A DNA stretch of 64,000 nucleotides, from the NCBI GenBank assembly GCA_964538865.1, contig CAZIHU010000002.1, positions 30,163 to 94,162 of the forward strand. Reading direction: 5' to 3'. Each line of letters begins with the position of its first letter. The stretch's first letter is position 1. The notes beneath the pieces are model-generated. The model worked only from the letters and a program-made list of their open reading frames with translations. It did no database searches and was not told where the DNA came from. Positions 1 through 64,000 of the stretch are shown here, piece by piece. The DNA comes from an uncultured Candidatus Peribacteria bacterium (GTDB lineage: Bacteria > Patescibacteriota > Gracilibacteria > UBA1369 > UBA12470). A program made the translations under genes and the position numbers.

Positions 1-2
1 AC

Positions 3-179
3 ATTGCACATTACTTGCTGGAGTTGGCTTCACAGTTTTCACGGTGGTACGGCCAAAATAGTGTGAAAAATGCAGAAGATGGACTGCGTGAAGCAAGGCT
101 TGAATTACTTGAGGCGGTCAGGCAAGTGATTAAGAACGGGTTGAATTTGATGGGGATTGAGGTTTTGGAAAGGATGTAA
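3..179 (+). CDS. argS: arginine--tRNA ligase, C-terminal fragment (5' part outside window)
   Basis: Frame open from window edge; translates IAHYLLELASQFSRWYGQNSV...GLNLMGIEVLERM*, the anticodon-binding tail that typically ends ArgRS; absent from ORF track because no start codon is in the window. Confidence 0.8.
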   Translation: MAHYLLELASQFSRWYGQNSVKNAEDGLREARLELLEAVRQVIKNGLNLMGIEVLERM

Positions 180-205
180 AGACGATTTTACAAACCAAAG
201 AATAT

Positions 206-232
206 TGTCACGGAACCGTGACAGCATTTTGT
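206..232 (+). terminator. intrinsic terminator after argS
   Basis: Perfect 8-bp hairpin TGTCACGG-AA-CCGTGACA followed by GCATTTTGTT; a TTGACA -35-like box follows immediately. Confidence 0.55.
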
Positions 233-283
233 TGACATTGCTTTAAAAAAAGAATATACCGAAACACCATCTCAAATTTTCAT

Positions 284-670
284 ATGACCACAGACGACAC
301 ACAAAAAATACTAGCGAAACTGAGTGCTTATGACGAGGAATTTAAGTTCATGAGAGCGAAACTTGAAGCTCATGACGAGGAATTTAAGTTCATGAGAGCG
401 AAACTTGAAGCTCATGATAAGAGGTTCGACGGCATAGACCAGAGACTCGATACTCACGAATTTAGACTCAACAAGCTAACAGACATGGCAATGGAGAACA
501 GCATGCGACTAGATCGAATCGAAGAGACCATGACAACAAAAGATTATATACGCAGAATTGAAGATAAACTCGACGAACTCCTGGGCTTCTACAAAAAACA
601 TGATCAAGAATTCACAATGATGCATCGCAGACTTGAACGAGTAGAAGAAAAAGTAGGTATAGCAATTTGA
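284..670 (+). CDS. hypothetical coiled-coil protein with in-frame 42-nt tandem duplication
   Basis: 128-aa ORF, heptad-like charged/hydrophobic pattern; nt 326-367 and 368-409 are 41/42 identical (A[YH]DEEFKFMRAKLE x2). Confidence 0.6.
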   Translation: MTTDDTQKILAKLSAYDEEFKFMRAKLEAHDEEFKFMRAKLEAHDKRFDGIDQRLDTHEFRLNKLTDMAMENSMRLDRIEETMTTKDYIRRIEDKLDELLGFYKKHDQEFTMMHRRLERVEEKVGIAI

Positions 671-942
671 AGAATTTATATATAAAAACCATTAAAATGT
701 TGAATACCACAAAAAAAACACCAAAACTACCAACCAAAGCAGAGCGAGTAGCCAACAGAAAAAGGATAGAGAAAATTAATCGGGAATGGAGAAAAGAACA
801 AGACAAAAAACTAGCCGAAATAGATAAGAAAATGTCGATTATAGAGAGCTCAAGTAAAAACAGAAAAATAGCCATAATATTACGCCTAGCCAAAAAACAT
901 GGCATAGACACCACTCGGCTCGAGCAAGTGATCAACACATAA
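667..942 (+). CDS. hypothetical Lys-rich small protein
   Basis: 91-aa ORF overlapping the previous stop by 4 nt (ATGA-type coupling); no recognisable domain. Confidence 0.4.
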   Translation: MKNLYIKTIKMLNTTKKTPKLPTKAERVANRKRIEKINREWRKEQDKKLAEIDKKMSIIESSSKNRKIAIILRLAKKHGIDTTRLEQVINT

Positions 943-1112
943 ATAATCTACAACGCAACGAACCCCCAACTCCCGCAATGGTATTTTCCTGGTGCTTATA
1001 CTTGGGGCGTTCCGCTCCTGTAGACAATCGGGGAACTTTAGCTATAATCAAAATCGCGTAAAACACCTTCTCTACAGTTTACACTTTGCAATCTACACTC
1101 TAACTATCTCCC

Positions 1113-3806
1113 ATGAAATTCATCTACTCTTTCGCCGAAGGCAACGCAGACATGAAAGATTTACTCGGCGGCAAAGGGGCCAATTTGGCAGAAATGACTA
1201 AACTAGGCCTCCCGGTTCCTCCAGGTTTCATCATTACAACGGAAACTTGCAACAACTACCTACTAGAAGGACGATGCCCGGAAGGCTTTTTCGATCAGTT
1301 AAAAGAAAAACTCACAGAGCTTGAACTCAACATCGGCAAAAAATTCGGAGACAGCGAAAATCCACTCCTCGTCTCAGTTCGCTCAGGGGCAAAAATTTCA
1401 ATGCCGGGCATGATGGACACAGTCCTCAATCTCGGACTCAACGATCGAACAATCCAAGGCCTCATAAGACAAACAGGCAACACACGTTTTTGCTACGACG
1501 CATACAGAAGATTCATCCAGATGTTCGGGGACGTTGTCCTTGGAGTAAATCATGAAAAATTCGAACAAAAACTGGAAAACCTAAAAGAAAGCCGAGGGAT
1601 AACACTCGATACAGACCTCACCGCGGAAGACCTCGAAATCCTCGTAACAGAATTTAAACAAATAATCCAAGAAGAAACAGGCCACGTCTTCCCGGAAGAT
1701 CCAGAAGCCCAACTCAACCTTTCGATCAAAGCGGTCTTCAGCTCATGGAACAACAAACGCGCAATCACATACCGCAACCTCAACGGAATCCCACACGACA
1801 TCGGCACAGCGGTAAGCGTCCAGACCATGGTGTTCGGTAACATGGGGGACGATTCAGGAACAGGAGTAGCTTTCACACGCTGCCCAGCCACAGGAGAAAA
1901 AATGTTTTACGGCGAATACCTAATAAACGCACAGGGAGAAGACGTTGTCGCAGGGATCAGAACACCATTACACATCCGAGAATTAGCAAACACAATGCCA
2001 GACATTTACGCAGAATTAGTAACGATAAAAGAACGCCTCGAACAGCACTACCACGAAATGCAAGATCTCGAATTCACAATCGAACGCGGCAAGCTTTTCA
2101 TCCTCCAAACTCGCAGCGGCAAAAGAACAGCAGCATCCGCAGTCAAAATAGCAGCAGACATGGTTCGCGAAGGCTTAATCACAAAACAAGAAGCGCTCTT
2201 AAGAATCGACCCGGAACAACTCAATCAACTTCTCCATCCATCGATCGATCCGGGCTCGAACTACACACCGCTCACAAAAGGACTACCCGCATCACCCGGC
2301 GCAGCCACGGGCAAGGTCGTCTTCACAGCAGACCACGCCGCTCAAGCTGCAAAAGACGGAGAACACGTTATCCTCGTCCGCAAAGAAACCAGCCCGGAAG
2401 ACATCCACGGGATGCACGCAGCAGAAGGTATATTGACCTCAACAGGCGGTAACACAAGCCATGCAGCCGTCGTATGTCGTGGGATGGGCAAACCATGTGT
2501 CGCAGGAGCAGGGAAAATGATAGTCAACGGCAAAGCCAGAATATTCATCGTCGGCGAAAAAATCGTAAAAGAAGGTGAAATAATCACGCTCAACGGTACA
2601 ACAGGAGAGGTAATTCTGGGTGAAGTCCCAATGGTTGAACCTAAGCTGGATGCAGAGTTCGGAACGATCATGCAATGGGCGGATGAAATACGCTCACTCA
2701 GGGTGCGGACCAATGCAGACACGCCTGAGGATTCGCAAGTCGCACGAGATTTCGGGGCGGAAGGGATCGGGCTCTGTCGGACTGAGCATATGTTCTTCGC
2801 GGATGATCGGATTGCGGTTATGCGCGAGATGATTATTGGAAAAGATAAACCTGAGGCACGGAGACGAGCTTTGGCAAAGCTTCTGCCGATGCAGAAAGAG
2901 GATTTCATCGGGATTTTTGAAGCGATGAATGGATTCCCGGTTACGATTCGGTTGTTGGATCCGCCGTTGCATGAGTTTTTGCCTGAGACCGGGGAGAAAA
3001 AGAAGACAGCGATGTTGGCGGGTGAGCTGGGGATGAGTTTTGAGGAGGTAAAAGATATTATCGAAAACTTGCATGAAGTTAATCCAATGCTTGGTCATCG
3101 CGGTTGCCGATTGGGGATTAGTTATCCGGAAATTTATGAGATGCAGGCCCAGGCGATCCTCGAAGCTGGAATCGAATGTCATGCACGTGGGATCAGGGTA
3201 AAATCTGAAATCGAAGTTCCGCTTGCGAGTGATGTAAAGGAAGTTGCAGTAGTTAAAGATATTGTTGAAAAAGTTGCAGACGAACTTCGCGATCAAATCC
3301 AGTTCGAATACAAAGTCGGGACAATGGTCGAGTTACCGAGAGCTTGTTTGACAGCAGATAAAATAGTCAAAAAAGCTGAATTCTTATCGTTCGGCACCAA
3401 CGATCTTACGCAAACAACTTATGGATTGAGTCGTGATGACGGAGGCAAATTCCTACCTTTTTACATCGAAGAGGGAATTATGCCAGAAGACCCAACAGTA
3501 ACCATCGATCAGGATGGCGTCGGATTCTTAATGAAAACCTGTGTGCAGCTAGCACGCAGAGTAAAAATAAACATCGAAATAGGAATCTGCGGCGAACACG
3601 GCGGCGACCCTCGTTCGGTGGAGTTTTGCCATGATCTAGGGCTCGATTACGTCAGCTGTTCCCCATATCGCGTACCAATTGCAAGGTTGGCGGCGGCACA
3701 GGCAGTGATAAAGAGTGAGGAGGCCAAGATCCAAAATGAAGAGAGAGAACAGAGGGGGGTGCGGGAGGTTGAGACTGTTTTAGGGCAACCTCAACACGTC
3801 AAATGA
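1113..3806 (+). CDS. ppdK: pyruvate, phosphate dikinase
   Basis: 897 aa; N-terminus MKFIYSFAEGNADMKDLLGGKGANLAEMTKLGLPVPPGFIITTE, phospho-His region TSTGGNTSHAAVVCRGMGKPCV and C-terminal PEP-utilising TIM barrel motifs (FFSFGTNDLTQ-like FLSFGTNDLTQ) are typical PPDK. Confidence 0.95.
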   Translation: MKFIYSFAEGNADMKDLLGGKGANLAEMTKLGLPVPPGFIITTETCNNYLLEGRCPEGFFDQLKEKLTELELNIGKKFGDSENPLLVSVRSGAKISMPGMMDTVLNLGLNDRTIQGLIRQTGNTRFCYDAYRRFIQMFGDVVLGVNHEKFEQKLENLKESRGITLDTDLTAEDLEILVTEFKQIIQEETGHVFPEDPEAQLNLSIKAVFSSWNNKRAITYRNLNGIPHDIGTAVSVQTMVFGNMGDDSGTGVAFTRCPATGEKMFYGEYLINAQGEDVVAGIRTPLHIRELANTMPDIYAELVTIKERLEQHYHEMQDLEFTIERGKLFILQTRSGKRTAASAVKIAADMVREGLITKQEALLRIDPEQLNQLLHPSIDPGSNYTPLTKGLPASPGAATGKVVFTADHAAQAAKDGEHVILVRKETSPEDIHGMHAAEGILTSTGGNTSHAAVVCRGMGKPCVAGAGKMIVNGKARIFIVGEKIVKEGEIITLNGTTGEVILGEVPMVEPKLDAEFGTIMQWADEIRSLRVRTNADTPEDSQVARDFGAEGIGLCRTEHMFFADDRIAVMREMIIGKDKPEARRRALAKLLPMQKEDFIGIFEAMNGFPVTIRLLDPPLHEFLPETGEKKKTAMLAGELGMSFEEVKDIIENLHEVNPMLGHRGCRLGISYPEIYEMQAQAILEAGIECHARGIRVKSEIEVPLASDVKEVAVVKDIVEKVADELRDQIQFEYKVGTMVELPRACLTADKIVKKAEFLSFGTNDLTQTTYGLSRDDGGKFLPFYIEEGIMPEDPTVTIDQDGVGFLMKTCVQLARRVKINIEIGICGEHGGDPRSVEFCHDLGLDYVSCSPYRVPIARLAAAQAVIKSEEAKIQNEEREQRGVREVETVLGQPQHVK

Positions 3807-4132
3807 AAAAGCCCAATCACTTTCTTGCCCTCAGCTTGTAAATCGTTAAAAGCCTTAACCGCATCGCCGGTTACTTCGGCAACAAGCTCAATTCCACGCG
3901 ACTCAATGGCCGAAACTGCATCGTCCATAACTTTGGCAACGCCAGATTGACCTGTGCCAATAACGACAACTTCAGGTTCTTTCTCAAGAGCGCGAGCAAC
4001 GCTTTCTGCATCAATGACGTGACTCTCATTTCGCCACCATTTCTCGATCTTACCTTCCCAATCAACCTCAATATCGTGATCGTAAGTCTGACCATCGATT
4101 GTGATTGAGCCGAATTGGTAAGAAGTAATCAT
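3791..4132 (-). CDS. Mth938-like (DUF498) domain protein
   Basis: 113 aa; pattern GSITIDGQTY...PEVVVIGTGQSG...GIELVAEVTGDAVKAFNDLQAEGKKV matches the Mth938/NDUFAF3-like fold family; 3' end overlaps ppdK 3' end by 16 nt. Confidence 0.7.
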   Translation of the reverse strand: MITSYQFGSITIDGQTYDHDIEVDWEGKIEKWWRNESHVIDAESVARALEKEPEVVVIGTGQSGVAKVMDDAVSAIESRGIELVAEVTGDAVKAFNDLQAEGKKVIGLFHLTC

Positions 4133-4135
4133 ATT

Positions 4136-5077
4136 TTAATAAACAAAAATACCAACCATCAAAGGAATATAAAAAAGAGCAAAAACCGTACTTAACAAAA
4201 CAGCAACAGCAGCCTTTTCCGGATGAGCCTTAAGCTCAGTCGCCAAAGTCACAGTATTAGCCGCCAGAGGAACGATCGCCATCAAAATAAAAATCCCATA
4301 AACCGCCGAATCATAAAATTGAAAAAACTGCCTATCCAGCGCGACAAGAGAGAGCATGATAATCGGCCAGACAATAAATTTTGCCAAAAAAGACAAAGAA
4401 ATAAATTTAAAATCAAAAGCACGAATACAAACTGTCGCTAGCCCCATCCCGATAATCATCATCCCAAGCAAGCTGTAAGCCCCCTTGAAATACTCGATAG
4501 TCGTAAGCCCAATCTCCCCGAGATTAAGATTTAATAAATTGCAGATAATCCCAACAAAAAAAGCATAAATCGTCGGCAGCCGCACCACCTTCATCAAACT
4601 TTCACGAGCAGTATAGTTGCCTTTAGCCGTAATATAAAAACCCAAAGAATTTTCATAAAAAATATATCCAAGAATCGCCAATACCGCTAAACAAAAAGCT
4701 TCATCACCAAACAACATCAAAGCAACAGGCAGCCCAAAATAACCAGTATTCCCAGCACCTGCAGTAAACGCCAAAATATTCTTAGTCGAATCATTCTTGT
4801 AAACAATTTTTCCAATCCCAAAAAACACAAGACACATGCTGCAGCAAATCAAAAAGAACAAAACCGGCAACGACAAATTCGCAAGAGTCAACTCAGCCGA
4901 AAAAGTCCCATAAAAAACCACCGCCGGAGCAATGATATAGATAAGAAGCTTGGCCACAGTCTCCCTCTGTGCACCCAGAACCTTCGCCGCAATAAACCCC
5001 AAAAGAATCATCAAATACAGCGGAATCAGCTTGAGCAGGAGTGTGAGGAAGATTGTCATGGACCCAGTATTACACAT
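4136..5077 (-). CDS. AEC (auxin efflux carrier) family membrane transporter
   Basis: 313 aa, about 10 hydrophobic segments, N-terminal LLKLIPLYLMILLGFIAAK and overall layout typical of AEC/membrane transport protein family. Confidence 0.75.
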   Translation of the reverse strand: MCNTGSMTIFLTLLLKLIPLYLMILLGFIAAKVLGAQRETVAKLLIYIIAPAVVFYGTFSAELTLANLSLPVLFFLICCSMCLVFFGIGKIVYKNDSTKNILAFTAGAGNTGYFGLPVALMLFGDEAFCLAVLAILGYIFYENSLGFYITAKGNYTARESLMKVVRLPTIYAFFVGIICNLLNLNLGEIGLTTIEYFKGAYSLLGMMIIGMGLATVCIRAFDFKFISLSFLAKFIVWPIIMLSLVALDRQFFQFYDSAVYGIFILMAIVPLAANTVTLATELKAHPEKAAVAVLLSTVFALFYIPLMVGIFVY

Positions 5078-5681
5078 CCCCCATACTCCTCACAACCCGA
5101 TCCGCCTTACTCAAATCCTGCTTCCCAGTATCATATCCAATGCTGGTCATCCCCGCCGCATTCGCCGCATGAACACCATGCTCGGCATCTTCAATAACCG
5201 TGCAATCGCGCGGCTTAATACCTAGCCTAGAAGCCGCCAACAGGAAGATATCAGGCGCAGGCTTCCCATTTTCAACGTCCTGACCCGAAACAATAACATC
5301 AAACAAATCCTTTATCCCAAACCGCGTCAAAACAAAATTAATAAAATTGTGATGAGAACTCGACGCCACCGCTAGCTTTCGCCCCTCCGCCTTAAGCTTT
5401 TTAATCAGATCAATAACACCCGGAACAGGCTCAAGATGCTTTTCACACAGATCAAACAGCAGCTTGTCCTTTTCCTCAAAAATCTCATCAAAAGTCGTAT
5501 CCAAATTGTGCTTCCGAATCATATCCTGAAAAAAGAACTCAGGCGTCACCCCAGTATACGAAGCAAGCTCCTCATCAGTCGTCTCAAGCCCATGCTTGCG
5601 AAAAACCTCCTTCTCCGTCCGCACGTGAACAGGTTCACTATTCGCAATCACACCATCCATGTCGAAGATGTAGGCTTTCAT
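5070..5681 (-). CDS. HAD-IA family hydrolase (beta-phosphoglucomutase-like)
   Basis: 203 aa; motif I FDMDGVIANSE, motif III K, motif IV EDAEHGVHAANAAGM. Confidence 0.85.
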   Translation of the reverse strand: MKAYIFDMDGVIANSEPVHVRTEKEVFRKHGLETTDEELASYTGVTPEFFFQDMIRKHNLDTTFDEIFEEKDKLLFDLCEKHLEPVPGVIDLIKKLKAEGRKLAVASSSHHNFINFVLTRFGIKDLFDVIVSGQDVENGKPAPDIFLLAASRLGIKPRDCTVIEDAEHGVHAANAAGMTSIGYDTGKQDLSKADRVVRSMGDV

Positions 5682-5737
5682 TGGCTGGAATTTAGAATAT
5701 GGAGATTAGAATATGGAATGATTTTAAAGACAACCGT

Positions 5738-5929
5738 TTATTTTTTCTTGAAAAATTTAGGGTAATTCTTGATCATCCTCCAGTGCCCAATCACATGTAA
5801 AATCATCAGAAATAGAGTAATGCCGGCAAAAACCTCATGAATATCTTCAAACTCATCGCCAGTAATGTAAGTGGCTACAAAAGAGATTAGCAAGAGAATT
5901 CCGATGATTGCGCTAAGTTTCGGTTTCAT
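5738..5929 (-). CDS. small two-TM membrane protein
   Basis: 63 aa, two hydrophobic helices, start overlaps upstream stop by 4 nt. Confidence 0.45.
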   Translation of the reverse strand: MKPKLSAIIGILLLISFVATYITGDEFEDIHEVFAGITLFLMILHVIGHWRMIKNYPKFFKKK

Positions 5930-6630
5930 AATTCTTTAGAGGTAAAAGTTCCAGAAGCCCAGTCCCAAGTTACTTCAAGAAGCTGAATGTCTGAATAAAC
6001 TTCTTCCAAATAAAAAGTCGTCCCATGCTGAGGCAAGGTATAAAGGATATTATAATACATATCATCAGGAAAAGATTCGCCATACGTCGCTTCATATTTT
6101 TCCTCAAAAAGATCCCACTGATAAACAAGATCCGTACTATGTTCAGGCAAAACTTCATCAGTAATATCCGTATAAACCCCATCGTCATACCTCAAAAAAG
6201 TAAGCCACTGCTCACACATAGGCCCACACCCACGAGTATCAATCGCAACAACATCATTCCCGTCTTCCGCCACAAAAACAGTAAAAGTCATTGATCCATC
6301 CAAAAACAACCCAACATCAAGCTCAATATAATAATTGTCCTCGTCTACGTAGGAACTCTCGAGAATAGGCTCTCGCATATCCTCCCCGATCGGCGGATCT
6401 AAGTATTCAATAGGTATGTCATAATAGTAATCGATGACAGACATTGCTTCGGCTTCTTCGGTGGGTTCTTCCTCAACAGGCTCAATATCTTCTGCGACCT
6501 CTTCTTGCGGTTCTTCGACGACGATTTCGGTTTCATCCGTGGGAGCCGGCTCCCTCGTCGTCGCCGTGCCGCCACACGAAAAAGCTACTAACAACAGGAG
6601 TGCGACACAGTAAAGTGAGAGTTTTTTCAT
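5926..6630 (-). CDS. acidic lipoprotein, hypothetical
   Basis: ORF track 5926..6660; likely start at internal MKKLSLYCVALLLLVAFSCGG (lipobox AFSC); very acidic mature part. Confidence 0.6.
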   Translation of the reverse strand: MKKLSLYCVALLLLVAFSCGGTATTREPAPTDETEIVVEEPQEEVAEDIEPVEEEPTEEAEAMSVIDYYYDIPIEYLDPPIGEDMREPILESSYVDEDNYYIELDVGLFLDGSMTFTVFVAEDGNDVVAIDTRGCGPMCEQWLTFLRYDDGVYTDITDEVLPEHSTDLVYQWDLFEEKYEATYGESFPDDMYYNILYTLPQHGTTFYLEEVYSDIQLLEVTWDWASGTFTSKEL

Positions 6631-6770
6631 GATGGAAAAATTACGAAATTTCAAAAGCACTTTACAGGAAAAGGGAGGACGAGGGTAGGGGGATGATGTT
6701 ATAACCGAACAACTATAACTTTACGTCAAACCATTAATATAACTGAATGACAACTGCAGCTTGCGCTATA

Positions 6771-6977
6771 TCAAATGGACCGGGGGGGTGTGTGTGTAGG
6801 GGGTTTCGTCAAACCTTCAAGCATAGCACGAACCCAAAGCCGTCCATGTTCTGCTTCGGTTAATTCCTGCTCTTCTGCTAGCTTTTTTGCTCCCTGAACG
6901 TCGCCGTTTCTGGCTAAGGTTATCATGTCGTCTACCAGAGGGCGTGACCCCTCAGGGGAATCTTTTGGGTTACCCAT
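6771..6977 (-). CDS. hypothetical small protein
   Basis: 68-aa ORF only; no homology recognised. Confidence 0.3.
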   Translation of the reverse strand: MGNPKDSPEGSRPLVDDMITLARNGDVQGAKKLAEEQELTEAEHGRLWVRAMLEGLTKPPTHTPPRSI

Positions 6978-7094
6978 GATGAATAAAGTTAATTGGGATT
7001 AAATTTTCCATGCTTGAATATAGATTCATATTCAGCGCGCAAATATATCATACATTCAATCACAAAGCTAGGGGTAAGACAAAGTTAAAAGAGG

Positions 7095-7218
7095 GGGGAT
7101 GACGCCCCCGCCGCTGGCGGGGGCTAGGCTTCTGCGTCTCGCTCGGTAATGTCTAAACTTCGTTTAGCCATTACGCTCACTCGACTTGAAGCAGCGAACC
7201 CGCTGGGTTCGCATCCCC
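7095..7218 (-). ncRNA. candidate structured RNA linked to tRNA-Ser (copy 1)
   Basis: Closing stem GGGGAUG/CAUCCCC enclosing hairpin GCGAACCC-AGC-GGGUUCGC, a long arm (GCUUC...GUAAUG-G-CUAAAC-GAA-GUUUAG-A-CAUUAC...GAAGC) and hairpin GCCCCCGCC-AGC-GGCGGGGGC; about 90 percent identical core shared with 12705..12826. Confidence 0.55.
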
Positions 7219-7229
7219 TTTCTTCCTCA

Positions 7230-7267
7230 TCGAAAACCGCTCCCGCAGATGCGGGACCGCTTTTCGA
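7230..7267 (-). other. hairpin spacer between tRNA-Ser and the downstream structured RNA (terminator-like)
   Basis: Imperfect 13-bp palindrome TCGAAAACCGCTCCCGCA-GA-TGCGGGACCGCTTTTCGA abutting the tRNA CCA end; U-run present in this copy only. Confidence 0.45.
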
Positions 7268-7359
7268 TGGCGGAGAGGGGGGGATTCGAACCCCCGCGCC
7301 GGGAAACCCGACCTACAGGATTAGCAATCCCGCCCCTTCAGCCACTTGGGTACCTCTCC
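7268..7359 (-). tRNA. tRNA-Ser (anticodon GCU)
   Basis: Reverse complement folds as cloverleaf: acceptor GGAGAGG/CCUCUCC, anticodon loop UUGCUAA, long variable arm, T arm GGGGG-UUCGAAU-CCCCC, discriminator G and encoded CCA. Confidence 0.9.
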
Positions 7360-7413
7360 GCGCTGGCTGAGCACTCAATTTTTACCTTGAATCAGGAGAT
7401 TTTACAAGAGAGA

Positions 7414-7848
7414 TTACTCGCCACCTTGAACTAGGCGAACAGCAGCCCCGCCTGCCTGACGAGCAACAAGCTCAATGACTTCTGCCTCTTCAACTGGGGC
7501 CACATCAACATCATGAGAAGCCCCTTGGGCCCTCTGCTGATAAATCATGGCAAGCCGCAAACTAATCTGCCCATACAAAATCAAAGAATCTTGATGAGTT
7601 CGGAGTCTCCCCATGCCCAATTTCCTAAGCTGTTCAACAACTTCCGCAACCACATGCGATTCAACCCCAGACAACTCGTCAGCAAGCTTTTTACAAAAAC
7701 CATCCAAAGCCTCCAGCATCCCAGGAGTCGGCCGGCGATTAAAAGCTGGACCAATCACACCAAGAAGTTCATAAAAATCAGCTTCAAGATCAGAAGTGAT
7801 TTCATGAGCTTCACGAGAAGGGCCGGGAGGTAAAGGCATGACATGCAA
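7414..7848 (-). CDS. hypothetical protein
   Basis: 144-aa ORF; start may be the ATG at 7839 (MPLPPGP) which has a TTTAAA box 9 nt upstream. Confidence 0.45.
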   Translation of the reverse strand: MHVMPLPPGPSREAHEITSDLEADFYELLGVIGPAFNRRPTPGMLEALDGFCKKLADELSGVESHVVAEVVEQLRKLGMGRLRTHQDSLILYGQISLRLAMIYQQRAQGASHDVDVAPVEEAEVIELVARQAGGAAVRLVQGGE

Positions 7849-7933
7849 TTTAAAGAGTAGCGAGAGTGGCAGACAAACGATATGGATATACTTTTACCTT
7901 TTCTAAACAAAACAATCAAGGTATTAATGAGAC

Positions 7934-8428
7934 ATGATTGAAGAAATCCTCACCCTCCTCTGGCTCTTCCTCCCCGCAGGCGTCGCCAACATGAGCCCTG
8001 TGCTCTTCAAGTGGTTGCCGGTCGCAAATTATCCAATTCATGCCAAGAAACTTGGTAAAAATAAAACTTGGCGCGGTCTTCTTGCCGGGGTAGTGACAGC
8101 AACTCTTGTCGTTTACTTGCAGCAATGGATCGCCCTTGTCGATTATTCAGCAATCAATCCTCTCATCCTCGGTCCTCTTCTTGGAGCAGGAGCGTTGATT
8201 GGTGATGCGGTTGAAAGCTTTTTCAAACGTCGTCACGGTATTAAGCCCGGAAAACCTTGGATTCCCTTCGATCAAATCGACTGGATCGTCGGCGCGGTTG
8301 TTTTTGCGGAGATTTATGTAAGAATTGGACTGCTCGAAGCCCTAGCCGTCATCGTGATTTTCGGTCTTTTGCACCCGCTTACGAATCTAATCGGATACTT
8401 CCTCAAGATTCGCAAAGTGAAGATTTAA
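7934..8428 (+). CDS. carS: CDP-archaeol synthase family (CarS/DUF46) membrane protein
   Basis: 164 aa; LFLPAGVANMSPVLF N-terminus, KTWRGLLAGV, and GDAVESFFKRRHGIKPGKPWIPFDQIDW match the conserved CarS signature regions. Confidence 0.75.
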   Translation: MIEEILTLLWLFLPAGVANMSPVLFKWLPVANYPIHAKKLGKNKTWRGLLAGVVTATLVVYLQQWIALVDYSAINPLILGPLLGAGALIGDAVESFFKRRHGIKPGKPWIPFDQIDWIVGAVVFAEIYVRIGLLEALAVIVIFGLLHPLTNLIGYFLKIRKVKI

Positions 8429-9079
8429 CTTCTTCGTCACAGGCCCAACCTCCCCGACCTTCACGCCATCGATTTCTGTAATTCCAGAAACACCGGTAGT
8501 AGTTTTTGTAATAAAAATCTCATCAACCTTCTTTAGTTCATCAGGAGTAATTTCGCCAAACTCAACATCCACCAAATCCATCACAACCTCGCGCGTGACC
8601 CCTCGCAAAATATCCCGATCAGTCGTAAAAACCTGCCCATCCTTCACCCAAAAAACATTCGAATAAGCACCCTCCCGCACATTCCCATCACGATCAACAA
8701 GCAAAGCCTCATAATGCCCCTGCCTCTCAGCTTCATCATGCGCATCCAGCGACACATCATACGGAAAAGCTTTCGCCTCAGGCCGCTCACGCTCAACTTC
8801 CAAACAAATCGCAGACTTCCCCCCAGGCGACTCCGAAGCAATCGGATAAGTCTCAATCACGACATCATCAGGAGTCGCAACAACTCTGATCCGCTTAGGC
8901 CCATCGAACGTAAGCGCCAAAACCATCTCACGAATCTCATCAAGCGACTTCGGAAGCGACATCCCAACAATCTCAGCCGACCTCTCAAGACGTCGCAAAT
9001 GTTCATCTAATTTAAAAACCTCACGGCCATAATTTCGCATCGTCTCGAACACACCGAATTCTGGGCGAAATGGCTTCAT
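8387..9079 (-). CDS. pabC: class IV aminotransferase / aminodeoxychorismate lyase
   Basis: 230 aa; FETMRNYGREVFKLDEHLRRLERSAE and fold-type IV pattern; translationally coupled to pabB upstream. Confidence 0.7.
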   Translation of the reverse strand: MKPFRPEFGVFETMRNYGREVFKLDEHLRRLERSAEIVGMSLPKSLDEIREMVLALTFDGPKRIRVVATPDDVVIETYPIASESPGGKSAICLEVERERPEAKAFPYDVSLDAHDEAERQGHYEALLVDRDGNVREGAYSNVFWVKDGQVFTTDRDILRGVTREVVMDLVDVEFGEITPDELKKVDEIFITKTTTGVSGITEIDGVKVGEVGPVTKKLNLHFANLEEVSD

Positions 9080-10251
9080 AAGTTAAGAAAAGATTTAGCT
9101 TTATCAAGAGTTTCTTGGTACTCAGCATCATTCTCGGAATCCGCAACAATGCCGCCTCCCACATTTAAATACAGCTTCCCATCACGAGCAACAAGAGTCC
9201 GAATCACAATATTCGTATCCATATTCCCACAATTACTAATGTAGCCAATCGCACCCGTATAAGCTCCACGTTTAACAGGTTCAAGCTCATCGATAATCTC
9301 CATCGCACGCTTTTTCGGGCAACCAGTAATCGACCCACCCGGCATGCAAGCATATAACAAATCAACAGCATCGAGATCGCTACGCAAAACCCCCTCAACA
9401 CGCGAATAAGTATGCCAAACAGTCGGACATTTTTGAATCGCCCGATGCTCCGCCACCACGACGCTCCCAATTTCACAAACCTGCCCAATATCATTCCGCA
9501 AAAGATCAGTAATCATCGATAGCTCCGCCGCTTCTTTTTCGTTATCCATAAGATCACACAAAAGCCGCTCATCCTCCTCCGGCGTCTGCCCCCGCGGACG
9601 AGTCCCCTTAGTCGGATGCGTGATGACTTTTTTATTTTTTAGTTTTAAAAACCTTTCTGGCGAAGCGCTCAACAATTTGCAGTCCCGAGCTTCCAAATAA
9701 ACACTAAACGGCGCTGGATTCACTTCGCAAATACGAGCAAATAACGCCCGCTTATCTCCGTCAAAATTCGCCGTCAACCGATGCGTCAAATTAACCTGGT
9801 AAATATCCCCATCCAAAATATATTCCTTGATCTTCGCAAAAGCCTCATTGTAATACTCTTCCGACATCTCAGGCTCAAATTTAATGCCAAACTTCTTGGC
9901 CGCCCCGGGGCGGCGACCCCAAATCTCGCGAACTTTCTTAGGAGCACTCGTAAAAATTTTCTCCCCATCAAAACATAAAAAATCCTCATAATAATTCGCA
10001 CTCATCGCAGGCATATCATAAGAAAAATACCCGATCCAGCCACCGCAAAAAGGAACATCGCCAGATTCGCAAGCATCACGCTCTCGCAACTCCTCATAAC
10101 TCCCCGCATGCTTTACCGGATTCCACGCAATAATAGACCAATGCTCTCCCTCAGTATTCCGGCCCGTATGCAGGAACGCAACATCACGCTCTTCTCGCAT
10201 TTTCAAGAAAAACTCCATCAGATCAAAATTTTCAATCTCAATATTTTCCAT
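9076..10251 (-). CDS. pabB: aminodeoxychorismate synthase component I (chorismate-binding)
   Basis: 391 aa; chorismate-binding motifs SPERFL, PGGSITGCPK, RGAYTGAIGY, GGGIVADS; gene context pabA-pabB-pabC. Confidence 0.8.
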   Translation of the reverse strand: MENIEIENFDLMEFFLKMREERDVAFLHTGRNTEGEHWSIIAWNPVKHAGSYEELRERDACESGDVPFCGGWIGYFSYDMPAMSANYYEDFLCFDGEKIFTSAPKKVREIWGRRPGAAKKFGIKFEPEMSEEYYNEAFAKIKEYILDGDIYQVNLTHRLTANFDGDKRALFARICEVNPAPFSVYLEARDCKLLSASPERFLKLKNKKVITHPTKGTRPRGQTPEEDERLLCDLMDNEKEAAELSMITDLLRNDIGQVCEIGSVVVAEHRAIQKCPTVWHTYSRVEGVLRSDLDAVDLLYACMPGGSITGCPKKRAMEIIDELEPVKRGAYTGAIGYISNCGNMDTNIVIRTLVARDGKLYLNVGGGIVADSENDAEYQETLDKAKSFLNL

Positions 10252-10792
10252 TCAAAAAATTAGTAATCAAAATATCCCCACCCTCAGTCAAAAAAGACTC
10301 AGGATGAAACTGCACCCCAAAAGTTGGCGCATCACAATGCTGCATCGCCATAATCACATCATCATCAGTCCATGCGGTCAGCTCAAACTCCTCCGGTACA
10401 CGGTTCACAACAAGCGAATGATAGCGCGCAACCTTAAAAGGATTCGGCGCACCTGCAAAAATCCCCCGACCTTCATGCGCAATCTCCGAAGTTTTCCCAT
10501 GCATCACCTTCGGAGCCCGCACAGTCCGCGCCCCAAAAACCTCACCCATACATTGATGCCCGAGACAAACGCCCAAAAGAGGCTTCTTGCCATGAAATTC
10601 CCGAATCACATCACAAGAAATCCCAGCATCCCTCGGCGTCTTCGGTCCCGGAGAAATCACAATCGCATCATACGGACTCGCATCCACCTCTTCATCATGC
10701 TTCCGCACATCAACATCGCCCCCCAGCCGCTCAATTTGCTGATAGAGGTTAAAAGTAAAAGAGTCGTAATTGTCGATAAGAAGTATTTTCAT
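10238..10792 (-). CDS. pabA: glutamine amidotransferase component II (PabA/TrpG type)
   Basis: ORF track 10238..10873; homology starts at MKILLIDNYDSFTFNLYQ; catalytic GVCLGHQ and HPES motifs. Confidence 0.85.
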   Translation of the reverse strand: MKILLIDNYDSFTFNLYQQIERLGGDVDVRKHDEEVDASPYDAIVISPGPKTPRDAGISCDVIREFHGKKPLLGVCLGHQCMGEVFGARTVRAPKVMHGKTSEIAHEGRGIFAGAPNPFKVARYHSLVVNRVPEEFELTAWTDDDVIMAMQHCDAPTFGVQFHPESFLTEGGDILITNFLNGKY

Positions 10793-10822
10793 AGACCGGG
10801 AATGGAGTGTACAATAAAAACC

Positions 10823-11095
10823 ATGAAAAATCTCGAAAAAAGAATCACTGCACTCGAAAATCGCAATCGCCACGTCGAATCCAACAAAGCCTGGGAAACA
10901 AGTCTAACCCGTCGCACGATCCTCACGCTCCTGACCTACCTCGCAATCGGCGCATATCTCCATGCAATTCAAATCCCCGACCCCTGGCTCCACGCAATCG
11001 TCCCAGCAGTAGCATTCATGCTTTCAACATTTACATTGCCTTTCTTCAAAAAACTATGGCTAAGAAAGCAAAACACCATTTCTTCTGATTTCTGA
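10823..11095 (+). CDS. small membrane protein, hypothetical
   Basis: Last 90 codons (MKNLEKRITALE...) of the chimeric ORF 10304..11095, whose upstream part is antisense to pabA; two hydrophobic segments; 3' end runs into a TTTCTGA heptad array. Confidence 0.45.
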   Translation: MKNLEKRITALENRNRHVESNKAWETSLTRRTILTLLTYLAIGAYLHAIQIPDPWLHAIVPAVAFMLSTFTLPFFKKLWLRKQNTISSDF

Positions 11096-11115
11096 TTTCT
11101 AATTTCTCACTATTC

Positions 11116-11535
11116 ATGAAAATCAAAAAAACCACCAACAAACTCCTCATCCGCCTCAACAAAGGAGACGAAATAATCGCGTCTCTCACCGAAGCCTGCC
11201 GCGAAAACAACATCCAAACAGCCTCCTTAACAGGCATCGGCGCAGCAAATGAAGCCAAAATCGGTGCAATCGACCCAAAAACAGGTATTTACGTCTCACG
11301 AACATTCACCGGCGACTTAGAAATCGCCTCCCTAACCGGCAACATCACGCTCAAGGACGGCGAACCGTTCCCGCACATCCACATCGTAATAGGCGACGAA
11401 AACTACAAAGCGTTCGCAGGCCACCTACTCGAAGCCAACATCAGCATAACTTGCGAAATCATCCTCGATCCATTAGACGAAACGATCACCCGCTCCCTCG
11501 ACGAGGAAACGAAAGCAAAGACGTGGAACTTATGA
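11116..11535 (+). CDS. PPC (DUF296) domain DNA-binding protein
   Basis: 139 aa; GDEIIASL...SLTGIGA...LTGNITL.DGEPFPHIHIVIGD pattern typical of PPC/DUF296. Confidence 0.75.
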   Translation: MKIKKTTNKLLIRLNKGDEIIASLTEACRENNIQTASLTGIGAANEAKIGAIDPKTGIYVSRTFTGDLEIASLTGNITLKDGEPFPHIHIVIGDENYKAFAGHLLEANISITCEIILDPLDETITRSLDEETKAKTWNL

Positions 11536-11607
11536 TCATGACTAAACAGGCTTAGCAAAATCCCCAGCACGGTGGGTAATGGCGACCACAATTTTTCAAG
11601 GTTTTTC

Positions 11608-12498
11608 TCACGAAAACAAGCCCGTACTTAAATATTTCTCACCCCGATCAGGGAAGACTACAACGATATTGCCGCGATCGAGATTTTTAGCGACAGAAAG
11701 TCCAGCCACCAAAGCCGCCCCCGAGCTCATCCCAACAAAAACACCTTCCTCCCGCGCAAGGCGCCGGGCCATTTTATAAGCATCTTCTTTCTCGACAGAA
11801 ATTCGCTCATCAATCGCACCATTATCAAAAATATCTCCGTGAAAATCCCCCTCCGGATTCTGCAAACCTTGGATTTGATAGCCAGATGGTGGAATAACTC
11901 CAATAATACGCGTATCAGGAGAACTTTCACGGAATTTCTTAGAAAATCCCATGATAGTTCCGCTTGTCCCGGTTCCTGCTACTAAAGCATCAATACCCTC
12001 AGGCAAATCCTCCAAAATCTCCTCAGCAGTGTAGTAATGAGCCTCTGTGTTATCTGGATTGTTAAATTGGTTCGAAAACCAATATTTCTCAGGAGACTGC
12101 TTAGTAAGCTCACGCGCCTTAGCGATCGCACCTCCGGTTCCAAGCGCTTTATCGGTCAAAATAAGCTCAGCACCATAAGCTCTCATAACGGTTCGTCTTT
12201 CCTCGCTCATACCTTCGGACATGAGGATTTTGACTTTGTAGCCTTTTTGGGCGGCAACCATAGCCAGCGCTATCCCCATATTCCCACTTGTCGCTTCAAG
12301 AATAGTCATCCCAGGCTTAAGTTGCCCGCGTTTTTCGGCTTGTTCGATCATAAAAAGCGCAGCACGATCCTTGATAGAACCGCTGGGATTTTGGCCTTCC
12401 AGCTTCGCGTACAGGTTGACTCGCGGATTCTGCGTGAATTTATTGAGTTTCACGAGGGGGGTGTTGCCAATTGAGTTTAAAAGATTGTTATAAATCAT
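11608..12498 (-). CDS. cysK: cysteine synthase (O-acetylserine sulfhydrylase)
   Basis: 296 aa; GNTPLVKL, PLP-lysine region NPSGSIKDRAA, TSGNMGIALA, GTGTSGT loop. Confidence 0.9.
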   Translation of the reverse strand: MIYNNLLNSIGNTPLVKLNKFTQNPRVNLYAKLEGQNPSGSIKDRAALFMIEQAEKRGQLKPGMTILEATSGNMGIALAMVAAQKGYKVKILMSEGMSEERRTVMRAYGAELILTDKALGTGGAIAKARELTKQSPEKYWFSNQFNNPDNTEAHYYTAEEILEDLPEGIDALVAGTGTSGTIMGFSKKFRESSPDTRIIGVIPPSGYQIQGLQNPEGDFHGDIFDNGAIDERISVEKEDAYKMARRLAREEGVFVGMSSGAALVAGLSVAKNLDRGNIVVVFPDRGEKYLSTGLFS

Positions 12499-12515
12499 AG
12501 TTTTTAGGGTTAAAT

Positions 12516-12545
12516 TAAAAAAACTCTCGATCTGGATTCGAGAGT
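12516..12545 (-). terminator. intrinsic terminator inside the cysK leader (attenuator stem 3:4)
   Basis: Minus-strand RNA ACUCUCGA-AUCCAGA-UCGAGAGU followed by U7, ending about 17 nt before the cysK ATG. Confidence 0.7.
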
Positions 12546-12571
12546 CGCTGCAAGGTGTTTTTATTTAAAAA

Positions 12572-12643
12572 TCAACACAAACAGGCGGCTCTCGGGAGAG
12601 AGCAGCAACAACAAGTTAAATTGTGTAAATTTTGAATCTTCAT
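12572..12643 (-). CDS. candidate Cys-rich leader peptide (23 aa) of cysK attenuator
   Basis: ATG AAG ATT CAA AAT TTA CAC AAT TTA ACT TGT TGT TGC TGC TCT CTC CCG AGA GCC GCC TGT TTG TGT TGA = MKIQNLHNLTCCCCSLPRAACLC*; TATAAT lies 9 nt upstream of its ATG. Confidence 0.6.
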   Translation of the reverse strand: MKIQNLHNLTCCCCSLPRAACLC

Positions 12644-12704
12644 CTCACTACAATTATACATCTTTCCGGGGGGCTTGTAAAGTCTTGCTTTGTACAAGGA
12701 GAGG

Positions 12705-12826
12705 GTGGGATGACGCTTTGCTTCGCAAAGCTAGGCTTCTGCGTCTTGCTCGGTAATGTCTAAATTTCATTTAGCCATTACGCTCACTCGACTTGAAGCA
12801 GCGAACCCTGCGGGTCCGCATCCCAC
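12705..12826 (-). ncRNA. candidate structured RNA linked to tRNA-Ser (copy 2)
   Basis: Same architecture as 7095..7218 with changed but still pairing stems: closing stem GUGGGAUG/CAUCCCAC, hairpin GCGGACCC-GCA-GGGUUCGC (G.U only on minus strand), apical CUAAAU-GAA-AUUUAG, hairpin GCUUUGC-GAA-GCAAAGC. Confidence 0.55.
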
Positions 12827-12875
12827 TCTCGGCTAATCGAACTCAGCCCTTACCTTCGGCAAGGTCTGATTTCGA

Positions 12876-12967
<92 letters not shown>

Positions 12968-12999
12968 GTAATTTAGCAGAAAGGATTATAGGCGACACT

Positions 13000-13042
13000 A
13001 AAAAAATCCACAAGCTCCGCGTGAACGAAAACTTGTGGATTT
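13000..13042 (-). terminator. intrinsic terminator after the 13064..13675 gene
   Basis: Minus strand AAAUCCACAAG...CUUGUGGAUUU (11-bp stem) followed by U7; a TATAAT follows, upstream of tRNA-Ser(UGA). Confidence 0.6.
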
Positions 13043-13063
13043 GCAATGTTTATAACAAGATTC

Positions 13064-13675
13064 TTAATGAATAGCCTGAGGAATCCAATGAGTATCACGG
13101 AGCTCAACAACTGGTTCTCCAGTGTTAGGATCAACTACTTGTTCTCCAGTCCAATAATCAATAACAGGAGTCTCAAACATGATGTATCCATCACAATCAC
13201 CTGTTCTCTCATCAACAGTAACAGCGACAACAGGGATCTCCCAAGCAAACTGAGCAAAATCTACAGAGGTATTAGTACAATAATGAAACGTAAGCGCATC
13301 AAGCTCTTCATATTCAGCTTCGCAGTCGCTCCTCCCTTCATCACTCATACATACGGTAACCTCTTCCTCGATAGGGCCTGCCTTCATGTATTTAGGTCCA
13401 TAAGCAGTTTCTACTAACAATTTCATTACACCGCTCTTCGTAGCGTCTACCGTGGTGGACATTTCGATACACTCAATATAACCACCGCTCGAACCACCGA
13501 TTATATGTGCATCCTCTTCAACCGTAAGAGTAGCGTCAGCTTCTTCTCCGCATACAAAACCGTCATTATAACAATTCTTAGCAGTTTGTGGGAACATGTC
13601 GCAACCACCAGCTAATCCCGCAGCAACACCTGCAGCAACAAGCCAACTTGTTTTTTGTACTTCTGTTGAAGTCAT
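13064..13675 (-). CDS. lipoprotein, hypothetical
   Basis: 203 aa; signal plus lipobox LAGGC; upstream TTGACT-17-TTTAAT promoter-like boxes and TTTAACCC box 10 nt before ATG. Confidence 0.6.
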   Translation of the reverse strand: MTSTEVQKTSWLVAAGVAAGLAGGCDMFPQTAKNCYNDGFVCGEEADATLTVEEDAHIIGGSSGGYIECIEMSTTVDATKSGVMKLLVETAYGPKYMKAGPIEEEVTVCMSDEGRSDCEAEYEELDALTFHYCTNTSVDFAQFAWEIPVVAVTVDERTGDCDGYIMFETPVIDYWTGEQVVDPNTGEPVVELRDTHWIPQAIH

Positions 13676-13741
13676 AATAAATAGGGTTAAATCTATTAAG
13701 GAAGGTAATTAAAACATAAACCCTCAAAAAAGTCAAGGGCA

Positions 13742-13820
13742 AAATCCGACATTCTACATTCGATATTCCAAATCCCACATTCAGCATTCGAAATCCGACA
13801 TTCCAAATTCAAGATTCCAA
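13742..13820. repeat. 7-nt periodic tandem array (ACATTCG family, about 11 units)
   Basis: aaatccg acattct acattcg atattcc aaatccc acattca gcattcg aaatccg acattcc aaattca agattcc; overlaps the last codons of the S41 peptidase gene. Confidence 0.8.
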
Positions 13821-15023
13821 ATACAAAAGCGCCTCCTCAAACTGCTCATCTTCTTCAGTTTCATAATCCTGCGAAACCAAAATATCAGGAGTAATTCCAG
13901 TATCATCAATGCTTCTACCGGCAGGGGTATACCATTTAGCAACAGTCAGCCGTAAACTCGATCCATCGCTCAATTCCTCAACAATCTGCACACTTCCTTT
14001 TCCGAAAGTCTGCTCACCGATAACAATACCAAGTTCATAATCCTGAATAGCACCCGCTACAATTTCAGCTGCAGAAGCAGAACCACTATTCGCCAGAACA
14101 ACCAGGGGTAAGCCCTCCAGAGCAGATTTCCCGGAAGTATAGTGAATTTCGTTATTCTCCTCATCCTTCATCTTCACAACGACAGCCTTTTCAGTACCTT
14201 CAATAAAATCAGACAAAACATCAACAGAAGTATCAAGATACCCTCCTCCGTTATTCCTAACATCCAAAATCACGCCTTTGACATCATTTAACAAAATCTC
14301 ATTAACAGCCTCATGAAACTCATTAATAGTATCATCACCAAACTGATAAATGCTAACGTACGCAATATCCGAATTTTCCCCAACAAACTCCCAATCAACA
14401 CTATCAATTTGAACAGTATCTCTCTCAATTTCAAAAACCAAATAATCCTCCTCTCCTTCTCGAATAATAGTAAGCTCAACAATCGTCCCTTTCTCACCTC
14501 GAATCGCCATCACAGCATCCATGATAGTCATCTCACTCGCAATCTCGCCATCAATCAGATAAACAATATCACCAGGCAGTAAAAACTCCTCAGCAGGCGC
14601 ACCTTTTATCGGGGTAATAATTACAAGCTCACCATCCTCCACAGTCAACTCAGCACCAACCCCCTCAAGCTCGCCACCCATATTTTCCATAAACTCAAGT
14701 GTCTCATCAGGATCCATAAAGTCCGTATAAGGGTCACCGATAGCCGAAACCATACCATCAACAGCACTCCAAAGCATTTCCTCATCATTAAGCAAAGTCT
14801 CATCTATATAATATTCATCAAGAAGCTCCCAAGTATCCCAAAAAAGTTCAAGATCAATCTCCTCATCCTCAATTACCTCCTCTTCATCCTCCGTCACCTG
14901 TTCTATCCAGTCAATCCCCTCTACATCATAATAAAAATACGCCCCCGTCCACCCGATCATAAAAAGCACAACCATGGACAAAAACGTCTTAAGCGGGTTC
15001 TTCCTGTTATAGTAGTATTTCAT
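13809..15023 (-). CDS. ctp: S41 family C-terminal processing peptidase
   Basis: ORF track 13809..15065 starts at TTG inside a heptad array; likely start MKYYYNRKN; PDZ region then GGGYLD and catalytic SASAAEI / TFGKGS motifs. Confidence 0.85.
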   Translation of the reverse strand: MKYYYNRKNPLKTFLSMVVLFMIGWTGAYFYYDVEGIDWIEQVTEDEEEVIEDEEIDLELFWDTWELLDEYYIDETLLNDEEMLWSAVDGMVSAIGDPYTDFMDPDETLEFMENMGGELEGVGAELTVEDGELVIITPIKGAPAEEFLLPGDIVYLIDGEIASEMTIMDAVMAIRGEKGTIVELTIIREGEEDYLVFEIERDTVQIDSVDWEFVGENSDIAYVSIYQFGDDTINEFHEAVNEILLNDVKGVILDVRNNGGGYLDTSVDVLSDFIEGTEKAVVVKMKDEENNEIHYTSGKSALEGLPLVVLANSGSASAAEIVAGAIQDYELGIVIGEQTFGKGSVQIVEELSDGSSLRLTVAKWYTPAGRSIDDTGITPDILVSQDYETEEDEQFEEALLYLES

Positions 15024-15037
15024 TTTGTTTTTTTTAG

Positions 15038-15067
15038 CTTGCAACTTGCAACTTGCAGCTTGCAATT
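15038..15067. repeat. 7-nt periodic tandem array (CTTGCAA x4)
   Basis: cttgcaa cttgcaa cttgcag cttgcaa directly upstream of the peptidase gene; unit contains palindrome TTGCAA. Confidence 0.8.
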
Positions 15068-15139
15068 CGCGAATAAAAATACCACAGTTCCGTTTTAGGC
15101 TCTAGGCAATTAGCAGAGGGGCCAGGCTTTAGAAGGGGA

Positions 15140-15925
15140 CTATAACTCAACTTCACGTAAAACTTGTTCGACCTTATTCTTTTCCAAAAGCTCCAAGAAA
15201 ACCGCACCAAAAACAGCCGTTCCTTCAGTTGCAATCGTATGCTTAACCGGCATCTGCGTTAAGAAATTTTTCAAAATAGGCTCCTTATCAATCCCGATAA
15301 TAGAATCCTTCAGCCCAACCATCCCAACATCACTTATATAAACCGTACCTCCCGGCAAAACCTGCGCATCAGCAGTCGGCACATGCGTATGAGTCCCCAA
15401 AACTGCCGAAACTCGCCCATCAAGATAATGCCCAAGCGCAACTTTCTCGCTCGTAGCCTCAGCATGAAAATCCACAAGCACACCATCCACCTGCTCATGC
15501 TCAGTCTCCTCAAGAATTCGATCTACAACTCGAAAAGGGCAATCATAATCATGTTTTATAAAAATCCTCCCATGCAAATTGATAACAAGCAGTCGCTTCA
15601 TCAAAGCAGTCTCCAGAATCCGCCATCCGCGCCCCGGACAATCAGGTGCAAAATTCGCCGGCCTAATCACAAGCGGCTCCTTCTCGTCCATCCGCGCAAA
15701 AACATCCTTCTGCTGCCAAATATGATGCCCAGAAGTAAAAAAATCGATCCCATAACTATGAAGCTCATCAAGGTGTCGGCAGTTAATACCCTTCCCGCGT
15801 GAAACATTCTCCCCATTCGCAATAATAAGATCAGGTTTATACTCCTTCTTAAGCTTCGGAAGAAGTTCCTGCACCGCTTCACGCCCCGGCTCGCCAACAA
15901 TGTCTCCGATGAAGATAATTTTCAT
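15140..15925 (-). CDS. ymdB: YmdB-like metallophosphoesterase (TIGR00282 type)
   Basis: 261 aa; MKIIFIGDIVG, ANGEN, GHH, and overall calcineurin-like motifs typical of YmdB. Confidence 0.85.
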   Translation of the reverse strand: MKIIFIGDIVGEPGREAVQELLPKLKKEYKPDLIIANGENVSRGKGINCRHLDELHSYGIDFFTSGHHIWQQKDVFARMDEKEPLVIRPANFAPDCPGRGWRILETALMKRLLVINLHGRIFIKHDYDCPFRVVDRILEETEHEQVDGVLVDFHAEATSEKVALGHYLDGRVSAVLGTHTHVPTADAQVLPGGTVYISDVGMVGLKDSIIGIDKEPILKNFLTQMPVKHTIATEGTAVFGAVFLELLEKNKVEQVLREVEL

Positions 15926-16001
15926 GGTACGATTTTACCTTAAACCCCTTGCAAAAAGCCAGGCCATAAGGTTATAATCACCGCCTTTAACCAAATCAAC
16001 T

Positions 16002-16496
16002 ATGCCTCCTGAAGAAATACAACACTTGCCACCAGAAATTGACCGTCTCGACGCAGACCTCGTGGGGAGCGGCGCAAGAGCATTATACTTAAAATTAATT
16101 GAACTCGGAGACAACGGATTAACAATGGAGGAGCTATCAGACAGTCCATGGGTAGGTGCGACAAACGGATTGATAGAAGCAGGGTATGCGGAAATCGGAT
16201 ACGCTCTTGACGATCTTGTAGGAGAAGGATGCGGACTTGTTTTAAGAGCGGTAAAAGTAGAAGGCTTCTCAGTTTTCTTAGCAGACAACCCGGAAGACAG
16301 CATAGACCAGCCGATAGGGTTCATTAATATGCTTAGAGGGCCTGAAGAATTAGAACGTGACGGTGGATATTATGTTGAACAACGTCGGTCAGGGGAACAC
16401 GTAATGAAATTAGCCACCCGTTTCTATGGTTTGCGAACAAACCTCGTGCTAGAAAAAACAGAAGTCGGATTTACGGTTGCAAGTCGATCCTACTAG
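16002..16496 (+). CDS. hypothetical protein
   Basis: 164-aa ORF with TTGCAA-18-TATAAT and TTTAAC box 10 nt upstream of ATG; preferred over the antisense ORF 15935..16324. Confidence 0.5.
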   Translation: MPPEEIQHLPPEIDRLDADLVGSGARALYLKLIELGDNGLTMEELSDSPWVGATNGLIEAGYAEIGYALDDLVGEGCGLVLRAVKVEGFSVFLADNPEDSIDQPIGFINMLRGPEELERDGGYYVEQRRSGEHVMKLATRFYGLRTNLVLEKTEVGFTVASRSY

Positions 16497-17307
16497 CGTT
16501 CAAAAACTTCTCAACAAACTCCGCAACCTCCGGACGATCTTTGAAAGGATCCATCCGCCTTTCCTCATCTTCACAAAACACAAAACCAAGTAAATATGCG
16601 GCGATAGCTTCTGCAAGTTCCTCATTTACAGCAATTGTCCATGCAGTGGGATCTTCAGGATATTCACCGCCATCAACCCTATAAGTCGAGGAATAATGAG
16701 ACATTGCAGGAATACTCTCGGTCAAGCCAGCAAATTCAATAAGAACTTCTAGCCCTTCTTTGACTTCATCACCAAGCTTCAGTTTGTAACTAGTATTATA
16801 AGACATCTCAACTGCAATACTATGCGCATACTCGTGGATCAGCCCCTCCGCAAGAATAATAGTCTTAACCATATCACTTAAACCTTCACCATCCGGAATT
16901 GAATACAAATAGATATCAGCAGCCGGTGAACCAGTCCTTTGCCAAGGTTCATAGCTGATATAAGAAGGAATAATCGCTGTAGGCGAAAGAGCCTCGTCGA
17001 CATCAGTAGTAGGCTTGGGCTCCTCAGCAGTTGAATCACGATGAAACCACATAGAAGGCGCACCAACGATTTTCCTGGTAATAGACCTGTCACGTGCTGC
17101 CTGCGGAAATCGAGATAAAAGAGCCGCAACCAATCCAGAATGCAAAGACACATGCTCCAAACTCTCCAAATCCGGCGTAGCAATAGCTGCATCACCACCT
17201 TCCGTTATCTGTTTATGCAGCGCGCATTCATCTTGAGCATACCACTCAATGGTTGAAGCCATATCGAAGCCCGATAAAGCATCCGAAGTTTCTAATTGAT
17301 CTGTCAT
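16471..17307 (-). CDS. hypothetical protein with HExxH motif (putative metallopeptidase)
   Basis: 278 aa; LIHEYAHSI; promoter-like TTGACG-17-TAGAAT upstream. Confidence 0.5.
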   Translation of the reverse strand: MTDQLETSDALSGFDMASTIEWYAQDECALHKQITEGGDAAIATPDLESLEHVSLHSGLVAALLSRFPQAARDRSITRKIVGAPSMWFHRDSTAEEPKPTTDVDEALSPTAIIPSYISYEPWQRTGSPAADIYLYSIPDGEGLSDMVKTIILAEGLIHEYAHSIAVEMSYNTSYKLKLGDEVKEGLEVLIEFAGLTESIPAMSHYSSTYRVDGGEYPEDPTAWTIAVNEELAEAIAAYLLGFVFCEDEERRMDPFKDRPEVAEFVEKFLNASRIDLQP

Positions 17308-17367
17308 AGAGATTTGTTAAAGGACGCAATTCTAAAACAATCACGGCAGAACGTCAAGTACGAAAGC

Positions 17368-19578
17368 TTACAGTCTGACTAACGGAGCTATAGAGATCGC
17401 TAATTTTTTAACACCTACAGCAGAATCCTGAAACGCCACCTCGACAACACCCCCCGCAATCCCAATCACAACGCCCTCGCCCCACAACTTATGCTTAACG
17501 CGATCTCCAACGCCTAGCTCCAGCACTTCCTGGCTTTCATCCTCATAAGGAATAATATTATCGCCAAAATCGCTCACCAATGGCACCGCAAGGCCGCCAT
17601 GATTCCTTTCAAGAAGCCCCTCCGGCAAATCCATCAAAAACTGCGATGGAGAATTTGACTTATAATCCCCATAAAGCATCCTCTGCTCAGCATACAACAG
17701 GAATAAATCATCAATCGCCCGAGTCATCCCAACATACATCAGCCGTCGCTCCTCCTCCATTTCCTGCGGATCAAGAAGACTTCGCGAATGAGGGAAAACA
17801 CCCTCTTCAAGCCCACACAAAAACACACAAGGGAACTCAAGTCCTTTCGCCCCATGAAGAGTCATAAAAGTCACAGCATTATCACGCTCATCCAGCGTAT
17901 CAATATCCGCAATCAGCGAAACCTCCTCAAGAAAAGTCCCAAGCGAAATCCCAGGCTCAAGCCGATCATACTTACTCGCAACAGAAATCAGCTCAAGCAC
18001 ATTCTCATAACGAATTTCACCCTCCTCAGACCCATCAAGCAGCATATCTTTATACCCACTCCTCATAAGAATAACCTTGATCACAGCACTCGCCGTACCG
18101 ATCTGATTTTCATGCTGACCCTCCTTAATAATCTTCACAAATTTTGCCAAAGCACTGCGCTTACTTTCAGACAATTCCTCAACCTCATCAATCCTCTCAA
18201 GCACTCCCCAAAAACTAGCCTGCCATCTCGCCGCAACCTCCTGACAAACCTCCACCGTCCTCGCCCCAATCTTCCTCGTCGGCACATTCAGAATTCGCAA
18301 TAACGAAACAGTATCGTGCGGATTATGAATCACTCGCAAATAAGCAATCAGATCCTTGATCTCCTTCCTTTGATAAAATTTCACTCCTCCAATAATCCGA
18401 TAGGGGAGCCCATACCTCATAAAAACCTCCTCCAGCACCCTCGACTGAGCATTCGTCCGATACAAAACTGTAAAATCCCGATAATCCGGATGCTCATGCC
18501 CTCGAATCCGATCCTCGATCTCGCCCGCAATCAACTCAGCCTCATTCCGCTCATCGCGAGCCGTCCACAAACGAATCTTCTCCCCACCCTCACGCTCGGT
18601 CCACATTGTCTTCTCCTTTCGTTTCTTGTTTTTCACAATCACATTGTGCGCCGCATCAAGAATAACAGGTGTCGAACGATAATTTTGCTCCAGCAAAATC
18701 ACCCGCGCATCCGAATAATCTTTTTCAAAATCCAAAATATTCTGCATATTCGCCCCTCGCCAAGAATAAATCGACTGATCCGAGTCCCCAACAACACAAA
18801 CATTCCGATATTTCTCGCTCAATAATTTCACCAGAACGTACTGCGCATGATTCGTGTCCTGATACTCATCGACAAGGATATATCGGAACTTCTCCTGATA
18901 CTTGTCGAGAATTTCCGGAAATTGATTGAAAATATTGACCGTCTGCATGATCAAATCATCAAAATCCATCGCCTGATTTTGCCTAAGTCGCTTCTGATAA
19001 TGCTTATAAACCTTCGCAACCTTCTCAGTAAAATAATTATGCGCCTGGTTCTCATACTCCTCCCATCCGATAAGCTGATTTTTCGCGCCAGAAATATGAG
19101 AAAGAATCGCCTTCGGATTCAAATTTTTCGGGTCAAAAGCAAGATCCTTCATCACCTGCTTCACAAGAACTTCACTATCCGTCGCATCATAAATCGTAAA
19201 ACTGTTCTCGTACCCGAGCAGATGCCCCTCCTTCCTAAGGATTCGCACGCAAATCGAGTGGAAAGTGCCCATACTTGGCAAAGTGAACCCACGCAAACCG
19301 GCCGCATCCATTTCCGACTCCTTCATCGCTGCCGCCTCCTCGGGATGAAGCAGCTTGAAAACCCTCTTGAGCATCTCACCAGCTGCCTTATTCGTAAAAG
19401 TCACTGCAAGAATGTTCCACGGAGCGACCTTGTGATGCTTGATCAAGTAGGCAATTCGATGCGTGAGCGCGCGGGTCTTGCCCGATCCCGCCCCCGCAAT
19501 AATCAAAACAGGACCGGAAGTTGTAGTCACCGCCTCCTTCTGTTTTTCGTTTAGGTTTTTTAGGATAGGGTCATCCAT
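17368..19578 (-). CDS. pcrA: ATP-dependent DNA helicase, UvrD/PcrA family
   Basis: 736 aa; Walker A AGAGSGKT, DEYQDT, VGDSDQSIYSWRGA, TLHGAKGLEF, YVGMTRA helicase motifs; TATAAT 9 nt upstream of ATG. Confidence 0.92.
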   Translation of the reverse strand: MDDPILKNLNEKQKEAVTTTSGPVLIIAGAGSGKTRALTHRIAYLIKHHKVAPWNILAVTFTNKAAGEMLKRVFKLLHPEEAAAMKESEMDAAGLRGFTLPSMGTFHSICVRILRKEGHLLGYENSFTIYDATDSEVLVKQVMKDLAFDPKNLNPKAILSHISGAKNQLIGWEEYENQAHNYFTEKVAKVYKHYQKRLRQNQAMDFDDLIMQTVNIFNQFPEILDKYQEKFRYILVDEYQDTNHAQYVLVKLLSEKYRNVCVVGDSDQSIYSWRGANMQNILDFEKDYSDARVILLEQNYRSTPVILDAAHNVIVKNKKRKEKTMWTEREGGEKIRLWTARDERNEAELIAGEIEDRIRGHEHPDYRDFTVLYRTNAQSRVLEEVFMRYGLPYRIIGGVKFYQRKEIKDLIAYLRVIHNPHDTVSLLRILNVPTRKIGARTVEVCQEVAARWQASFWGVLERIDEVEELSESKRSALAKFVKIIKEGQHENQIGTASAVIKVILMRSGYKDMLLDGSEEGEIRYENVLELISVASKYDRLEPGISLGTFLEEVSLIADIDTLDERDNAVTFMTLHGAKGLEFPCVFLCGLEEGVFPHSRSLLDPQEMEEERRLMYVGMTRAIDDLFLLYAEQRMLYGDYKSNSPSQFLMDLPEGLLERNHGGLAVPLVSDFGDNIIPYEDESQEVLELGVGDRVKHKLWGEGVVIGIAGGVVEVAFQDSAVGVKKLAISIAPLVRL

Positions 19579-19596
19579 GGGACCGTGATTATATCG

Positions 19597-19623
19597 AAAA
19601 AAACGTCAGACTCCAATAGACGT
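19597..19623 (-). terminator. hairpin plus U7 just upstream of the pcrA promoter
   Basis: Minus strand ACGUC-UAUUGGAGUCU-GACGU followed by UUUUUUU. Confidence 0.45.
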
Positions 19624-19667
19624 TTTCGCGAACCTGTCCGCCATGGTGAAGAATCATACTAAGTACT

Positions 19668-19693
19668 AAAAAAGACGCTCCAAAAGAAGCGCC
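19668..19693 (-). terminator. intrinsic terminator after small ORF 19710..19916
   Basis: Minus strand GGCGCUUC-UUUU-GGAGCGUC (8 bp incl. two G.U) followed by UUUUUU. Confidence 0.6.
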
Positions 19694-19709
19694 TTTATTC
19701 AATATCGCT

Positions 19710-19916
19710 CTATTCTACTGTCTCAGGAAGATTTAAATCCTCGACTTGTCCTCGAGCTTCTTCTGTGACTCGTGCTGCTACAGTAGGCTCCCGAGGAGGA
19801 AGGGGAGCAGGGACAGCGCCACCTACGTAAAACCCAGCTGCTTGTTCGTCGATGCCTCTCAATCTTGGTTCCGCTGGAGGAGTAGTAGGGTCTCCTTCGT
19901 TACTTCGTGTTGTCAT
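19710..19916 (-). CDS. small Pro-rich hypothetical protein
   Basis: 68-aa ORF; shares a duplicated about 60-nt upstream region with the next ORF. Confidence 0.4.
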   Translation of the reverse strand: MTTRSNEGDPTTPPAEPRLRGIDEQAAGFYVGGAVPAPLPPREPTVAARVTEEARGQVEDLNLPETVE

Positions 19917-19977
19917 GACATTGCATGTTAGATAATAAATACAGGAAAAACTTATACCCTACCTGCCCAAGTCAGAA
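19917..19977 (-). promoter_or_regulatory. duplicated upstream region, copy A
   Basis: About 85 percent identical to 20221..20285; contains GGTAGGGTATAAG and CTAACATGCAATGTC immediately before ATG. Confidence 0.5.
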
Positions 19978-20220
19978 TTAAGCCGTCATACGCCCATTAT
20001 AAAGATCTCGCCAGTTACGCAAATCAGGCTGGATTCTATTGCAGTGAGCTGCTAAATCAGATCGAAGCTCACCCGGCCCATATGGTGAGGCAGATTCTGG
20101 TTGTACCGGGCTTGCAGGAGCTTTTTGTACAGTTGTGGAGCTGGGTAGTCCGTCGTATTGTTCGGAGCCAAACGGGCCTGGGAATTCACCCCCTAGTGTA
20201 CCGCATCTTAATTGAGTCAT
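19978..20220 (-). CDS. small Pro-rich hypothetical protein
   Basis: 80-aa ORF; TTGACA-18-TATAAG upstream. Confidence 0.4.
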   Translation of the reverse strand: MTQLRCGTLGGEFPGPFGSEQYDGLPSSTTVQKAPASPVQPESASPYGPGELRSDLAAHCNRIQPDLRNWRDLYNGRMTA

Positions 20221-20300
20221 AACATTGAATGTTAGATAAAAATAAATACAGGAAGAACTTATACCCTACCTACCCAAATCGTGTCAAACTTTTTTCATAA
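20221..20300 (-). promoter_or_regulatory. duplicated upstream region, copy B, with sigma70-like promoter
   Basis: TTGACA-18 nt-TATAAG, then palindrome AACATTCAATGTT abutting the ATG. Confidence 0.5.
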
Positions 20301-20373
20301 AAACCCCGAATGCCAACTTCGACTGCTGTCTGCTCCTTGCTGTCTGCTCTCTAACATGGTATAATTAACAGAT

Positions 20374-20583
20374 ATGACTGAATCCAAAATTGAACAACTT
20401 GTTAAGAATGCAGCCTTCTTACCACCCAAACAGAAGGAGGTGCTGCTGCGCCTAACCAAAGATTTGCCCCAAGAGAAACTAAAAAAAATCGAAGAATTTC
20501 TCAAAAACGCAAGAAAAGATCTAACAGACATGGTTCACACTCAAAACACAAAACGACAAAAATTAATCTCAAAACATGGTTAA
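20374..20583 (+). CDS. hypothetical small protein
   Basis: 69 aa; TTGCTG-17-TATAAT with only 8 nt between -10 box and ATG (leaderless-type arrangement). Confidence 0.5.
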   Translation: MTESKIEQLVKNAAFLPPKQKEVLLRLTKDLPQEKLKKIEEFLKNARKDLTDMVHTQNTKRQKLISKHG

Positions 20584-21697
20584 TGAAAGATTTGGAAAAA
20601 TGGGATACGGGGATGACGCTCGAGAAGAGCTACAAAAACTGCATAACACGATAATAGACAATACGGACTTAGAAGAGGATGAAAAAGGGAAGCTCATAGG
20701 AAAAACTGACGAAATAATAGGAGAGCAGAGAGAAGCAAGTGCACGGGAACTAGAAGAATTCGAAGCAACAGATAAAATGCTTTTTCGAGATAAATTTGCC
20801 GAAGAACAACGCCAACTAAGAGAGCTGATAATAAGCCTGGCAGAAGGCATAGATGCCCAGCTAGAAGTCGCAGGGAGCTTTGGTGTCATAACGGATGGAG
20901 AATTCGAGGAGTTATATGCAAATGTAGACGCATTAGTGCCTCTAAACAAAGATCTTGGCGAATATAAATATGAAAGAGATAGTGCGGAAGACTGGAGAAG
21001 AAGAAGAGTTCAAGAAGGTCGCGACCCAAGGGAGATGCGAGAAATCGCTGAAGAAAGAGCTCAAGGGCTAGACTTAGTCGCACATGAGCCATCAGCCTGG
21101 GAATCAGCAAAAGAACAAGGGGAATCATTAATAAACGCGTTTATTAAAGAGCCTGGATCTGACGGGATGGCCAATGTAATGGTCTCAGCGATACTTGGAG
21201 AAGTAAATAGAGAAGTCGCTAGGGAACAATATTCTCAACTTGGGTTCACAGGGGAAGATTTGGAAATAGCTATAGATCTCGCGCAAGAGCCATTCGACGT
21301 CATCTTAAAAAAGAATTTTCTAAGCTTGGTTTCATTTATTGCATTTGGGGTGATAAAGGTAGTAACAATGGGAAGAAGCTCAATAGGGAAAAGCACATTG
21401 CCTAGAATATTACAAAGCTTGTTGCCAGAAAGAGTAATGGCAGCAATTGGAGCTGAGGTCGGAGAAGATGTTTTCGAAGAACACGTCCTCAACGCAATAG
21501 AAGACAGAATTGCTGATAGCATCGATAGGGAAAGATATGGGAACGATCCAATGTACTTATGGTTGCGAGCAGAAAGAGTTAGACGGGCAGAAGGAGGGAA
21601 TGCTGCTGAAGAAGACAGGGCACGTTATGTGGAGAGCTTAGAAGAAAATGATCCCTCGGAGCCACCTGAGGAAGAAGAAAAACGAGGGATAGTATAA
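20576..21697 (+). CDS. hypothetical acidic protein with one hydrophobic segment
   Basis: 373-aa ORF overlapping previous gene by 8 nt; Glu/Asp/Arg-rich, no recognised domain. Confidence 0.55.
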   Translation: MVNERFGKMGYGDDAREELQKLHNTIIDNTDLEEDEKGKLIGKTDEIIGEQREASARELEEFEATDKMLFRDKFAEEQRQLRELIISLAEGIDAQLEVAGSFGVITDGEFEELYANVDALVPLNKDLGEYKYERDSAEDWRRRRVQEGRDPREMREIAEERAQGLDLVAHEPSAWESAKEQGESLINAFIKEPGSDGMANVMVSAILGEVNREVAREQYSQLGFTGEDLEIAIDLAQEPFDVILKKNFLSLVSFIAFGVIKVVTMGRSSIGKSTLPRILQSLLPERVMAAIGAEVGEDVFEEHVLNAIEDRIADSIDRERYGNDPMYLWLRAERVRRAEGGNAAEEDRARYVESLEENDPSEPPEEEEKRGIV

Positions 21698-22174
21698 AAT
21701 CCACCAATATCGACACGCTTAAATGCCCCCAGCTTATTTTCACAATGCAAAAACGCAGCTTCTAGCAGTAAGATTCGCACCAAGAAGCACAGTAGGCCAA
21801 GAATTAACGGACATATTAGGTTCGCCATTCGGAGAAGCGGTCAGGGAAGGTGGGGAAGAGGTTGTAGATGAAATGCTGGAAAAGCTTGCAATGAGGACTG
21901 GAGTTGGGTTGGCGGCGTAGGGGGGGGAGGTGACGAGACGCAGAACGCATTTTTGGCATGCATCAACGTGTGAGGGCGAGATGGTCGCGACGTAGTTGCG
22001 ATGACACATTTTTGAGTGCGTCAACGCGTGGAAATAGTTCGCAAACGACCGTTCTGTGCGAAGTGAAATCTATTCCACACTGGCCTTGCGAATTGTCCAG
22101 TCGAAATAGCGTATTTAACCTGTTAATCGGGCCCTATTTATGGTATATAATTAGTACTTTAACATCAAAAATAA

Positions 22175-23029
22175 ATGACAGACAAAGAACTATACAAATT
22201 ATGCTGCGAATGTGGCGCGAAAGCTCGGAAATGGACAAAGAAATTCGCCGAATTGTTACCGAAAGTTTATAAGAGAAAGTTGTGGAAAAAACATGGCTTC
22301 TACTCAGTCGAACATTTTGCAGCAGAGCTTGCTGGGATGAATCATGAAACAACCAAGAAGATTCTAGGATTACATAGGAGGCTTGAGGACAAACCTAAAC
22401 TCAAAGCAGAAATTGTCAATGAAGGATGGGCAAAAGTAAGAGTTGCAGCAGCAATCCCTGTTTCAGAAGAGAAACAAGTGCAGTTAGTTAAATCATTATC
22501 AAAAAGAGCGCTACAGCAGTATGCAAAAACAGCCAAGCAAGAGGGAGCCGGCTCCCTCTCTGAACCTGTAAGATTGAGTTTTACAGTCAAGCCGGAAGTC
22601 GAGCTCAGGCTAAGAAAATTCCGCCAAAAGCTAGAAAAAGAGCGGAAAGAAGCGATCGGTCTGGGAGAAGCACTCGAAGAACTTCTCAAACTTACAGAAG
22701 AACCCGAAAAGAAGACTCAAAAATCAAAGGGAACAACCGGTCGCAACCCTTCAGCCCAGAAGAAGCGAGAAACCAACAACAACGGCCAATGCTCGTTCCC
22801 AGGTTGCAACAAGCCACACACCTGTTACCACCATCCAGATAGATATGCTGCCACGCAAAACCATGACCGAATAGTTGCTCTCTGCCATGAGCACCATCAG
22901 CTTGCTCACGCCGGCTATATCGAGAACGAACACGATCCACCTGAGAAATGGCGTCTTCGCGAAACACCCAAGCTCAATGCGATCGATCTCAAATACCAAG
23001 AGCACATGAAGCGGGCTCAGGCGCCGTGA
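22175..23029 (+). CDS. HNH endonuclease domain protein
   Basis: 284 aa; C-terminal CSFPGCNKPHTCYHHPDRYAATQNHDRIVALCHEHHQLAH (Cys/His HNH core); TTAATC-17-TATAAT then TTTAAC upstream. Confidence 0.75.
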   Translation: MTDKELYKLCCECGAKARKWTKKFAELLPKVYKRKLWKKHGFYSVEHFAAELAGMNHETTKKILGLHRRLEDKPKLKAEIVNEGWAKVRVAAAIPVSEEKQVQLVKSLSKRALQQYAKTAKQEGAGSLSEPVRLSFTVKPEVELRLRKFRQKLEKERKEAIGLGEALEELLKLTEEPEKKTQKSKGTTGRNPSAQKKRETNNNGQCSFPGCNKPHTCYHHPDRYAATQNHDRIVALCHEHHQLAHAGYIENEHDPPEKWRLRETPKLNAIDLKYQEHMKRAQAP

Positions 23030-23066
23030 ATCGCGGCAGCATGCTTCATGTCATAGCCAACATCAA

Positions 23067-25148
23067 GTGAGCACAATCACCATAATTCGCAACATACAAA
23101 CATCGCATGCGCTTTACCATTTTCATCCAAACTATGGTAAATTGAACCCCGAAATGATGCTCAAAAAAACACAAAAGGAACCTCTGGAAGATGCAGTTTC
23201 AGGACGAAATTTACTCCAATTTGCGCGAAGAGCGTATCAGGTAACGATACGTCGACGAGTGATGAGCCTCCTGCAGTCAAATTGGATAAATTGCAGTCGA
23301 AAATGTATTTTCCAGAGGTTCCAGCAATACATATTCCTAGCGACCATCCTCCTGATCCCATTGGTGTTCAACCCATGGGGATTCGACATGTACGAAATCC
23401 CAAAAAACACGCTCCTAAAAATCGGCATACTCGCGACAATAATCGCAACCCTCATCGCAGGATGGAAAAACAAAAAGAAAACTTTCCATATCACCAAAGA
23501 ACAGATTTACGCAATCGCACTCTTCCTCTTAATCCTGGGGCTTTCATTAATAATCTCACTAAGACCAGAAATCAGTTTCTGGGGCTCTTATTTCAGACAA
23601 GGCGGAGTAGTAAACATGTTGTTCTACATCGCACTATTTCTTTTGGCGGTAAATATTTTTAAAGAAAAAAAGAACAGACAAACATTCCTGAAATCACTAT
23701 CAATAGTCGGGTTAATAATCAGCGTATATGCGATTTTACAAAAACTCGGAATAGACATTTTTTCAGCAGAGACAACAGCAATTTTCGACGGCAGAAGCTT
23801 CTCAACTTTAGGCAATCCAACATCGTTAGGAGCATTCTTGCTCTTCCCAATATGGGGCGAGATCTATTTACTTTTCAAGAACAAAAACAAGAAAAAAAGC
23901 ATACCAGCATTGATCGTCATGATCGCAGCACTGATATGTACAAGGAACAGGGCAAGTATGGTAGCTCTAATCGCAACCGGATTCTTAGCCTTAGTACGCA
24001 GATTCAAGAAAAACAAAAAAGTCATCGCAGGGATAATCGCCGGAGTAATAATCGCAGGCATCGTCTTCACGGGCATATATGCTCAAGATATCAGGTCCCT
24101 TGGATCGCGAGGAGAAATTTGGGGGAGTAGCTTAGAAATCATCCGAGACAATCCAATTCATGGGTACGGGATGGAATCGTTCTCATTTATGTTTGAAAAA
24201 TACGTTGATGCGGATTTTTTCCAGTATGAGGATTATGAAAACCTTGTAGACAGACCTCATAACGAACCCCTTGAGATATGGATACATCTAGGACTGCTGG
24301 GATTCATCTTTTATTTGGGGCTGGTGATTTTTTGCTTAAAAACTTACTGGGCAAAAGGGCACTTCGCAGCTCTCGCGATACTCTCGTTATTTATAACCAA
24401 TTTATTCAGCTTCTCACTGGTTACGCATTATGCGTTCTTGGTGATGTTTTTGGCGCTGATCGTGGATAACAAGAAAAAAATAACGATCAAAAACAACGAC
24501 CTCACCAAAGCAAGTGCGGTTGTGCTAATTATCCTCATGCTGGGAGGCATCATGCTGCACGGACGCATATTTTTGGGTGACTTGGCTCTCAAGCAAGCTT
24601 TTACACAAATCTCAACACAGCATTTAGAAGAAGCAATAGACAAAGCACCTTACTACTTAGAAGTTTATGAAGAAGCCTACGCAATATACTATCCATTAGC
24701 GGTGTACGTCGGGGATGAATATTTGGAAAAAGCAATATCGGTGAATGAAAAAGCACTCGAAATGAGTGCAAACAGCTTAAAATCACTGCTAAACAGGGCA
24801 AGGCTAGAAATCTTCCTTGGGGATTATGAATCCGCAGAAGACACCTATCTATCCATCAACGAAAACATAGCTCCTCACCCACTAACATACGAGCATTGGG
24901 GGAACATGTATTTCGATTGGGGTTTATATGAACATGCAGAGCTTATATACGATGAATTACTCGCGCTAATGCCAAATAGCTGGGAAATTTCCCAGGAAGG
25001 CACTGAAGAACATAGAATATTCTGGAAAGATCACGCGGATTTCGCAGAGACACTAGCAGAAATAATGATAACCTACGAAATCGTAGGCAGGACGGACGAG
25101 GCTGAATATCTTCTCGAAATAATACAAAAAGCGACTCTCTCCGAATAG
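23067..25148 (+). CDS. O-antigen ligase (Wzy_C)-like polytopic membrane protein with C-terminal TPR-like repeats
   Basis: 693-aa ORF (GTG start doubtful; ATG at 23154 MMLKK is an alternative); about 10 TM segments, motif HNEPLEIWIHLGLLG typical of O-antigen ligase family, helical repeat tail. Confidence 0.7.
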   Translation: MSTITIIRNIQTSHALYHFHPNYGKLNPEMMLKKTQKEPLEDAVSGRNLLQFARRAYQVTIRRRVMSLLQSNWINCSRKCIFQRFQQYIFLATILLIPLVFNPWGFDMYEIPKNTLLKIGILATIIATLIAGWKNKKKTFHITKEQIYAIALFLLILGLSLIISLRPEISFWGSYFRQGGVVNMLFYIALFLLAVNIFKEKKNRQTFLKSLSIVGLIISVYAILQKLGIDIFSAETTAIFDGRSFSTLGNPTSLGAFLLFPIWGEIYLLFKNKNKKKSIPALIVMIAALICTRNRASMVALIATGFLALVRRFKKNKKVIAGIIAGVIIAGIVFTGIYAQDIRSLGSRGEIWGSSLEIIRDNPIHGYGMESFSFMFEKYVDADFFQYEDYENLVDRPHNEPLEIWIHLGLLGFIFYLGLVIFCLKTYWAKGHFAALAILSLFITNLFSFSLVTHYAFLVMFLALIVDNKKKITIKNNDLTKASAVVLIILMLGGIMLHGRIFLGDLALKQAFTQISTQHLEEAIDKAPYYLEVYEEAYAIYYPLAVYVGDEYLEKAISVNEKALEMSANSLKSLLNRARLEIFLGDYESAEDTYLSINENIAPHPLTYEHWGNMYFDWGLYEHAELIYDELLALMPNSWEISQEGTEEHRIFWKDHADFAETLAEIMITYEIVGRTDEAEYLLEIIQKATLSE

Positions 25149-25174
25149 GAGAAAGCCGCCCTTAAAATATCATT

Positions 25175-25705
25175 CTAATTTACTTCGTCATAAATCTCAT
25201 ACAAGAGATTCGCAAGACCTTCTAGAGTCCAGCTAGAATAGCCGACTTCGTCATGAAGATCTTCGATATAATCTACAACAATACCTCGGTTATATGCGCT
25301 CTGAACAGATTGATTAATGCCAATTGCGTCTAGCGTCCAAGTCGAGTAGCCAACCTCATCGTGGAGATCGTCAATTTCATTGGTAAGCCAAAGTCCAACA
25401 TAAGCCGCCATATCATATTGACGTATTGCCATCTCCTCCAAAGTCCAAGTTGAGTGGCCAACTTCATCGTGAAGTTCCGCAATCATGTCCTCAAGATCAC
25501 AGTTGGTGGTCTCGCAATCGCCAAAAAAATCCGGCAAAGCAGATTCAAGCTCTCCCAACTGTTCCTTTTCCAGGTCGGTCAGCAATTTCCCTTGCCAAGC
25601 GACGCCACTTGCGCCTGTGATGGCAAGCGTAAGAACCGCACCTAAAACGAATGCACCGAGCAGTTTCAGATGGTTCTTCTTTTTTGCTTCATGTAATCCA
25701 AGCAT
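25175..25705 (-). CDS. membrane-anchored protein with three HDEVG[HY]S[TS]WTL[ED] repeats
   Basis: 176 aa; N-terminal TM helix; repeat AELHDEVGHSTWTLEE / DDLHDEVGYSTWTLDA / EDLHDEVGYSSWTLEG. Confidence 0.55.
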   Translation of the reverse strand: MLGLHEAKKKNHLKLLGAFVLGAVLTLAITGASGVAWQGKLLTDLEKEQLGELESALPDFFGDCETTNCDLEDMIAELHDEVGHSTWTLEEMAIRQYDMAAYVGLWLTNEIDDLHDEVGYSTWTLDAIGINQSVQSAYNRGIVVDYIEDLHDEVGYSSWTLEGLANLLYEIYDEVN

Positions 25706-25723
25706 TTTTGTATGGGTTAAATT

Positions 25724-26896
25724 TTAATTTTCAATTACTAATGACATCCCAACCTCCCCAAAAGCATACACTATTTCAGAATCATCAGGCAGCTGCCTGA
25801 TACAACCGTGACTAACGGGTATCCCAATATGATCCAAAGCCTCGTACCAGAAAGCACCGCCATCAGTCGCAAGATAAGGCAAAGCATGCAAACCGTGCCC
25901 CCACTTGGTGAACCCCATCCAGTTCGGCATATGATAATGCGGCCAATCTCCTCCCACACGAAGTTCTTGTTTATTCAAAATAGAATAAGTCCCAGTTGGC
26001 GTAGGAGTATCATAAGCACCGGTACTAACAGGTAACTCATAAATCGCTACCTCGCCAACAAAAAGCGTCATTTGCTGATCGGAAAGATCCACATGAATCC
26101 ATTTTTCCAACCCATCGAACTCAGTACTATCGGTAGTAAATGAAATAACATCCATAATTCCCGCATCAATCCCATCAGTAAAACCAACCTTTATATCAAC
26201 AGCAGCCACAGCTTCATCAATCCACCTCACACCCTCAGCAACAGGAGCAAAGAACTCTTTATACCAGACATCGCCCCAAGGAGCTTTACTCGTAAACGTA
26301 AAAGTCGCAGTCTCCTCCGGATAAACAAAATTTTCAGCCATCTCAATTCGACTGTCATTTAACCATCCACTCACAGCAGTCATTTCGCCTCCAAAAACAC
26401 TCGACCTCCCATAATCAGCAGCAGTCGCAAGATTTACCTCAACCTGATTTTCACAATAATTATTCTTAAACCACGGCGCCGTCCCCGTATTCAAAACAGT
26501 AACCGTAACCGCGAACTCTTCTCCCGGTCCAATAGCCTCATCAGATATAACCACATCAACAAGCTCACCTTCATAAACCGCATCACTCGGAGCTACATAA
26601 AGACACTCAGCCATCATGCCGGTCTTTTCCTCCACAAAAATCACCTCATCCTCATCTTCCGCACTATCATGCAATTCATCATCTTCCCTAACCAGATAAA
26701 TCCGTCTCCCATACATAGCCGTCGTCTCCTGCTTATGCAAAGTATTCGCAAAAACATGCTTCGAAAACCTCTGCGCAACAAACTCAGGCGTCTGGTCCTC
26801 GTAATTCGCTTGCGTAAAGATCATCGACATTGCAAACAAAGAAAATGCAAGCAGGACGGATGCAAAGAGATGCTTCTTAGGTTTAACAGGATGCAT
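25724..26896 (-). CDS. L,D-transpeptidase (YkuD domain) with N-terminal extension
   Basis: 390 aa; signal/TM at N-terminus; C-terminal catalytic region ...HGLHALPY...GIPVSHGCIRQ. Confidence 0.8.
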   Translation of the reverse strand: MHPVKPKKHLFASVLLAFSLFAMSMIFTQANYEDQTPEFVAQRFSKHVFANTLHKQETTAMYGRRIYLVREDDELHDSAEDEDEVIFVEEKTGMMAECLYVAPSDAVYEGELVDVVISDEAIGPGEEFAVTVTVLNTGTAPWFKNNYCENQVEVNLATAADYGRSSVFGGEMTAVSGWLNDSRIEMAENFVYPEETATFTFTSKAPWGDVWYKEFFAPVAEGVRWIDEAVAAVDIKVGFTDGIDAGIMDVISFTTDSTEFDGLEKWIHVDLSDQQMTLFVGEVAIYELPVSTGAYDTPTPTGTYSILNKQELRVGGDWPHYHMPNWMGFTKWGHGLHALPYLATDGGAFWYEALDHIGIPVSHGCIRQLPDDSEIVYAFGEVGMSLVIEN

Positions 26897-27075
26897 TTTT
26901 TGTATTTGTTTTAAATATTATTATGTAATTATAGAACAAAACAGAAGAAAAATCAACCCCTAAGTTGGGCTTGACGCACATAGTCGTTGAAGCGTAACTG
27001 CGGTTCTAGGGTTGACGCAAGATAACCAAGATATGTAAAGTACGCACAGTGTTGGTTTAAAACAGAGACACCCAA

Positions 27076-27160
27076 GACGCCGAAACGAAGTGCAGGCGTC
27101 AAGTACTATTAACCCGTTTCACCCATCCGGGTATAAACGCGATAGCGAAACACCACACCC
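27076..27160. repeat. dispersed hairpin module (variant copy) in the leader of the Tyr-rich gene
   Basis: GACGCC-N13-GGCGTC then AGTACTATTAACCCGTTTC...GCGAAACACCACACCC, related to 40521..40625 and 57848..57948. Confidence 0.55.
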
Positions 27161-27230
27161 AGCATGGCCAAAAACCAGAAGTAATAGTCAGCTTTAAACA
27201 TAAAAAATAAAAACATCTAACCACCACAAA

Positions 27231-30200
27231 ATGGTAAACAAAACGACTAGATGGCTAGTCAGCTTTTTCGTATTCGGACTAGCTTTAGCGGTTGCGCTAA
27301 CAGGAGCGCAGCTAACTTTCGCCGATGTCGCGGAAGAAGGGGATGCAGTAGCCACTTCGTACGGAGCGTACGAATATGACTACTATTACAATGGCGCCTG
27401 TGTCTCATATTACGACAGCTATTCGTACACCTATTATTACATCTGTGATGATGGTTGTTATTATTACGACCACACTTATTACGGATATTATTGGTGTCCG
27501 GACGGGTCGTACAACTATTATGCGGCTAGCGACGACAGCAGCAGCACTACATCGTATGGGACATACGAATACGACTATTACTACAGCTCAAGCTGTACCG
27601 GATATGAAGATTGGTATGGATACTACTATTACATCTGTGATGACGAATGTTATTACTACAATGAGTATTATTACGGATACTACTGGTGTCCTGATGGGTC
27701 TTACACCTACTACAGCGGAAGTGCTGGGACAACAAGCGAAGTAGAGTACGGAAGCTACGAGGCTGATTACACCTACAACTCCGACTGTACTGCATACGAG
27801 GACTGGTACGGATACTACTATTACATCTGTCCAGATGGATGTTACTACTATGACTCGTACTACTACGGATACTACTACTGTCCAGATGGGTCATATAACT
27901 ACTACAGTGCGGGCGCTAATACAGACTTTTACGACGGGTATTACGAATATGACTACAGCACCAACACTGACTGTACCGATTATTACAACTACTACTTCTG
28001 TCTTGACGACTGTTATTACTACGATATCTACTATTATTGTAATAACACTGGGTACAACTACTTCTATGATGGGACAACTTGGGAATACTATTGTTGGAGT
28101 TATGCAGAGTACAACGGATACATCTACTGTTATGACGACAGTTGTTACTACTACCCTGATGGATCATCTAGCTGTGAAAGTACTGGCACAAGTTATGATG
28201 AAGGATATTTTGAATATGATTACTACTACAACACATCATGTACTTCATATTGGGATAGCTGGTCAGGGTACTATTACTACTACTGTCCGGACAGTTGTTG
28301 GTACTATGATGAGTACTATTATGGATACTACTACTGTGACGACTCATGGACTTACTACTACTATGAATCGGACATAGATTGGGACTACTACTGTTATGAC
28401 TACTACAACTACGGAACTTATATCTATTGTTACGATGATTATTGCTACTACTATGAAGACGGATCTTCATCATGTGACAGTACTACCGATTATGGTTGGG
28501 ACAGCTACTGCTGGGATTATGTGATTTATTACGACTACGATTCGTATGACTATGATACTTACACATACGAAGAGTATATCTACTGTTACGATGATGATTG
28601 TTACTACTATGCAGATGGTGACTATTATTGTTACAGCTATGATTACACATGGGATGATTACTGCTACAGCTACACAAATTACGGAAGCTACATCTACTGT
28701 TATGACGATGATTGCTACTACTATGACGACGGATCATACTACTGCTACACAACATACGATGACTATTATGAGGGGTATTACGAATGGACTTATGATACGA
28801 GCTGGGATTGTAGCGCATACTGGGATGATTATTACTACACCTATTATTACTACTGTCCGGATGGGTGTTGGTACTATGATGACTACTATTACGGCTACTA
28901 TTATTGTGACGATTCAGGGACTTACTATTACTACGAAGATTCTTCTCTAGATTGGAGCAGTTATTGTTATGACTACTCGGACTACGGAAGCTACATCTAT
29001 TGTTGGGATGACGATTGTTACTACTATGACGACGGATCCTATTACTGTTATACATACGACTATTACGACTATTCGGAAGGATATTACGAATACGACTACT
29101 GGTATAACTGGGAATGTGTCTGGTATGACTACTACTATTACTGTCCCGACGGATGTTATTACTACGACGAAGCTTTAGGCTACGATTACTATTGGTGTAC
29201 CGATAGTGGAACCACTTACTACTATTACTGGTATTACGACGATTGGTACTACGACGGATATTATGAATACGACTACTGGTATAACGGAGACTGTTACAGT
29301 TACTGGGACAGTTACGACTACACCTATTATTACTACTGCTTCGACAGCTGTTGGTACTACTGGGATTACTACTATTGTGACAACAGTGGGTCTACCTACT
29401 ACTACGACACATACGATGACTACTACTATGACTGGTACGAAGACTGTTACTACGATGACTGGGGCGGATATTGGTACTGTTACGACGACGGATGTTATTA
29501 CTACGATGATGGATCAACATGGTGTACCACAGACTACTATGGAGACTCCACATGTGAAGAGTATTACGACTACTACAGTGGTACCTATTATTACTACTGT
29601 TACGACGATGGATGCTGGTATTACGACACCTATTACTACTGTGATGGGTTGATGTACTACTACGACACCGACTACTACTACAGCTCAAACACATGGGAGA
29701 ACTGTACATATTACGGAGACTACTACTATTGTTGGGATGATGGATGTTACTACTACGATAGTGGTTACGTAGAATGTGATAGTTACTGGTACGACTATGA
29801 CGTAAATGAAGAATGTTGGTACGATGATTGGTACGACTATTGGTATTGTGACGATGGATGTTACTACTACGGTGACTATTACTACTGTGATGGCATCTAC
29901 TACTACTACGACGATACCTACTACTACGACGAATACTACGACTACTGGGGTGACTATTGTGAAGACTACGGAGACTACTACTACTGTTGGGATGACGGAT
30001 GCTACTACTATGATGACGGATCCATCTACTGTGATGGATACTACGACAACTACTACTACGACGACGGATGTTATTTCGACAACTGGTACGGGTACTACGT
30101 CTGTGATGACGGATGTTACTACAACGACTACATGTACTGGTGTGACGACGGATACTATTACTACTACGACGACTACAACTATGACTGGTATGACAACTAC

Positions 30201-31994
30201 TACGATTACTACGATGACTACTACTACTACGATGATTATTACTACGATCCGTTAACAGGTTGTTCATACTACTATGATGGATGGTACGATTGTAATGATT
30301 ACTACTACGGATACTTCGAGTACGATTATTACTACAACGAATCATGTGAAGAGAACTACAACAGTTGGGATGGAGAATACTACTACTGTCCGGATGATTG
30401 TTGGTACATGGCAGACTACTACTGGTGTGACGGATACACCTATTACTACACCGATTACTACACTGATTGGTATGACGATTACTGGTATGACTACGACTAC
30501 TGGTGGGATTGTTACGACTATGGATACTACTACTATTGTCCATATGAAGGATGTTACTACTACGATGACGGGTATGTATGGTGTGAATACGATTATTACA
30601 TAGACTACACATACGACTGTTGGTACGACTCAAACGGATACTACGTCTGTGACGACGGATGTTGGTACTACGACGAATATTACTACTGTGACGGATACCA
30701 GTACTGGTATGACTGGGCTTACTACTACGATTACGTGGGTGACTGGTGGGATACCGACTGTTATTACTACGACGGATATTGGTGGGACGGATGGTGGTAT
30801 GACGGTTACTACTACTGTACCGACGGATGTTACTACTATGATGACGGATACACATGGTGTGAATTCGACTACTACTGGGATTACGAAGACAACTACTACG
30901 ATTGTTGGTACGACAGCCTAGGGTACTACGTATGTAACGACGGATGCTACTACTACGATTACTACTACTACTGTGATGGGTACTTGTACTACTACGAAGA
31001 CTACTGGTACGACTACTGGTACGACTACTACGATTACGACTACGACTACTGGGATTACTACTGTGACGAGTACTATGACGACTACTTCGGATACTATTAT
31101 TACTGTTGGGACGACGAATGCTGGTACTTCAATGACTACTACTATTGTGACGGAGAGTACTACTACTACTACACCGATTACACCGACGACACATGGGATG
31201 GATGTAGCTTTGGAACAGATACAGTCCATGGAGACTACTACTACTGTGCAGACGACGGATGCTTCTACTATGACTACTGGTATGAATGTACAACCACTGG
31301 ATACTACGAAGACTGGTATGAAGAAACATACGACGATACTGTGACAACCACAGATTACTCAGATGTAGAACCGTGGGATCCATACATCGAAGCTATCGAC
31401 TACCTAAGTGAAGCAGAAGTTATCGAAGGATATGACGACGGTACGTACAAACCAAACGCAGATGTAAACCGTGTAGAAGCGCTAAAGATCATCTTCGCAA
31501 CTCTCGACAATGTACTTGAGATTTACGAACTTGATACAAGCAGCAACTACATCTCGTCCGACATGGAATTCACAGACATTGAAGACGGATCATGGTACAT
31601 CCCATACCTAGAAGAAGCGTACTTGCTTGGAATCATCGAAGGATACGAAGACGGCACATTCCAGCCAGGATCCACAGTCAACAAGGTCGAAATATTGAAG
31701 ATGGTTATCGAAGCATTCAACCTTGAAGAAATGATGGCTGACGAGATAACAGAAGTTCTGTACGCCGACGTTGACACTTCTCAATGGTACGCGCCTTACG
31801 TACAGCTAGCCAATGAGATGGGTATCTACTACGATCTGACCGTTGGTGACAACTTCGAACCAGCTGAATTGATGACACGTGGTGAAATCGCAGATCTCGT
31901 TTACAGGTTTGCAGACGCAGTCTACCTATACGATGATGCAGTTGAAGCTGCAGCTGCAGCTGGAAAGGCAGGACACAAATTAGGACGCAGATAG
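27231..31994 (+). CDS. giant secreted Tyr/Asp/Cys/Trp-rich repeat protein with three C-terminal SLH domains
   Basis: 1587 aa; signal peptide, about 1330 aa of Y/D/C/G/W-dominated 4-Cys modules, then SLH-like repeats (YSDVEPWDPYIEAIDYL..., FTDIEDGSWYIPYLEEAYLLGIIEGY..., YADVDTSQWYAPYVQLANEMGI...); followed by a strong terminator. Confidence 0.8.
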   Translation: MVNKTTRWLVSFFVFGLALAVALTGAQLTFADVAEEGDAVATSYGAYEYDYYYNGACVSYYDSYSYTYYYICDDGCYYYDHTYYGYYWCPDGSYNYYAASDDSSSTTSYGTYEYDYYYSSSCTGYEDWYGYYYYICDDECYYYNEYYYGYYWCPDGSYTYYSGSAGTTSEVEYGSYEADYTYNSDCTAYEDWYGYYYYICPDGCYYYDSYYYGYYYCPDGSYNYYSAGANTDFYDGYYEYDYSTNTDCTDYYNYYFCLDDCYYYDIYYYCNNTGYNYFYDGTTWEYYCWSYAEYNGYIYCYDDSCYYYPDGSSSCESTGTSYDEGYFEYDYYYNTSCTSYWDSWSGYYYYYCPDSCWYYDEYYYGYYYCDDSWTYYYYESDIDWDYYCYDYYNYGTYIYCYDDYCYYYEDGSSSCDSTTDYGWDSYCWDYVIYYDYDSYDYDTYTYEEYIYCYDDDCYYYADGDYYCYSYDYTWDDYCYSYTNYGSYIYCYDDDCYYYDDGSYYCYTTYDDYYEGYYEWTYDTSWDCSAYWDDYYYTYYYYCPDGCWYYDDYYYGYYYCDDSGTYYYYEDSSLDWSSYCYDYSDYGSYIYCWDDDCYYYDDGSYYCYTYDYYDYSEGYYEYDYWYNWECVWYDYYYYCPDGCYYYDEALGYDYYWCTDSGTTYYYYWYYDDWYYDGYYEYDYWYNGDCYSYWDSYDYTYYYYCFDSCWYYWDYYYCDNSGSTYYYDTYDDYYYDWYEDCYYDDWGGYWYCYDDGCYYYDDGSTWCTTDYYGDSTCEEYYDYYSGTYYYYCYDDGCWYYDTYYYCDGLMYYYDTDYYYSSNTWENCTYYGDYYYCWDDGCYYYDSGYVECDSYWYDYDVNEECWYDDWYDYWYCDDGCYYYGDYYYCDGIYYYYDDTYYYDEYYDYWGDYCEDYGDYYYCWDDGCYYYDDGSIYCDGYYDNYYYDDGCYFDNWYGYYVCDDGCYYNDYMYWCDDGYYYYYDDYNYDWYDNYYDYYDDYYYYDDYYYDPLTGCSYYYDGWYDCNDYYYGYFEYDYYYNESCEENYNSWDGEYYYCPDDCWYMADYYWCDGYTYYYTDYYTDWYDDYWYDYDYWWDCYDYGYYYYCPYEGCYYYDDGYVWCEYDYYIDYTYDCWYDSNGYYVCDDGCWYYDEYYYCDGYQYWYDWAYYYDYVGDWWDTDCYYYDGYWWDGWWYDGYYYCTDGCYYYDDGYTWCEFDYYWDYEDNYYDCWYDSLGYYVCNDGCYYYDYYYYCDGYLYYYEDYWYDYWYDYYDYDYDYWDYYCDEYYDDYFGYYYYCWDDECWYFNDYYYCDGEYYYYYTDYTDDTWDGCSFGTDTVHGDYYYCADDGCFYYDYWYECTTTGYYEDWYEETYDDTVTTTDYSDVEPWDPYIEAIDYLSEAEVIEGYDDGTYKPNADVNRVEALKIIFATLDNVLEIYELDTSSNYISSDMEFTDIEDGSWYIPYLEEAYLLGIIEGYEDGTFQPGSTVNKVEILKMVIEAFNLEEMMADEITEVLYADVDTSQWYAPYVQLANEMGIYYDLTVGDNFEPAELMTRGEIADLVYRFADAVYLYDDAVEAAAAAGKAGHKLGRR

Positions 31995-32016
31995 AAAAAA
32001 GCGCAATAAGCAAAAA

Positions 32017-32046
32017 GGGCCTCGCATCACGCGAGGTCCTTTTTTA
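32017..32046 (+). terminator. intrinsic terminator after the Tyr-rich gene
   Basis: GGGCCTCGC-ATCAC-GCGAGGTCC followed by TTTTTT. Confidence 0.7.
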
Positions 32047-32109
32047 TTGCCCTCAGTCTCACCATGGCAACGCCAATCACGACGGGGCTTTTTTTATACT
32101 CCATTTCCA

Positions 32110-32420
32110 AACGCGATTCTTGCCACTACCCAATAGGGAAATCCTCGCCTCATTAGAAAATTTCTCATCCCTCCAAAGTCGGGATTCGAAATTTCCTATT
32201 CGGCGTGCTCCGCTCCCAGACCACTCGGCAGAGCTCGTGGTCTTAACGCTCCGCAACGGATTTCTCGCTACTATCCCAATAGGGTTTTGCTCAATTTTTT
32301 ACGAAATTCCTCATATTGTTTACTTCGTAAAAATATTCGGGATTTCATAAAAATTGTCCTTCGCTCTCAGAAGGCTTACGGAGTTCGCCTTCTTAACGCT
32401 CCGGATCGCAAAACTCGCTA
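32110..32420 (-). pseudogene. two decayed tandem copies (period about 147 bp) of the nrdR 3' end plus its downstream spacer
   Basis: Motif CTACTAACCCAACAAG (true nrdR end) recurs as CTACTATCCCAATAGGG and CCACTACCCAATAGGG; copy 2 still reads ...EEFRKKLSKTLLG* versus NrdR ...ESFKKELTDLLG*. Confidence 0.5.
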
Positions 32421-32867
32421 CTAACCCAACAAGTCCGTCAACTCCTTCTTAAACGACTCCACATCCTTAAACTGCCTGTAAACAGAAGCAAAACGAATGT
32501 AAGCGACCTCATCCAACTCGCGAAGACTTTCCATAACATCCTCGCCAACCTGCCCAGCCTCAACCTCTTTGCCGGCTGCACTCCATTTCTCCTCGAGAGA
32601 ATCGATAAGCTCTCGGACCTGATCCTGTGAGACAGGCCTTTTCTCGCAAGCCCGCCAGATACCTCTCTCGACTTTATCACGGTTATAGGACTCGCGAGTC
32701 CCGTCTTTTTTTATCACGACAAAATTTGCGGTTTCAACCTTCTCAAAAGTGGTAAACCTATGACCGCACTTCTCGCATTCGCGGCGACGGCGGGTTTCTT
32801 TGTTATCGTTGGTATCGCGCGAATCGATAACCTTTGTATCGTCATTATGGCATTTTGGGCATTTCAT
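32421..32867 (-). CDS. nrdR: transcriptional repressor NrdR
   Basis: 148 aa; MKCPKCHNDDTKVIDSR...RRRRECEKCGHRFTTFE zinc ribbon plus ATP-cone. Confidence 0.92.
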   Translation of the reverse strand: MKCPKCHNDDTKVIDSRDTNDNKETRRRRECEKCGHRFTTFEKVETANFVVIKKDGTRESYNRDKVERGIWRACEKRPVSQDQVRELIDSLEEKWSAAGKEVEAGQVGEDVMESLRELDEVAYIRFASVYRQFKDVESFKKELTDLLG

Positions 32868-33952
32868 ACTGCAATCTTAGCATATTTTTTCCTGGCAAAA
32901 ACATCTGTCATCCCGCAAACATAGTCCTTTACCGCAATTACATCATCCTCATCCCGCAAATATTCAGGAACCTCGTCAAGATTTTGAATATAATAATCAA
33001 AAAGAGTTTCCAAAATCTCCTCACCCTTCCGCGACAGCTCAAGAACTTTCTCATTAAGATAAAAATTCTTCTGCAAAAACTCCTTAAGCTCGCTCATTTT
33101 CCCAGCAAAATCAGGCAAAAACGCAACAAGCGGCTCCCCCCGACCATAAACATCCCCCAAATCCGCAATGCCGTCCAACCCCTGCGAAGTATCCAGAATA
33201 AGCCTGCTAATCATGAGCCCCATAAGACCGCTAACAACACGGGAACGCAGAATCCTCAAGTCATCAATCTCTCCATATTTATCCGCAACCTCCTGCAAAG
33301 CTTCGCCAACAATAGGAACCTCAATGAGCTCCCCCCAATCGATAAGCTCAGCACGCAAACCATCATCAATATCATGATTGCTGTAAGCGATTTCATCAGC
33401 AACGTTCACAACTTGCGCCTCAAGACTCGGTGCAACAACAGTAGTTAGCCCTCGATTGTCCCAAGGCGTCTGATGCTTAGAAAGCCCATCCAAAACCTCA
33501 AAACTCAAATTAAGCCCCGGAAAATCGGGATACACATGCTCAAGTTTGGTCACAACACGTTTGCTCTGATCATTATGCTCGAACGCCTTCCCAAATTTCT
33601 GCATGCATCTATCCATCGCCATCTCACCGGCATGCCCGAACGGAGTATGTCCAAGGTCATGAGCGAGGGCGATCGCCTCGGCAAGATCTTCATTTAGACC
33701 AAGAGCTCGCGCAATGTCCCGACTGATCTGAGCAACTTCGATAGTATGAGTCAGCCGCGTGCGATAATGATCTCCATACCCCGAAACAAAAACCTGCGTT
33801 TTCAGGTTAAGACGTCGAAAAGAACGGCAATGAATAATCCGATCACGATCCTTTTGAAAAACACCCCTTTCCCGATCGGGATCTTCGGGATACTCGCGTC
33901 CCTTGCTTTTCACATCTGATACGGCGTAAGGCTTAAGCATAAAACATAACAA
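32864..33952 (-). CDS. dgt: dGTP triphosphohydrolase-like HD-domain protein
   Basis: 362 aa; FQKDRDRIIHCRSFRRL, RLTHTIEVAQISR, HDLGHTPFGH motifs; 4-nt overlap with nrdR. Confidence 0.85.
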   Translation of the reverse strand: MLCFMLKPYAVSDVKSKGREYPEDPDRERGVFQKDRDRIIHCRSFRRLNLKTQVFVSGYGDHYRTRLTHTIEVAQISRDIARALGLNEDLAEAIALAHDLGHTPFGHAGEMAMDRCMQKFGKAFEHNDQSKRVVTKLEHVYPDFPGLNLSFEVLDGLSKHQTPWDNRGLTTVVAPSLEAQVVNVADEIAYSNHDIDDGLRAELIDWGELIEVPIVGEALQEVADKYGEIDDLRILRSRVVSGLMGLMISRLILDTSQGLDGIADLGDVYGRGEPLVAFLPDFAGKMSELKEFLQKNFYLNEKVLELSRKGEEILETLFDYYIQNLDEVPEYLRDEDDVIAVKDYVCGMTDVFARKKYAKIAV

Positions 33953-34043
33953 TGTTAGTTTTTTTCAGCACGTAATTATTCCATATTTCCCCAAAAAATG
34001 CTAAATGTTTATTAGAGCTATATTGAAAAATCGCTTCCAATTC

Positions 34044-35771
34044 ATGAGAAAACTAATCCCCATCATCGCCATAATACTTCTAATAACCGCCTCACAACAG
34101 GCGGCAGCTTTTACAAGCGCTATCACAAGCCAAGAGTTGCAAGATAACATGACCCTTATTCTCCCATCCGCAAGCTCCTTAGAGAGCCTCGAATACCACT
34201 CAAACTGGACCGAAATCGAATACATCGAAACATCTTACGGGATCTCCGCACAATACGAAGCGCTTTACGATGATAAATACTCCTTGTCAACGGAACTTCC
34301 GACCATATATCAATACATCGTCGCCTACGAATCAGAATATGATCTGCAACTCGCATTCGACGATTTCCTCGCGAACGAAAAATTCGAAACCGGAGAATGG
34401 ATACTTCTAGAAGAAACGGAAACAAGCTTCAGTTACAAAACCGGAGCAGGCTCAGATATCGACTTGATAATGGATTATTCATCGGAATCAAACACCATCC
34501 ATTACGTAACCCAACAAGACAATCTCCTCATAGTGGTCAACTTTTACAGGAGTGGGGGAGTATACAATAGAGGCAATGTCTTAGCATACGAAGAATATAT
34601 TTTGAACTATGAAGACACGTTGTCTGTCCTAATGTCGGCCGCTTCGTACACAAAAGAAGCGATAGATTTTTATTTAGATGATATTGAGACGACCGGAACG
34701 CCGGAAGACTACGATTATTATTTGACATCATCGGACTACTATTTAGCTTTAAACGATTTTTACTCAATTCCGCTAAATGGATCGATCGAATTTGATATTT
34801 ATATAGATGAAACTTCAGAGATAGGAACAATTCTTGATACAAAAGGCATAAACAATCCTGAGTATGGATCGATTTCTTTGGGGATAGATGAAAACGCATT
34901 CCTGGATTTCAACCTGTACGATCCATATACGGAGTCGGGATGTGACGATTCTTCGGGTTGGCATCATATTTACTCCTCGGAGCAGACGGATCTTTATGAG
35001 TGGACCAATATCAAAATTGAGTATGGGGCGGATACTGGGATGAATATTTATGTTAACGATTATTTACAGGCACATTGCGAGGTTTATACTGATAGAAGTG
35101 ATGAAGTTTTGTACCTGGGGGATTATCCGATTGATATTATTGAGGAAAGCTTTGTCGGTTATATAAAAGACATAGCAACCTCATATTCTTTGAATGAAGA
35201 TGGCGAAAGAATCGATGATGTCATAGCTGAATATACGATTTTTACTGATGTAGGCGAAGATCATCAATATGCCGTGGCGATAGAATATTTAAAAGACAAC
35301 GGAATTATAAACGGCTATCCGGATGGGTCGTTTCAACCTGATCAAGAAGTGAATAGAGCAGAAATACTGAAGATGCTACTGCTGGGATTCGGATACGACG
35401 TGCCGGAAGCAGATTCAGAAAATCCATTCAGCGATGTGGAAACAGGAAGTTGGTATGAGGGGTACGTTCTCTATGCATATGATCTGGAAATCATTGCAGG
35501 ATACGCAGACGAAACATTTAAACCTGCTCAAAATGTGAATAAGGTTGAATTCTTAAAAATACTCACACGCAGTTACGGAATAGACCTGACAGATTATCCA
35601 GTGACGCTGCTCTATGGGGATACAATGATGACAGAATGGTATGCGCCATATGTGCAATATTCGAAGGATAATGAGCTGATGGATGTTGGTGAGGACGGAT
35701 ATTTCTACCCTGAAAACCCTGTGACAAGAGGGGAGGTGGCGGAGACGATATATAGGATGATTAACTTGTAA
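34044..35771 (+). CDS. secreted protein with LamG/concanavalin-like region and three C-terminal SLH domains
   Basis: ORF track 34005..35771; likely start MRKLIPIIAIILLITASQQAAA; SLH-like repeats FTDVGEDHQYAVAIEYLKDNGIINGY..., FSDVETGSWYEGYVLYAYDLEIIAGY..., YGDTMMTEWYAPYVQYSKDNEL... Confidence 0.75.
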   Translation: MRKLIPIIAIILLITASQQAAAFTSAITSQELQDNMTLILPSASSLESLEYHSNWTEIEYIETSYGISAQYEALYDDKYSLSTELPTIYQYIVAYESEYDLQLAFDDFLANEKFETGEWILLEETETSFSYKTGAGSDIDLIMDYSSESNTIHYVTQQDNLLIVVNFYRSGGVYNRGNVLAYEEYILNYEDTLSVLMSAASYTKEAIDFYLDDIETTGTPEDYDYYLTSSDYYLALNDFYSIPLNGSIEFDIYIDETSEIGTILDTKGINNPEYGSISLGIDENAFLDFNLYDPYTESGCDDSSGWHHIYSSEQTDLYEWTNIKIEYGADTGMNIYVNDYLQAHCEVYTDRSDEVLYLGDYPIDIIEESFVGYIKDIATSYSLNEDGERIDDVIAEYTIFTDVGEDHQYAVAIEYLKDNGIINGYPDGSFQPDQEVNRAEILKMLLLGFGYDVPEADSENPFSDVETGSWYEGYVLYAYDLEIIAGYADETFKPAQNVNKVEFLKILTRSYGIDLTDYPVTLLYGDTMMTEWYAPYVQYSKDNELMDVGEDGYFYPENPVTRGEVAETIYRMINL

Positions 35772-35823
35772 AGTGTTTCAGGTTCATGTAAATTAAATGC
35801 GGAGAGACTGAAATGTGAAGCAA

Positions 35824-35851
35824 GGACAGCCGAAGGCTGTCCTCTTTTCTT
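35824..35851 (+). terminator. intrinsic terminator
   Basis: GGACAGCC-GAAG-GGCTGTCC followed by TCTTTTCTT. Confidence 0.7.
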
Positions 35852-35944
35852 ATGACGAGCAATACGGAACATCGGCGAAGCTACACGGGAGGCCGACAAT
35901 TACGAAAACAAAACGCAAACACTGCTTTATGCTAAAATAAACAC

Positions 35945-36847
35945 ATGAAAACTCTCAAAGACCTCATCGTCGACTTCCTCGAGCACGCCGAGATTGCCAA
36001 AAACCAATCCGAAAAAACGATCGAGAACTATCATCACTACCTCCATCGATTCTTGGATTTCGCAGGTGATATTAAGCCAAACGCCATCACTTTAAAACTG
36101 GTCCAGAAATACCAGCTCCACCTCAATCGCCTCGAAGAAAATTTAAGCAAAAAAACTCAAAATTACCACATCATCGCGCTAAGGGCTTTTCTCAAATACT
36201 TAATAAGAAACGACTACGAAACCCTCCCTCCAGAAAAAATCGAACTCTCAAAAACCCCCGAACGTACAGTCGAATTTCTCACTCGCGAAGAATTGGAACG
36301 CCTATTTAAATCTGTAAATTTAAAGAACAAAAAAGGCCTCCGCGACCGCGCAATCCTCGAAACACTATACTCAACAGGCCTCCGCGTCAGCGAACTGAGG
36401 TCCCTCAACCGCAAACAAGTCGACTTAAAACGCCGCGAATTCATGGTCCGCGGAAAAGGCCGCAAACCTCGCATCGTCTTCATCTCAGACCGCTGCGCAA
36501 AATGGCTCAATGAGTACCTAAAAACCCGCACCGACAACCACGAACCTCTATTCATTAATTATGGGCGAACTCGCTCCGGAGACAACATCTCAGCAGGCGA
36601 AAAACGCCGCCTAACCGACTACTCTATCCAAGAGATAGTAAGAGGCACCGCCCGCCACGCCGGCTTAGTCAAACGCGTCACCCCTCACGTCCTTCGACAC
36701 AGCTTCGCAACCGAACTCCTTCAAAACGGCGCCGACATCCGCTCAGTCCAAGAAATGCTCGGCCACGCCTCAATCACAACCACACAGATCTACACACATG
36801 TGACAAACAAGCGCCTCAAGGAAATACATAGAAAATACTTGAAATAA
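35945..36847 (+). CDS. xerC: tyrosine recombinase XerC/XerD
   Basis: 300 aa; SAM-like N domain, catalytic R..HxxR..Y region HVLRHSFATELLQNGADIRSVQEMLGHASITTTQIYTHV. Confidence 0.9.
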   Translation: MKTLKDLIVDFLEHAEIAKNQSEKTIENYHHYLHRFLDFAGDIKPNAITLKLVQKYQLHLNRLEENLSKKTQNYHIIALRAFLKYLIRNDYETLPPEKIELSKTPERTVEFLTREELERLFKSVNLKNKKGLRDRAILETLYSTGLRVSELRSLNRKQVDLKRREFMVRGKGRKPRIVFISDRCAKWLNEYLKTRTDNHEPLFINYGRTRSGDNISAGEKRRLTDYSIQEIVRGTARHAGLVKRVTPHVLRHSFATELLQNGADIRSVQEMLGHASITTTQIYTHVTNKRLKEIHRKYLK

Positions 36848-36907
36848 ATTGACAAAACAGGAGAAATTGCTAAGCTAAACCACCTATATACCTAACCTTA
36901 AACTGCC

Positions 36908-37804
36908 ATGCCTGAAGAACAATGGGACGATCTTGAACGACGCCGAAGGGATCGTACCGCAAGCAGTCTAACCCTGGAAGAACACGCTGCCATAACCGCC
37001 GCAGTAAGATTCGGAGATCAAACGCCCTCGAGTCTAGACGAACAACAGTTCACAGAAGGCAATAGGATGAAGGAAGCTGTCAGAAGTGTGCTGGGAAGAA
37101 TCAAACCAACCGAAAACGTACAACAGGTAAGAACTTTGATAGGAACTCAACTTCCGCAAGCCGTAGAACTCGTAACAACCAAGCTCATAAGATCGGACAT
37201 GGAACTGATCACAGACCCATCTCCCGAGCTCATCGCGCGACTGCTAAAACTCACACCCAAACAAAGAGCAGTAATCCTAAAGATGGAAAAACCCCAACTT
37301 GGACTCGAGCTGGACCTACCGTTCAGAAACTACCTTGAAGCACTTAACGCAAACAGAAAGACGGGACAAAAAGAAACTCATGTAGATCGGGATTATTTAA
37401 TGAGATGGCTAAGAGAACCTGTGCAACAAGCAGGACAAGTCAGATGGCGACCTCACATCAGCGAAGCAATACAAGAAGTCAACAACAACCCTTGGCCAGG
37501 TCACAGATTAGACGGTCAAGCAAGACTATGTAAGGAATTATGGACACCACAAGGCCTTAGAAAACCGAACAACAGACGTTACGCAGAACTCCAATTGTCA
37601 GCAATCACGGTAACAGGAGAACCTCTGGATCAAAGACACTACAGCTCAGTACTCGAAGAGGAAATAACCCAAATAGGTCCGATCCCGAGCGGTTCGTGGA
37701 AGGATGGTTGTCAGGTGTGCTTCAATACCGACTATCCGGATGTTATCTGTGACTTTTCCCGCCTTCGGCCTTCGGTGGTGGGTGAATGGGCTGAGGCTGC
37801 TTAA
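36908..37804 (+). CDS. hypothetical protein
   Basis: 298-aa ORF, TTGACA-16-TAAGCT upstream; no domain recognised. Confidence 0.5.
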   Translation: MPEEQWDDLERRRRDRTASSLTLEEHAAITAAVRFGDQTPSSLDEQQFTEGNRMKEAVRSVLGRIKPTENVQQVRTLIGTQLPQAVELVTTKLIRSDMELITDPSPELIARLLKLTPKQRAVILKMEKPQLGLELDLPFRNYLEALNANRKTGQKETHVDRDYLMRWLREPVQQAGQVRWRPHISEAIQEVNNNPWPGHRLDGQARLCKELWTPQGLRKPNNRRYAELQLSAITVTGEPLDQRHYSSVLEEEITQIGPIPSGSWKDGCQVCFNTDYPDVICDFSRLRPSVVGEWAEAA

Positions 37805-37911
37805 CAACTTAAATTAAAATTCCAGAAGCTAGTTACTAGACTCTAGTAGCTAATTTACGCTAAAATCTCAAGCGGATCTACTCCACACTTTACAATTCTA
37901 CACTCTAAAAC

Positions 37912-38619
37912 ATGATCCTCTTCTCAAACGTAGTAAAAAGATACGACGGACGCGCAGTCCTCAAAGACATCGATCTCCAGATCGGAGGAGGAGAATTTGT
38001 AACACTCATCGGCCCCTCGGGAGCAGGTAAATCAACCCTTATCCACGCCCTAATCGGCGCAATCAAAGTAAACCGAGGCCTAATCGAAGTCGATGGCCAC
38101 GACATCACCAAGCTAGATCGCAACCAACTTCAAGAATTCAGACGCAAAATCGGAATAGTTTTTCAAGATTTCAAGCTTCTCCCGCAAAAAACCGTCTACG
38201 AAAACATCGCCTTCGCAATGGAAGTTTGCGGCGCAGAAGAAAAAGAAGTCCGCCGCCGCACAAAAGAAGTCCTCGAAATCGTCGGCCTAACCCGCCACGC
38301 TCACCAGTTCCCACACCAGCTTTCCGGAGGTGAAAAACAAAAAACCGCAATAGCCCGCGCCCTCGTTCACGATCCTAAGCTATTCATCGCAGACGAACCA
38401 ACCGGCAACCTCGACCCCGAAAACGCGGAAGAAGTCCTTTATCTACTCCAAAAAATCAACATCACCGGCGCAACCGTCATCCTCGCAACCCACAATCGCT
38501 ACCTCGTCGACAACATCCGCAAACGGGTGGTCGCAATGAAAGAAGGCCGAATCATCGACGACTACAAGAAGGCAGGATACGACATCATGCAAGAGCCGGA
38601 GTTTGTGGAGTTGGCCTAG
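37912..38619 (+). CDS. ftsE: cell-division ABC ATPase FtsE-like
   Basis: 235 aa; Walker A GPSGAGKST, signature LSGGEKQ, Walker B FIADEPT; no ftsX follows in this window. Confidence 0.8.
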   Translation: MILFSNVVKRYDGRAVLKDIDLQIGGGEFVTLIGPSGAGKSTLIHALIGAIKVNRGLIEVDGHDITKLDRNQLQEFRRKIGIVFQDFKLLPQKTVYENIAFAMEVCGAEEKEVRRRTKEVLEIVGLTRHAHQFPHQLSGGEKQKTAIARALVHDPKLFIADEPTGNLDPENAEEVLYLLQKINITGATVILATHNRYLVDNIRKRVVAMKEGRIIDDYKKAGYDIMQEPEFVELA

Positions 38620-38659
38620 TCGCAATAATTTAAGCTTTTCTTAAGGTCACTATGCTACC

Positions 38660-38688
38660 TTACCTGTTACTAGCAGGTAACTTTTTTT
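38660..38688 (+). terminator. intrinsic terminator between ftsE and dprA
   Basis: TTACCTG-TTACTAG-CAGGTAA then C plus T7, ending 4 nt before the dprA ATG. Confidence 0.6.
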
Positions 38689-38692
38689 AAAA

Positions 38693-39769
38693 ATGCACCA
38701 TCCCTACTTCCACATTTGGCAAAAAATTCTCTTCGGCAGCCCGAAATTACTGCTTTGGATTCTCGAGCAGTATGATTTCGATGCAAAAAAGGCTTGGGAA
38801 AATTTTAATCCAAATAAAGCGCCAAACGCACGCCCCGAAACAATCGATTTAATCCGCGAAACGCAAGTAGCAGCAGATCCAGAGCAAGAATATGAAAACA
38901 TGCGCAAACTCGGCATGGACATCCTCCCACTAACAGACCCAAACTACCCCGAGAACCTCAAAAACACCGCAATTCCACCTGTTTCACTCTATTTTCAAGG
39001 CGATCTCAAATGCTCACAGAAACCAACAATCGCAATAGTCGGCACCCGGAAAATCTCCTTCTATGGGCAAAAAATAATCAGACAAATCATCTCTCAGCTC
39101 GAACCTTACGACATCACAATCACAAGCGGCCTCGCATACGGCATCGACGCCCAAGCCCACACGCTCTCAACCAGGGCAGACCTCCCAAACATCGCAGTCC
39201 TCGCAAACGGACTCGATAAGCTTTATCCCAAACCGCACACCCGCCTCGCCCAAGAAATAATCCGAAAAAACGGCGCAATCATCTCAGAAGCGCCCCCATT
39301 CGTCCCGGCAGAAAAGTTCATGTTCCCGATCCGTAACCGAATCATCGCAGGCCTCGCCCAGGCCACAGTCATTGTCGAAGCCCCACGCAAATCCGGCGCA
39401 CTCATCACCGCAAACTACGCTTTCCAAGAAAATCGCCTAGTCTACGCAGCCCCCGGCGACATCACCGATTACCGCCAAGAAGGCTGCCACGAACTTATCA
39501 AGAACCAGAAGGCAATCCTCCTCACCGACGCCTCCCAAATCATCGACGATCTCAAGCTCACAACGACGAACCTCAACCTGAAAACAACCGGAATCTCCGC
39601 CGAACAAACCCAGATCTTGCGAGCTCTCGACCGAGCCAAACCAACCCGCCTCTCAGACATCTCAAACTCCGCAAAAATCACTCAACGCCACGCCACCAAC
39701 CTCCTCATCGAGCTCGAAATCGCCGGCCAAGTCAAGAACGTAGGGGCGATGCATTTTATTCGGATGTGA
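38693..39769 (+). CDS. dprA: DNA processing protein DprA
   Basis: 358 aa; Rossmann-like core IVGTRK.S.YG, SGLAYGIDA.AH, ESGALITA-like KSGALITANYA, C-terminal winged helix. Confidence 0.88.
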   Translation: MHHPYFHIWQKILFGSPKLLLWILEQYDFDAKKAWENFNPNKAPNARPETIDLIRETQVAADPEQEYENMRKLGMDILPLTDPNYPENLKNTAIPPVSLYFQGDLKCSQKPTIAIVGTRKISFYGQKIIRQIISQLEPYDITITSGLAYGIDAQAHTLSTRADLPNIAVLANGLDKLYPKPHTRLAQEIIRKNGAIISEAPPFVPAEKFMFPIRNRIIAGLAQATVIVEAPRKSGALITANYAFQENRLVYAAPGDITDYRQEGCHELIKNQKAILLTDASQIIDDLKLTTTNLNLKTTGISAEQTQILRALDRAKPTRLSDISNSAKITQRHATNLLIELEIAGQVKNVGAMHFIRM

Positions 39770-40179
39770 TGAGAGCATATAAAACAAAATCAGAAACGTT
39801 ATCAGGTACTGACTTTCACGAAGTTCGCAAAAAAGCTTTTGATATTTATATGGGGATCAAAAAAAGAAGCAAAAGAACACCATACATAAGATCTGCATAT
39901 TTCAATAAAGATAAAATCTTCTTGACACTGTTTTGGCATCACCTTTTCGAAAAAAAATGGCAAGACAGAATGAGGCGATTAAGATTTTATGCTGCCGCAA
40001 TGGAAGTAATTCGCTATAGCAGATTTACACCAAGGTCAAAGGAAAACCCAAATAAACCAAACGAAATTTTACATAGATTCGCAGGTGTCACAAAAGACAA
40101 TGAGCTTTTTTATGTTCAAATAAAAGAAGATAAACGCTCAAGGCGAAAATATTTGATCTCCATCTTCCCGGAGCAATAA
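39766..40179 (+). CDS. small basic conserved hypothetical protein (paralog 1)
   Basis: 137 aa, ATGA overlap with dprA stop; about 50 percent identical by eye to 52669..53082 (shared RSAYF.KDKIFL.LFW.HL, EILHRF.G.T..NE.FYVQIKE.KR...K.LIS.FP). Confidence 0.65.
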   Translation: MMRAYKTKSETLSGTDFHEVRKKAFDIYMGIKKRSKRTPYIRSAYFNKDKIFLTLFWHHLFEKKWQDRMRRLRFYAAAMEVIRYSRFTPRSKENPNKPNEILHRFAGVTKDNELFYVQIKEDKRSRRKYLISIFPEQ

Positions 40180-40181
40180 AA

Positions 40182-40230
40182 AAAGACCTTCCGCTTAGTG
40201 TAGTATATAAACTACGGGCCGAAAGTCTTT
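40182..40230 (+). other. conserved imperfect hairpin downstream of paralog 1
   Basis: AAAGACCTTCCGC..GTAGT-ATATAA-ACTAC..GGGCCGAAAGTCTTT; same CCTTCCGC...GGCCGAAAG frame with a covarying inner stem occurs after paralog 2. Confidence 0.5.
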
Positions 40231-40328
40231 TCTACATAAATCATATAGGAATTATCTCAAAAAATCAACCACAAAAACCCAACATCACGTAAAGTGCGAG
40301 GTTATTTAAGAAAACATTTCGGGCTGTA

Positions 40329-40482
40329 ATCTCGGATCTTGAATCTCGAATCTCGGATTTCGAATCTCGGATTTCGAATTTCGGATCTCGAATGTGGAAT
40401 TTGGAAATTCGGATCTCGACATTCGACATTCAGCATTCGACATTCCAAATTCAACATTCGACATTCGACATTCAGCATTCGC
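40329..40482. repeat. 154-bp array of 22 heptamer units (ATCTCGA/CATTCGA family)
   Basis: atctcgg atcttga atctcga atctcgg atttcga ... cattcga cattcag cattcga cattcca aattcaa cattcga cattcga cattcag cattcgc; lies between convergent genes. Confidence 0.85.
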
Positions 40483-40520
40483 GTTTTAGGCACTAGGTAG
40501 TTAGGATGCTAGGGTTAATT

Positions 40521-40625
40521 AGTAGTCTAATATCAACGTTTTCGCTCCGCGAAAACTCCATCACAGACGCCGAACAGGCGTCAAGCATACTAATAACCGT
40601 TTTCGCGAAGCGAAAACTCCATCAC
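40521..40625. repeat. composite hairpin element: module - GC hairpin - module
   Basis: AGTAGTCTAATATCAACGTTTTCGC-TCC-GCGAAAACTCCATCAC / GACGCC-GAACA-GGCGTC / AGCATACTAATAACCGTTTTCGC-GAA-GCGAAAACTCCATCAC; flanked by CTAGGTA-type and TTTCTGA-type heptads. Confidence 0.7.
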
Positions 40626-40659
40626 TTCTCACTTCTGCTTTCTGATTTCTCACTCCACA

Positions 40660-42375
40660 CTAATCCGACGCCACCCTAAACACCTCATTCAGCGTCGTCT
40701 GCCCCGCAATCACCTTAAGCATTCCATCCTCCTTCAGCGTCAACATCCCCTGAGCCCTCGCAGCCTCAAGAATCTCCCGTGAACTCTTTTTCCCAAGAAT
40801 CAAATCACGAATCGTATCATCAAAAACAAAGACCTCAGCAATCGCAGTTCGACCACTGTAACCTGTATGACTGCATTTCGGACAGCCAGTGGCATTCTTA
40901 ATCGTCGCAGGTATTTCAAGCACCATATCCGGCGCAACCGTCCTCACACCAGCCAAAACTTTCTCAATCTCTTCCTTCTCTGAATCCTTAACGGCCTCGT
41001 CCTGCCCGCACTCCTTACAAACCACACGCACCAACCTTTGCGCAACAATCGTATGAATCGCAGGCGCCACCATGTAAGGTTGCAAACCGATATTTAAAAG
41101 ACGAGGGATCGTATCAACGGCACTGTTTGTATGCAAAGTACTCAGCAAAACGTGACCCGTAAGAGCCGCTTGTGCCGCAGTTTCAGCAGTTTCAAGATCA
41201 CGGATCTCACCAAGCATCACAACGTCCGGATCCTGCCTCAAAATCGCCCTCAATCCAGAACCAAACGAATATCCACGCTTCTCATTAATCTGACTTTGCG
41301 CCACATTCTCGAGATGATACTCAATCGGATCCTCAAGCGTCACAATCTTAGCCTCAGGCTTATTAAATTGCCTAAGCATCGCATAAAGCATCGTCGTCTT
41401 ACCAGATCCAGTAGGACCTGTAACCAGCACCATCCCATTCGCAATCGCAGTAGCACCTTTTACCAGTTCAAGATTTCGCCCAACATAACCCATAGTCTCA
41501 AAATCAAGAGCCTTTTTCCCGCTATCCAAAAGACGCAAAACAAAAGTCTCCCCATACTCAGTCGGCAAAGCCGAAACCCTCACATCAACTTTCCTTTTAT
41601 TAAAATTAAAATAATATCGCCCATCCTGCGGCTCAGTCGCCACATTCAGCTTCATTTTACACTGATACTTGAGCTGATTCGTCAGGTACGAATAAGTCTT
41701 TTTATCCATCTGAAAAATCTCCTGCAAAACCCCATCAATTCGGAACCGAACAGCAGTATATTTATCCTCCGGCTGATAATGAATATCCGAAGCCCCCGTC
41801 TTCATCGCGCCAACACTGATAAGATTGAGTGCCTCCTCTGCAGTAACCTCAGAAAGCTTATCCTTAAGCTGCTGCAAACCTTCAATCTCCTCCTCATAAG
41901 CCTCAATCGCACCCTCATCAACAATATTTTCGACCTCTTTTTTCTCTTCCTGAAACTCGGTCGACTCATAATTTTTCAAAGCTTCCAAAATACCCTCCTC
42001 ACTCGCAAGATTAATATTGATCTGATACCCCTCATCCTTAAACCGCTTAATTATCCCCAAAGTCTTCGGATTCGTAGGATGCGCAATAGCGATCCGAATC
42101 TTCTTCCCAACCCGGAAAAAAGGAATCGCAAAAGCTTCCTTAGCCTCATCCCGAGGAACAAGATTAAGGTAATCAGGATTAATCGGCATCGCACCGATAT
42201 TCGCATAATCCATCTTCATAACCTTCGCCTTCTCGGCTACGGCCTTCTCCTTAAAGTCTCGGTTGATTTGATCGACATGAGCGCTGCCGGTTCCAGCTGC
42301 CGCCGGAGCTGCAGGCTTAGCAGGTTGAGCTTGCGCCGCATCACCTTGTTGACCACTAACCTGTTGTTCTGCCAT
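40660..42375 (-). CDS. pilB: type II/IV secretion ATPase (PilB/GspE family)
   Basis: 571 aa; Walker A GPTGSGKTT, Asp box, Walker B VVMLGEIRD, His box, C-terminal CxxC...CxxC tetracysteine. Confidence 0.88.
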   Translation of the reverse strand: MAEQQVSGQQGDAAQAQPAKPAAPAAAGTGSAHVDQINRDFKEKAVAEKAKVMKMDYANIGAMPINPDYLNLVPRDEAKEAFAIPFFRVGKKIRIAIAHPTNPKTLGIIKRFKDEGYQININLASEEGILEALKNYESTEFQEEKKEVENIVDEGAIEAYEEEIEGLQQLKDKLSEVTAEEALNLISVGAMKTGASDIHYQPEDKYTAVRFRIDGVLQEIFQMDKKTYSYLTNQLKYQCKMKLNVATEPQDGRYYFNFNKRKVDVRVSALPTEYGETFVLRLLDSGKKALDFETMGYVGRNLELVKGATAIANGMVLVTGPTGSGKTTMLYAMLRQFNKPEAKIVTLEDPIEYHLENVAQSQINEKRGYSFGSGLRAILRQDPDVVMLGEIRDLETAETAAQAALTGHVLLSTLHTNSAVDTIPRLLNIGLQPYMVAPAIHTIVAQRLVRVVCKECGQDEAVKDSEKEEIEKVLAGVRTVAPDMVLEIPATIKNATGCPKCSHTGYSGRTAIAEVFVFDDTIRDLILGKKSSREILEAARAQGMLTLKEDGMLKVIAGQTTLNEVFRVASD

Positions 42376-42486
42376 GGTTTAGATTCAAAAATATCTATAT
42401 ATTCTACCACAAAACAGGTTCAAAGGCAACAGCCCGTAGCGAAGCGAAGGGCCCAATACTGCCATCTGCTAGTTGCAAGTTGCAAT

Positions 42487-43740
42487 CTACTTCACTTTCT
42501 TCAACGCCTCCACAATCTCCTCAGCCTCTTCTTCCGTAATTCCTTCAACATCCTGCAAGTCCTTCGCAGTGAGTCCTTTTACCTGTTCAACAAGCGTCAA
42601 ATTCGCGGCTGCCAACTTGGAAACAGCGTCTTCGGAAACACCAAGAGACTCGATTTCCATAACTTCCTTCTTCTGCTTGGCGACCTTAGCCTGTTCTTCC
42701 GGCATATCCGAAACATCCAAAATATCGATTTCCCACTCGGTTAGATAAGAAGCCAAACGAACATTTTGACCTTGTTTGCCGATTGCAAGAGCCCGTTGAT
42801 CGGGATTTACATACACGGAAGCACGCTTTCCTTCTTCATCAAGAACAATCTTAGCAACCTCGGCAGGAGCAAGAGCCCTTTTTATAAAATCCTCGATTTT
42901 TTCTGCCCACTCGATAACATCAATACGCTCACCGTGCAGCTCATTCGTGACGTTCTGAACACGAACACCTTTTTGCCCAACACAAGCTCCGATCGGATCA
43001 ATCTTTTCGTCATTGGAAGTAACAGCGATTTTACATCGGATACCAGGATCACGAGCAACACCTTTAACCTCCACAACGCCCTCCTTAATTTCCGGAATCT
43101 CAAGCTCAAGCAGTTGCCTGATAAGATTCGGATGCGTTCGGGAAATCAGAAGTTGCGGCCCTTTCGTGGTTTTTACAACTTTATCGAGATAAATCTTAAT
43201 TCTCTGGCCACCGTAATATCTCTCACCTGGAATCTGTTGATCACGCGGAAGTAGGGTAGTGATTTTTCCCAAATCCACAAAAACCTGATTATTCTCAACA
43301 CGATGCACAAGAGCATTGATAAGCTCGTTCTCGCGATCCTTGAAATTCTCGTACATAAGATCGCGCTCCGCCTCTTGAATTCGCTGAATAATAACCTGTT
43401 TAGCAGATTGCGCAGCGATTCGTCCATAACCTTCCATCGGAGTCACCTCAATGCGGATTTCATCCCCAACTTTGGCGTTTTTCTTAATCTTCTTGGCTTG
43501 AGCAACAGTAAGTTCGTTCTCGGGGTCTTCATCAACGCTTTTTACGACTGTTTTGACATGATAAATCGTCGCAGACTCGGTCTTTTCATCGATATCAACT
43601 TCTATATTCTGATCGCGATTACCAAAATCTTTCCTGTAAGCCGTCTTGAGAGCCGCCTTTACGATATCCAAAACCGCATCTCTAGGGATATTTTTTTCAT
43701 CGGCAAGCTGATTTATTGCCGCCAAAAATTGTGTTTGCAT
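42487..43740 (-). CDS. nusA: transcription termination/antitermination factor NusA
   Basis: 417 aa; N-terminal domain, S1, two KH domains (GACVGQKGVRVQ, AIGKQGQNVRLAS), C-terminal HhH-like tail. Confidence 0.92.
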   Translation of the reverse strand: MQTQFLAAINQLADEKNIPRDAVLDIVKAALKTAYRKDFGNRDQNIEVDIDEKTESATIYHVKTVVKSVDEDPENELTVAQAKKIKKNAKVGDEIRIEVTPMEGYGRIAAQSAKQVIIQRIQEAERDLMYENFKDRENELINALVHRVENNQVFVDLGKITTLLPRDQQIPGERYYGGQRIKIYLDKVVKTTKGPQLLISRTHPNLIRQLLELEIPEIKEGVVEVKGVARDPGIRCKIAVTSNDEKIDPIGACVGQKGVRVQNVTNELHGERIDVIEWAEKIEDFIKRALAPAEVAKIVLDEEGKRASVYVNPDQRALAIGKQGQNVRLASYLTEWEIDILDVSDMPEEQAKVAKQKKEVMEIESLGVSEDAVSKLAAANLTLVEQVKGLTAKDLQDVEGITEEEAEEIVEALKKVK

Positions 43741-43805
43741 GGTTATGTTGAGTTAAAAATAATTTATTCCTAGCTGCAAACTGCAAGTTGCTAGTTGCAA
43801 GCTAA

Positions 43806-43834
43806 CAAAAAAACCAGGATCTCTTAAATCCTGG
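43806..43834 (-). terminator. intrinsic terminator after recX
   Basis: Minus strand CCAGGAU-UUAAGAG-AUCCUGG followed by U7-8. Confidence 0.65.
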
Positions 43835-43912
43835 CTACATAATCTCAAATCGCTAATACTGTGCCAGATTATAACAGATTAGTCAACGTCAAAACGCGTG
43901 AATTCACGCAAT

Positions 43913-44404
43913 TCACGGCCCTAGTTCAGTAATCTTCATATAAATCCCGCCTCCATTAAAACCTCTCGACGCTAAATACCTCATCAATCGCATTTTCTGC
44001 TTCTGCGAATCGATAGCCCCTTTCTTCCTTATAAAATTCTCACAAGCACGATCCAGCGCCTCCCGTTCATCAACCCCCAGCATCTCCCACATCTGCTCAA
44101 AAAACTCAGGCTCAATCCCTTTGCGCCGAAGCTTAGTCCGCAAACCAAACTTGCCCTGTGGATTCAAAAGGGTCTTCGTATTGATAAAATGCTCAATAAA
44201 CTGCGCATCATCGATCATATCAAGCTCCTCCAGACGACGAACCACGTCATCAATAAGCGAATAATCATCATCCTCAAGCTCCTTCACCTTCAGAATCTTC
44301 CGGGAACGATCCATCAGCTTCCCACGCATCTCAGCACTGGTCATATCACGCCTTTCAAGCGCCCGAAACGCATAATTCATCAGTTTGTCGTAAAGAGTCT
44401 TCAT
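43913..44404 (-). CDS. recX: RecA regulator RecX
   Basis: 163 aa; three-helix repeat pattern, ALRYLA-like [20 protein letters not shown]; immediately downstream of recA with 4-nt overlap. Confidence 0.8.
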
Positions 44405-45411
44405 GCCATCAGCTTATCTTTAACCTTTTTCTCAATCTCCGTCATCATTTTCTTGTTAGACTCGAGGAACGACTTAGCATTCTCCCGTCCTTGACCAAGC
44501 TTGGTCTCACCATAGCTGAAGAACGCACCAGACTTCCTCACAAATTCATACTGAACACCGAGATCAATAATATCCCCACTAGTCGAAATTCCTTTGTTAT
44601 ACATAATATCAAACTCGGCCACCTTGAATGGGGGAGCAACCTTGTTTTTGACAACCTTTACCTTCACACGATTCCCAACAAGCTCCTTGCCGCCCTCAAT
44701 CGCACCTTCAATCTTGCCAATTCGTCGAATATCCATACGAACAGAAGAATAAAACTTAAGAGCATTCCCGCCAGGTGTAGTCTCAGGGTTACCAAACATC
44801 ACGCCAATCTTCATACGAATCTGATTGATGAAAATGACTGTAGTCTTGGACTTGGAAATCGCAGCAGTAAGCTTCCGAAGGGCCTGACTCATGAGCCTGG
44901 CTTGCAATCCCATATGTGCATCACCCATTTCGCCCTCAATTTCAGCACGAGGAGTAAGCGCAGCAACAGAATCTACAACGACAATATCAACAGCATTGCT
45001 GCGAACCAACGTCTCCGTGATTTCCAAAGCTTGCTCGCCGGTATCAGGTTGAGAAACCAGCATGTTCTCCACATCGACGCCGATTTTCTGCGCATATTCA
45101 GGATCGAGCGCATGCTCAGCATCAACAAAGGCAGCTTGTCCGCCACCTTTCTGACATTCCGCGACGATATGAAGAGCGAGAGTTGTTTTGCCGCTACTCT
45201 CAGGGCCAAAAATTTCCAATACACGCCCTTTCGGAACACCGCCGCCAAGAGCGATATCAAGTGACAGTGAGCCTGTGGGGATAGTCTCAACATTGATTTT
45301 AGAAACCTCTCCCATGCGCATTATCGCGCCTTTGCCATAATTTTTCTCGATTTGTTCGAGAGCAAGGTTCAGCGCCTTAGCGCGACCTTCATTTTGTTTT
45401 GTGTCTGCCAT
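44401..45411 (-). CDS. recA: recombinase RecA
   Basis: ORF track 44401..45444 begins at TTG in a repeat; homology begins [35 protein letters not shown]; Walker [10 protein letters not shown]; TTTAACCC box 10 nt before this ATG. Confidence 0.95.
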
Positions 45412-45435
45412 TTCATTTTGGGTTAAATGTTTGTT

Positions 45436-45510
45436 AGTTTGCAACTTGCAACTTGCAGTTTGCAGTGATGGTATTTCGCCTTTGGCGAAATGATTTTATA
45501 GTAAGGATCA
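45436..45510. repeat. heptad array (CTTGCAA family) plus one inverted hairpin module in the recA leader
   Basis: gtttgcaacttgcaacttgcagtttgcag then GTGATGGTATTTCGCC-TTT-GGCGAAATGATTTTATAGTAAGG (reverse orientation of the 40521/57848 module). Confidence 0.7.
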
Positions 45511-45547
45511 ATAGTTGTTATTATCTTCTCAGACTGTAAGCGAATCC

Positions 45548-45576
45548 AATATAGGTGAGTAAAACCTCACCGTCAA
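45548..45576 (-). promoter_or_regulatory. sigma70-type promoter about 130 nt upstream of recA
   Basis: TTGACG-17 nt-TATATT preceded by an A-rich tract; spacer contains the palindrome GTGAG-GTTTTA-CTCAC. Confidence 0.55.
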
Positions 45577-45630
45577 CACTTTTTTCTTTTTTTATAAAAA
45601 ATTTATTGACGCAACAGGGAAAATAGCACA

Positions 45631-45660
45631 TCGACCTTAAATTTTCCTTAAAAAAACGCG
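45631..45660. repeat. 30-nt box, copy 1 (29/30 identical to 53101..53130)
   Basis: tcgaccttaaattttccttaaaaaaacgcg; in both copies followed on the + strand by ATTCGA/ATTCCA heptads and then a minus-strand gene stop. Confidence 0.7.
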
Positions 45661-45706
45661 GTTATTTTTGTGCTGCGCTAGAGCCGCTCAATACAAAAAC
45701 AATCCC

Positions 45707-45757
45707 AAATTCGACATTCGACATTCAACATTCGAAATTCGAAATTCGAAATTCCAC
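45707..45757. repeat. heptad array (AAATTCG/ACATTCG x7)
   Basis: aaattcg acattcg acattca acattcg aaattcg aaattcg aaattcc. Confidence 0.8.
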
Positions 45758-45758
45758 A

Positions 45759-45956
45759 CTACCCCAAATCCCTGTCTTTCAAATGAAAATAATCACAAAT
45801 ACTCTTCTTGGTTCCAAAAGCAACATTCTTCCCATCACAGACGGAGCACTTATAAACATATTTGCTCCCAACCTTCTTAGGTTCTGCAACAACTTTCTGA
45901 CAATCGCGGCAGAAGAACAGAATATTGGAAACTGAATTTTTCTTCTCCTCAGCCAT
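45759..45956 (-). CDS. small zinc-ribbon protein
   Basis: 65 aa; CRDC...CSVC pairs. Confidence 0.5.
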   Translation of the reverse strand: MAEEKKNSVSNILFFCRDCQKVVAEPKKVGSKYVYKCSVCDGKNVAFGTKKSICDYFHLKDRDLG

Positions 45957-46005
45957 ATTTATAAGGTTATAAATACCAAGTCTTCACGTCTCCACGTCTC
46001 CAAGT

Positions 46006-46740
46006 CTACAAATCCATTCGGATCTTCATATTCTCCTCCTTACCACCATGTCCGGGCATCTGATTTGTTTTCTCAGCCTCCTCAACAGTGACTTCACCAC
46101 TTTTCTCATTTTTATCACTCTCTCCTTTTTCACTAATCTTCTCACTAGCAGGAAACCCAAAACCCCGCAAAGGCTGCTTCTTCCCATAAGGTTCCTCGCT
46201 AACAGTTCGTTGCTCTCTCTCAATTTCTGATTTCATCCTAATCAAAGGCTCTTTCCGTCCAACCTCCTCATTGAAACCTTTATAAGCAAACTCCTCTTTA
46301 AACCAAAAATAACTTCCCAAAACAAGACCGATAGTAGCCAAAAGCGCAATAGTCATTCCAAATCCAGGCTCCTTGTGGGAAATGCTAACTCCGAATTTTG
46401 AATGATAAAAAACACTATTAGCAATAAGAAGCAAAAATAGCGACTGCACTCCTGCAATCATCGCAATCAGCGAACCCTTTACAGGCAGTTTAAGGAAACG
46501 TTTACCCATCATCGGCATCCCAATCATGAGCGCAGTAAATCCCGACAGAGCTAAAATAAAAACTCCAGCCAGAAAAAGCGGCCCAGTAACGCCAAGATAA
46601 GTATCCCCAACACCATAAACACTCAAGTCCTGATACCATGGCATTATGCAGCTCAAAACAATCAGAACACTGGTTACCAAAACGACTTTTTTCGGGCGGG
46701 AAAGCCGTGAAAACGCAGTTTTAAGATTCCTCATAGGCAA
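46006..46740 (-). CDS. polytopic membrane protein with charged C-terminal tail
   Basis: 244-aa ORF (TTG); ATG at 46734 more likely; 4-5 TM helices then Glu/Lys-rich tail. Confidence 0.55.
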   Translation of the reverse strand: MPMRNLKTAFSRLSRPKKVVLVTSVLIVLSCIMPWYQDLSVYGVGDTYLGVTGPLFLAGVFILALSGFTALMIGMPMMGKRFLKLPVKGSLIAMIAGVQSLFLLLIANSVFYHSKFGVSISHKEPGFGMTIALLATIGLVLGSYFWFKEEFAYKGFNEEVGRKEPLIRMKSEIEREQRTVSEEPYGKKQPLRGFGFPASEKISEKGESDKNEKSGEVTVEEAEKTNQMPGHGGKEENMKIRMDL

Positions 46741-46828
46741 ATATTAAATCACCAGTATTAAAGCATCTACATGCGAAAAAACAAAGAGAAGAGACTAAAA
46801 TCTTCTTGAAAATTTCTCAAAAAACATT

Positions 46829-47962
46829 CTACTGCTCAACCGGCTCACCTGTTGCAACCGAATAATAAACCCCTCTATCTCCAGGCAACCTATGGTCCCA
46901 TGTTTCAAGGACAACGGCTCCTTCTCGAGGAACGCATTGAAAGACTATTCCACAATCGTAGTCTCGAGACCATCCGCCATTGGTAAAAGCAGCATTTGTA
47001 GGACAATCCCAAAAAGAATCGTCGTGCCCATCATATTCATTAGGTTCTCCAAAAGCATAATAAGCTAGAAGATGTGATCCCAAAAACTGCTCTTCCTCCA
47101 TATCAGTTAAAGGTGCATCCGAAGGTTGATCTGTAGTGCATCCGCTTCTCCAATAAACCTGAGCCTCAGCAAGAGCTTCCGCGGTCATACCACTTGATAA
47201 AATTCGGCCTCTTTCAACAAGAAGTTGTGCAGGACGCCAAGGGTTATCGACCATCTCGGTAGTAAGCAGGCCCCCTTGCGCTTCAGCACAAAGACGATTC
47301 CACTCAGCAAGAGCTGCTGTATAACGTTCTCGCATACCGCTTAAATCCCCTGTAGGAAAGTCATCATATGTAAATGGGGGGACTTGTGCCGCTTCACATT
47401 CGGTACGTCCAAGATCCGCACGCCACCACGTATTTACATGCTCAAATCCGGCTTCTGTCAGAGCTGCCCTGGCTTCCGCTGTTATTTCCCCCAGACGTCC
47501 ACCAAGTCGCTGATCACAAGACCAATGACTGCCCTCACATGAGTGTAGTTCTCTAAGATTACAAAATCCTCCAGCTTTTCGAACACGAGCAGCTTGCTTC
47601 TTAGCTTCAGCAATAAAAGCTTTTCGATGTGGCTCCAACACAGCACGAATCTCAGAATCAAGGTCTTCATAAGCTGTACGATTCTTTCCTCGAATCCACT
47701 TTCCATCTTCATCTTCACGACCATGAACCCAAACATCAGTCCTAACCTTTCCAATCTCGCCATCAGACTCGAACGCTTCACGTTCCCCAACCCGATCAGC
47801 ATAAACCATACATTCCGGTTCAGGTAAATCTTCTTCCGGTTCTTCAAGAATAGCTTCAGATGTAGGCTCAGTTGGTGGGACAGGTGCATCGTGTAAATCA
47901 TAATCGGAACATCCCGCTAGTGCCAATACGCTAAACGCCCTGGCTGAATTTGAAAGTGACAT
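46829..47962 (-). CDS. lipoprotein, hypothetical (Cys-rich, acidic)
   Basis: 377 aa; signal plus lipobox LAGCS; no domain recognised. Confidence 0.55.
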   Translation of the reverse strand: MSLSNSARAFSVLALAGCSDYDLHDAPVPPTEPTSEAILEEPEEDLPEPECMVYADRVGEREAFESDGEIGKVRTDVWVHGREDEDGKWIRGKNRTAYEDLDSEIRAVLEPHRKAFIAEAKKQAARVRKAGGFCNLRELHSCEGSHWSCDQRLGGRLGEITAEARAALTEAGFEHVNTWWRADLGRTECEAAQVPPFTYDDFPTGDLSGMRERYTAALAEWNRLCAEAQGGLLTTEMVDNPWRPAQLLVERGRILSSGMTAEALAEAQVYWRSGCTTDQPSDAPLTDMEEEQFLGSHLLAYYAFGEPNEYDGHDDSFWDCPTNAAFTNGGWSRDYDCGIVFQCVPREGAVVLETWDHRLPGDRGVYYSVATGEPVEQ

Positions 47963-48079
47963 GTTTTTTTAAGTTAAAAATACAAAGGAGGAAATCATAA
48001 GACATCCACGCGAGCCTGTCAACCGCGTTGTGTTTTTCATGGTAAAAATATAAACTAACCACAAGTAACCAACCCCCTC

Positions 48080-48991
48080 ATGACTCAAAATCACAAAAAT
48101 CACAAAAAACGCATCCAAAAAGTCGGCCTCGTCGGCCGCAGCAACCTTGATGGACGCAAAACTTATATCAAAAAAGTCATCAGATACCTCAAGAAGCATG
48201 TGGAAGTGGTTAAATACGACACAAGAATCGCAAATTGCCTCGGGGGTCGCGAGAATCACATGACCCGTGCCAAACAGATGCGAGATATGGATTTGATCAT
48301 AACCCTCGGCGGCGACGGAACCCTCCTGAAAGCGGTTAGAGAAATGGGTAAAAAACCCAATCCAATAATACTGGGCGTACATCTGGGAACGGTCGGATTT
48401 CTTACAGAAGTGCATAAAGCTGAAAAAATATTCGATGTACTAGACAAGGTTTTTAAAGGTCACTACAAAATCGATGACCGCGATCTCCTCCGTACCACGG
48501 TTTATAGAGATGGGAAAAAATTCAAAACCTTCCTCGCACTCAACGATGCAGTAATTAATCAGGGAAATTTCGCTCGACTAATCGAGCTTTCAGTCACAAT
48601 AGACCAACGAAAAATGATTCGATTCAAAGCAGACGGAGTAATCGTAGCAACAACAACAGGTTCAACAGGCCACTCCCTATCGGCAGGAGGCCCAATCATA
48701 CATCCAAGCCTGTCGGCCTTCATCATGACACCGATTTGCCCCTCCGCATTGACCACAAAACCGATCGTAATCCCAAACAATCGCCAATTAAACATAAAAA
48801 TCGAAACAGAACGCCGTTACTCCGACAACGACATCGGCCTCACCCTCGACGGCCAAGTCATCCTCCCACTCAAATACAGCGACGAAATCAAAATTCGCAA
48901 ATCCAGCCGCCGCGCCAACCTAGTTCGCATCACAAACAAGCGTTACTATAAGATGCTGCGTACCAAAATAGGGTGGGGGAAAGCGGTGTAA
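48080..48991 (+). CDS. nadK: NAD kinase
   Basis: 303 aa; GGDGTLL motif, NDAVI, TGSTGHSLSAGGPI-type region. Confidence 0.88.
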   Translation: MTQNHKNHKKRIQKVGLVGRSNLDGRKTYIKKVIRYLKKHVEVVKYDTRIANCLGGRENHMTRAKQMRDMDLIITLGGDGTLLKAVREMGKKPNPIILGVHLGTVGFLTEVHKAEKIFDVLDKVFKGHYKIDDRDLLRTTVYRDGKKFKTFLALNDAVINQGNFARLIELSVTIDQRKMIRFKADGVIVATTTGSTGHSLSAGGPIIHPSLSAFIMTPICPSALTTKPIVIPNNRQLNIKIETERRYSDNDIGLTLDGQVILPLKYSDEIKIRKSSRRANLVRITNKRYYKMLRTKIGWGKAV

Positions 48992-49080
48992 AATAATGAG
49001 AAAGCAGAAAGCAGAAGTGAGAAGAGATGGTGTTTTGCCGGAGTTCGAATCGTTTCACTTCATCATATGATTCCACTGCC

Positions 49081-49845
49081 ATGACCAAACACATCTACAC
49101 ATTCCTCGCATTGCTAGCCGGTGCACTAATTGCGCATTTTGTTGGGCTTGAAACCAACTTTGTGTTTTCCGCTGCCGTAGTCGGAATTATTTTCGGCCTT
49201 CTTTTGCCCAAATACTCGATACCAGCTTATTGCGGATCATTCGTAGGAATGTCTTCTCTTGAAATTCTCCCATCAGGTCTGTTTTTGATAGGGGCAGCCG
49301 TAATAGCTGCTTTGATAAAAATATTTCTCGGTCCCAAAATCCCAAAAGTTGGAGGTAAAGCTGGATTTATCGCTTTTTTATCAATCTTAATCATCAACTT
49401 GCCGTTCCTACTGGATAAAGAAATTTACAAAATCTCATCATTAGAAATCAGCACAATTTTCGCAGTAATCTTAGTGGCAATCATCGGGGTCAATGCCACT
49501 TTTTGCGTAAGAAAACGCTTAAAAATAAGGGAAAAAACAAAAGGACTCGCCAAAGGCAACGCAGTCGTCGGATCCGCAATCATCGGGTTAATTGCCGGGG
49601 TCATAAGGATCCTCTTCCCTCAATTCGCCGTTCTCTCGGAAGCAATCTTCGCAGCCTCTTTCGCCGGAATGAGCTCATTTCATATTGTCAAAAGAAGATT
49701 CGCAAAATCATTAGTCGGCCTAATCTCAGGAATGGTCTTTCTGGTTGCGACTCCGTTCTTCCAAGGATTCGGAGGCAAATTAGGCACCATAGCGTTCGTT
49801 GCTATGATGATTTATTTGGGGTTGCGGAAAAACAAAATAGGATAG
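49081..49845 (+). CDS. polytopic membrane protein, hypothetical
   Basis: ORF track 49027..49845; probable start MTKHIYTFLALLAG; 6-7 TM helices. Confidence 0.5.
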   Translation: MTKHIYTFLALLAGALIAHFVGLETNFVFSAAVVGIIFGLLLPKYSIPAYCGSFVGMSSLEILPSGLFLIGAAVIAALIKIFLGPKIPKVGGKAGFIAFLSILIINLPFLLDKEIYKISSLEISTIFAVILVAIIGVNATFCVRKRLKIREKTKGLAKGNAVVGSAIIGLIAGVIRILFPQFAVLSEAIFAASFAGMSSFHIVKRRFAKSLVGLISGMVFLVATPFFQGFGGKLGTIAFVAMMIYLGLRKNKIG

Positions 49846-49881
49846 GGGAAGAAGATACCATGGCTCTATTCGAAATCAAAT

Positions 49882-51390
49882 CTAACCACCAGAACGAAGC
49901 AACTCACGAACCTCTTCGATTGCTCTTTCAAGATGCCAACATCCAGCTTGGACACCACGTAATGCATCCAAAGCTTCCGACCCATCAACTTCACCACGTC
50001 GCAACCTAAAAGTTAATAAATACGCATTTCTTTGAGCGGCAGCAAGACGTCCGACCAAAGCATCAGCATCATTCATCCCGACAGTTCTGATAAATTCGAG
50101 ATGTTCAGCTTCTAAATCGGGATAAACTACAAGATTTTGTGATCGGTTGCCTGAAAGAACTTCATGTATAGAGCCTAAAATACCATTAATCACCTTTCCC
50201 AAAGCATCAGAATCCTCAACCCTATCAAGCAAAGTGCCAGAATGAGTAATCGAGATAGGAGATGGTAAAGCATCAATATCACTTAAAGCTTGCAAAATAC
50301 GATGCTGAGTATTGCGTAATACTCTATAAGCTTCAGGCAGGGTCATTAATCTTGGAAAATCCTTGCCAGATCGTATGATTTCAAAAGCTAAAGTAAGTTC
50401 ATCGAAAAAAGTATCCTCCAAAAAACTCGCAAAATCGAGTATCCTCTCCTGTATTTCTTCCAATGGGGCAGGCGGCTGTTCCTCTTGGGCTCCAGTCACT
50501 TCTGCGCCCAGCAAGACTGCCTCTAGCTCCTCTATACATGGTTCAACCCTCGCAAATGCGTCGTCATCGTCAGAAAGTCTTGCAGAACTTTCTAAACAAA
50601 AAGCATATAACTCATTAGCAGCCTCCTCTACTTCAGTTAAACTGTCTCCATCATCGATGCAAAATCTGCCGAGTTCGCCAGAAGAATATACATCTTGCAA
50701 ATGACTAATTGCCCATGTGACAACGTCTATCAATTGTTCTTTCCTCCAAGGATCAAAATTCTCCCAGTCCGAATGATCAAAACCATCATTCTGAGGCCAT
50801 GAATCATTTGCCTCTCTAGCTCGTCTCTTTCTTGCTGTTGATCCACGTAAAGCATACCTCCTTTGAGGACGTACTGTGTGATCAGCCGCAGCCAAAAAAC
50901 GACCAGCACGACTTCTAAGAAAATCATTATCATATCGTCCCCGTTGGCCTTGGAACTGGGGGAGAAGCTTGTCGGCAAGGTATTTAAATGCTTTCCTGGC
51001 ATTTTCATCTGCCAGCGGGTCTACAAGCCTATCTTTTGCTTGCCCACCATATGCCATCCTTAATACGTGTAAAGCTTTTCTATGTGTCATGCCTCTGTCT
51101 AACGGAGACTCAGCAACAACAATCTCACTAGGCTCTTCCCGGACATCTGAAGCACGAGAATAGGAACCGCTAAGAGGAGATTTTAACAAATACGGCATTG
51201 GCATCCCACCACCATTACTCGTATCAGGCATAGTCCACTCGAATAAAGGGCAACCATTAGAACTTTGTCCGTTATCTTGTACTGCAGGAAGAGGTGGAAC
51301 GACAACATTCATCTGGGGGACAAAAGCATCTACAACCTTCATAAACGCTGCACTAGCCCCTTGACGAACTCTTTCAAAACTTTGTCTCAT
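49882..51390 (-). CDS. hypothetical protein
   Basis: 502-aa ORF, no signal peptide, no domain recognised; TTTAAT box 9 nt upstream of ATG. Confidence 0.5.
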   Translation of the reverse strand: MRQSFERVRQGASAAFMKVVDAFVPQMNVVVPPLPAVQDNGQSSNGCPLFEWTMPDTSNGGGMPMPYLLKSPLSGSYSRASDVREEPSEIVVAESPLDRGMTHRKALHVLRMAYGGQAKDRLVDPLADENARKAFKYLADKLLPQFQGQRGRYDNDFLRSRAGRFLAAADHTVRPQRRYALRGSTARKRRAREANDSWPQNDGFDHSDWENFDPWRKEQLIDVVTWAISHLQDVYSSGELGRFCIDDGDSLTEVEEAANELYAFCLESSARLSDDDDAFARVEPCIEELEAVLLGAEVTGAQEEQPPAPLEEIQERILDFASFLEDTFFDELTLAFEIIRSGKDFPRLMTLPEAYRVLRNTQHRILQALSDIDALPSPISITHSGTLLDRVEDSDALGKVINGILGSIHEVLSGNRSQNLVVYPDLEAEHLEFIRTVGMNDADALVGRLAAAQRNAYLLTFRLRRGEVDGSEALDALRGVQAGCWHLERAIEEVRELLRSGG

Positions 51391-51446
51391 TTATTACAGA
51401 TTAAAAACAAGGAAAAAAGATACTATGACTCTCTCCAAAACGCAAC

Positions 51447-52493
51447 CTAAAACTCAATCCCACCTCCCTCACAAACTTCCCCACAAACCTTCGCCTCAAG
51501 GGAGTGCTCACCAGCAATTCGAACCACCTCATCTTCTGAACCAGGCGCAACAATCACCATCATCCCATTTCCCATATTCCAGGTTCGATAAGCTTCATCG
51601 CGGGCAACGCCACCGATTTCAGCACAATGCTTCATCAGCTCACAAGGTTCATATAAATCAGTAAGCCGAGCCCCCAATCCGGCACGATTCAAAACACGAC
51701 CCAACTTCCCAGGGATTCCGCCACCGGTTATATGCGAAACTCCATGAACCTCGCACACTTTCATCATATCGCAAACCGCACTGCAATAGATTTGAGAAGG
51801 TTCAAGCGCAAGCTCACCAATTTTCTTACCATTAAGCTCAGCCTCATGCCAATCCTCGCCATACTCATCGAGCAAAATTTTCCTCAATAAAGAAAAACCA
51901 TTCGACCGAAAACCTTTCTCATGCAAAGTCACAATCCGATCGCCAACCTTAATCTCATCACCTGTAAAAAGCTTTTCCTTATCACCAAACCAAATCACGC
52001 TCGCCCCCCAATTATAATTATGCTCACCATAACCTGAAATTCGCCCACCAAGCTCAGCAATTTCACCATTCACAACAGCAACCCGAGCAGCCTTAGCAGC
52101 AGCGATATAGCCTACAGCCAACTGCTTTACGACCTCAAGATCAAGCTTATTTACATCTAGAATCGAGCCAACAAGAACAGGCTCACCGCCATACACAACA
52201 GCATCATCACAAACCATCGCAAACAAATCGAAAGCAACAGTATCATGACGACCCAGCCGCTCAGCAAGCTCAACCTTAGTCCCAACCCCATCAAAACCCA
52301 TATTCATCACAGTTCCTTCAGGCAAATCGCCCACATTAATAACCCGAACCCCAGAAAAATCATCCTTAGGCGTCACAACCTCCCCAAGAAGGCCCTTGCG
52401 ATTCTCCCAGGTCAGCTTCGCCGCCTCATACATCACCTTCGAGGCATCATCGCCAAGTTCGATATCGACTCCGGAATCTGCGTATGTTGTCAT
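51447..52493 (-). CDS. purM: phosphoribosylformylglycinamidine cyclo-ligase (AIR synthetase)
   Basis: 348 aa; YADSGVDI start, DGVGTK, PurM N and C domain pattern. Confidence 0.92.
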   Translation of the reverse strand: MTTYADSGVDIELGDDASKVMYEAAKLTWENRKGLLGEVVTPKDDFSGVRVINVGDLPEGTVMNMGFDGVGTKVELAERLGRHDTVAFDLFAMVCDDAVVYGGEPVLVGSILDVNKLDLEVVKQLAVGYIAAAKAARVAVVNGEIAELGGRISGYGEHNYNWGASVIWFGDKEKLFTGDEIKVGDRIVTLHEKGFRSNGFSLLRKILLDEYGEDWHEAELNGKKIGELALEPSQIYCSAVCDMMKVCEVHGVSHITGGGIPGKLGRVLNRAGLGARLTDLYEPCELMKHCAEIGGVARDEAYRTWNMGNGMMVIVAPGSEDEVVRIAGEHSLEAKVCGEVCEGGGIEF

Positions 52494-52607
52494 GGGTTGG
52501 AAGATTAAAAATCAATGTGATGCGATTCTAAAGCAGAAAGCTTGAAAAATCCATGTTGTATTAAGGGAAAAACTTGATTTTTACGCATAAATTTGCTACT
52601 CTTTAAT

Positions 52608-52664
52608 TAGAGAAAGCTTTCGGCCGAGGTTTATAAGCCTCCACCTGGCGGAAGGTTTTTTCTC
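52608..52664 (-). other. conserved imperfect hairpin downstream of paralog 2
   Basis: Minus strand AGAGAAAAAACCTTCCGCC..GAGG-CTTATAAA-CCTC..GGCCGAAAGCTTTCTCT; outer and inner stems differ from copy 1 but still pair. Confidence 0.5.
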
Positions 52665-52668
52665 TTTG

Positions 52669-53082
52669 TTATCTCCCGTGTGGGAACACTGAAATAAGGT
52701 GTTTTTGTCCATTTCTTTTATTCTCTTTGATTTGCACATAAAACACTTCATTTTCAGAGGTGATACCCGTGAACCTATGTAAGATTTCTGATTTCCGATC
52801 ACAATTTTCTATTGAAGCTGGATCGAATCTTGAATGACGCATTAATTCAACAGCACAGGGGAAGAATTTCAATCTGCGTATCCTGTCTTTGTGATGTTTG
52901 TCTCGCAGATGTTGCCAAAACAAGGGTAGAAATATCTTGTCTTTCCTGAAATAGGCGGACCTTACGTAGGCTCTTCTTTTGCTACGTTTTCTGATTGTAG
53001 AATAAAGGCCGAAAGCTTTTTTGAATACTTCGGCATAATTAGTCCCCGTCAGTTTTTTTACTTTTATTCGATAAACCCTCAT
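52669..53082 (-). CDS. small basic conserved hypothetical protein (paralog 2)
   Basis: 137 aa inserted between purQ and purM; paralog of 39766..40179. Confidence 0.65.
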   Translation of the reverse strand: MRVYRIKVKKLTGTNYAEVFKKAFGLYSTIRKRSKRRAYVRSAYFRKDKIFLPLFWQHLRDKHHKDRIRRLKFFPCAVELMRHSRFDPASIENCDRKSEILHRFTGITSENEVFYVQIKENKRNGQKHLISVFPHGR

Positions 53083-53100
53083 AAACCTGTTTATACCAGG

Positions 53101-53130
53101 TCGACCTTAAATTTTCCTTAAAAAAACACG
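53101..53130. repeat. 30-nt box, copy 2
   Basis: tcgaccttaaattttccttaaaaaaacacg, 18 nt upstream (minus sense) of the paralog 2 ATG; followed by heptads 53134..53171. Confidence 0.7.
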
Positions 53131-53172
53131 AGGGAAATTCCACATTCCAAATTCCACATTCGACATTCCACT

Positions 53173-53976
53173 CTACTTAAACCACTCCACCCCATTCCTA
53201 AACATCTGCATCCCTTGCCCCTCCTCAGGCAGCGCAACCCCCTCGCGCTCAGCCTTTTCCTTAATAAGAGTCCAATTATCTTGATTATAAAAATTCCAAT
53301 TCCTCTCCGGATGCGGCATCAATCCAAGCACTTTCCCCGTATGATCACAAATTCCAGCAATATCATCGACAGCACCGTTAGGATTATAAGGAAATTCACC
53401 GCCAGCAACCTCGCCATCAGGCTTTACATATCGAAAAGCCACCTGATCGCCCTCTTTTAATTTAGCCAAAACATCATCATTCATATAAAAACGTCCCTCA
53501 CCATGCGAAACAGGACACCTCACAGTATCAATCCCGCGAGTCCAAACACATTTCTCACTTTGAACCTTCATATCAATCCATCGACATTCATACCTAGCCG
53601 TAGAATTATGCATCATCGCAACTTTCCGCTCACCATATTCACCTTCAAAACCTGGAATCAGTCCCAAATTCGCCAAAACCTGACATCCATTACAAATTCC
53701 AACAACAAGCTTATCGCCACTAACAAACTCCACGACATCTTCCCAAAGATTATCACGAACCTTGTTCGCGTAAGCGTTCCCAGACCCGGTGTCATCCCCA
53801 TGAGCAAAACCTCCAGGGAAAACCAAAATCTGATAATCCGCAAGCTTCTTCTGGCCATCAATCACATCATTAACATGCACAATCTCAGTCTCCGCCCCCG
53901 ACTTCTCGAAGACGTGCGCCGTCTCCATCTCGGAATTAATTCCGTAACCTGACATTACAATAACTTTTGGTTTCAT
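53173..53976 (-). CDS. purQ: phosphoribosylformylglycinamidine synthase, glutaminase subunit
   Basis: 267 aa; class I GATase with GICNGCQ nucleophile and HPER. Confidence 0.9.
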   Translation of the reverse strand: MKPKVIVMSGYGINSEMETAHVFEKSGAETEIVHVNDVIDGQKKLADYQILVFPGGFAHGDDTGSGNAYANKVRDNLWEDVVEFVSGDKLVVGICNGCQVLANLGLIPGFEGEYGERKVAMMHNSTARYECRWIDMKVQSEKCVWTRGIDTVRCPVSHGEGRFYMNDDVLAKLKEGDQVAFRYVKPDGEVAGGEFPYNPNGAVDDIAGICDHTGKVLGLMPHPERNWNFYNQDNWTLIKEKAEREGVALPEEGQGMQMFRNGVEWFK

Positions 53977-53996
53977 ATTGTTTGAAAATTAGTGGA

Positions 53997-54395
53997 TTAT
54001 TTGGGTTCAAAAACCTCTGGTAGTACCCAAGCTTCAGTTGGTAATTCAGAAAGCTCATCATCAGACAGTGCAGGACAAGGAGTAACAGCATCCAATAAAG
54101 TTGCTTGCGGATCTTGATCACCTGTAGGAGTAAAACCAAGAACTATGTTATTCCAGTGTTCAGCTAAATCCTGCCCCGTTACTTCATGCGGAAGTTTGCC
54201 AAGTTTATCAGCTAGAACTTTTCTAGGCGTTGCTTCCTGATCCCAAGCACTAGGATCATATTCGCCAGTTTGAGGTCCAGGATTTTCTACAGGAAGAGCA
54301 ATATGGCCGCCATCAGGCCAAGTTTTCTCATCGAGCAGCGCTTCTGCTTGCTCCAAAGTTAGTATTTCGCTGGTTGTAGGTTCTTCAGCTACCAT
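53997..54395 (-). CDS. hypothetical acidic protein inserted between purL and purQ
   Basis: 132-aa ORF, no domain recognised. Confidence 0.45.
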   Translation of the reverse strand: MVAEEPTTSEILTLEQAEALLDEKTWPDGGHIALPVENPGPQTGEYDPSAWDQEATPRKVLADKLGKLPHEVTGQDLAEHWNNIVLGFTPTGDQDPQATLLDAVTPCPALSDDELSELPTEAWVLPEVFEPK

Positions 54396-54420
54396 AATTT
54401 ATAATTTAGTGATTAAAATT

Positions 54421-54490
54421 TTCAAGTCTCCACGTCTCCAATCTCCCAGTCTATTTTCAAGTCTCCCAGTCTCCACTCTCCAAGTCTAGA
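54421..54490. repeat. heptad array (TCTCCAN family, about 10 units)
   Basis: ttcaagt ctccacg tctccaa tctccca gtctatt ttcaagt ctcccag tctccac tctccaa gtctaga. Confidence 0.8.
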
Positions 54491-57419
54491 AACCTTTAAA
54501 TGGTAAACGATAAAATTTATCTAAAGTCGCAACATCAGTCTCAACCAACCCCTTCACACTGAACTTATCATCCTCCCGCACCTCACCAATCGCAAACAAA
54601 GGCAATCCGTTAAAAACCCGCTCAAACTGATAACGATTCTTCGGGCTAACAGTCACCACAAACCGGCTTTGGCTTTCCGAAAACAACATATAATCCGGCC
54701 GCGACTGAATTTCACCGAAATCAATGTCCATCCCAAGCCCACCAGCTATCGCAACCCTCATCAACGAAACTCCAAGCCCACCAATCGCAACACTTTCACA
54801 CGAAGCAATCAATCCTTTTTCAATAGCCTCACAAACAGCACGATAAATCGCACCCGCCTTCTCAGCATCAACCTTCGGCACATTATTCCCAACAAAACCA
54901 AGATGATTAAAATACTCACTTCCTCCCATCTCTTCAAGAGTTTCACCAATCACAAAAACCAAATCCCCAGCAAACTTCGCATCCAGGCTCACACTTTTCC
55001 GATAATCATCAGTAATTCCAAAAGAAGAAACAAGCAAAGTAGGCGGCACAGAGATTTTCACCGCCTCACCATCCTCGTTATAACCTTTAAAATCATTAAA
55101 CATACTATCCTTACCTGAAATAAACGGCGTCCCATACTTAGTCGCATAGTCATAACACGCACGAGCAGCCTCCTTAAGCTGGCCAAGACGCTCAGGATCA
55201 TCCGAGCTACACCAGCAAAAATTATCCATCAGCGCCAATTTGTCGAAATTCACACCGACCGAAACAGCTCCACGCACAGCAGTATCTATCGCACACGCTG
55301 CCATGTGATAAGTATCAATATCGCTATATCGCGGATTAATACCCTGCGACATCACAACCCCTTTCACGCTATCAAGAACAGGCGCCGCAACAGAAGCACG
55401 AGTATTCACGCGACCCTTCCCTTGAAGAGGCCCAATAATATGCCCACCTTGAACCACATGATCGTATTGATGTGAAATAAAATCATAACTCGCCACGTTC
55501 AAACGCGAGATCATCGCATGCATCGTCTCAGTCAAATCCTCAGGACACGGAGCAGTAGGCTCATCATGAGTCTCCTTCGTATAAGTTGTTGTCAAAGTTT
55601 TATCCGGCAGCCCATCATGCAAGAAATCCAGTTCAAGATCCATGATCTTCTTGCCTTTATAGGTAACTTCACACTTTCCGGAATCTGTAAATTCACCAAT
55701 AACTGTCGCCTCAACTCCACGCCTCTCCATCAACTCCAAAAACTCGTCAACTTTCTCAGGCGGCACAGAAAGAGTCATCCTCTCCTGTGACTCACTGATC
55801 CAAGTTTGCCAAGGATCAAGCCCAGGATACTTCAAAGGAACTGCATCAAGATCAACATAGCAACCGCCACACTCCTTCGCCATCTCCGCAACACTACAAG
55901 AAATCCCTCCAGCACCGTTATCAGTAATACTGTTATATAAACCTAAATCACGCGCCTCCTTCACGATCGCATCGCTCATCTTCTTTTGAGTGATCGGATC
56001 GCCAATTTGCACTGCGCCCATCGGACTTCCACTATCCATCGCTTCAGAAGAGAAAGTAGCCCCATGAATTCCATCCTGTCCAACACGGCCTCCAGTCACA
56101 ATCACTTTATCGCCGGGCTGTGCTTTTTTCTCCCATCCAGGAGTCCCACAAACATCCCTCGGCATCAACCCAACAGTCCCAACAAAAACAAGCGGCTTAC
56201 CTTTATATCGATCATCAAAATACATCCAACCCTGAGGAGTCGGAATCCCGCTACAATTCCCCCCAACATTCACCCCATCAATCACCCCATCCATAATCCT
56301 CCTCGGAGGAAGCATCTTTTGCGTTTTCCCTTCCCCCTTATAAAGAGGCGAAACATCCGACGGATCCGCAAAACAGTACCCATACTTATTCACAACCGGC
56401 TTAGCACCTTTTCCAAAACCAATAGTATCCCGATTCACACCAACAATCCCCGTGATCGACCCGCCAAAAGGATCAAGAGCCGACGGACTATTATGGGTTT
56501 CAGCCTTATCCGTAACGACCCAATTTTCATCAAAAACAATCCCACCCGAATTATCCTTAAACACGCTGACACAAAAATCATCATCACCCTTAGCCTCACG
56601 AATCTCATTCGTCGCCCTCTTAATATAATGCTGATAAATCCCATCCTCAATCTCATCCATATGCGCCGCAAAAATCGTATGCTTACAATGCTCCGACCAG
56701 GTTTGAGCCAAAGACTCCATCTCCACATCGGTTGGCTTACGCCCAAGTTTCTTAAAGTGATCGCGAATCGTATGCAAAGAATCTAAATCAAGTGCAAGCG
56801 GCCCACGACGAGTCCCATCTTCATTCGGCACACCTTGTTTACCCAGCTTAATCAGCTCTTCATCAGGCAAATCAAGATCAACATCATCAACCCCCGGCTC
56901 ATGATGTAAATCAACTCGCGGTACAATCGTATCCATCCCCCCATCCTGCTCATACTCACTCGCCGACTTCACATGAATCCTCTGAATCAGCTTGTTCGCC
57001 ATCGATTCACCAACTTCCTGTGCCTGCTCTCGCGTAAGATCACCTTTGATAAAAGTCACCTGCGAAGTATAAACAGCTTCCTGCCCTTCAAACTTAACTG
57101 AGAGCAAATCCTCGGCAATCTCCTGGGAAGTGTGCCCAACGTTGTCAGTCACACCAGGCAAAAATCCAACCTCCACAGCCCAATTAAACGCCGGCATTTC
57201 ATAAGCCTTATCAACAGAAAAACCCTGAGTCACAGGGTTCGTTAAAGCGCTACCGATCTTCTTAAGGTCATCATCAGAAAAATCTTTATCAGTCGTATAA
57301 ACATCAATAATATTCACGTCCTGGATCTTATCGCCAAAATCCAACTGACGCAGTTGACCTTTGCGAACGCTCGCTCGAGTATCAGGAACCAGCGAACCAA
57401 CTTCAATTCTATGGGGCAT
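54486..57419 (-). CDS. purL: phosphoribosylformylglycinamidine synthase subunit PurL with about 200-aa N-terminal extension
   Basis: 977 aa; canonical PurL start (..TWSEHCKHTIF) appears only near residue 240; AIR-synthase-related repeats follow. Confidence 0.9.
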   Translation of the reverse strand: MPHRIEVGSLVPDTRASVRKGQLRQLDFGDKIQDVNIIDVYTTDKDFSDDDLKKIGSALTNPVTQGFSVDKAYEMPAFNWAVEVGFLPGVTDNVGHTSQEIAEDLLSVKFEGQEAVYTSQVTFIKGDLTREQAQEVGESMANKLIQRIHVKSASEYEQDGGMDTIVPRVDLHHEPGVDDVDLDLPDEELIKLGKQGVPNEDGTRRGPLALDLDSLHTIRDHFKKLGRKPTDVEMESLAQTWSEHCKHTIFAAHMDEIEDGIYQHYIKRATNEIREAKGDDDFCVSVFKDNSGGIVFDENWVVTDKAETHNSPSALDPFGGSITGIVGVNRDTIGFGKGAKPVVNKYGYCFADPSDVSPLYKGEGKTQKMLPPRRIMDGVIDGVNVGGNCSGIPTPQGWMYFDDRYKGKPLVFVGTVGLMPRDVCGTPGWEKKAQPGDKVIVTGGRVGQDGIHGATFSSEAMDSGSPMGAVQIGDPITQKKMSDAIVKEARDLGLYNSITDNGAGGISCSVAEMAKECGGCYVDLDAVPLKYPGLDPWQTWISESQERMTLSVPPEKVDEFLELMERRGVEATVIGEFTDSGKCEVTYKGKKIMDLELDFLHDGLPDKTLTTTYTKETHDEPTAPCPEDLTETMHAMISRLNVASYDFISHQYDHVVQGGHIIGPLQGKGRVNTRASVAAPVLDSVKGVVMSQGINPRYSDIDTYHMAACAIDTAVRGAVSVGVNFDKLALMDNFCWCSSDDPERLGQLKEAARACYDYATKYGTPFISGKDSMFNDFKGYNEDGEAVKISVPPTLLVSSFGITDDYRKSVSLDAKFAGDLVFVIGETLEEMGGSEYFNHLGFVGNNVPKVDAEKAGAIYRAVCEAIEKGLIASCESVAIGGLGVSLMRVAIAGGLGMDIDFGEIQSRPDYMLFSESQSRFVVTVSPKNRYQFERVFNGLPLFAIGEVREDDKFSVKGLVETDVATLDKFYRLPFKGF

Positions 57420-57488
57420 ATTTATCTTGAGTTAAAAATTAGAAGGCAATTCCAATATCGCACAAGGGGATAGGGAATTCAAATGGAA

Positions 57489-57797
57489 TTAATCTATAGC
57501 AGGGAAACAGAAATAATCATTATCATTCTCGCCAATCTCTTCAATATCCGGCAATCGCACACATTGTTGAATAAGGCGTGAATTAAGAGACGCACAAAAG
57601 CCCATCAAGGCAGTTTCATTATCCAAAACTGCTTCCGGGATGGGATATTGCGATCGCCATGAGGGGTCATTTACATTAGCTTCGCACGTTTTGACAGTCT
57701 GAGGCGAAGCGCACCCAGAACCTACAATCAACCCCGCCATCAACAACAAAGCATTACGCACACTTCGAGATCCCTCAGATAATTTGCTTACACTCAT
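57489..57797 (-). CDS. small lipoprotein, hypothetical
   Basis: 102 aa; lipobox IVGSGC; six Cys. Confidence 0.5.
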   Translation of the reverse strand: MSVSKLSEGSRSVRNALLLMAGLIVGSGCASPQTVKTCEANVNDPSWRSQYPIPEAVLDNETALMGFCASLNSRLIQQCVRLPDIEEIGENDNDYFCFPAID

Positions 57798-57847
57798 AAT
57801 TTTTTGGGTTAAAAACAGGACGCCATCCTACATCACAAACACGGAAA

Positions 57848-57978
57848 GCGTCAAATACTATAAACGTTTTGCCGAAGGCAAAACACCACACCCCGCCATG
57901 GCGGGGAAGTACTATCAACCCGTTTTCGCGAAGCGAAAACACCACCACTAGGGACTAGGTACTAAGGACTAGGTACTC
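57848..57978. repeat. composite hairpin element (module - GC hairpin - module) plus CTAGGTA-type heptads
   Basis: GCGTCAAATACTATAAACGTTTTGCC-GAA-GGCAAAACACCAC / CCCCGCC-ATG-GGCGGGG / AGTACTATCAACCCGTTTTCGC-GAA-GCGAAAACACCACCAC then ctaggga ctaggta ctaagga ctaggta. Confidence 0.7.
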
Positions 57979-59227
57979 AATTAAAGCCCCTGGCTTTAAT
58001 TGTCCCCTCCAATCTCTTCATCGCCGCAATAAACGCAGCCTGTCTCAAAGTGCAATTATGTTTTTTCCCAATCTTGCAAACATTTTTCCAGGACTCAACC
58101 ATGATTTGCTTCAAACGCTCCTGAACCTCCTCATCAGTCCAATAGAAATTTGCCTCATTTTGAACCAACTCAAAATAACTCACAGTCACACCTCCAGCAT
58201 TCGCCAAAATATCCGGCACAACGACAATACCTTTTTTCTCCAAAATCTCATCAGCCTCAGGAGTAACAGGCCCATTCGCAAGCTCAATAATAACGCGAGT
58301 TTTAATCTTATCAGCATTCTCCTTAGTAACCTGATTTTCCATCGCAGACAAAAACAAAACATCACATTCAAGCTCAAGAAGCTCTTCATTAGAAACAACT
58401 TTACAATCCCCACCACCCTCAGCAGTACATTCAACAACAGAACCTTTATCAAGCTTACAACTATGAGCAGCATTCGGATCAGCACCGTTCTCACAATGCA
58501 ACCCTCCACGTGAATCAGAAACACCAACCACTTTAAACCCACGCTCAAAAAGCATTTTGGCAACATTCGCACCAGCATTCCCAAACCCTTGCACAACAAC
58601 TCGAGTCTCCTCAGGCACCAAATTATAATCGCGACACATCTCCTCAAGAACATAAATTCCACCCTGACTTGTCGAATCAGCACGCCCGGCACTCCCACCA
58701 ACCTCAAGCGGCTTTCCGGTAACAACGCCAAGAGTGTTTTCACCTTGCAACTTAGAAAACTCATCAGCCGCCCAAGCCATGATTTGCGGATTGGTGTACA
58801 TATCCGGAGCAGGAACATCCTTCTTAGGTCCAATAATAGGGGAGATCGCACGAATATAAGACCGCGTTAACCTCTCAAGTTCAGTCTCAGAAAGCTCCTT
58901 AACATCAACAATTACACCACCTTTCCCTCCACCAAGCGGAATCCCAACAACCGCACATTTCATAGTCATCCAAGTCGCAAGAGCTTTTACCTCCTCCATA
59001 TCAACCTCAGGATGAAAACGAACCCCACCTTTATAAGGCCCACGAGCATTATTATGCTGCACACGAAACCCCTTAAAAACCCGAATCGAACCATTATCCA
59101 TCTTGACCGGAACGCTAACTTCAAGAATCTTATGCGGAGTACTCAAAACTTCCTCAACATTCGGATCCAGCTTCATAATAGAGGCGGCCTCCTTCATCTG
59201 ACGGATGGTGTTTTCGAATAGTGACAT
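57977..59227 (-). CDS. gdh: Glu/Leu/Phe/Val dehydrogenase family (glutamate dehydrogenase-like)
   Basis: 416 aa; GPYKGGVRFHP, catalytic-Lys region PLGGGKGG, Rossmann GFGNAG. Confidence 0.9.
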   Translation of the reverse strand: MSLFENTIRQMKEAASIMKLDPNVEEVLSTPHKILEVSVPVKMDNGSIRVFKGFRVQHNNARGPYKGGVRFHPEVDMEEVKALATWMTMKCAVVGIPLGGGKGGVIVDVKELSETELERLTRSYIRAISPIIGPKKDVPAPDMYTNPQIMAWAADEFSKLQGENTLGVVTGKPLEVGGSAGRADSTSQGGIYVLEEMCRDYNLVPEETRVVVQGFGNAGANVAKMLFERGFKVVGVSDSRGGLHCENGADPNAAHSCKLDKGSVVECTAEGGGDCKVVSNEELLELECDVLFLSAMENQVTKENADKIKTRVIIELANGPVTPEADEILEKKGIVVVPDILANAGGVTVSYFELVQNEANFYWTDEEVQERLKQIMVESWKNVCKIGKKHNCTLRQAAFIAAMKRLEGTIKARGFN

Positions 59228-59378
59228 GTGTAGTTTGGTTAAAATATACGTGCGAAAGTTTAGCGTGAAAGCTTAAAAGGGGCAAATTCGAAACCCGTAA
59301 TTAGCTAACTAATACCTTGTAGTTTTTTATGTTTTTATATACAATTCATCTCCTAAATAACACATAAATTAATTATGT

Positions 59379-60452
59379 ATGACTTCTACTGATCATTTTG
59401 CTCCTTTCAGAAGGGGAATAGAAAGCTCTAGGCTTAACAGCGATGATTTTATAGCGGTACTTACTGGACAAGCAACCGGTAATGAAGCGCCTTCCAAGGT
59501 TGTGGATCCGGGTTTATTGCCTGAGAGAGTTGATCTTCATGCCGAGGAACATGACGGCATGATATCTCGTGAAGATCTTAGAGAAGCGGCTTTGGCAGCT
59601 TTTGAAGGAGGGCCACCTGTTACAATTAGGCATATGAGTCTTCATGGGGATGTTTGTTTTACAGAGGCTGGTGTTTATTTTGAGCCTGGAGGGATATTAA
59701 TGACGATGAAAGGACATGTTGTTACAGCTTCTTTTGTTCCTAGGGTTAAATATGAAAGGTTTGAATCTGGTGGTTTTGTTGATGGATGTGCAAAAGGGGG
59801 AAGTGCTATGGGGTGTTTCCCGCCTCAATCTCTTTTTTCAAGGGATGAGACTCCTATCGAGGGGCATGATCTTGTTACGAAGTTAATTGTCCCTGGTGAA
59901 AAAGAACTGATCGATTTCGGAAGATGTGTTGAAATGGTTGCGACTTCGGAAGATACCTTGAGACAGATCGTTGGCTATCTATCAGAATATGCTGGCATGG
60001 ATCCTGAGGAGGTAATGCAAGATCCTAAAAGCTTTGCAGGTCCGTTAGGTCAACATTTCGAAGCTTTAGCTACCCGGGGACATGTTTCGTCTGTTCAATT
60101 GTCTCATCCGGGTTATTGGAGCAAAAGGCCAAGGGCAATTACAACATCACTTAGCGAGGAAGATATCGATGCTGTTTATGATATGCTGAAATTGGTGGTC
60201 GATATAACCAGGCAAGTAGCTTATGCTGTTGATGAAGCCCTTGGATTGTCTCCGGACGTCCATGAGCGCAGTTTTGTTGTGAGGCAAGTTGGACCAGAAA
60301 GTGGATATGTCAGAGGTGTTCAAGTGAATAAAAGTATAGGTCCGATCGGAGCTGAAGACTTGTTTGCAAGTTATGTGCCTGAAGTTTTAAAAAACCATGG
60401 AATGCGTATGGAACAAGTTTTAGCTTCTTTAATGAGCGGACAATCTCTTTAA
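59379..60452 (+). CDS. hypothetical protein
   Basis: 357-aa ORF; no domain recognised; G>C on coding strand unlike neighbouring + strand genes. Confidence 0.5.
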   Translation: MTSTDHFAPFRRGIESSRLNSDDFIAVLTGQATGNEAPSKVVDPGLLPERVDLHAEEHDGMISREDLREAALAAFEGGPPVTIRHMSLHGDVCFTEAGVYFEPGGILMTMKGHVVTASFVPRVKYERFESGGFVDGCAKGGSAMGCFPPQSLFSRDETPIEGHDLVTKLIVPGEKELIDFGRCVEMVATSEDTLRQIVGYLSEYAGMDPEEVMQDPKSFAGPLGQHFEALATRGHVSSVQLSHPGYWSKRPRAITTSLSEEDIDAVYDMLKLVVDITRQVAYAVDEALGLSPDVHERSFVVRQVGPESGYVRGVQVNKSIGPIGAEDLFASYVPEVLKNHGMRMEQVLASLMSGQSL

Positions 60453-60476
60453 ATTCAAAAACTAACAAAAACCACC

Positions 60477-61238
60477 ATGCCTTTAAACGAAGATGCCCCA
60501 GCCGAAAGCCCCATTCGACAACAACTGCTGCCACGACTTTTGGAAGCCTGGCAAGAGCAGCCATGGGGAGCAGTAAATGCTGGTACTCTATGTACAATCC
60601 TCGAAGAATTGGCAGTAGATGGGAGTGAAAACCTTACACCTGAGCAGTGTGCTGCATTGCTGTCAGAATATCATGGGGAAGAATGGATACCGCCAGAGCC
60701 GAGACACGGTATAAACGCACCAGGAGGTTGTATTGTAGATGCATATGAAGAACCTGAATACGGCATAACTGGAAGAACGTGCATAGAAGGAGATTTCGAA
60801 CCGGCATACACATCGCCAATACCAGATCATTTAAGAACTGAAAGAGAAAGCGGTTGTGGGCATAGAGTAGCATGCATATATTTCTACGGCGATGATTGGG
60901 GAACAGCAAGAAGAAGAGCAGTATTCCCAAGGGCCCGAAATAGAAGAGAAGGATTCGAAGTTTATAGGAATGTACTTATAGAAGAACTGGAGCCATTCCT
61001 AGTGAAAATGCTATTTGCACATGAAAGAGAATTTCCAGATCGCGAAGATATTATTGAAAGTCTTCTTCAGGCAATTGAAGCTTGCCAAGGAAACGCATCA
61101 CTCGTGAATCAACTGATAGAATTGCAAACAATAGGAAAAACTTTTAACGAAGAAGTTTGGGCATACCAGATAAGCTGTTATTACGCCTCGATCAGAAGCT
61201 TGGTACAGCAAGTTGAGGAAAGGCTCAGTCATGCATAG
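60477..61238 (+). CDS. hypothetical protein
   Basis: 253-aa ORF; ACTAAC box 10 nt upstream of ATG. Confidence 0.5.
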   Translation: MPLNEDAPAESPIRQQLLPRLLEAWQEQPWGAVNAGTLCTILEELAVDGSENLTPEQCAALLSEYHGEEWIPPEPRHGINAPGGCIVDAYEEPEYGITGRTCIEGDFEPAYTSPIPDHLRTERESGCGHRVACIYFYGDDWGTARRRAVFPRARNRREGFEVYRNVLIEELEPFLVKMLFAHEREFPDREDIIESLLQAIEACQGNASLVNQLIELQTIGKTFNEEVWAYQISCYYASIRSLVQQVEERLSHA

Positions 61239-61629
61239 TCGGAGCTTCCCACCGTGAATGACCAAGATCAATCTCATTCGCATCTTGAAACTGCTGTGCC
61301 AAAATTCCTTGTAAAAAAAGCATCTTACCCGAAAAAACACCACGCAAAGAATCAAGATCAGGGGGAAGACTTAGTCTAAGTAACTCGCAGTGCAGCCCAT
61401 CAACGTCTCCAAAAGTACATTCTGCTTGAAGTACCGCCTGTGCACGAGTAGCGAATTGAACAACATCAGGAGAGATACCATCAGCTTCAAGAATTGCATC
61501 TGCTAATTCAGCAAGCTTCTGCCCAGCTTCACAAGACGGATCAAAAGGCTGACCCTGAATAAAAGATTTCTCATCTGCCTCGAACTCTGCTCGATCATCC
61601 GGCTGATGAAAAGTTGGCGCACTCTTCAT
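61225..61629 (-). CDS. hypothetical protein
   Basis: ORF track 61225..61650 (GTG); ATG at 61629 has TTTAAT box 9 nt upstream; converges on and overlaps previous gene by 14 nt. Confidence 0.4.
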   Translation of the reverse strand: MKSAPTFHQPDDRAEFEADEKSFIQGQPFDPSCEAGQKLAELADAILEADGISPDVVQFATRAQAVLQAECTFGDVDGLHCELLRLSLPPDLDSLRGVFSGKMLFLQGILAQQFQDANEIDLGHSRWEAPTMHD

Positions 61630-61697
61630 GAAATTTGTATTAAAAAGCACACAAATGATACCAAAATTTAACTTTTCCTCAAAAATCCTATAAACTT

Positions 61698-61859
61698 AGA
61701 GTTGTTGCGAAAGTAGAATCCCTACTGCAATGAATAAAATTTAGCTGCAAATGATTCATAGCTCCTAGCCGTATCATCCTGATACGCCGTCGTCGCTCTT
61801 CATAATTTTCGCATAAATTTTATTCATTTCGCAACGTGATCTACTTTCACAACAACTCT
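61698..61859. repeat. 162-bp element with nested long inverted repeats (MITE-like or structured leader)
   Basis: Outer arms AGAGTTGTTGCGAAAGTAGA / TCTACTTTCACAACAACTCT (19 of 20), inner arms TGCAATGAATAAAATTT / AAATTTTATTCATT-TC-GCA, central GTATCA-TCC-TGATAC; TA on both flanks if ends are set at GAGTTG...CAACTC. Confidence 0.55.
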
Positions 61860-61868
61860 ATTAAAACC

Positions 61869-63158
61869 ATGCAAATCAACCCTCAGGCCAAGGCTCTTAA
61901 CGATGCACTCGAGCAAAATAATCCTCACATCCTCGAGATGCTTTCGCAAAAAGGACTGAAAGCTTTTTTTCCTGCAAAAGGCATAATCGCTCAAACTGCA
62001 GACGGTAAAGGCAAGACCTACAACGCTACAATCGGCGCAGCAACAGAAGAAGATGGCTCAGTCATGTGCCTCAATTCACTCCGCGCCAAAGTCTACACAA
62101 ACCCACAAGGATGCTTCCCATACGCCTCAAGTTACGGTCGCCAAGAGCTCCGCGAGCTTTGGCAAAAGATGATTTACGAGAAAAATCCATCACTTAGCGA
62201 AACGAAAACCTCTCTCCCGGTCACAACATGCGCTCTAACACACGGATTAAGCCTCACAGGCTTTCTATTCGCCAACGAAAACGAAGAAGTCATCACAACA
62301 GACTTGTTTTGGGGTAATTACAACCTGATATACGGGGGTTGTCATAACGCCACGGTCACAACTTTCCCAACTTTTACAGGCAAAAATTTCAACGTAGAAG
62401 CTCTCCGCGAAAAACTCTTAGAAGAAGGCAATAAAAAAATCCTCATCCTCAACTTCCCAAATAACCCATCCGGCTACACGCCAACAGAAGAAGAAGCGGC
62501 CAAAATCGAAAGTGTAATCCTAGAAGCAGCGCAGTTAGGCAAAAACATAACAGCAATCATTGACGACGCCTATTTCGGACTTGTCTACCAAGAAGGAATT
62601 TACCAAGAATCCCTCTTCGCACGCCTCGCCGACCTCCACGAACGAGTCTTAGCAATCAAAGTCGACGGCCCAACCAAAGAAGACTACGTCTGGGGCTTCC
62701 GCGTCGGCTTCCTAACCTACGCATACAAAGACATGTCAGACGAAGCTGCAAAAGCTCTCGAAGCAAAAACAGCAGGAGTAATCCGCGGCAACATTTCAAA
62801 CGTCCCAAACATTTCACAACAACTTCTCTTCGAAGCCTACTCTTCAGACACATACAAGGCCGAAAAAGCCGAAAAATTCCGCACACTCCAATCCCGATAC
62901 GAAAAAGTCCGCCAGACATTCAACGACCACCCTGAATTTGCAAAAACCTTCACGCCACTTCCATTCAACTCAGGATACTTCATGTGCATCCAGCTCGCAG
63001 AAGGCTTAGACGCTGAAAAAATCCGCCAAACCCTCCTCGAAAAATACGACACCGGAATCATCGCCATGGGCGATAAAATTAGAATTGCATACTCCAGCGC
63101 ACCACTTTCAAAGATCGAAAAACTTTTTAAAAATATCTATTTAGCTTGCAAAGAATGA
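61869..63158 (+). CDS. class I/II PLP-dependent aminotransferase
   Basis: ORF track 61836..63158 starts at GTG inside the inverted repeat; ATG 61869 (MQINPQAKAL) preferred; NFPNNPSGYTPT and downstream Lys region typical of fold-type I aminotransferases. Confidence 0.85.
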   Translation: MQINPQAKALNDALEQNNPHILEMLSQKGLKAFFPAKGIIAQTADGKGKTYNATIGAATEEDGSVMCLNSLRAKVYTNPQGCFPYASSYGRQELRELWQKMIYEKNPSLSETKTSLPVTTCALTHGLSLTGFLFANENEEVITTDLFWGNYNLIYGGCHNATVTTFPTFTGKNFNVEALREKLLEEGNKKILILNFPNNPSGYTPTEEEAAKIESVILEAAQLGKNITAIIDDAYFGLVYQEGIYQESLFARLADLHERVLAIKVDGPTKEDYVWGFRVGFLTYAYKDMSDEAAKALEAKTAGVIRGNISNVPNISQQLLFEAYSSDTYKAEKAEKFRTLQSRYEKVRQTFNDHPEFAKTFTPLPFNSGYFMCIQLAEGLDAEKIRQTLLEKYDTGIIAMGDKIRIAYSSAPLSKIEKLFKNIYLACKE

Positions 63159-64000
63159 CGAAAAACCTATCTCAAGACGAACTCTACAAACTCGCAATCG
63201 ACAGAGGCGAAGCCAAAGTCAGCGCAACCGAATCCCTCGTAGTCACAACAGGCAAATACACAGGCCGCTCACCATACGATAAATTTATCGTCGACACTCC
63301 AGATATTCACGACGAAGTTGATTGGGGAAAAATAAACGTCCCAATTTCAGAAGAAAATTACAAGCGTCTCCACGACCTCATCACATCATATCTGGACGAA
63401 CGCGACGAATTATTTGTCCAAAACGTAACTGCAGGAACAGAACTGAACTTCGAAATCACATGCGAATACGCATACCAGGCACTCTTCTCAAGCTACATGC
63501 TTAGACCATCATCAGAAGGTGAGCCAGATTTCAAAATCCTAGTCGCTCCAAACTGCAAAGCCCCAAATCCCTCCGAGTACGGCCTCGTCTCAGAAGCTTT
63601 TATAGTAGTAAACATGCAAGAAAAAACCGTCCTCATCGGCGGCTCCAAATACGCAGGTGAAATCAAAAAATCCGTCTTCAGCATAATGAACCATCTCCTC
63701 CCCAAAAAAGGCATTCTCCCAATGCACTGCTCAGCCAACATGGGACAAGATGGCTCTACAGCTCTTTTCTTCGGCCTCTCCGGCACAGGCAAAACTACCC
63801 TCTCAGCTGACGAAAACCGCCGCCTTATCGGCGACGACGAACATGGTTGGGACGAAAACGGCATCTTCAACATCGAAAACGGCTGCTACGCCAAATGCAT
63901 CAACTTAACGCGCGAAACCGAACCCCAAATCTACGACGCCATCCGCCACGGCACAATAGTCGAGAACGCCATCATGGACCCCGAAGGCAATTTCGACTTC
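63155..64000 (+). CDS. pckA: phosphoenolpyruvate carboxykinase (ATP), N-terminal 282 codons (3' end outside window)
   Basis: ATGA overlap with previous stop; MTKNLSQDELYKLAIDRGEAKV..TGKYTGRSPYDKFIV..GGSKYAGEIKKS..FFGLSGTGKTTLS..LIGDDEHGW are PckA signature regions; missing from ORF track because no stop is reached. Confidence 0.9.
   Translation, partial: MTKNLSQDELYKLAIDRGEAKVSATESLVVTTGKYTGRSPYDKFIVDTPDIHDEVDWGKINVPISEENYKRLHDLITSYLDERDELFVQNVTAGTELNFEITCEYAYQALFSSYMLRPSSEGEPDFKILVAPNCKAPNPSEYGLVSEAFIVVNMQEKTVLIGGSKYAGEIKKSVFSIMNHLLPKKGILPMHCSANMGQDGSTALFFGLSGTGKTTLSADENRRLIGDDEHGWDENGIFNIENGCYAKCINLTRETEPQIYDAIRHGTIVENAIMDPEGNFDF

Follow-up and report, generated by a model that had tools for sequence, protein, structure and literature searches.

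Both serine tRNA genes in a 64,000-nucleotide stretch of the chromosome of an uncultured Candidatus Peribacteria bacterium (referred to below, at its full length, as the window) are followed on the same strand by a sequence predicted to fold into an elaborate and very stable structure. The question raised by this locus is whether such a sequence is a gene for an RNA that serves the host or something that has settled beside the tRNAs. A first-pass annotation, made from the sequence alone, had proposed a structured RNA element with compensatory changes between its two copies. The structural part of this proposal stood, as the fold is real and covaries in 12 copies, whereas the reading as a host RNA was not supported, the element behaving as an insertion. 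We consider it probable that each unit is a copy of a small non-autonomous insertion element without an ORF, directed at the 3' ends of class II tRNA genes (Ser and Leu) in a clade of Peregrinibacteria, and that the fold is a cis-acting structure for its mobility.

The window is ordinary chromosome with housekeeping genes throughout, as judged from Pfam. Its nearest named protein relatives belong to Peregrinibacteria and other CPR bacteria, and contigs identical to it are present in several JGI and ENA metagenomes. According to both ARAGORN and Rfam it contains exactly two RNA genes, both of them tRNA-Ser. Pfam reveals neither a reverse transcriptase (RT) nor a transposase in the 64 kb, and the sole recombinase is a Xer-like protein (35945-36847), 23 kb from the nearest unit, which exceeds the NCBIfam XerA/integron-integrase cut-off. 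No homologues were found for the 203-aa protein neighbouring the element, and no synteny was recovered from the CysK homologues examined. Two regulatory regions deserve separate mention. Between the second element and cysK (11608-12498), the minus-strand segment 12522-12681 carries a near-consensus promoter, TTTACA-17-TATAAT, at 12681-12653, a leader ORF of 23 codons (12572-12643, MKIQNLHNLTCCCCSLPRAACLC) in which four Cys codons stand in a row upstream of cysK, a terminator at 12522-12546 and possible alternative CUCUC/GAGAG pairings; its sequence suggests that cysteine synthase is controlled here by attenuation at Cys codons. Upstream of tRNA-Ser(GCU), at 7379-7407, lies a promoter-like motif, CTTGTAAAA ... 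(G)TGTAAAA(G/A)TT, which is conserved in all relatives (at the orthologous positions of loci L021, L022, L023, L024 and L026); the window motif scores below the threshold of a consensus scanner.

Behind each tRNA-Ser gene the unit begins with a hairpin straight after the CCA and continues through a short linker into a four-way-junction fold of approximately 135 nt. Measured from the base after CCA to a distal repeat described below, it spans approximately 165-190 nt. The tRNA genes and the parts of the two units (A behind tRNA-Ser(GCU), B behind tRNA-Ser(UGA)) are as follows.

7268-7359, minus strand: tRNA-Ser(GCU), intact, CCA encoded (ARAGORN; Rfam tRNA, 56.9 bits)
7230-7267, minus strand: unit A, first module, a hairpin right after CCA (-25.9 kcal/mol, z -5.3)
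7087-7226, minus strand: unit A, four-way junction (minimum free energy structure = centroid; core z -7.25; covariance-model match 7082-7224, 126 bits)
7221-7226 and 7213-7218, pairing with 7095-7100 and 7087-7092, minus strand: unit A, outer and closing helix
7194-7212, minus strand: unit A, 5' hairpin
7128-7192, minus strand: unit A, long arm with two tandem G.A loops
7104-7124, minus strand: unit A, 3' hairpin
12876-12967, minus strand: tRNA-Ser(UGA), intact, CCA encoded (ARAGORN, Rfam, pattern match)
12837-12875, minus strand: unit B, first module, a hairpin right after CCA (-20.1 kcal/mol, z -4.1)
12701-12830, minus strand: unit B, four-way junction (core z -6.9; covariance-model match 12694-12831, 132.9 bits)
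12828-12830 and 12820-12826, pairing with 12705-12711 and 12701-12703, minus strand: unit B, closing helix
12801-12819, minus strand: unit B, 5' hairpin
12735-12799, minus strand: unit B, long arm
12715-12731, minus strand: unit B, 3' hairpin

The hairpin of unit A, UCGAAAAGCGGUCCCGC-AUCU-GCGGGAGCGGUUUUCGA, is of the terminator type, with an A-tract, a GC stem and a U-tract, and the long arm of approximately 65 nt carries two tandem G.A loops. Compared with shuffles, the whole units fold with -100 kcal/mol (A, z -9.0) and -79 kcal/mol (B, z -6.8). Much of what had been read from the letters is borne out by these results: a hairpin and a conserved element do follow both tRNA-Ser genes on the minus strand (ARAGORN, reading and alignment agree), the core common to both copies is highly similar (93.75% identity over 96 nt), and the four-way junction with tandem G.A loops in the long arm is seen in the folds of both cores (z -7.25 and -6.9). 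The differences that had been named between the copies are also present, with A given before B: GGGGAU(G)/(C)AUCCCC vs GUGGGAU(G)/(C)AUCCCAC in the closing stem, CUAAAC/GUUUAG vs CUAAAU/AUUUAG at the apex of the long arm, and GCCCCCGCC/GGCGGGGGC vs GCUUUGC/GCAAAGC in the replaced 3' hairpin, together with the G.U pair in the 5' hairpin of copy B. A peptide had been thought unlikely, and indeed the unit contains no ORF and the copies have no conserved one. The element had also been held not to be a known RNA, and covariance-model searches against Rfam match tRNAs only. Besides tRNA, the best overlaps in Rfam 15 score 16-27 bits against gathering thresholds of 47-90, all of them on the tRNA T arm; up to E=10 the matches are solely tRNA-derived, with no tmRNA, SRP, 6S, RNase P, T-box, twister-sister, hairpin ribozyme or Y RNA-like match. 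Rfam and the literature searched, including the Peribacteria genome paper PMC4736985, gave no account of such an element. Within the 64 kb window, neither sequence nor covariance-model searches detect a third copy.

The 3' strand of the closing helix turns out to be a repeat of the adjacent tRNA's own 3' end, starting from T-loop nucleotide 59. The tRNA ends and their repeats in the window are the following.

7268-7285, minus strand: nucleotides 59-76 of tRNA-Ser(GCU), the proximal direct repeat (ATCCCCCCCTCTCCGCCA; pattern match)
7090-7100, minus strand: distal repeat of unit A, ATCCCCCCTCT, equal to tRNA nucleotides 59-70 minus one C; 3' strand of the closing helix
12876-12893, minus strand: nucleotides 59-76 of tRNA-Ser(UGA) (pattern match)
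12698-12711, minus strand: distal repeat of unit B, ATCCCACCCTCTCC, an exact copy of tRNA nucleotides 59-72

The sequence ATCCCACCCTCTCC occurs at two sites in the window, namely 12698-12711 and, as an exact match, 12880-12893 within tRNA-Ser(UGA); copy A has ATCCCCCCTCT where tRNA-Ser(GCU) has ATCCCCCCCTCTCC. An inverted copy of the same tRNA region forms the 5' strand of the closing helix and the 5' strand of the 5' hairpin. In copy B this strand, GAGAGTGGGATGCGGACCC, agrees at 16/19 positions with GAGGGTGGGATTCGAACCC, the reverse complement of nucleotides 51-69 of tRNA-Ser(UGA). The 3' strand of the 5' hairpin, GGGTTCGC, corresponds to the T stem and the start of the T loop, and GGGTTCG is invariant in all copies. 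Given these inverted and direct T-arm copies, the closing helix and the 5' hairpin constitute one T-arm palindrome, into which the long arm and the 3' hairpin are inserted exactly at 58|59. The G-C to U-A difference in the closing stem, previously offered as covariation, loses its force here: the 3' strand copies tRNA nucleotides 59-72 and changes with the tRNA, so that the difference arises because it mirrors the C64/A64 difference of the two tRNAs and is not independent evidence of selection.

Relatives of the element were sought in genome, metagenome and viral collections. In species-representative genomes, an exact 20-mer scan gave zero matches and a degenerate two-anchor pattern scan gave two copies (L011 and L012), both in one Peribacteria MAG (CAYFOI). 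No copies were found by scans of viral contigs or by blastn against phages, and the window's own population is absent from the metagenome collection that was scanned. Through synteny around the PabB homologue, the orthologous region was recovered from another six genomes. A covariance model (R1) was built from 11 copies, and covariance-model searching gave 12 distinct copies of 97-133 bits in approximately seven related uncultured genomes. Copies follow tRNA-Ser(GCU) in the window, L024, L026/L027, L031 and L033, and tRNA-Ser(UGA) in the window, L022 (two, in tandem), L024 (one, plus a degenerate copy of 34 bits) and L027. To the earlier question of whether the element always lies 3' of tRNA-Ser, the answer is no: the L011 copy follows tRNA-Leu(UAA), the identity of this tRNA being inferred from a partial gene, and L012 has no tRNA within the 127 nt of sequence available upstream, ends in ATCCCTCCCTGCCAACCA and is followed by the remnant of a second right end. 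Contig ends often fall inside copies (L011, L012, L020, L025 and L027-L029), as expected of repeats. Genes for a Doc (Fic/DOC) toxin and an HTH_17 (excisionase-like) protein lie immediately downstream of the tRNA-Leu copy (L011:238-916). Two other sets of pattern matches were rejected as chance: L010, in a Phycisphaerales coding region, and L013-L019, seven metagenome contigs of one soil locus beside a truncated RT, in which the likeness is confined to the pattern itself and the region is not unusually structured (z -1.0). In this soil locus (for example L015:3365-6042) the RT reading frame is interrupted by an inserted large serine recombinase gene, and upstream there is a divergent small protein with a KRCGKPGCKC motif.

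The boundaries of the unit are the same throughout. Repeats of tRNA nucleotides 59-72 or 59-76, 11-18 nt in length, are present in 12/12 copies (L012 with the distal repeat only), and the junctions are constant across all copies, the left one exactly at CCA76 and the right one at T-loop nucleotide 59. The distal repeat matches the tRNA end at 18/18 positions in L022 E1, the proximal copy of the tandem pair, and at both L024 loci, at 17/18 in L011 (TTCCCGCCCTGGGTACCA vs TTCCCGCCCTGGGCACCA in the tRNA-Leu), at 17/18 with one extra base in L033, at 16/18 in L027, and at 14/14 in each of window copy B and L031. In the window copies, L031 and L022 E2, the distal copy of the pair, the repeat ends before GCCA and the sequence beyond differs from GCCA.

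Comparison of the syntenic context (pabA-pabB-pabC, a CarS-like gene and tRNA-Ser(GCU)) reveals which tRNA sites carry the element. The tRNA-Ser(GCU) site is occupied in the window, L024, L026, L031 and L033 and is empty in L022, where a hairpin only is followed by the next promoter. Other empty sites are tRNA-Ser(UGA) of L033 and tRNA-Ser(CGA) of L031, and in the more distant L034 clade all three tRNA-Ser genes are without a copy. At the tRNA-Ser(GCU) site of L023 there is a different insert, of approximately 290 nt, with the same 18-nt repeat. The native flank GATCTGTACCCCAAAAAGTGGACACGG comes after the distal repeat both in L033, which has the element, and in L023, which has the other insert, and this shared flank argues that the inserts entered between the tRNA body and its original end. 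The hairpin stands directly after CCA at empty sites too; from its presence at occupied and empty sites alike, the element appears to replace the tRNA trailer, with its fold lying behind a likely terminator. Hairpin types track the element and not the tRNA (by reading, L027_UGA resembles L024_GCU, and L022_E1 resembles L031_GCU). The likeness among elements is independent of tRNA and host genome, window copy B being nearest to the tRNA-Leu copy L011 (77%) and the nearest relative of L024_UGA being L022_E2. The tandem copies of L022 belong to different subtypes, E1 having a perfect repeat and z -2.9 and E2 being degraded (z -0.07), and in the tandem array of L024 it is the second copy that is degenerate. 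L022 E2 is one of several decayed copies, others being L012 (z +0.6) and L011 (z -1.7). The units are thus an ORF-less family of approximately 170 nt located at tRNA nucleotides 58|59-76, with duplication of the tRNA end, tandem stacking, turnover and decay.

Other insertions are found at or near tRNA genes in these genomes. A second small insert family occurs after tRNA-Ser genes (L023:5227-5527, L031:5843-6040 and L024:11056 onward); its members start with (T/G)TGTAGTAGCGAG or GTTATGTTGCGAGG and have GTCGAGTG...CCGAGAGCGAAGGAC and short TAGGATTGTAGGGT-type tandem repeats, and the L023 member carries a terminal exact 18-nt copy of tRNA nucleotides 59-76. In L021:16785-20069, from the CAYFOI Peribacteria MAG, tRNA-Ser(GCU) is followed by a large serine recombinase (XisF/Ccr-like), a 372-aa tyrosine integrase and then a 67-aa N-terminal PPDK fragment. 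This insert looks like an island that deleted or displaced genes present in the window, and there is no second repeat of the tRNA end within the 4 kb of sequence available. Elsewhere in the same locus (L021:1-6368), a 320-aa group-II-intron-like RT, below the curated cut-off and with weak Drt3a and retron matches, lies beside an N6/N4 methyltransferase and a ResIII helicase and is not adjacent to any element copy; given these neighbours, the region may be a defence island. L036:6772-6958 belongs to a strain variant of the L034 lineage whose tRNA-Ser(GCU) differs in its T arm. Behind this tRNA come an insertion with an assembly gap, then 28 nt that repeat the 3' part of the original tRNA, and finally the native flank. 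Here the same tRNA is used by another, larger integration event.

The fold is conserved and covaries. In a model-based alignment of the 12 distinct copies, whose fit to the model favours structure somewhat, 90.7% of cells are paired, compared with 78.2% in 500 shuffles, and double-sided changes occur in 16/30 pairs, compared with 8.6 expected, a value reached by 0/500 shuffles. When partners are slid as a control, paired cells drop to 32-49%. The compensatory changes are confined to the long arm and the 3' hairpin (helices 3-6), and helices 1 and 2, which form the T-arm palindrome, have no double-sided change in any of the 12 copies. Most copies individually fold as a hairpin and a four-way junction despite very different apical sequences, and the purine-rich internal loops of the long arm are conserved in the sense strand.

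The evidence for a particular strand is weak. G.U cells outnumber A.C cells across copies by 19 to 9, RNA minimum free energies are similar for sense and antisense, and folding as single-stranded DNA gives z -6.0 to -6.6 for sense and -4.0 to -5.8 for antisense. The argument for a minus-strand RNA that the first-pass annotation drew from G.U pairs carries little weight on these figures, sense folding about as well as antisense whether as RNA or as DNA. Its further suggestion of co-transcription with the tRNA meets the difficulty that the spacer hairpin is terminator-like in several copies: the module is a canonical terminator (A-tract, stem and U-tract) in copy A, L012, L024_UGA and L022_E2, and such a hairpin before the fold argues against efficient co-transcription.

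These observations bear directly on the possibility of a host-beneficial small RNA. In this proposal the RNA would be co-transcribed with class II tRNAs, freed by tRNA-processing enzymes and serve as an acceptor/T minihelix mimic for RNase P, the 3' trimming enzymes, the CCA-adding enzyme or SerRS/LeuRS, which would suit a closing helix that bears the tRNA's own 3' strand, sometimes with NCCA. The strong covariation in the long arm and 3' hairpin, the purine-rich internal loops conserved in the sense strand and the excess of G.U over A.C cells (19 vs 9) agree with it, whereas the equally good folding of sense and antisense does not. A plausible promoter can be assigned to each tRNA, with nothing promoter-like between tRNA and fold, but the terminator-like hairpin lies between them in copy A, L012, L024_UGA and L022_E2. 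The window copies are very stable and tRNA-Ser(GCU) has retained the element in five lineages, yet several copies no longer fold (L012, L022 E2 and L011), the orthologous tRNAs of close relatives are empty and a whole sister clade is without the element. Tandem copies of different subtypes are also difficult to reconcile with such a gene, and we regard this explanation as unlikely.

The same facts fit more readily with insertion at the tRNA end by a small mobile element. Integration would proceed by site-specific recombination at the T loop (58|59), as with tRNA-targeting integrases, by an enzyme presumably supplied in trans. The proximal tRNA end and the terminator would be brought by the element, and the distal repeat with its flank would be the displaced original end. 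The four-way junction would then be the element's cis-acting mobility structure and not a host RNA gene. Because the T arm is represented in the closing helix and the 5' hairpin by one inverted and one direct copy, the folded single strand would rebuild a duplex copy of the target; it would place a Holliday-junction-like branch point exactly at the insertion site, and the long arm, with its conserved purine-rich loops, and the 3' hairpin would be kept by selection on the element lineage.

Several known systems share parts of this arrangement. Tyrosine-integrase islands and prophages integrate at the T loop and the 3' end of tRNA genes ('sublocation' classes). As in such islands, the tRNA is kept intact with the insert directly downstream, a flanking direct repeat runs from the T loop to the tRNA 3' end including CCA, insertions occur in tandem and the tRNA also serves as a site for other elements (L021, L023 and L036). 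Unlike them, the element measures approximately 170 nt and not kilobases, being ten to a hundred times smaller, contains no integrase or other ORF, and possesses an inverted target copy that pairs with the repeat as well as a covarying four-way junction. Folded single-strand recombination sites are represented by integron attC and the CTX-phage attP(+) hairpin used by XerCD. The element resembles these in that a folded imperfect inverted repeat recreates a duplex copy of the recombination site, here with the junction at 58|59, in that structure is more conserved than sequence, and in its tandem integrated copies; a recombinase acting in trans may be a further likeness, the window's only recombinase being Xer-like. 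It differs in that its target is a tRNA gene and not attI or dif, and in that its fold is a four-way junction with sequence-conserved internal loops. Moreover, attC and attP(+) are strand-specific, whereas the strand preference of the element amounts to only 19 G.U to 9 A.C cells and its single-stranded DNA stage is putative.

A third comparison is with the MITE-like palindromic repeats of bacteria (ERIC, Correia, RUP, BOX and REP-type). The element is likewise small, ORF-less, multi-copy and intergenic, would form stable stem-loops if transcribed and breaks assemblies. In contrast to these repeats, it is not dispersed, all examined copies but L012 following a tRNA, and it has a site-specific 11-18 nt repeat of the tRNA end in place of a short fixed target duplication. 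A fixed short duplication at dispersed sites was not found, nor was a parent IS with matching ends seen in approximately 0.4 Mb of related DNA. The closing helix is an inverted repeat of 6-13 bp; its 3' copy is tRNA-derived, and the true left end of the unit is the hairpin module. A palindromic element derived from IS200/IS605 was rejected, as such elements insert on the 3' side of a fixed tetra- or pentanucleotide without target duplication and here the target is duplicated over 11-18 nt.

Some observations count against a mobile element. It is implausible that a double-stranded circle of approximately 170 bp could serve an integrase as substrate. Preservation of the window copies is very good (z approximately -7) and their neighbours are housekeeping genes; a host-useful RNA would look the same. 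Occupancy of tRNA-Ser(GCU) in five lineages could also be accounted for by vertical inheritance and purifying selection. Copy L012 is without a tRNA in the 127 nt available upstream, and wherever the repeat stops before GCCA, the model of a displaced tRNA end needs a later loss. In the approximately 0.4 Mb of related DNA examined, neither a partner recombinase or RT nor an autonomous version of the element was found. On this reading the unit is a site-specific integrating element pared down to a structure without genes, and its mechanism has a fair chance of being new. More tentatively, and with some doubt, the units might represent a protein-less class of tRNA-gene parasite that would move as a folded single strand and be inserted by a housekeeping Xer-type recombinase, restoring the tRNA end and terminator; an RNA version of it would be the first bacterial SINE-like retroposon with a tRNA-like 3' tag.

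Movement through RNA can be modelled on retron ncRNAs and on the tRNA-like 3' tags of retroelements such as the Mauriceville retroplasmid and SINEs. An RNA with a tRNA-like 3' tag (59-76 and CCA) would be copied by an RT acting in trans, primed at a T-loop nick at 58|59 or at the CCA end, and the cDNA would enter the tRNA gene via homology on both sides. The invariant junctions of all copies, exactly at CCA76 on the left and at T-loop nucleotide 59 on the right, are in keeping with this route, as is the variable repeat length (11-18 nt), although the terminator-like hairpin at the start of the unit would be odd in an RNA template. A closing helix with a long hairpin is reminiscent of RT-recognised RNAs, for example retron ncRNAs: the element similarly has a closing helix formed from its two ends, short hairpins and one long hairpin, and its 3' end resembles a tRNA acceptor strand with CCA, as in the Mauriceville and SINE tags. 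Unlike the copies of retrons and retroelements, those of the element are linked to a particular DNA site. The 320-aa group-II-like RT is encoded in one host genome (the CAYFOI MAG), but no RT is present near any copy or in the window. The strand bias is weak and, to our knowledge, target-primed retrotransposition of this type has no precedent in bacteria, so we judge this route to be quite unlikely. A retron itself was rejected, as no RT adjoins any copy or lies within 20 kb of the units in the window, and neither the Rfam search nor the sequence revealed retron or group II features.

It is more improbable still, and in our view very unlikely, that the units are inert scars, that is, leftover att-arm sequences of deleted larger islands or prophages without present activity or function. 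The status of tRNA-Ser(GCU) as an integration hot spot is compatible with such an origin, as are the serine recombinase and tyrosine integrase directly after this tRNA in L021, the 28-nt second copy of the tRNA 3' part after the insertion in L036 and the other small insert with the same repeat in L023. However, 12 copies at three kinds of tRNA in approximately seven genomes have identical boundaries and modular architecture, so the same internal deletion would have to have occurred many times, and the compensatory changes indicate a structure under selection. The remaining candidates were also rejected: a T-box or riboswitch for cysK, whose leader is apparently a separate attenuator based on Cys codons; a K-turn, from whose consensus the loop departs; SRP or 6S RNA, given that the apical loops lack conservation; peptide coding, as the copies share no ORF; and a CAST homing or bridge RNA, for which no protein is associated and the segments that might act as guides are base-paired.

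For the discovery of noncoding RNAs the locus holds a caution, namely that strong covariation and stability beside a tRNA are not, alone, proof of a host RNA gene. If insertion by a mobile element is indeed the origin of the units, they would be among the smallest site-specific integrating elements known to us, with approximately 170 nt and no gene. A fold made from a mirrored copy of its own target would offer a testable model of how recombination sites are made by folding, and a selfish element would be seen to exploit tRNA genes harmlessly by providing a replacement 3' end and terminator. The element is a marker of genome dynamics in bacteria of the Candidate Phyla Radiation, where few mobile elements have been recognised.

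Follow-up and report, generated by a model that had tools for sequence, protein, structure and literature searches.

Introduction

The classical transcription attenuators are the trp, his, leu, thr, ilv and phe leaders of Proteobacteria and some Actinobacteria, which are described by the Yanofsky model. To our knowledge, cysteine is among the few amino acids for which no textbook leader-peptide transcription attenuator has been described.

In mycobacteria, leaderless short ORFs (sORFs) encoding polycysteine were shown experimentally to confer Cys-responsive translational attenuation (Canestrari et al, 2020, bioRxiv 10.1101/834739; Mol Microbiol 114:93). Their poly-Cys region pairs with the Shine-Dalgarno (SD) sequence of the next gene in a very stable duplex and no intrinsic terminator is present; according to the authors, uORF-mediated attenuation for cysteine was undescribed before their translational example (bioRxiv 10.1101/834739). 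Candidate Cys leader peptides were also reported for the cys and cbs operons of Mycobacterium, P. acnes and B. longum (Seliverstov et al, 2005, PMC1262725). Terminators and conserved hairpins are lacking in these Actinobacterial candidates, and how they act was not settled (PMC1262725). In Rhodobacterales, the uORFC-8-2 motif upstream of cysS was predicted to consist of a Cys-Cys uORF and a terminator (Brewer et al, 2021, PMC8632094).

Here, the DNA upstream of a cysteine synthase gene (cysK) was analyzed in a 64,000-nt (64-kb) stretch from an uncultured Candidatus Peribacteria bacterium; this whole stretch is referred to as the window. A preliminary description had proposed a trp/his-type attenuator at this locus. 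The sequence elements described were confirmed to be present on the minus strand, the architecture is complete in the window and related loci agree with it, and the function assigned to it is putative. Judging from these elements and loci, the leader would be, with a probability of roughly 80%, a ribosome-mediated transcription attenuator by which cysteine synthase is regulated according to the charging of Cys-tRNA(Cys).

Like the trp/his-type leaders, the locus has a promoter-proximal short ORF rich in codons for the end product, four segments forming mutually exclusive helices 1:2, 2:3 and 3:4, and a U-tract terminator just before the biosynthetic gene, and the position of the ribosome is here proposed to decide the choice of helix. 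It differs from them in that Cys would be sensed and in that the leader ORF appears leaderless or nearly so, whereas theirs is SD-led. The stop codon follows segment 2, where in the classical leaders it separates segments 1 and 2; another Cys cluster lies ahead of the stop, the hosts are uncultured small-genome bacteria and no Rfam leader family was matched.

The locus shares with the mycobacterial sORFs a short ORF that has Cys codons in a row and precedes genes of cysteine metabolism (theirs include M. tuberculosis cysK1), leaderless in both cases if the promoter spacing is taken as a guide here, a Cys tract near the C-terminus of the peptide and a response to Cys via ribosome stalling, which is putative here. 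The sequences are unrelated, and the locus carries a terminator/antiterminator pair, lacks an SD and shows no pairing with the region where cysK starts. Sequestration of an SD or start codon by the Cys-tract RNA, as in translational control without a terminator, was not found, and the minimum-energy fold leaves 12516-12499 unpaired.

The uORFC-8-2 motif is likewise a predicted ribosome-mediated attenuator with tandem Cys codons in the uORF, stems overlapping the codons and a U-run terminator. It controls cysteinyl-tRNA synthetase, whereas the gene downstream here is cysteine synthase and not cysS; its two Cys codons are at positions 14-15, its hosts are alpha-proteobacteria and its sequence and structure are different, and no Rfam match to the present locus was obtained, the inclusion of the motif in Rfam 15 being uncertain. 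The candidates of Seliverstov et al (PMC1262725) resemble the locus as short ORFs with Cys-codon runs near the stop upstream of cysteine-synthesis genes, whereas here all attenuator components are present.

Results

A Cys-rich leader ORF lies between a promoter and the cysteine synthase gene

The gene 3' of the leader (11608..12498, minus strand) encodes a PLP-dependent cysteine synthase of the CysK/CysM subfamily with 296 aa, that is, an enzyme for biosynthesis of the amino acid proposed to be sensed. Its identification, already made in the preliminary description, was confirmed by TIGR01136 (cysKM), with 367.7 bits against a cutoff of 344.15; the protein scores under the cysK-specific and cysM-specific cutoffs, and PF00291 is annotated on the identical protein in other contigs. 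The enzyme contains 0 Cys residues (P ~0.007 against the 1.7% average), and among seven leader-bearing homologs the Cys content is 0 in five and 1 in L022, with L009 unscored. A Cys-free enzyme was counted as physiological logic for a cysteine synthase under Cys control.

A sigma-70-type promoter was located at 12653..12681 on the minus strand, with TTTACA (12681-12676), a 17-nt spacer and TATAAT (12658-12653). Of its 12 positions, 11 match, and no promoter-like site within 8-18 kb is better; the positions of the -35 and -10 boxes are kept in 15 related loci. The site is identical to the one previously given as TTACAA-16-TATAAT and is re-read here. The leader ORF (12572..12643, minus strand) begins with an ATG at 12643, 9 nt past the -10 box, and consists of 23 codons and a TGA stop, encoding MKIQNLHNLTCCCCSLPRAACLC*. 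Its start and stop thus both lie near the putative transcription start and upstream of the structural gene. The spacing from -10 to ATG is 6-7 nt in relatives, and this spacing suggests that the ORF is leaderless or has a 5' leader of 2-3 nt.

Cys cluster 1, the proposed ribosome stall site, comprises codons 11-14 (TGT TGT TGC TGC, 12602..12613, minus strand), and Cys cluster 2 (TGT TTG TGT, 12575..12583, minus strand), with Cys codons 21 and 23, lies between segment 2 and the stop codon. Six of the 23 residues are Cys, four of them consecutive, as had been noted, compared with the 1.7% average of the window. The binomial estimate for at least 6 Cys in 23 residues at this average is ~2e-6, and 0.27 runs of at least 4 Cys codons are expected per 128 kb in 2nd-order Markov simulations, indicating that neither the Cys run nor the Cys-rich leader is likely to arise by chance. 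The leader CCCC is the sole intergenic run of at least 4 Cys codons in the window; the three others, at 48658, 27546 and 4211, are found within long ORFs and were rejected, the one at 4211 being out of frame by hand count. The run at 20441 (+), which had looked like a further leader ahead of the gene at 20576, was also rejected, as it is out of frame in a 69-aa ORF whose true reading is V-L-L-R.

Three mutually exclusive helices, one of them a terminator, precede cysK

Hairpin 1:2 (12585..12606, minus strand) has the sequence GC.GCUCUC-UCCC-GAGAGC.GC and a predicted energy of -11.9 kcal/mol (z = -3.7). The last clustered Cys codon runs into its stem (12606-12585); the hairpin sequesters segment 2 and may have a role as a pause hairpin. 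In the antiterminator 2:3 (12538..12595, minus strand), segment 2 (12595-12580) pairs with segment 3 (12552-12538), with a fold energy of -20.1 kcal/mol (z = -4.9). The core of this pairing, CGAGAGCCGC (12594-12585) with GCGACUCUCG (12548-12539), is paired at 9 of 10 positions. The 2:3 duplex (-17.0 kcal/mol) was equalled by 11 of 2000 shuffles and spans 9 of the 9 nt of the terminator 5' arm, which segment 3 includes completely, making this helix mutually exclusive with the terminator.

The intrinsic terminator 3:4 (12517..12546, minus strand) is a predicted GC-rich hairpin with a U-tract, located between the leader ORF and the structural gene. Its 9-bp stem GACUCUCGA / UCGAGAGU encloses a 7-nt loop (AUCCAGA), and the hairpin (12546-12523; -11.7 kcal/mol, z = -4.1) leads into U7 (12523-12517), the first U of which closes the stem. 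No other terminator-like site within 10 kb ranks higher; the genome is enriched in intrinsic-terminator-like sites, with 35 found versus 18.4 +/- 4.4 expected (20 kb). The z-scores of helices 1:2, 2:3 and 3:4 range from -3.7 to -4.9. The preliminary description had placed the 1:2 stem, the alternative 2:3 pairing and the use of segment 3 as the 5' arm of a U7 terminator as found here; the gap from U7 to the cysK ATG (at 12498), given there as about 17 nt, is 18 nt.

The predicted fold changes when a ribosome is modelled on the first Cys codons

Equilibrium folding was carried out with a 30-nt ribosome footprint masked, its leading edge being assumed at +14 nt. With this footprint, the antiterminator was predicted if the ribosome stalled with Cys codon 11 or 12 in its A site; free RNA, or RNA with a ribosome at its stop codon, gave the terminator. 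Stalling at Cys codon 13 or 14 already masks some of segment 2, and there the terminator stays. In this equilibrium model with an assumed footprint, a stall thus frees segment 2, and a ribosome at the stop codon or none leaves the terminator, the clean switch being restricted to the first two Cys codons. The folding check suggested earlier hence gave the flip from terminator to antiterminator with the footprint on the first Cys codons. The same switch as in the window was obtained for L005 and L022, and for L011 only at the first masked Cys codon. In L092 and L093 the terminator is the minimum-energy fold even with a stalled ribosome, and these loci need a kinetic argument, namely that 2:3 forms before segment 4 is transcribed.

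In the proposed mechanism, transcription would begin at the TTTACA-17-TATAAT promoter, and the start of the leader ORF would lie 0-3 nt from the RNA 5' end, allowing a ribosome to load once the RNA emerges. With ample Cys-tRNA, the ribosome would pass the four Cys codons and reach the stop codon, where it would cover segment 2, or segment 2 would re-pair with segment 1 behind the ribosome. Segment 3 would then be free to pair with segment 4, and the terminator and U7 would halt transcription at about nt 127, 18 nt before cysK. With scarce Cys-tRNA, the ribosome would stall with the first Cys codons in the A site, masking segment 1 and leaving segment 2 open, and 2:3 would pair once segment 3 was made. 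This pairing would block the terminator, RNA polymerase would continue into cysK, and cysK would be translated from its own TTTAACC-type initiation region on the read-through RNA. The transcription start site, the ribosome stalling, the termination efficiency and the response to cysteine are parts of this model that we infer.

The leader and its alternative helices are conserved with cysK

All cysK homologs with at least 60% identity and enough upstream DNA carry a homologous Cys-run mini-ORF 70-95 nt upstream of cysK, at about 25 loci with 15 distinct sequences. These loci are in MAGs mostly with candidate-phyla labels (Peregrinibacteria, Peribacteria, Moraniibacteriota and Gracilibacteria). 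Among the closest loci the MAG labels are mixed and include Peribacteria, Peregrinibacteria and also 'Gammaproteobacteria', 'Saccharibacteria' and 'Omnitrophota'. No comparable leader was found for about 130 homologs at 46-55% identity (Deltaproteobacteria, Enterobacterales, archaea), with the exception of four or five loci at 51-57% identity, mostly in candidate-phyla-labelled MAGs. Short conserved 'MLQVLRCCL/MFQELRCCL' ORFs upstream of Maridesulfovibrio cysK homologs were rejected as leaders, since they run antisense to a divergently transcribed gene, over its conserved 5' end. The exact CysK is encoded on 15 metagenome contigs; five of these were compared with the window, match it fully over 1.4 kb and so are uninformative on variation. 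The exact contig occurs in samples JGI 3300009106, 3300009375 and 3300009008 and in ENA SUTE22-1 assemblies. The upstream neighbor is a tRNA-Ser in the window and an unrelated protein-coding ORF in L005, indicating that the leader travels with cysK.

The lineages L009/L142, L093/L148, L011, L014/L022 and L092 have diverged in sequence and kept the four-segment arrangement. In each diverged lineage, the 3' part of the ORF is complementary to the whole terminator 5' arm, a match reached by 1-92 of 2000 shuffles depending on the lineage. The leader ORF has 21-33 codons in relatives. In all lineages, 6-16 nt separate the Cys cluster from segment 2; the end of segment 2 precedes the stop codon by 1-19 nt, and the stop in turn precedes the terminator by 22-31 nt. 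Hairpin 1:2 is weak in L009, where 201 of 500 shuffles were as good. A covariance model built from the close family scored the window element at 79 bits (E = 1e-13) and the diverged lineages at 25-52 bits, and found a single copy in the 64-kb window. The comparison of related cysK upstream regions proposed at the outset thus showed that the Cys-run mini-ORF, the terminator and the overlapping stems are kept.

In the close family alone (16-sequence alignment A1), pair counts and covariation were not significant, as the sequences are too similar and gaps in the terminator loop disturb the alignment. The test was redone on a 22-sequence covariance-model alignment including the diverged lineages, and the covariation signal arises from these lineages, added through the model-based alignment. 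The antiterminator 2:3, to which this alignment was not fitted, is paired at 87.9% across the 22 sequences, compared with at most 59% when slid, and its covariation score of 0.193 (versus 0.150 +/- 0.013) was reached by 0 of 500 shuffles. The equivalent of hairpin 1:2, to which the alignment was fitted, is 90% paired in the 22 sequences, and in 7 of its pairs both partners have changed; the terminator helix is 97% paired. Column pair 82:140 of helix 2:3 occurs as AU 13, GU 5 and GC 4, and column pair 140:162 of the terminator as UA 16, CG 4 and UG 2; column 140 is common to both, indicating that segments 2, 3 and 4 change together. This cross-lineage covariation bears out the mutually exclusive stems in orthologous loci.

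The second Cys cluster and an unlikely two-checkpoint response

A C-terminal Cys cluster is present in every one of the seven lineages and is biased to the reading frame, TGY triplets in the last 6 codons being 15 in frame versus 4 and 1 (P = 1.7e-4). The position of cluster 2 has no explanation in the simple model: stalling at this cluster would place the ribosome over segment 2 and favor termination.

An improbable alternative is a ribosome-dependent attenuator without a simple rule that low Cys switches cysK on. The two Cys clusters would then give a two-checkpoint or threshold response, or cluster 2 and its U/G-rich context would form a site for RNA polymerase pausing or synchronization. 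The conservation and frame bias of the C-terminal cluster fit this alternative, as do its location 1-19 nt past segment 2, from which a stalled ribosome would mask that segment, and the U/G-rich sequence 3' of hairpin 1:2 in every lineage, which resembles a hairpin-dependent pause site. Against it, cluster 1 is met first by the ribosome and is sufficient alone for the classical decision in masked folding, and the cluster-to-cluster spacing of 27-45 nt reveals no fixed ribosome-to-ribosome geometry.

A bolder formulation, which we regard as speculative and rather unlikely, is a two-cluster leaderless Cys sensor. Here cluster 1 would drive antitermination and cluster 2 would enforce termination or time RNA polymerase pausing, giving a thresholded or band-pass response, and the cysK-linked conservation would reflect tight transcription-translation coupling and genuine cysteine biosynthesis in reduced-genome candidate phyla.

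The cysK start region argues against an independent small gene

The TTTAACC motif (12508..12514, minus strand) lies at -16 to -10 relative to the cysK ATG and is a recurrent pre-start motif in the genome; TAAC begins at -15 or -14 in 13 of 51 genes, versus ~3% expected by chance. On the read-through transcript, it probably serves cysK as a signal for ribosome binding of a non-SD type. No SD was found ahead of cysK, and an SD-like motif precedes just 3 of the 51 long ORFs. Together with the distance of the leader ATG from the -10 box, this scarcity of SD-like motifs bears out in part the earlier remark that the genome uses leaderless or short-leader mRNAs.

An A/T-rich TTTAACC between the terminator and cysK could also be seen as belonging to a separate, non-canonical promoter. 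The mini-ORF would then be an independent small gene with its own terminator, for a Cys-rich metal-binding or RiPP-like precursor peptide, and non-Cys residues are indeed kept in the close family (…CCCGLGxVPRSACLCL). We consider this very improbable. TTTAAC falls inside the predicted 5'UTR behind three strong canonical promoters and is therefore no -10 box. The 18 nt between the U-tract and the cysK ATG gave no promoter-like site, indicating that on current evidence cysK is reached only via the terminator. The conserved non-Cys residues are those encoded by segments 1 and 2, diverged lineages have the Cys codons and the RNA pairing scheme in common and not the peptide sequence, and the covariation in 2:3 and 3:4 would be purposeless if the gene stood alone. 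The only gene conserved nearby is cysK, with neither a maturase nor another partner.

The reading frame of the Cys codons argues against an untranslated switch

The stable and conserved helices would also suit a structure-only RNA switch, in which a metabolite, protein or tRNA is bound, a terminator and antiterminator are present and the ORF is untranslated. The Cys codons would then be by-products, as U/G-rich stems can yield UGU/UGC-rich sequence. Across the seven lineages, TGY triplets are 39 in frame versus 6 and 4 in the other frames (P = 4e-11), and every lineage retains cluster 1, as CCC, CCCC or CC, with relatives differing synonymously between TGT and TGC. The start codon is kept 6-9 nt past the -10 box in the window, the close family, L009, L011 and L092, the frame is open to just beyond segment 2 in 22 of 22 sequences, and the ORF lengths of 23 codons in the window and 28 in the close-family consensus differ by whole codons. 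No additional conserved structured domain for ligand binding was recognized. At gathering threshold, the Rfam search returned two tRNA-Ser genes only, and at E up to 10 it returned noise alone; the T-box covariance model gave no match in 12400-12900 either at gathering threshold or at E up to 10, so that the leader does not group with the T-boxes. There is very little chance that such an untranslated switch accounts for the locus.

UGA encodes Gly in Gracilibacteria, and under such a code the leader ORF would run through the terminator; this reading was dismissed, since 16 of the 52 long ORFs of the window, including the full-length cysK, end in TGA, which is a genuine stop.

Discussion

The preferred reading, a ribosome-mediated attenuator responding to Cys-tRNA(Cys) charging, is less novel than the preliminary description implied, as Cys leaders are known or predicted (bioRxiv 10.1101/834739, PMC1262725, PMC8632094). 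The novelty holds for the cysK leader element itself, of which no report was found in the literature and for which there is no Rfam match. The cysK leader family represents a complete terminator-based version for cysteine, found in uncultured small-genome bacteria, a group whose gene regulation has received hardly any study. Such leaders could be annotated in metagenomes with the covariance model and the motif (Cys run, CGAGAG/CUCUCG-type segments, U-tract). The conservation of the element would imply that transcription and translation in these hosts are coupled closely enough for attenuation, that a regulatory ORF is initiated in leaderless fashion in a genome largely without Shine-Dalgarno sites, and that the cysteine synthase truly serves the supply of cysteine and no other role.

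A cysteine-rich leader ORF, a hairpin and a terminator precede cysK

The preliminary description had proposed a Cys-sensing attenuator upstream of cysK, and all of the elements it listed were found on the minus strand. The promoter (TTTACA at 12681-12676, a 17-nt spacer and TATAAT at 12658-12653; 11 of 12 positions matched) ranks top among promoter-like sites between 8 and 18 kb of the window. The leader ORF, MKIQNLHNLTCCCCSLPRAACLC*, starts 9 nt past the -10 box and runs from the ATG at 12643 to a TGA at 12574-12572, with TGT TGT TGC TGC at 12613-12602 (Cys cluster 1) and extra Cys codons at positions 21 and 23. The transcript between the ATG region and cysK has a minimum free energy of -32.5 kcal/mol (z = -3.6) and forms two hairpins in the minimum-energy fold, namely the 1:2 hairpin GC.GCUCUC-UCCC-GAGAGC.GC (12606-12585) and the terminator GACUCUCGA-AUCCAGA-UCGAGAGU (12546-12523), whose U7 tract (12523-12517) ends 18 nt before the cysK ATG at 12498. 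Folded alone, the 1:2 hairpin, the 2:3 antiterminator and the 3:4 terminator reach -11.9 (z = -3.7), -20.1 (z = -4.9) and -11.7 kcal/mol (z = -4.1), respectively.

TGA is a genuine stop codon in this genome, because it ends 16 of the 52 long ORFs in the window, including cysK, whose product aligns with the family profile over the full length. A chance origin of the Cys-run leader is not plausible: runs of at least four Cys codons are expected at 0.27 per 128 kb of simulated sequence, this one is the sole intergenic run in the window (the remaining three are located within long ORFs), and six Cys among 23 residues gives a binomial P of ~2 × 10−6 at the window's Cys content of 1.7%.

The leader is associated with a Cys-poor cysteine synthase

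The downstream gene (11608-12498, minus strand) encodes a CysK/CysM-subfamily cysteine synthase (TIGR01136, 367.7 bits; cutoff 344) that scores under both the cysK-specific and the cysM-specific cutoffs. The protein has no Cys residue. Among seven leader-bearing homologs examined, five have none, that of locus L022 has one and that of locus L009 was not scored. A Cys-free enzyme would suit one needed when cysteine is lacking. The exact CysK protein is encoded on fifteen metagenome contigs (JGI 3300009106, 3300009375 and 3300009008; ENA SUTE22-1 assemblies), and the five compared (L161-L165) are identical to window positions 11608-12998 over 1.4 kb, indicating that the organism is a recurrent, clonal population.

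Relatives of the enzyme were sought in one genome per species and in public metagenomes, where the closest has at most 68% identity. All homologs of at least 60% identity (the close family) with enough upstream DNA carry a mini-ORF 70-95 nt upstream. A Cys-run mini-ORF upstream of related cysK genes, conservation of which the preliminary description had put forward as a check, is thus present in ~25 loci (15 distinct sequences). These mini-ORFs typically encode MK..N.YNQ.NNCCCGLG.VPRSACLCL*; TTTGCA-17-TATGAT-like boxes lie upstream, the -10 box ending 6 nt from the ATG, and GGCUCUCGGAAC..CCGAGAGUUUUUU follows downstream. The next gene upstream varies, being tRNA-Ser in the window and an unrelated protein-coding ORF in the compared locus L005, so the leader belongs with cysK. 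No comparable leader was found upstream of ~130 homologs of 46-55% identity from Deltaproteobacteria, Enterobacterales and archaea.

Two side observations concern other cysK homologs. Bathyarchaeia-type homologs have a conserved 15-codon ORF, MLCCLQRLSQSYHPF (variants e.g. MPCCLQKLSRSCRLV), ~300 nt upstream, at about -345 to -297 from the gene start (loci L131, L134, L136-L139, L143-L146, L150-L153, L156, L157, L050 and L062). On the short contig L008, the cysK homolog is seemingly interrupted at ~60-210: its normal N-terminus MKNLLQTIGNTPIINT… is cut short by a stop codon, and similarity to the protein picks up ~100 nt further on, at residue 17. An assembly artefact, an insertion or decay into a pseudogene could account for this.

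The mutually exclusive pairings are conserved in diverged lineages

More distant leader-bearing cysK genes come mostly from MAGs labelled Moraniibacteriota or Gracilibacteria, or from other candidate-phyla bins. Their leaders are unrelated or barely related in sequence, and each has a terminator; the peptides are MKVNVKSCICLESVPGCCFLL* (L009), (V)QIFYYILKNCCCDTEIYSGIAYLCCNH* (L093), MLLISNCACCCCISCGGGCCK* (L011), MNPKKANSHNFQLNSLFCCCCNHLIAQGAAFFC* (L022) and MTPNTNKAANTCCSHGTIPRSACCCC* (L092). The ORF portion past Cys cluster 1 was tested for complementarity to the 5' arm of the same lineage's terminator. Complementarity was present in all nine sequences tested (duplexes of -9.8 to -18.8 kcal/mol); the duplex spans the entire terminator 5' arm in eight of them, and in L022 it reaches 5 of 6 nt. 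Depending on the lineage, 1 to 92 of 2000 shuffles equalled the native 2:3 duplex. The geometry is constant across lineages: Cys cluster 1 precedes segment 2 by 6-16 nt, another 1-19 nt separate the end of segment 2 from the stop codon, and the terminator follows the stop codon by 22-31 nt. The Moraniibacteriota-labelled locus L014 has 180 nt (2821-3000) between leader terminator and cysK, vs 28 nt in its relative L022, and this extra, highly self-complementary DNA resembles an inserted repeat element.

A covariance model trained on the close family with the 1:2 and 3:4 structure scored 79 bits (E = 1 × 10−13) on the window element, its only copy in the 64 kb, 51-52 bits on L093 and L148, 44 on L022, 34 on L014 and 26-29 on L142 and L009; the search did not find the L011 leader. 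In a 22-sequence alignment fitted to the 1:2 and 3:4 helices, these are 92.9% paired with nine both-side pair changes. The 2:3 helix is the more telling covariation test, since the alignment was not fitted to it: it is 87.9% paired, vs at most 59% with a slid partner, and its covariation score of 0.193 (vs 0.150 ± 0.013) was reached by 0 of 500 shuffles. Covariation within the close family alone was not significant. Column pair 82:140 of 2:3 reads AU in 13 sequences, GU in 5 and GC in 4, and column 140 with terminator column 162 reads UA in 16, CG in 4 and UG in 2. Segments 2, 3 and 4 therefore change together, which is what mutually exclusive pairings require.

The leader ORF is probably maintained as a translated frame

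A functional leader peptide could be suspected from the non-Cys residues GLG.VPRS conserved in the close family; these are coded by segments 1 and 2 and are not common to the diverged lineages, which argues against it. A switch acting through RNA structure only would agree with the conserved helices. It is argued against by the frame bias of TGY triplets (39 in frame vs 6 and 4 in the two alternative frames of the ORF, P = 4 × 10−11, seven lineages), by TGT/TGC swaps between related leaders, by a whole-codon length difference (23 codons in the window vs 28 in the close-family consensus) and by a reading frame open to just past segment 2 in every case.

Modelled ribosome positions switch the predicted fold

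For the proposed Cys-responsive attenuator, a 30-nt ribosome footprint was masked and the 127-nt transcript refolded. The ribosome-free window RNA was predicted to form the 1:2 hairpin and the terminator; with the A site at Cys codon 11 or 12 the 2:3 antiterminator formed and no terminator, and with the A site at the stop codon the terminator formed. With the assumed footprint, stalls at codons 13 and 14 left the window terminator intact. L005 and L022 are predicted to switch as the window does, and L011 at the first masked Cys codon only; in L092 and L093 the terminator persists at equilibrium, so the usual kinetic argument is needed there. The -10 box lies 6-9 nt from the leader ATG in the window and most relatives, so the leader ORF is probably leaderless or nearly so, and such a start would load a ribosome once the RNA emerges. 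The genome has more terminator-like sites than expected (35 vs 18.4 ± 4.4 in 20 kb).

Cys cluster 2 (window 12575-12583, minus strand), just past segment 2 and just before the stop codon, recurs in frame within the last six codons in every lineage (15 vs 4 and 1, P = 1.7 × 10−4), the C-termini being …ACLC*, …ACLCL*, …ACCCC*, …LCCNH*, …GCCFLL*, …GCCK* and …FFC*. A ribosome held up at this site would mask segment 2 and thereby favour termination, an effect that the simple attenuation model neither needs nor explains; the cluster may tune the threshold, form part of a U/G-rich pause site past hairpin 1:2 or reflect extended antiterminator pairing.

Translation-start motif and neighbouring elements

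Shine-Dalgarno motifs are scarce in the window (3 of 51 ORFs). A sharply positioned TTTAAC(C) motif occurs instead: its TAAC begins at -15 or -14 in 13 of 51 genes, vs ~3% expected, and 16 of 51 genes have it within -20 to -9. It precedes cysK at 12514-12508 (minus strand), between terminator and ATG, and lies at -17 to -11 of many start codons, e.g. those of the genes at 13675, 16002, 17307, 22175 and 25705. In three cases the motif follows a strong canonical promoter and falls inside the predicted 5'UTR, so it is not a promoter letting cysK bypass the terminator; from this placement it looks like a putative non-SD translation-initiation signal. The window contains no 16S rRNA. Its presence before cysK agrees with translation from a read-through transcript.

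The leader promoter and tRNA-Ser(tga) (12876-12967) are separated by a 186-nt spacer (12698-12875, minus strand), which folds very stably, at -79 kcal/mol (z = -6.0), into a hairpin and then a cloverleaf-like multibranch with GAGAGUGGGAUG / CAUCCCACCCUCUC as its closing stem. The tRNA-Ser 3' end ATCCCACCCTCTCC forms a 14-nt exact direct repeat (12698-12711 and 12880-12893). The spacer has no ARAGORN or Rfam match and is absent upstream of the L005 leader. It may be what is left of a tRNA, the product of an att-like duplication or a small RNA of an unknown kind. Elsewhere, two copies of a ~55-nt direct repeat (19920-19975 and 20220-20280; …acattg.atgttagataa.aataaatacaggaa.aacttataccctacct.cccaa…) each lie directly upstream, on the minus strand, of a small ORF (19710-19916, 68 aa; 19978-20220, 80 aa) and look as if a small gene had been duplicated together with its promoter or 5'UTR.

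Relation to known systems

The leader element matches no Rfam family. Mycobacterial polycysteine leaderless sORFs respond to cysteine by experiment and act translationally by unmasking a Shine-Dalgarno site, and their authors knew of no uORF-mediated cysteine attenuation described earlier (10.1101/834739); the window element falls outside this translational class by its defining criterion. Predictions for Actinobacteria include candidate Cys leader peptides that lack terminators (PMC1262725), and in Rhodobacterales cysS is preceded by the predicted uORFC-8-2 motif, which combines a Cys-Cys uORF with a terminator (PMC8632094). The searchable literature yielded no description of leader-peptide attenuation in candidate-phyla bacteria or ahead of their cysK.

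The element has every sequence-level hallmark of a classical attenuator. Its anatomy, conservation and covariation support the attenuator interpretation of the preliminary description, and we put the probability that it works as a Cys-responsive attenuator at roughly 80%, function being deduced from these features. The element would then be a case of trp/his-type attenuation tuned to cysteine, from an understudied group, that combines a second Cys cluster with a probably leaderless leader ORF.

Follow-up and report, generated by a model that had tools for sequence, protein, structure and literature searches.

The window analysed here, a 64,000-nucleotide stretch of DNA, contains one open reading frame whose predicted product is so unusual in composition that it raises two questions, whether the locus encodes a protein at all and, if it does, what such a protein would do at the cell surface. 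Behind a signal peptide, the body of the product (residues 32–1365, 1334 aa) consists of 36.9% Tyr, 18.1% Asp, 7.9% Cys, 7.3% Gly, and 5.7% Trp; these five residues account for 75.9% of the body and aromatic residues for 43.5%, whereas Ala, Val, Ile, Leu, Met, and Phe together contribute about 5%. In every other open reading frame of at least 150 aa in the window, Tyr makes up 1.5–10%. Lys and Arg are absent between residue 8 and residue 1406, a stretch of 1399 residues, and the net charge is about −337 at pH 7; 22% of the residues are acidic, and the mature protein weighs 197.6 kDa. An earlier sequence-only reading, which had estimated by eye 35–45% Tyr, about one fifth Asp, and some 1330 residues free of Lys and Arg, and which had called the protein extremely acidic and aromatic, agrees well with these computed values.

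The frame runs uninterrupted from the signal peptide to the in-frame SLH repeats at the C terminus, as that reading had described for a 1587-aa product, and the signal-peptide pattern is also kept in orthologs. An alternative is that no such protein exists and that the sequence reflects a wrong frame, a TAC/GAC expansion of the microsatellite kind, or a fault of assembly. Other frames do hold long open reading frames, including an antisense one of 487 aa, and GenBank annotators chose the +1 frame in one ortholog, but stops interrupt the alternative frames, the signal peptide and SLH repeats share a single frame, and third-position substitutions in the Tyr frame are 2.5–6 times as many as at the first and second codon positions. 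The gene sequence is identical in three sources, the window and two JGI metagenome assemblies, neither of which carries a frameshift, and it contains no exact internal DNA repeat of at least 24 nt, so that no such repeat is present to cause an assembly collapse; the concerns about frameshifts and about collapse or expansion were therefore not realized. By the substitution pattern, the shared frame, the stops, the identity, and the repeat analysis, the artefact reading is ruled out for practical purposes. The gene is real and is a member of a conserved family.

Features of the locus, in window coordinates.
Feature	Coordinates	Strand	Description
Membrane protein, Wzy_C domain and C-terminal TPR repeats	23067..25148	+	O-oligosaccharyltransferase architecture
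L,D-transpeptidase (YkuD)	25724..26896	-	Divergently transcribed; adjoins the gene in every ortholog locus
Sigma-70-like promoter	27012..27041	+	TTGACG, 18 nt, TAAAGT
Leader	27042..27230	+	Without Shine-Dalgarno sequence
Complete CDS	27231..31994	+	ATG start, 1587 codons plus stop
Sec-type signal peptide	27231..27323	+	Residues 1–31, MVNKTTRW..AQLTFA/D, read from sequence; same pattern in orthologs
Distal module array	27324..30053	+	Residues 32–941; 18 four-Cys modules, long A type and B type
One A and one B module	28191..28484	+	Residues 321–418, segment modelled with AlphaFold2
Wall-proximal conserved module array	30054..31325	+	Residues 942–1365
Two-Cys half-module C-x9-C	30261..30293	+	Residues 1011–1021, kept in all orthologs
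Three SLH repeats	31356..31934	+	Residues 1376–1568, PF00395
C-terminal tail	31935..31991	+	Short, Ala-rich, basic; not conserved among orthologs
Bidirectional intrinsic terminator	32014..32046	.	A-run, stem CCTCGC/GCGAGG, T-run; G+C-rich hairpin
Second SLH-anchored protein	34005..35771	+	588 aa, 10% Tyr, 0.3% Cys, without modules

Scans with DNA motifs located five ortholog loci, in the Peregrinibacteria genomes GW2011_GWF2_43_17, RIFOXYA2_FULL_41_18, and SO_2016_GW1_135 and in two metagenome contigs; the genomes are Candidatus Peregrinibacteria MAGs, some from Rifle and some from groundwater beside a landfill in Ontario. The orthologs are 65–72% identical (phmmer E-values 1e-162 to 1e-273) with conserved Cys spacing, and they carry 15 to 26 modules each. 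Values of pN of 0.06–0.21 against pS of 0.83–1.0, with synonymous sites saturated, and the use of both TAT and TAC in 102 of 123 invariant Tyr columns indicate from codon-level comparison that purifying selection acts on the protein. In GenBank, one ortholog has been split into six wrong-frame genes. Public annotations have mis-called the family, and such calls help to account for its near-absence from protein databases.

At the C terminus, PF00395 matches three stretches from residue 1376 to about residue 1560 (E 3e-25; 88.4 bits, where the Pfam gathering threshold is 20.8). SLH was the only family found in a Pfam scan at E up to 1, and NCBIfam at the same limit gave a single weak match, over the SLH region. 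All three repeats are homologous to the solved Sap structure (3PYW, E 6.9e-15), with residues 20–194 of a 222-aa C-terminal query aligned to chain residues 14–173. Each repeat has a Trp. At the GIIxG position, repeat 1 has VIEG and repeat 2 has GIIEG; at the TRAE position, the three repeats have NRVE, NKVE, and TRGE in turn, with Arg in repeats 1 and 3, and the corresponding motifs in SpaA are TRAE, TVEE, and TRAQ. Judged by homology, this is a genuine SLH anchor, which upholds the earlier proposals of three SLH-like repeats in the last 200 or so residues and of tethering to the cell wall. No pyruvyltransferase family (compare CsaB) was matched among the open reading frames scanned in these 64 kb of genome.

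The 106 Cys residues resolve into 26 modules of the form C-x(8-24)-C-x(3-4)-C-x(8-13)-C plus one C-x9-C half-module, in keeping with the regular four-Cys modules first described. The first three modules, read by eye as tandem copies of about 64 aa, start 64–65 aa apart and share 62–69% identity in protein and 64–69% in DNA. Strings resembling CYYYDDG, put at about 20, number 24 for C[YWF]YY, 18 for CYYY, and 6 for the exact motif, whose back-translated pattern has no match in DNA shuffles of the window; the DG dipeptide is 2.5-fold enriched. The wall-proximal array is colinear in the five orthologs, with all Cys invariant and a mean column identity of 79%, and the number of modules in the distal array varies. 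The module is also portable, as a single copy stands at the C terminus of the unrelated secreted protein P0001 and four are found in the short, less Tyr-rich SLH proteins P0002 and P0006. Searches for relatives of the body in Pfam, NCBIfam, PDB sequences, and Foldseek found none; the module profile had no match among PDB sequences, and the best Foldseek match against the PDB had an E-value of 7.3. The statement that no characterised family was recognised therefore stands, and the four-Cys mini-domain is new and previously undescribed.

The AlphaFold2 model of the two-module segment (pLDDT 88.7) is all β-hairpin, with short β-strands only, flanking each Cys pair, and the module is accordingly predicted to fold as hairpins. 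A multi-module run reached a pLDDT of 46, so that a rod shape is not supported by any of the models. We infer for each module two simple hairpin-closing disulfides, C1–C2 and C3–C4, rather than the disulfide knot of the earlier reading, the C3–C4 pairing being suggested by the conserved two-Cys half-module. Disulfides in an often anoxic aquifer require an oxidising system, and none was seen in the window. These circumstances lend something to a different proposal, in which every module uses its four Cys to bind Zn or Fe and the body is a chain of knuckles stabilised by metal: oxygen is often lacking in the habitat, a search of the window open reading frames for Dsb or VKOR homologs found none, and two hairpins joined by a C2–C3 turn of 3–4 residues could place four Cys at one pole. 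Yet the half-module mimics the C3–C4 hairpin and cannot make a four-ligand site, CxxC knuckles are absent, and the zinc-ribbon model of a phage that Foldseek matched falls short of significance (E 9.2), and we consider metal binding by these Cys improbable.

Transcription would start at a promoter whose −35 box, TTGAC, is unchanged across four orthologous loci. The 3′ end of the leader is a conserved A-rich stretch, TAAAAATAAAAAC..CTAACCACCACAAA, immediately before the ATG, and the strong terminator noted earlier was located as a G+C-rich hairpin with a T-run. The gene lies on the strand with the minority of genes, which accounts for its TAC bias, and there is no sign of exceptional expression. 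Among the neighbours kept in synteny are YkuD, a type IV pilus ATPase, and the second SLH protein, and the Wzy_C and TPR gene is kept nearby in three of four lineages. The second SLH protein, previously placed at 34044..35771, is present with a slightly earlier start and is syntenic in orthologous loci. This genomic context fits a role in the cell envelope.

Taken together, these features suggest a disulfide-clasped, polyanionic, aromatic, SLH-anchored fibre that may form a multivalent adhesive or protective outer coat of an uncultivated groundwater Candidatus Peregrinibacteria (CPR) bacterium, a reading to which we assign a probability of roughly 0.5. What the analysis establishes is the export signal, the SLH homology, the module anatomy, the family and its taxonomy, the selection, and the hairpin model; the disulfide pairing, the fibre shape, and the adhesive function we infer. 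The protein would be exported via Sec, and its SLH trimer would hold non-covalently to a secondary cell-wall polymer that is anionic and probably pyruvylated, an attachment at the C terminus that would direct the N-terminal body away from the cell. The body would then be a chain of 26 mini-domain copies of about 25–60 aa, connected by acidic, aromatic linkers, each copy comprising two Tyr-rich β-hairpins with Y-Y-Y(-Y) strands and D-G or D-D-G turns, and each hairpin probably shut by its own disulfide. The product may be a stiff fibre or coat, resistant to proteases and strongly anionic, with Tyr and Trp lining its exposed faces; aromatic platforms could there contact polysaccharide or host or substrate cell surfaces, and Asp would maintain the solubility and self-repulsion of the chain. 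The 430 or so residues nearest the wall would serve as a conserved stalk, and the distal array, through its variable module number, could set reach and avidity.

Two other envelope roles are each unlikely, and to about the same degree. The Tyr-rich body might self-assemble into a two-dimensional array over the cell as the subunit of an S-layer or sheath, a role that would suit the SLH anchor, the gene's own promoter and terminator, and its strong conservation and synteny, and S-layer protein genes have been reported in Peribacteria (PMC4736985). Bacterial S-layer proteins, however, are typically 40–60% hydrophobic, contain few or no sulfur amino acids, and range from 40 to 170 kDa (PMC4232325), which is not the chemistry of a mature protein of about 198 kDa with 7.9% Cys and about 5% aliphatic residues; the range of module numbers across orthologs is hard to fit with a fixed lattice, and the conserved neighbouring SLH protein is an equally good S-layer candidate. 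Alternatively, the tyrosines might be acceptor sites to which the neighbouring Wzy_C and TPR enzyme adds O-linked glycans, giving a proteoglycan-like coat. That enzyme has the domain arrangement known from WsfB and PglL, which are O-oligosaccharyltransferases, and its gene is found two genes upstream both in the window and in the loci L014 and L017/L018, tyrosine O-glycosylation is reported to be frequent among S-layer glycoproteins (PMC2943079), and heavy investment in amino-sugar synthesis has been stressed for Peribacteria (PMC4736985). Against this, no Wzy_C gene lies between PcrA and YkuD in GW2011_GWF2_43_17, the NCBIfam matches are weak (IctB and repeat-unit polymerase models) and the enzyme may be a wall-polymer polymerase or ligase, and most Tyr residues sit in predicted β-strands and are position-specifically conserved, as fits a structural role.

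Less probable again is a polyanion that binds cations or minerals, its roughly 300 carboxylates and its phenolates sequestering Ca, Fe, or other metals or controlling encrustation. The charge, the acidic content, and the lack of basic residues in the body would suit such a role, Tyr and Asp are classic Fe(III) ligands, and the source sites are metal-rich aquifers (Rifle and the groundwater by the landfill). The body nevertheless contains no canonical Ca loop (neither D-x-[DN]-x-[DN]-G nor GGxGxD has a single match), no metal-binding Pfam family was matched, and other secreted proteins of the window are likewise acidic and poor in Lys and Arg, which makes acidity a trait of the organism's exported proteins rather than one peculiar to this gene.

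The preferred reading, an anchored adhesive or protective fibre, can be set beside several known systems. As in Sap/EA1 of B. anthracis and SpaA/SlhA of Paenibacillus alvei, there are three tandem SLH repeats, here with homology to the Sap trimer of known structure; they retain the Trp, Gly, and Arg positions at which Gram-positive SLH proteins bind their ligand, and secretion by a signal peptide is common to both. In Sap and SpaA, however, the anchor is N-terminal rather than C-terminal, the crystallisation domains of Sap/EA1 and SpaA/SlhA share nothing with the passenger region, and the hosts are Gram-positive rather than CPR bacteria. Closer in taxonomy are large, exported, Cys-rich proteins of the sister class Peribacteria, with a mean of 1655 aa, about 7% Cys, and a signal peptide, for which an attachment role has been proposed (Anantharaman et al. 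2016, PMC4736985). These belong to the same candidate phylum and are set apart here by their published description, which notes a weak similarity to the Cys-rich repeats of Myxococcus, to FG-GAP, and to pappalysin and leaves tyrosine unmentioned (PMC4736985); profiles for those three in Pfam and NCBIfam (E up to 1) gave no match to our protein.

High Tyr content in secreted structural proteins is reminiscent of the oxidatively cross-linked oocyst and sporocyst wall proteins of apicomplexans (PMC4776368) and of the Bacillus spore-coat proteins CotC, CotU, and CotG, which have no sequence kinship with the present protein, show a less skewed composition, and have neither the four-Cys module nor an SLH anchor. 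A partner oxidase for dityrosine, whether peroxidase, laccase, or tyrosinase, was not found among the window open reading frames. Surface adhesion by Tyr together with Cys is known from the mussel proteins Mfp-3/5 (Tyr/DOPA-rich) and Mfp-6 (Cys- and Tyr-rich) (PMC13208468), but those are cationic, Lys-rich, largely disordered, and dependent on tyrosinase for DOPA, whereas the body here is free of Lys and Arg, strongly anionic, and predicted to be folded. By analogy, CBM1, hevein/CBM18, and CBM14, which are similar in size (about 30–40 aa), disulfide-held, and expose Tyr and Trp, could model glycan binding by a single module, although their Cys patterns differ, they give no profile or fold match (Pfam, PDB, Foldseek), and no carbohydrate-binding family or fold was detected in the body by Pfam or by Foldseek against the PDB. 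The proximal half, strongly conserved and colinear, for its part resembles a structural component more than a protein engaged in an arms race over host recognition.

The body of the Tyr-rich protein, which lies between the signal peptide and the C-terminal SLH triplet, is built largely from five residue types: Tyr (36.9%), Asp (18.1%), Cys (7.9%), Gly (7.3%), and Trp (5.7%) make up 75.9% of its 1334 residues. Aromatic residues account for 43.5% of the body, and the redox-active residues Tyr, Cys, and Trp for 50.5%. All other ORFs in the window contain 1.5–10% Tyr, and we know of no characterized protein with 37% Tyr over 1334 residues. The stretch devoid of Lys and Arg extends over 1399 residues, and at pH 7 the net charge of the mature 197.6-kDa protein is about −337. 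The sequence-only reading had put Tyr at 35–45% and Asp at about one fifth by eye, had described roughly 1330 residues without Lys or Arg, and had placed a 1587-residue ORF with a signal peptide at these coordinates; on checking, all of its factual statements proved correct. Every other window protein with a signal peptide or envelope role (5926–6660, 13809–15065, 25724–26896, and 34005–35771) is likewise acidic with few Lys and Arg residues, whereas the cytoplasmic proteins have normal Lys and Arg contents; acidic exported proteins appear to be characteristic of this organism.

Positions of the Tyr-rich gene, its elements, and neighboring features
Feature	Position	Strand	Remark
Sigma-70-like promoter	27012–27041	+	TTGAC box invariant in four loci
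Leader of Tyr-rich gene	27190–27230	+	No Shine-Dalgarno sequence; A-rich end directly before ATG
Tyr-rich ORF	27231–31994	+	1587 residues
Signal peptide	residues 1–31	+	
Body	residues 32–1365	+	
Lys/Arg-free stretch	residues 8–1406 (27252–31448)	+	
C-x9-C half-module	residues 1011–1021	+	
SLH triplet	from residue 1376	+	
Wzy_C membrane protein	23067–25148	+	Two genes upstream of Tyr-rich gene; Wzy_C at residues 281–417, C-terminal TPR repeats
Small secreted/membrane ORF	25175–25705	−	Between Wzy_C gene and YkuD; no family match
Internal direct repeats	25198–25483	−	Three copies, 108-nt (36-aa) period, within the small ORF
CarS-like membrane protein	7934–8428	+	164 aa
ORF with substitution patches	22175–23029		Lys-rich; HNH-like Cys/His motif at end
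40-nt direct repeat	19934–19973 and 20241–20280		93% identical; copies 307 nt apart

The regular four-Cys pattern first noticed by eye is borne out by the 106 Cys residues, which resolve into 26 modules with the spacing C-x(8–24)-C-x(3–4)-C-x(8–13)-C and one half-module. Across 107 family modules the signature is [G/T]-x-Y-Y-Y-C2-(x)-x-D-G-C3-[Y/W]-Y-Y-D-...-Y-Y-[Y/W]-C4-[D/E]-G, where C1–C4 number the cysteines in order. There are two main module types: the long type A (spacing 15, 4, 13), with the conserved N-terminal extension EGYFEYDYxYN, and type B (spacing 12, 5, 10), which ends in CYYYDDGSxxC. The dipeptide DG is 2.5-fold enriched, as expected for β-turns. An AlphaFold2 model of residues 321–418, comprising one A and one B module and built on 23 aligned rows of module paralogs and homologs, is confident, with a mean pLDDT of 88.7 and a pTM of 0.60. 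In the model, short β-strands run on from C1 and C3 and lead into C2 and C4, which gives each module two hairpins, and the conserved two-Cys half-module copies the C3–C4 hairpin; together, these features suggest disulfides 1–2 and 3–4 in each module. A 299-residue multi-module model from a shallow alignment is of low confidence (pLDDT 46, pTM 0.21). Neither the PDB nor BFVD gave a Foldseek match below E 3, and the module profile had no significant match among PDB sequences.

SLH is the sole Pfam match of the protein (three repeats, E 3e-25), and NCBIfam yields one weak match, over the SLH region, in agreement with the earlier view that the C-terminal repeats are SLH-like and that the body belongs to no recognized characterized family. 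The triplet shows homology to the solved Sap anchor (3PYW, E 7e-15) and retains the Trp, the GIIxG-type Gly, and, in repeats 1 and 3, the Arg of the TRAE position. This is a genuine SLH anchor; what is new in this SLH-anchored surface protein is its passenger domain, which belongs to no described family. Upstream, a conserved A-rich leader, TAAAAATAAAAAC..CTAACCACCACAAA, immediately precedes the ATG in four species (alignment A5), and the strong terminator proposed earlier corresponds to a hairpin and T-run 3′ of the stop codon.

An earlier concern that the gene might be an assembly collapse or expansion finds no support. The exact protein is also called on two JGI metagenome contigs (samples 3300009374 and 3300009332), and the 4764-nt gene is identical in these contigs and the window. 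Repeat-driven misassembly is unlikely, since the gene contains no exact internal repeat of at least 24 nt and its tandem modules are just 64–69% identical in DNA. In codon alignments of the conserved 424–437 codons from five orthologs, codon position 3 differs 2.5–6 times as often as positions 1 and 2, and pN is 0.06–0.21 against a saturated pS of 0.83–1.0. Of the invariant columns, 102 of 123 for Tyr and 28 of 34 for Cys use both synonymous codons. The Tyr frame is therefore the translated one, and purifying selection on the protein is strong. Cys codons in the gene are 90% TGT, unlike those in neighboring genes. TAC codon bias was considered as a sign of high expression and ruled out, as the bias reflects a strand-specific composition shared with other plus-strand genes; in the whole window, third codon positions are strand-dependent (TAC/GAC preferred in plus-strand genes, TAT/GAT in minus-strand genes), and GC skew is negative nearly throughout.

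The homolog search proposed with the sequence-only reading succeeded by scanning DNA collections with back-translated module motifs. Orthologs 65–72% identical to the window protein were recovered from Candidatus Peregrinibacteria bacterium GW2011_GWF2_43_17 (full length, 1346 aa), RIFOXYA2_FULL_41_18 (1132 aa), the MAG SO_2016_GW1_135 labeled Gracilibacteria (partial), and two further metagenome contigs, the last three from a Southern Ontario landfill/groundwater study. The single-motif matches L004, L005, L010, L012, and L015, which have no Tyr-rich ORF, were treated as chance, and the one match of the CYYYDDG pattern to viral contigs was set aside likewise. The signal peptide, Tyr/Asp/Cys modules, and SLH triplet are common to all orthologs. 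The wall-proximal ~430 body residues are colinear, with a mean column identity of 79%; no Cys varies there, and numerous Tyr, Trp, and Asp residues are invariant as well. Toward the distal end the proteins differ in how many modules they have (about 26, 22, and 15). The gene order PcrA, (Wzy_C, small ORF), YkuD, Tyr-rich gene, NrdR, HD phosphohydrolase, second SLH protein, XerC, ABC ATPase, DprA, PilB is conserved, with neighboring proteins 50–80% identical. The window accordingly derives from a genome of the Peregrinibacteria (CPR) that is related to GWF2_43_17. The Wzy_C gene keeps its place in the ortholog loci L014 and L017/L018, not in L013; the small ORF that follows it has a weak partial match in L014 (37% over 84 aa).

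The module also occurs outside the giant proteins. P0002 (447 aa) and P0006 (441 aa) are shorter, milder relatives in which four modules (~14% Tyr in P0002) stand between a signal peptide and an SLH triplet of the same kind, and P0001, a complete 276-aa secreted protein from the Ontario groundwater metagenome (L022, 3167–3997), carries a single type-A module C-terminal to an unrelated β-rich domain. These occurrences show a portable, mobile domain, of which the giant proteins are an extreme, expanded form.

The near absence of the family from databases can be explained in part. Word-indexed protein searches, whether queried with the body or the full-length protein, returned no relatives, and the exact protein is absent from that collection; the null is a false negative of a low-complexity query, as the orthologs reach E 1e-162 to 1e-273 in local phmmer. 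Among 1.84 billion representative proteins, searched exhaustively, there were two weak matches only, P0001 and P0002, probably in part because the ortholog is mis-called in two GenBank assemblies. The annotation in GCA_001788795.1 and GCA_001788805.1 divides it into six genes rich in Thr, Ile, and Met, each read in the +1 frame, and an SLH tail of 157 aa (P0007), and an uninterrupted ORF of ~1130 aa is open there (MFXH01000007.1, L017, 5034–8474; MFXI01000028.1, L018). The deposited wrong-frame proteins are probably spurious; P0003 and P0005 are likewise bare SLH tails lacking the Tyr-rich body. The practical lesson is that gene callers can break a gene of this type into pieces in the wrong frame, as happened to RIFOXYA2_FULL_41_18 in GenBank. 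Trypsin, moreover, would leave the Lys/Arg-free body as one peptide, invisible to standard shotgun proteomics, so that such proteins are likely under-counted.

We read the protein as a wall-anchored, Tyr-rich modular fiber or coat with an adhesive role (probability about 0.5). It has an export signal, an SLH anchor, a modular hairpin body, and an extreme anionic and aromatic chemistry, and its gene lies in a cell-envelope neighborhood; across the orthologs, the proximal half is conserved and the distal half length-variable. What the protein is we regard as close to certain; that it functions as an adhesive coat falls somewhat short of even odds. Tyr is known to dominate binding interfaces. The protein would form a stiff fiber or coat tethered at its C terminus to wall polysaccharide, its Tyr/Trp faces making multivalent contacts with polysaccharide or cell surfaces and its Asp residues keeping it soluble. 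Such contacts would mirror the action of small disulfide-rich aromatic carbohydrate-binding modules, and they fit the attachment role proposed for large exported proteins rich in Cys in Peribacteria, the sister class (PMC4736985).

A true S-layer lattice protein is unlikely, as 7.9% Cys, few aliphatics, and a mass of 198 kDa are atypical against the norms in PMC4232325. We give no more credence to a scaffold for Tyr O-glycosylation by the nearby Wzy_C and TPR protein, which is not specifically identified by family, although its architecture is that of WsfB and PglL, which are O-oligosaccharyltransferases (PMC2943079), and its gene is kept nearby in three of four lineages. Binding of metal or mineral is improbable, given that a motif search found no canonical Ca-binding loops in the body and that acidity is general to the secreted proteins of this organism; equally improbable are modules closed by metal knuckles in place of the disulfides suggested by the model. 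A long shot is a redox-active aromatic armor: Tyr and Trp, densely packed in a lattice tethered to the wall, could take up radicals or oxidants sacrificially by hole-hopping, or the lattice could be cured oxidatively into a dityrosine-cross-linked shell when an anaerobic, ROS-defenseless CPR cell meets oxygen; if true, this would be a new extracellular protection, unlike any enzyme-based defense.

CPR bacteria account for much of the diversity of bacteria and are thought to live as attached partners of other cells, and to our knowledge almost nothing is known of their surface molecules. No description of a Tyr-rich SLH or CPR protein was found in the searchable literature. The Tyr-rich protein is a concrete, clonable candidate for the adhesive or protective coat of Peregrinibacteria; the family is conserved, strongly selected, wall-anchored, and built on a mini-domain without a relative in Pfam, NCBIfam, or the PDB. 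As a natural hyper-aromatic β-hairpin polymer, putatively disulfide-clasped, it may interest protein designers and materials scientists.

Elsewhere in the window, the sole differences from contigs L001 and L002 over 24.7 kb are 15 substitutions clustered in two patches at 22465–22661, three of which change an amino acid. A diversity-generating retroelement was ruled out as their source, the changes being mostly synonymous and a template repeat absent; the interval looks like a small recombination tract. The CarS-like protein matches the CDP-archaeol synthase family (PF01864, E 2.5e-26) in a bacterial genome and may be relevant to the unusual lipid metabolism of CPR bacteria. The 40-nt direct repeat lies upstream of the gene for the PcrA-like helicase, in a long intergenic region.
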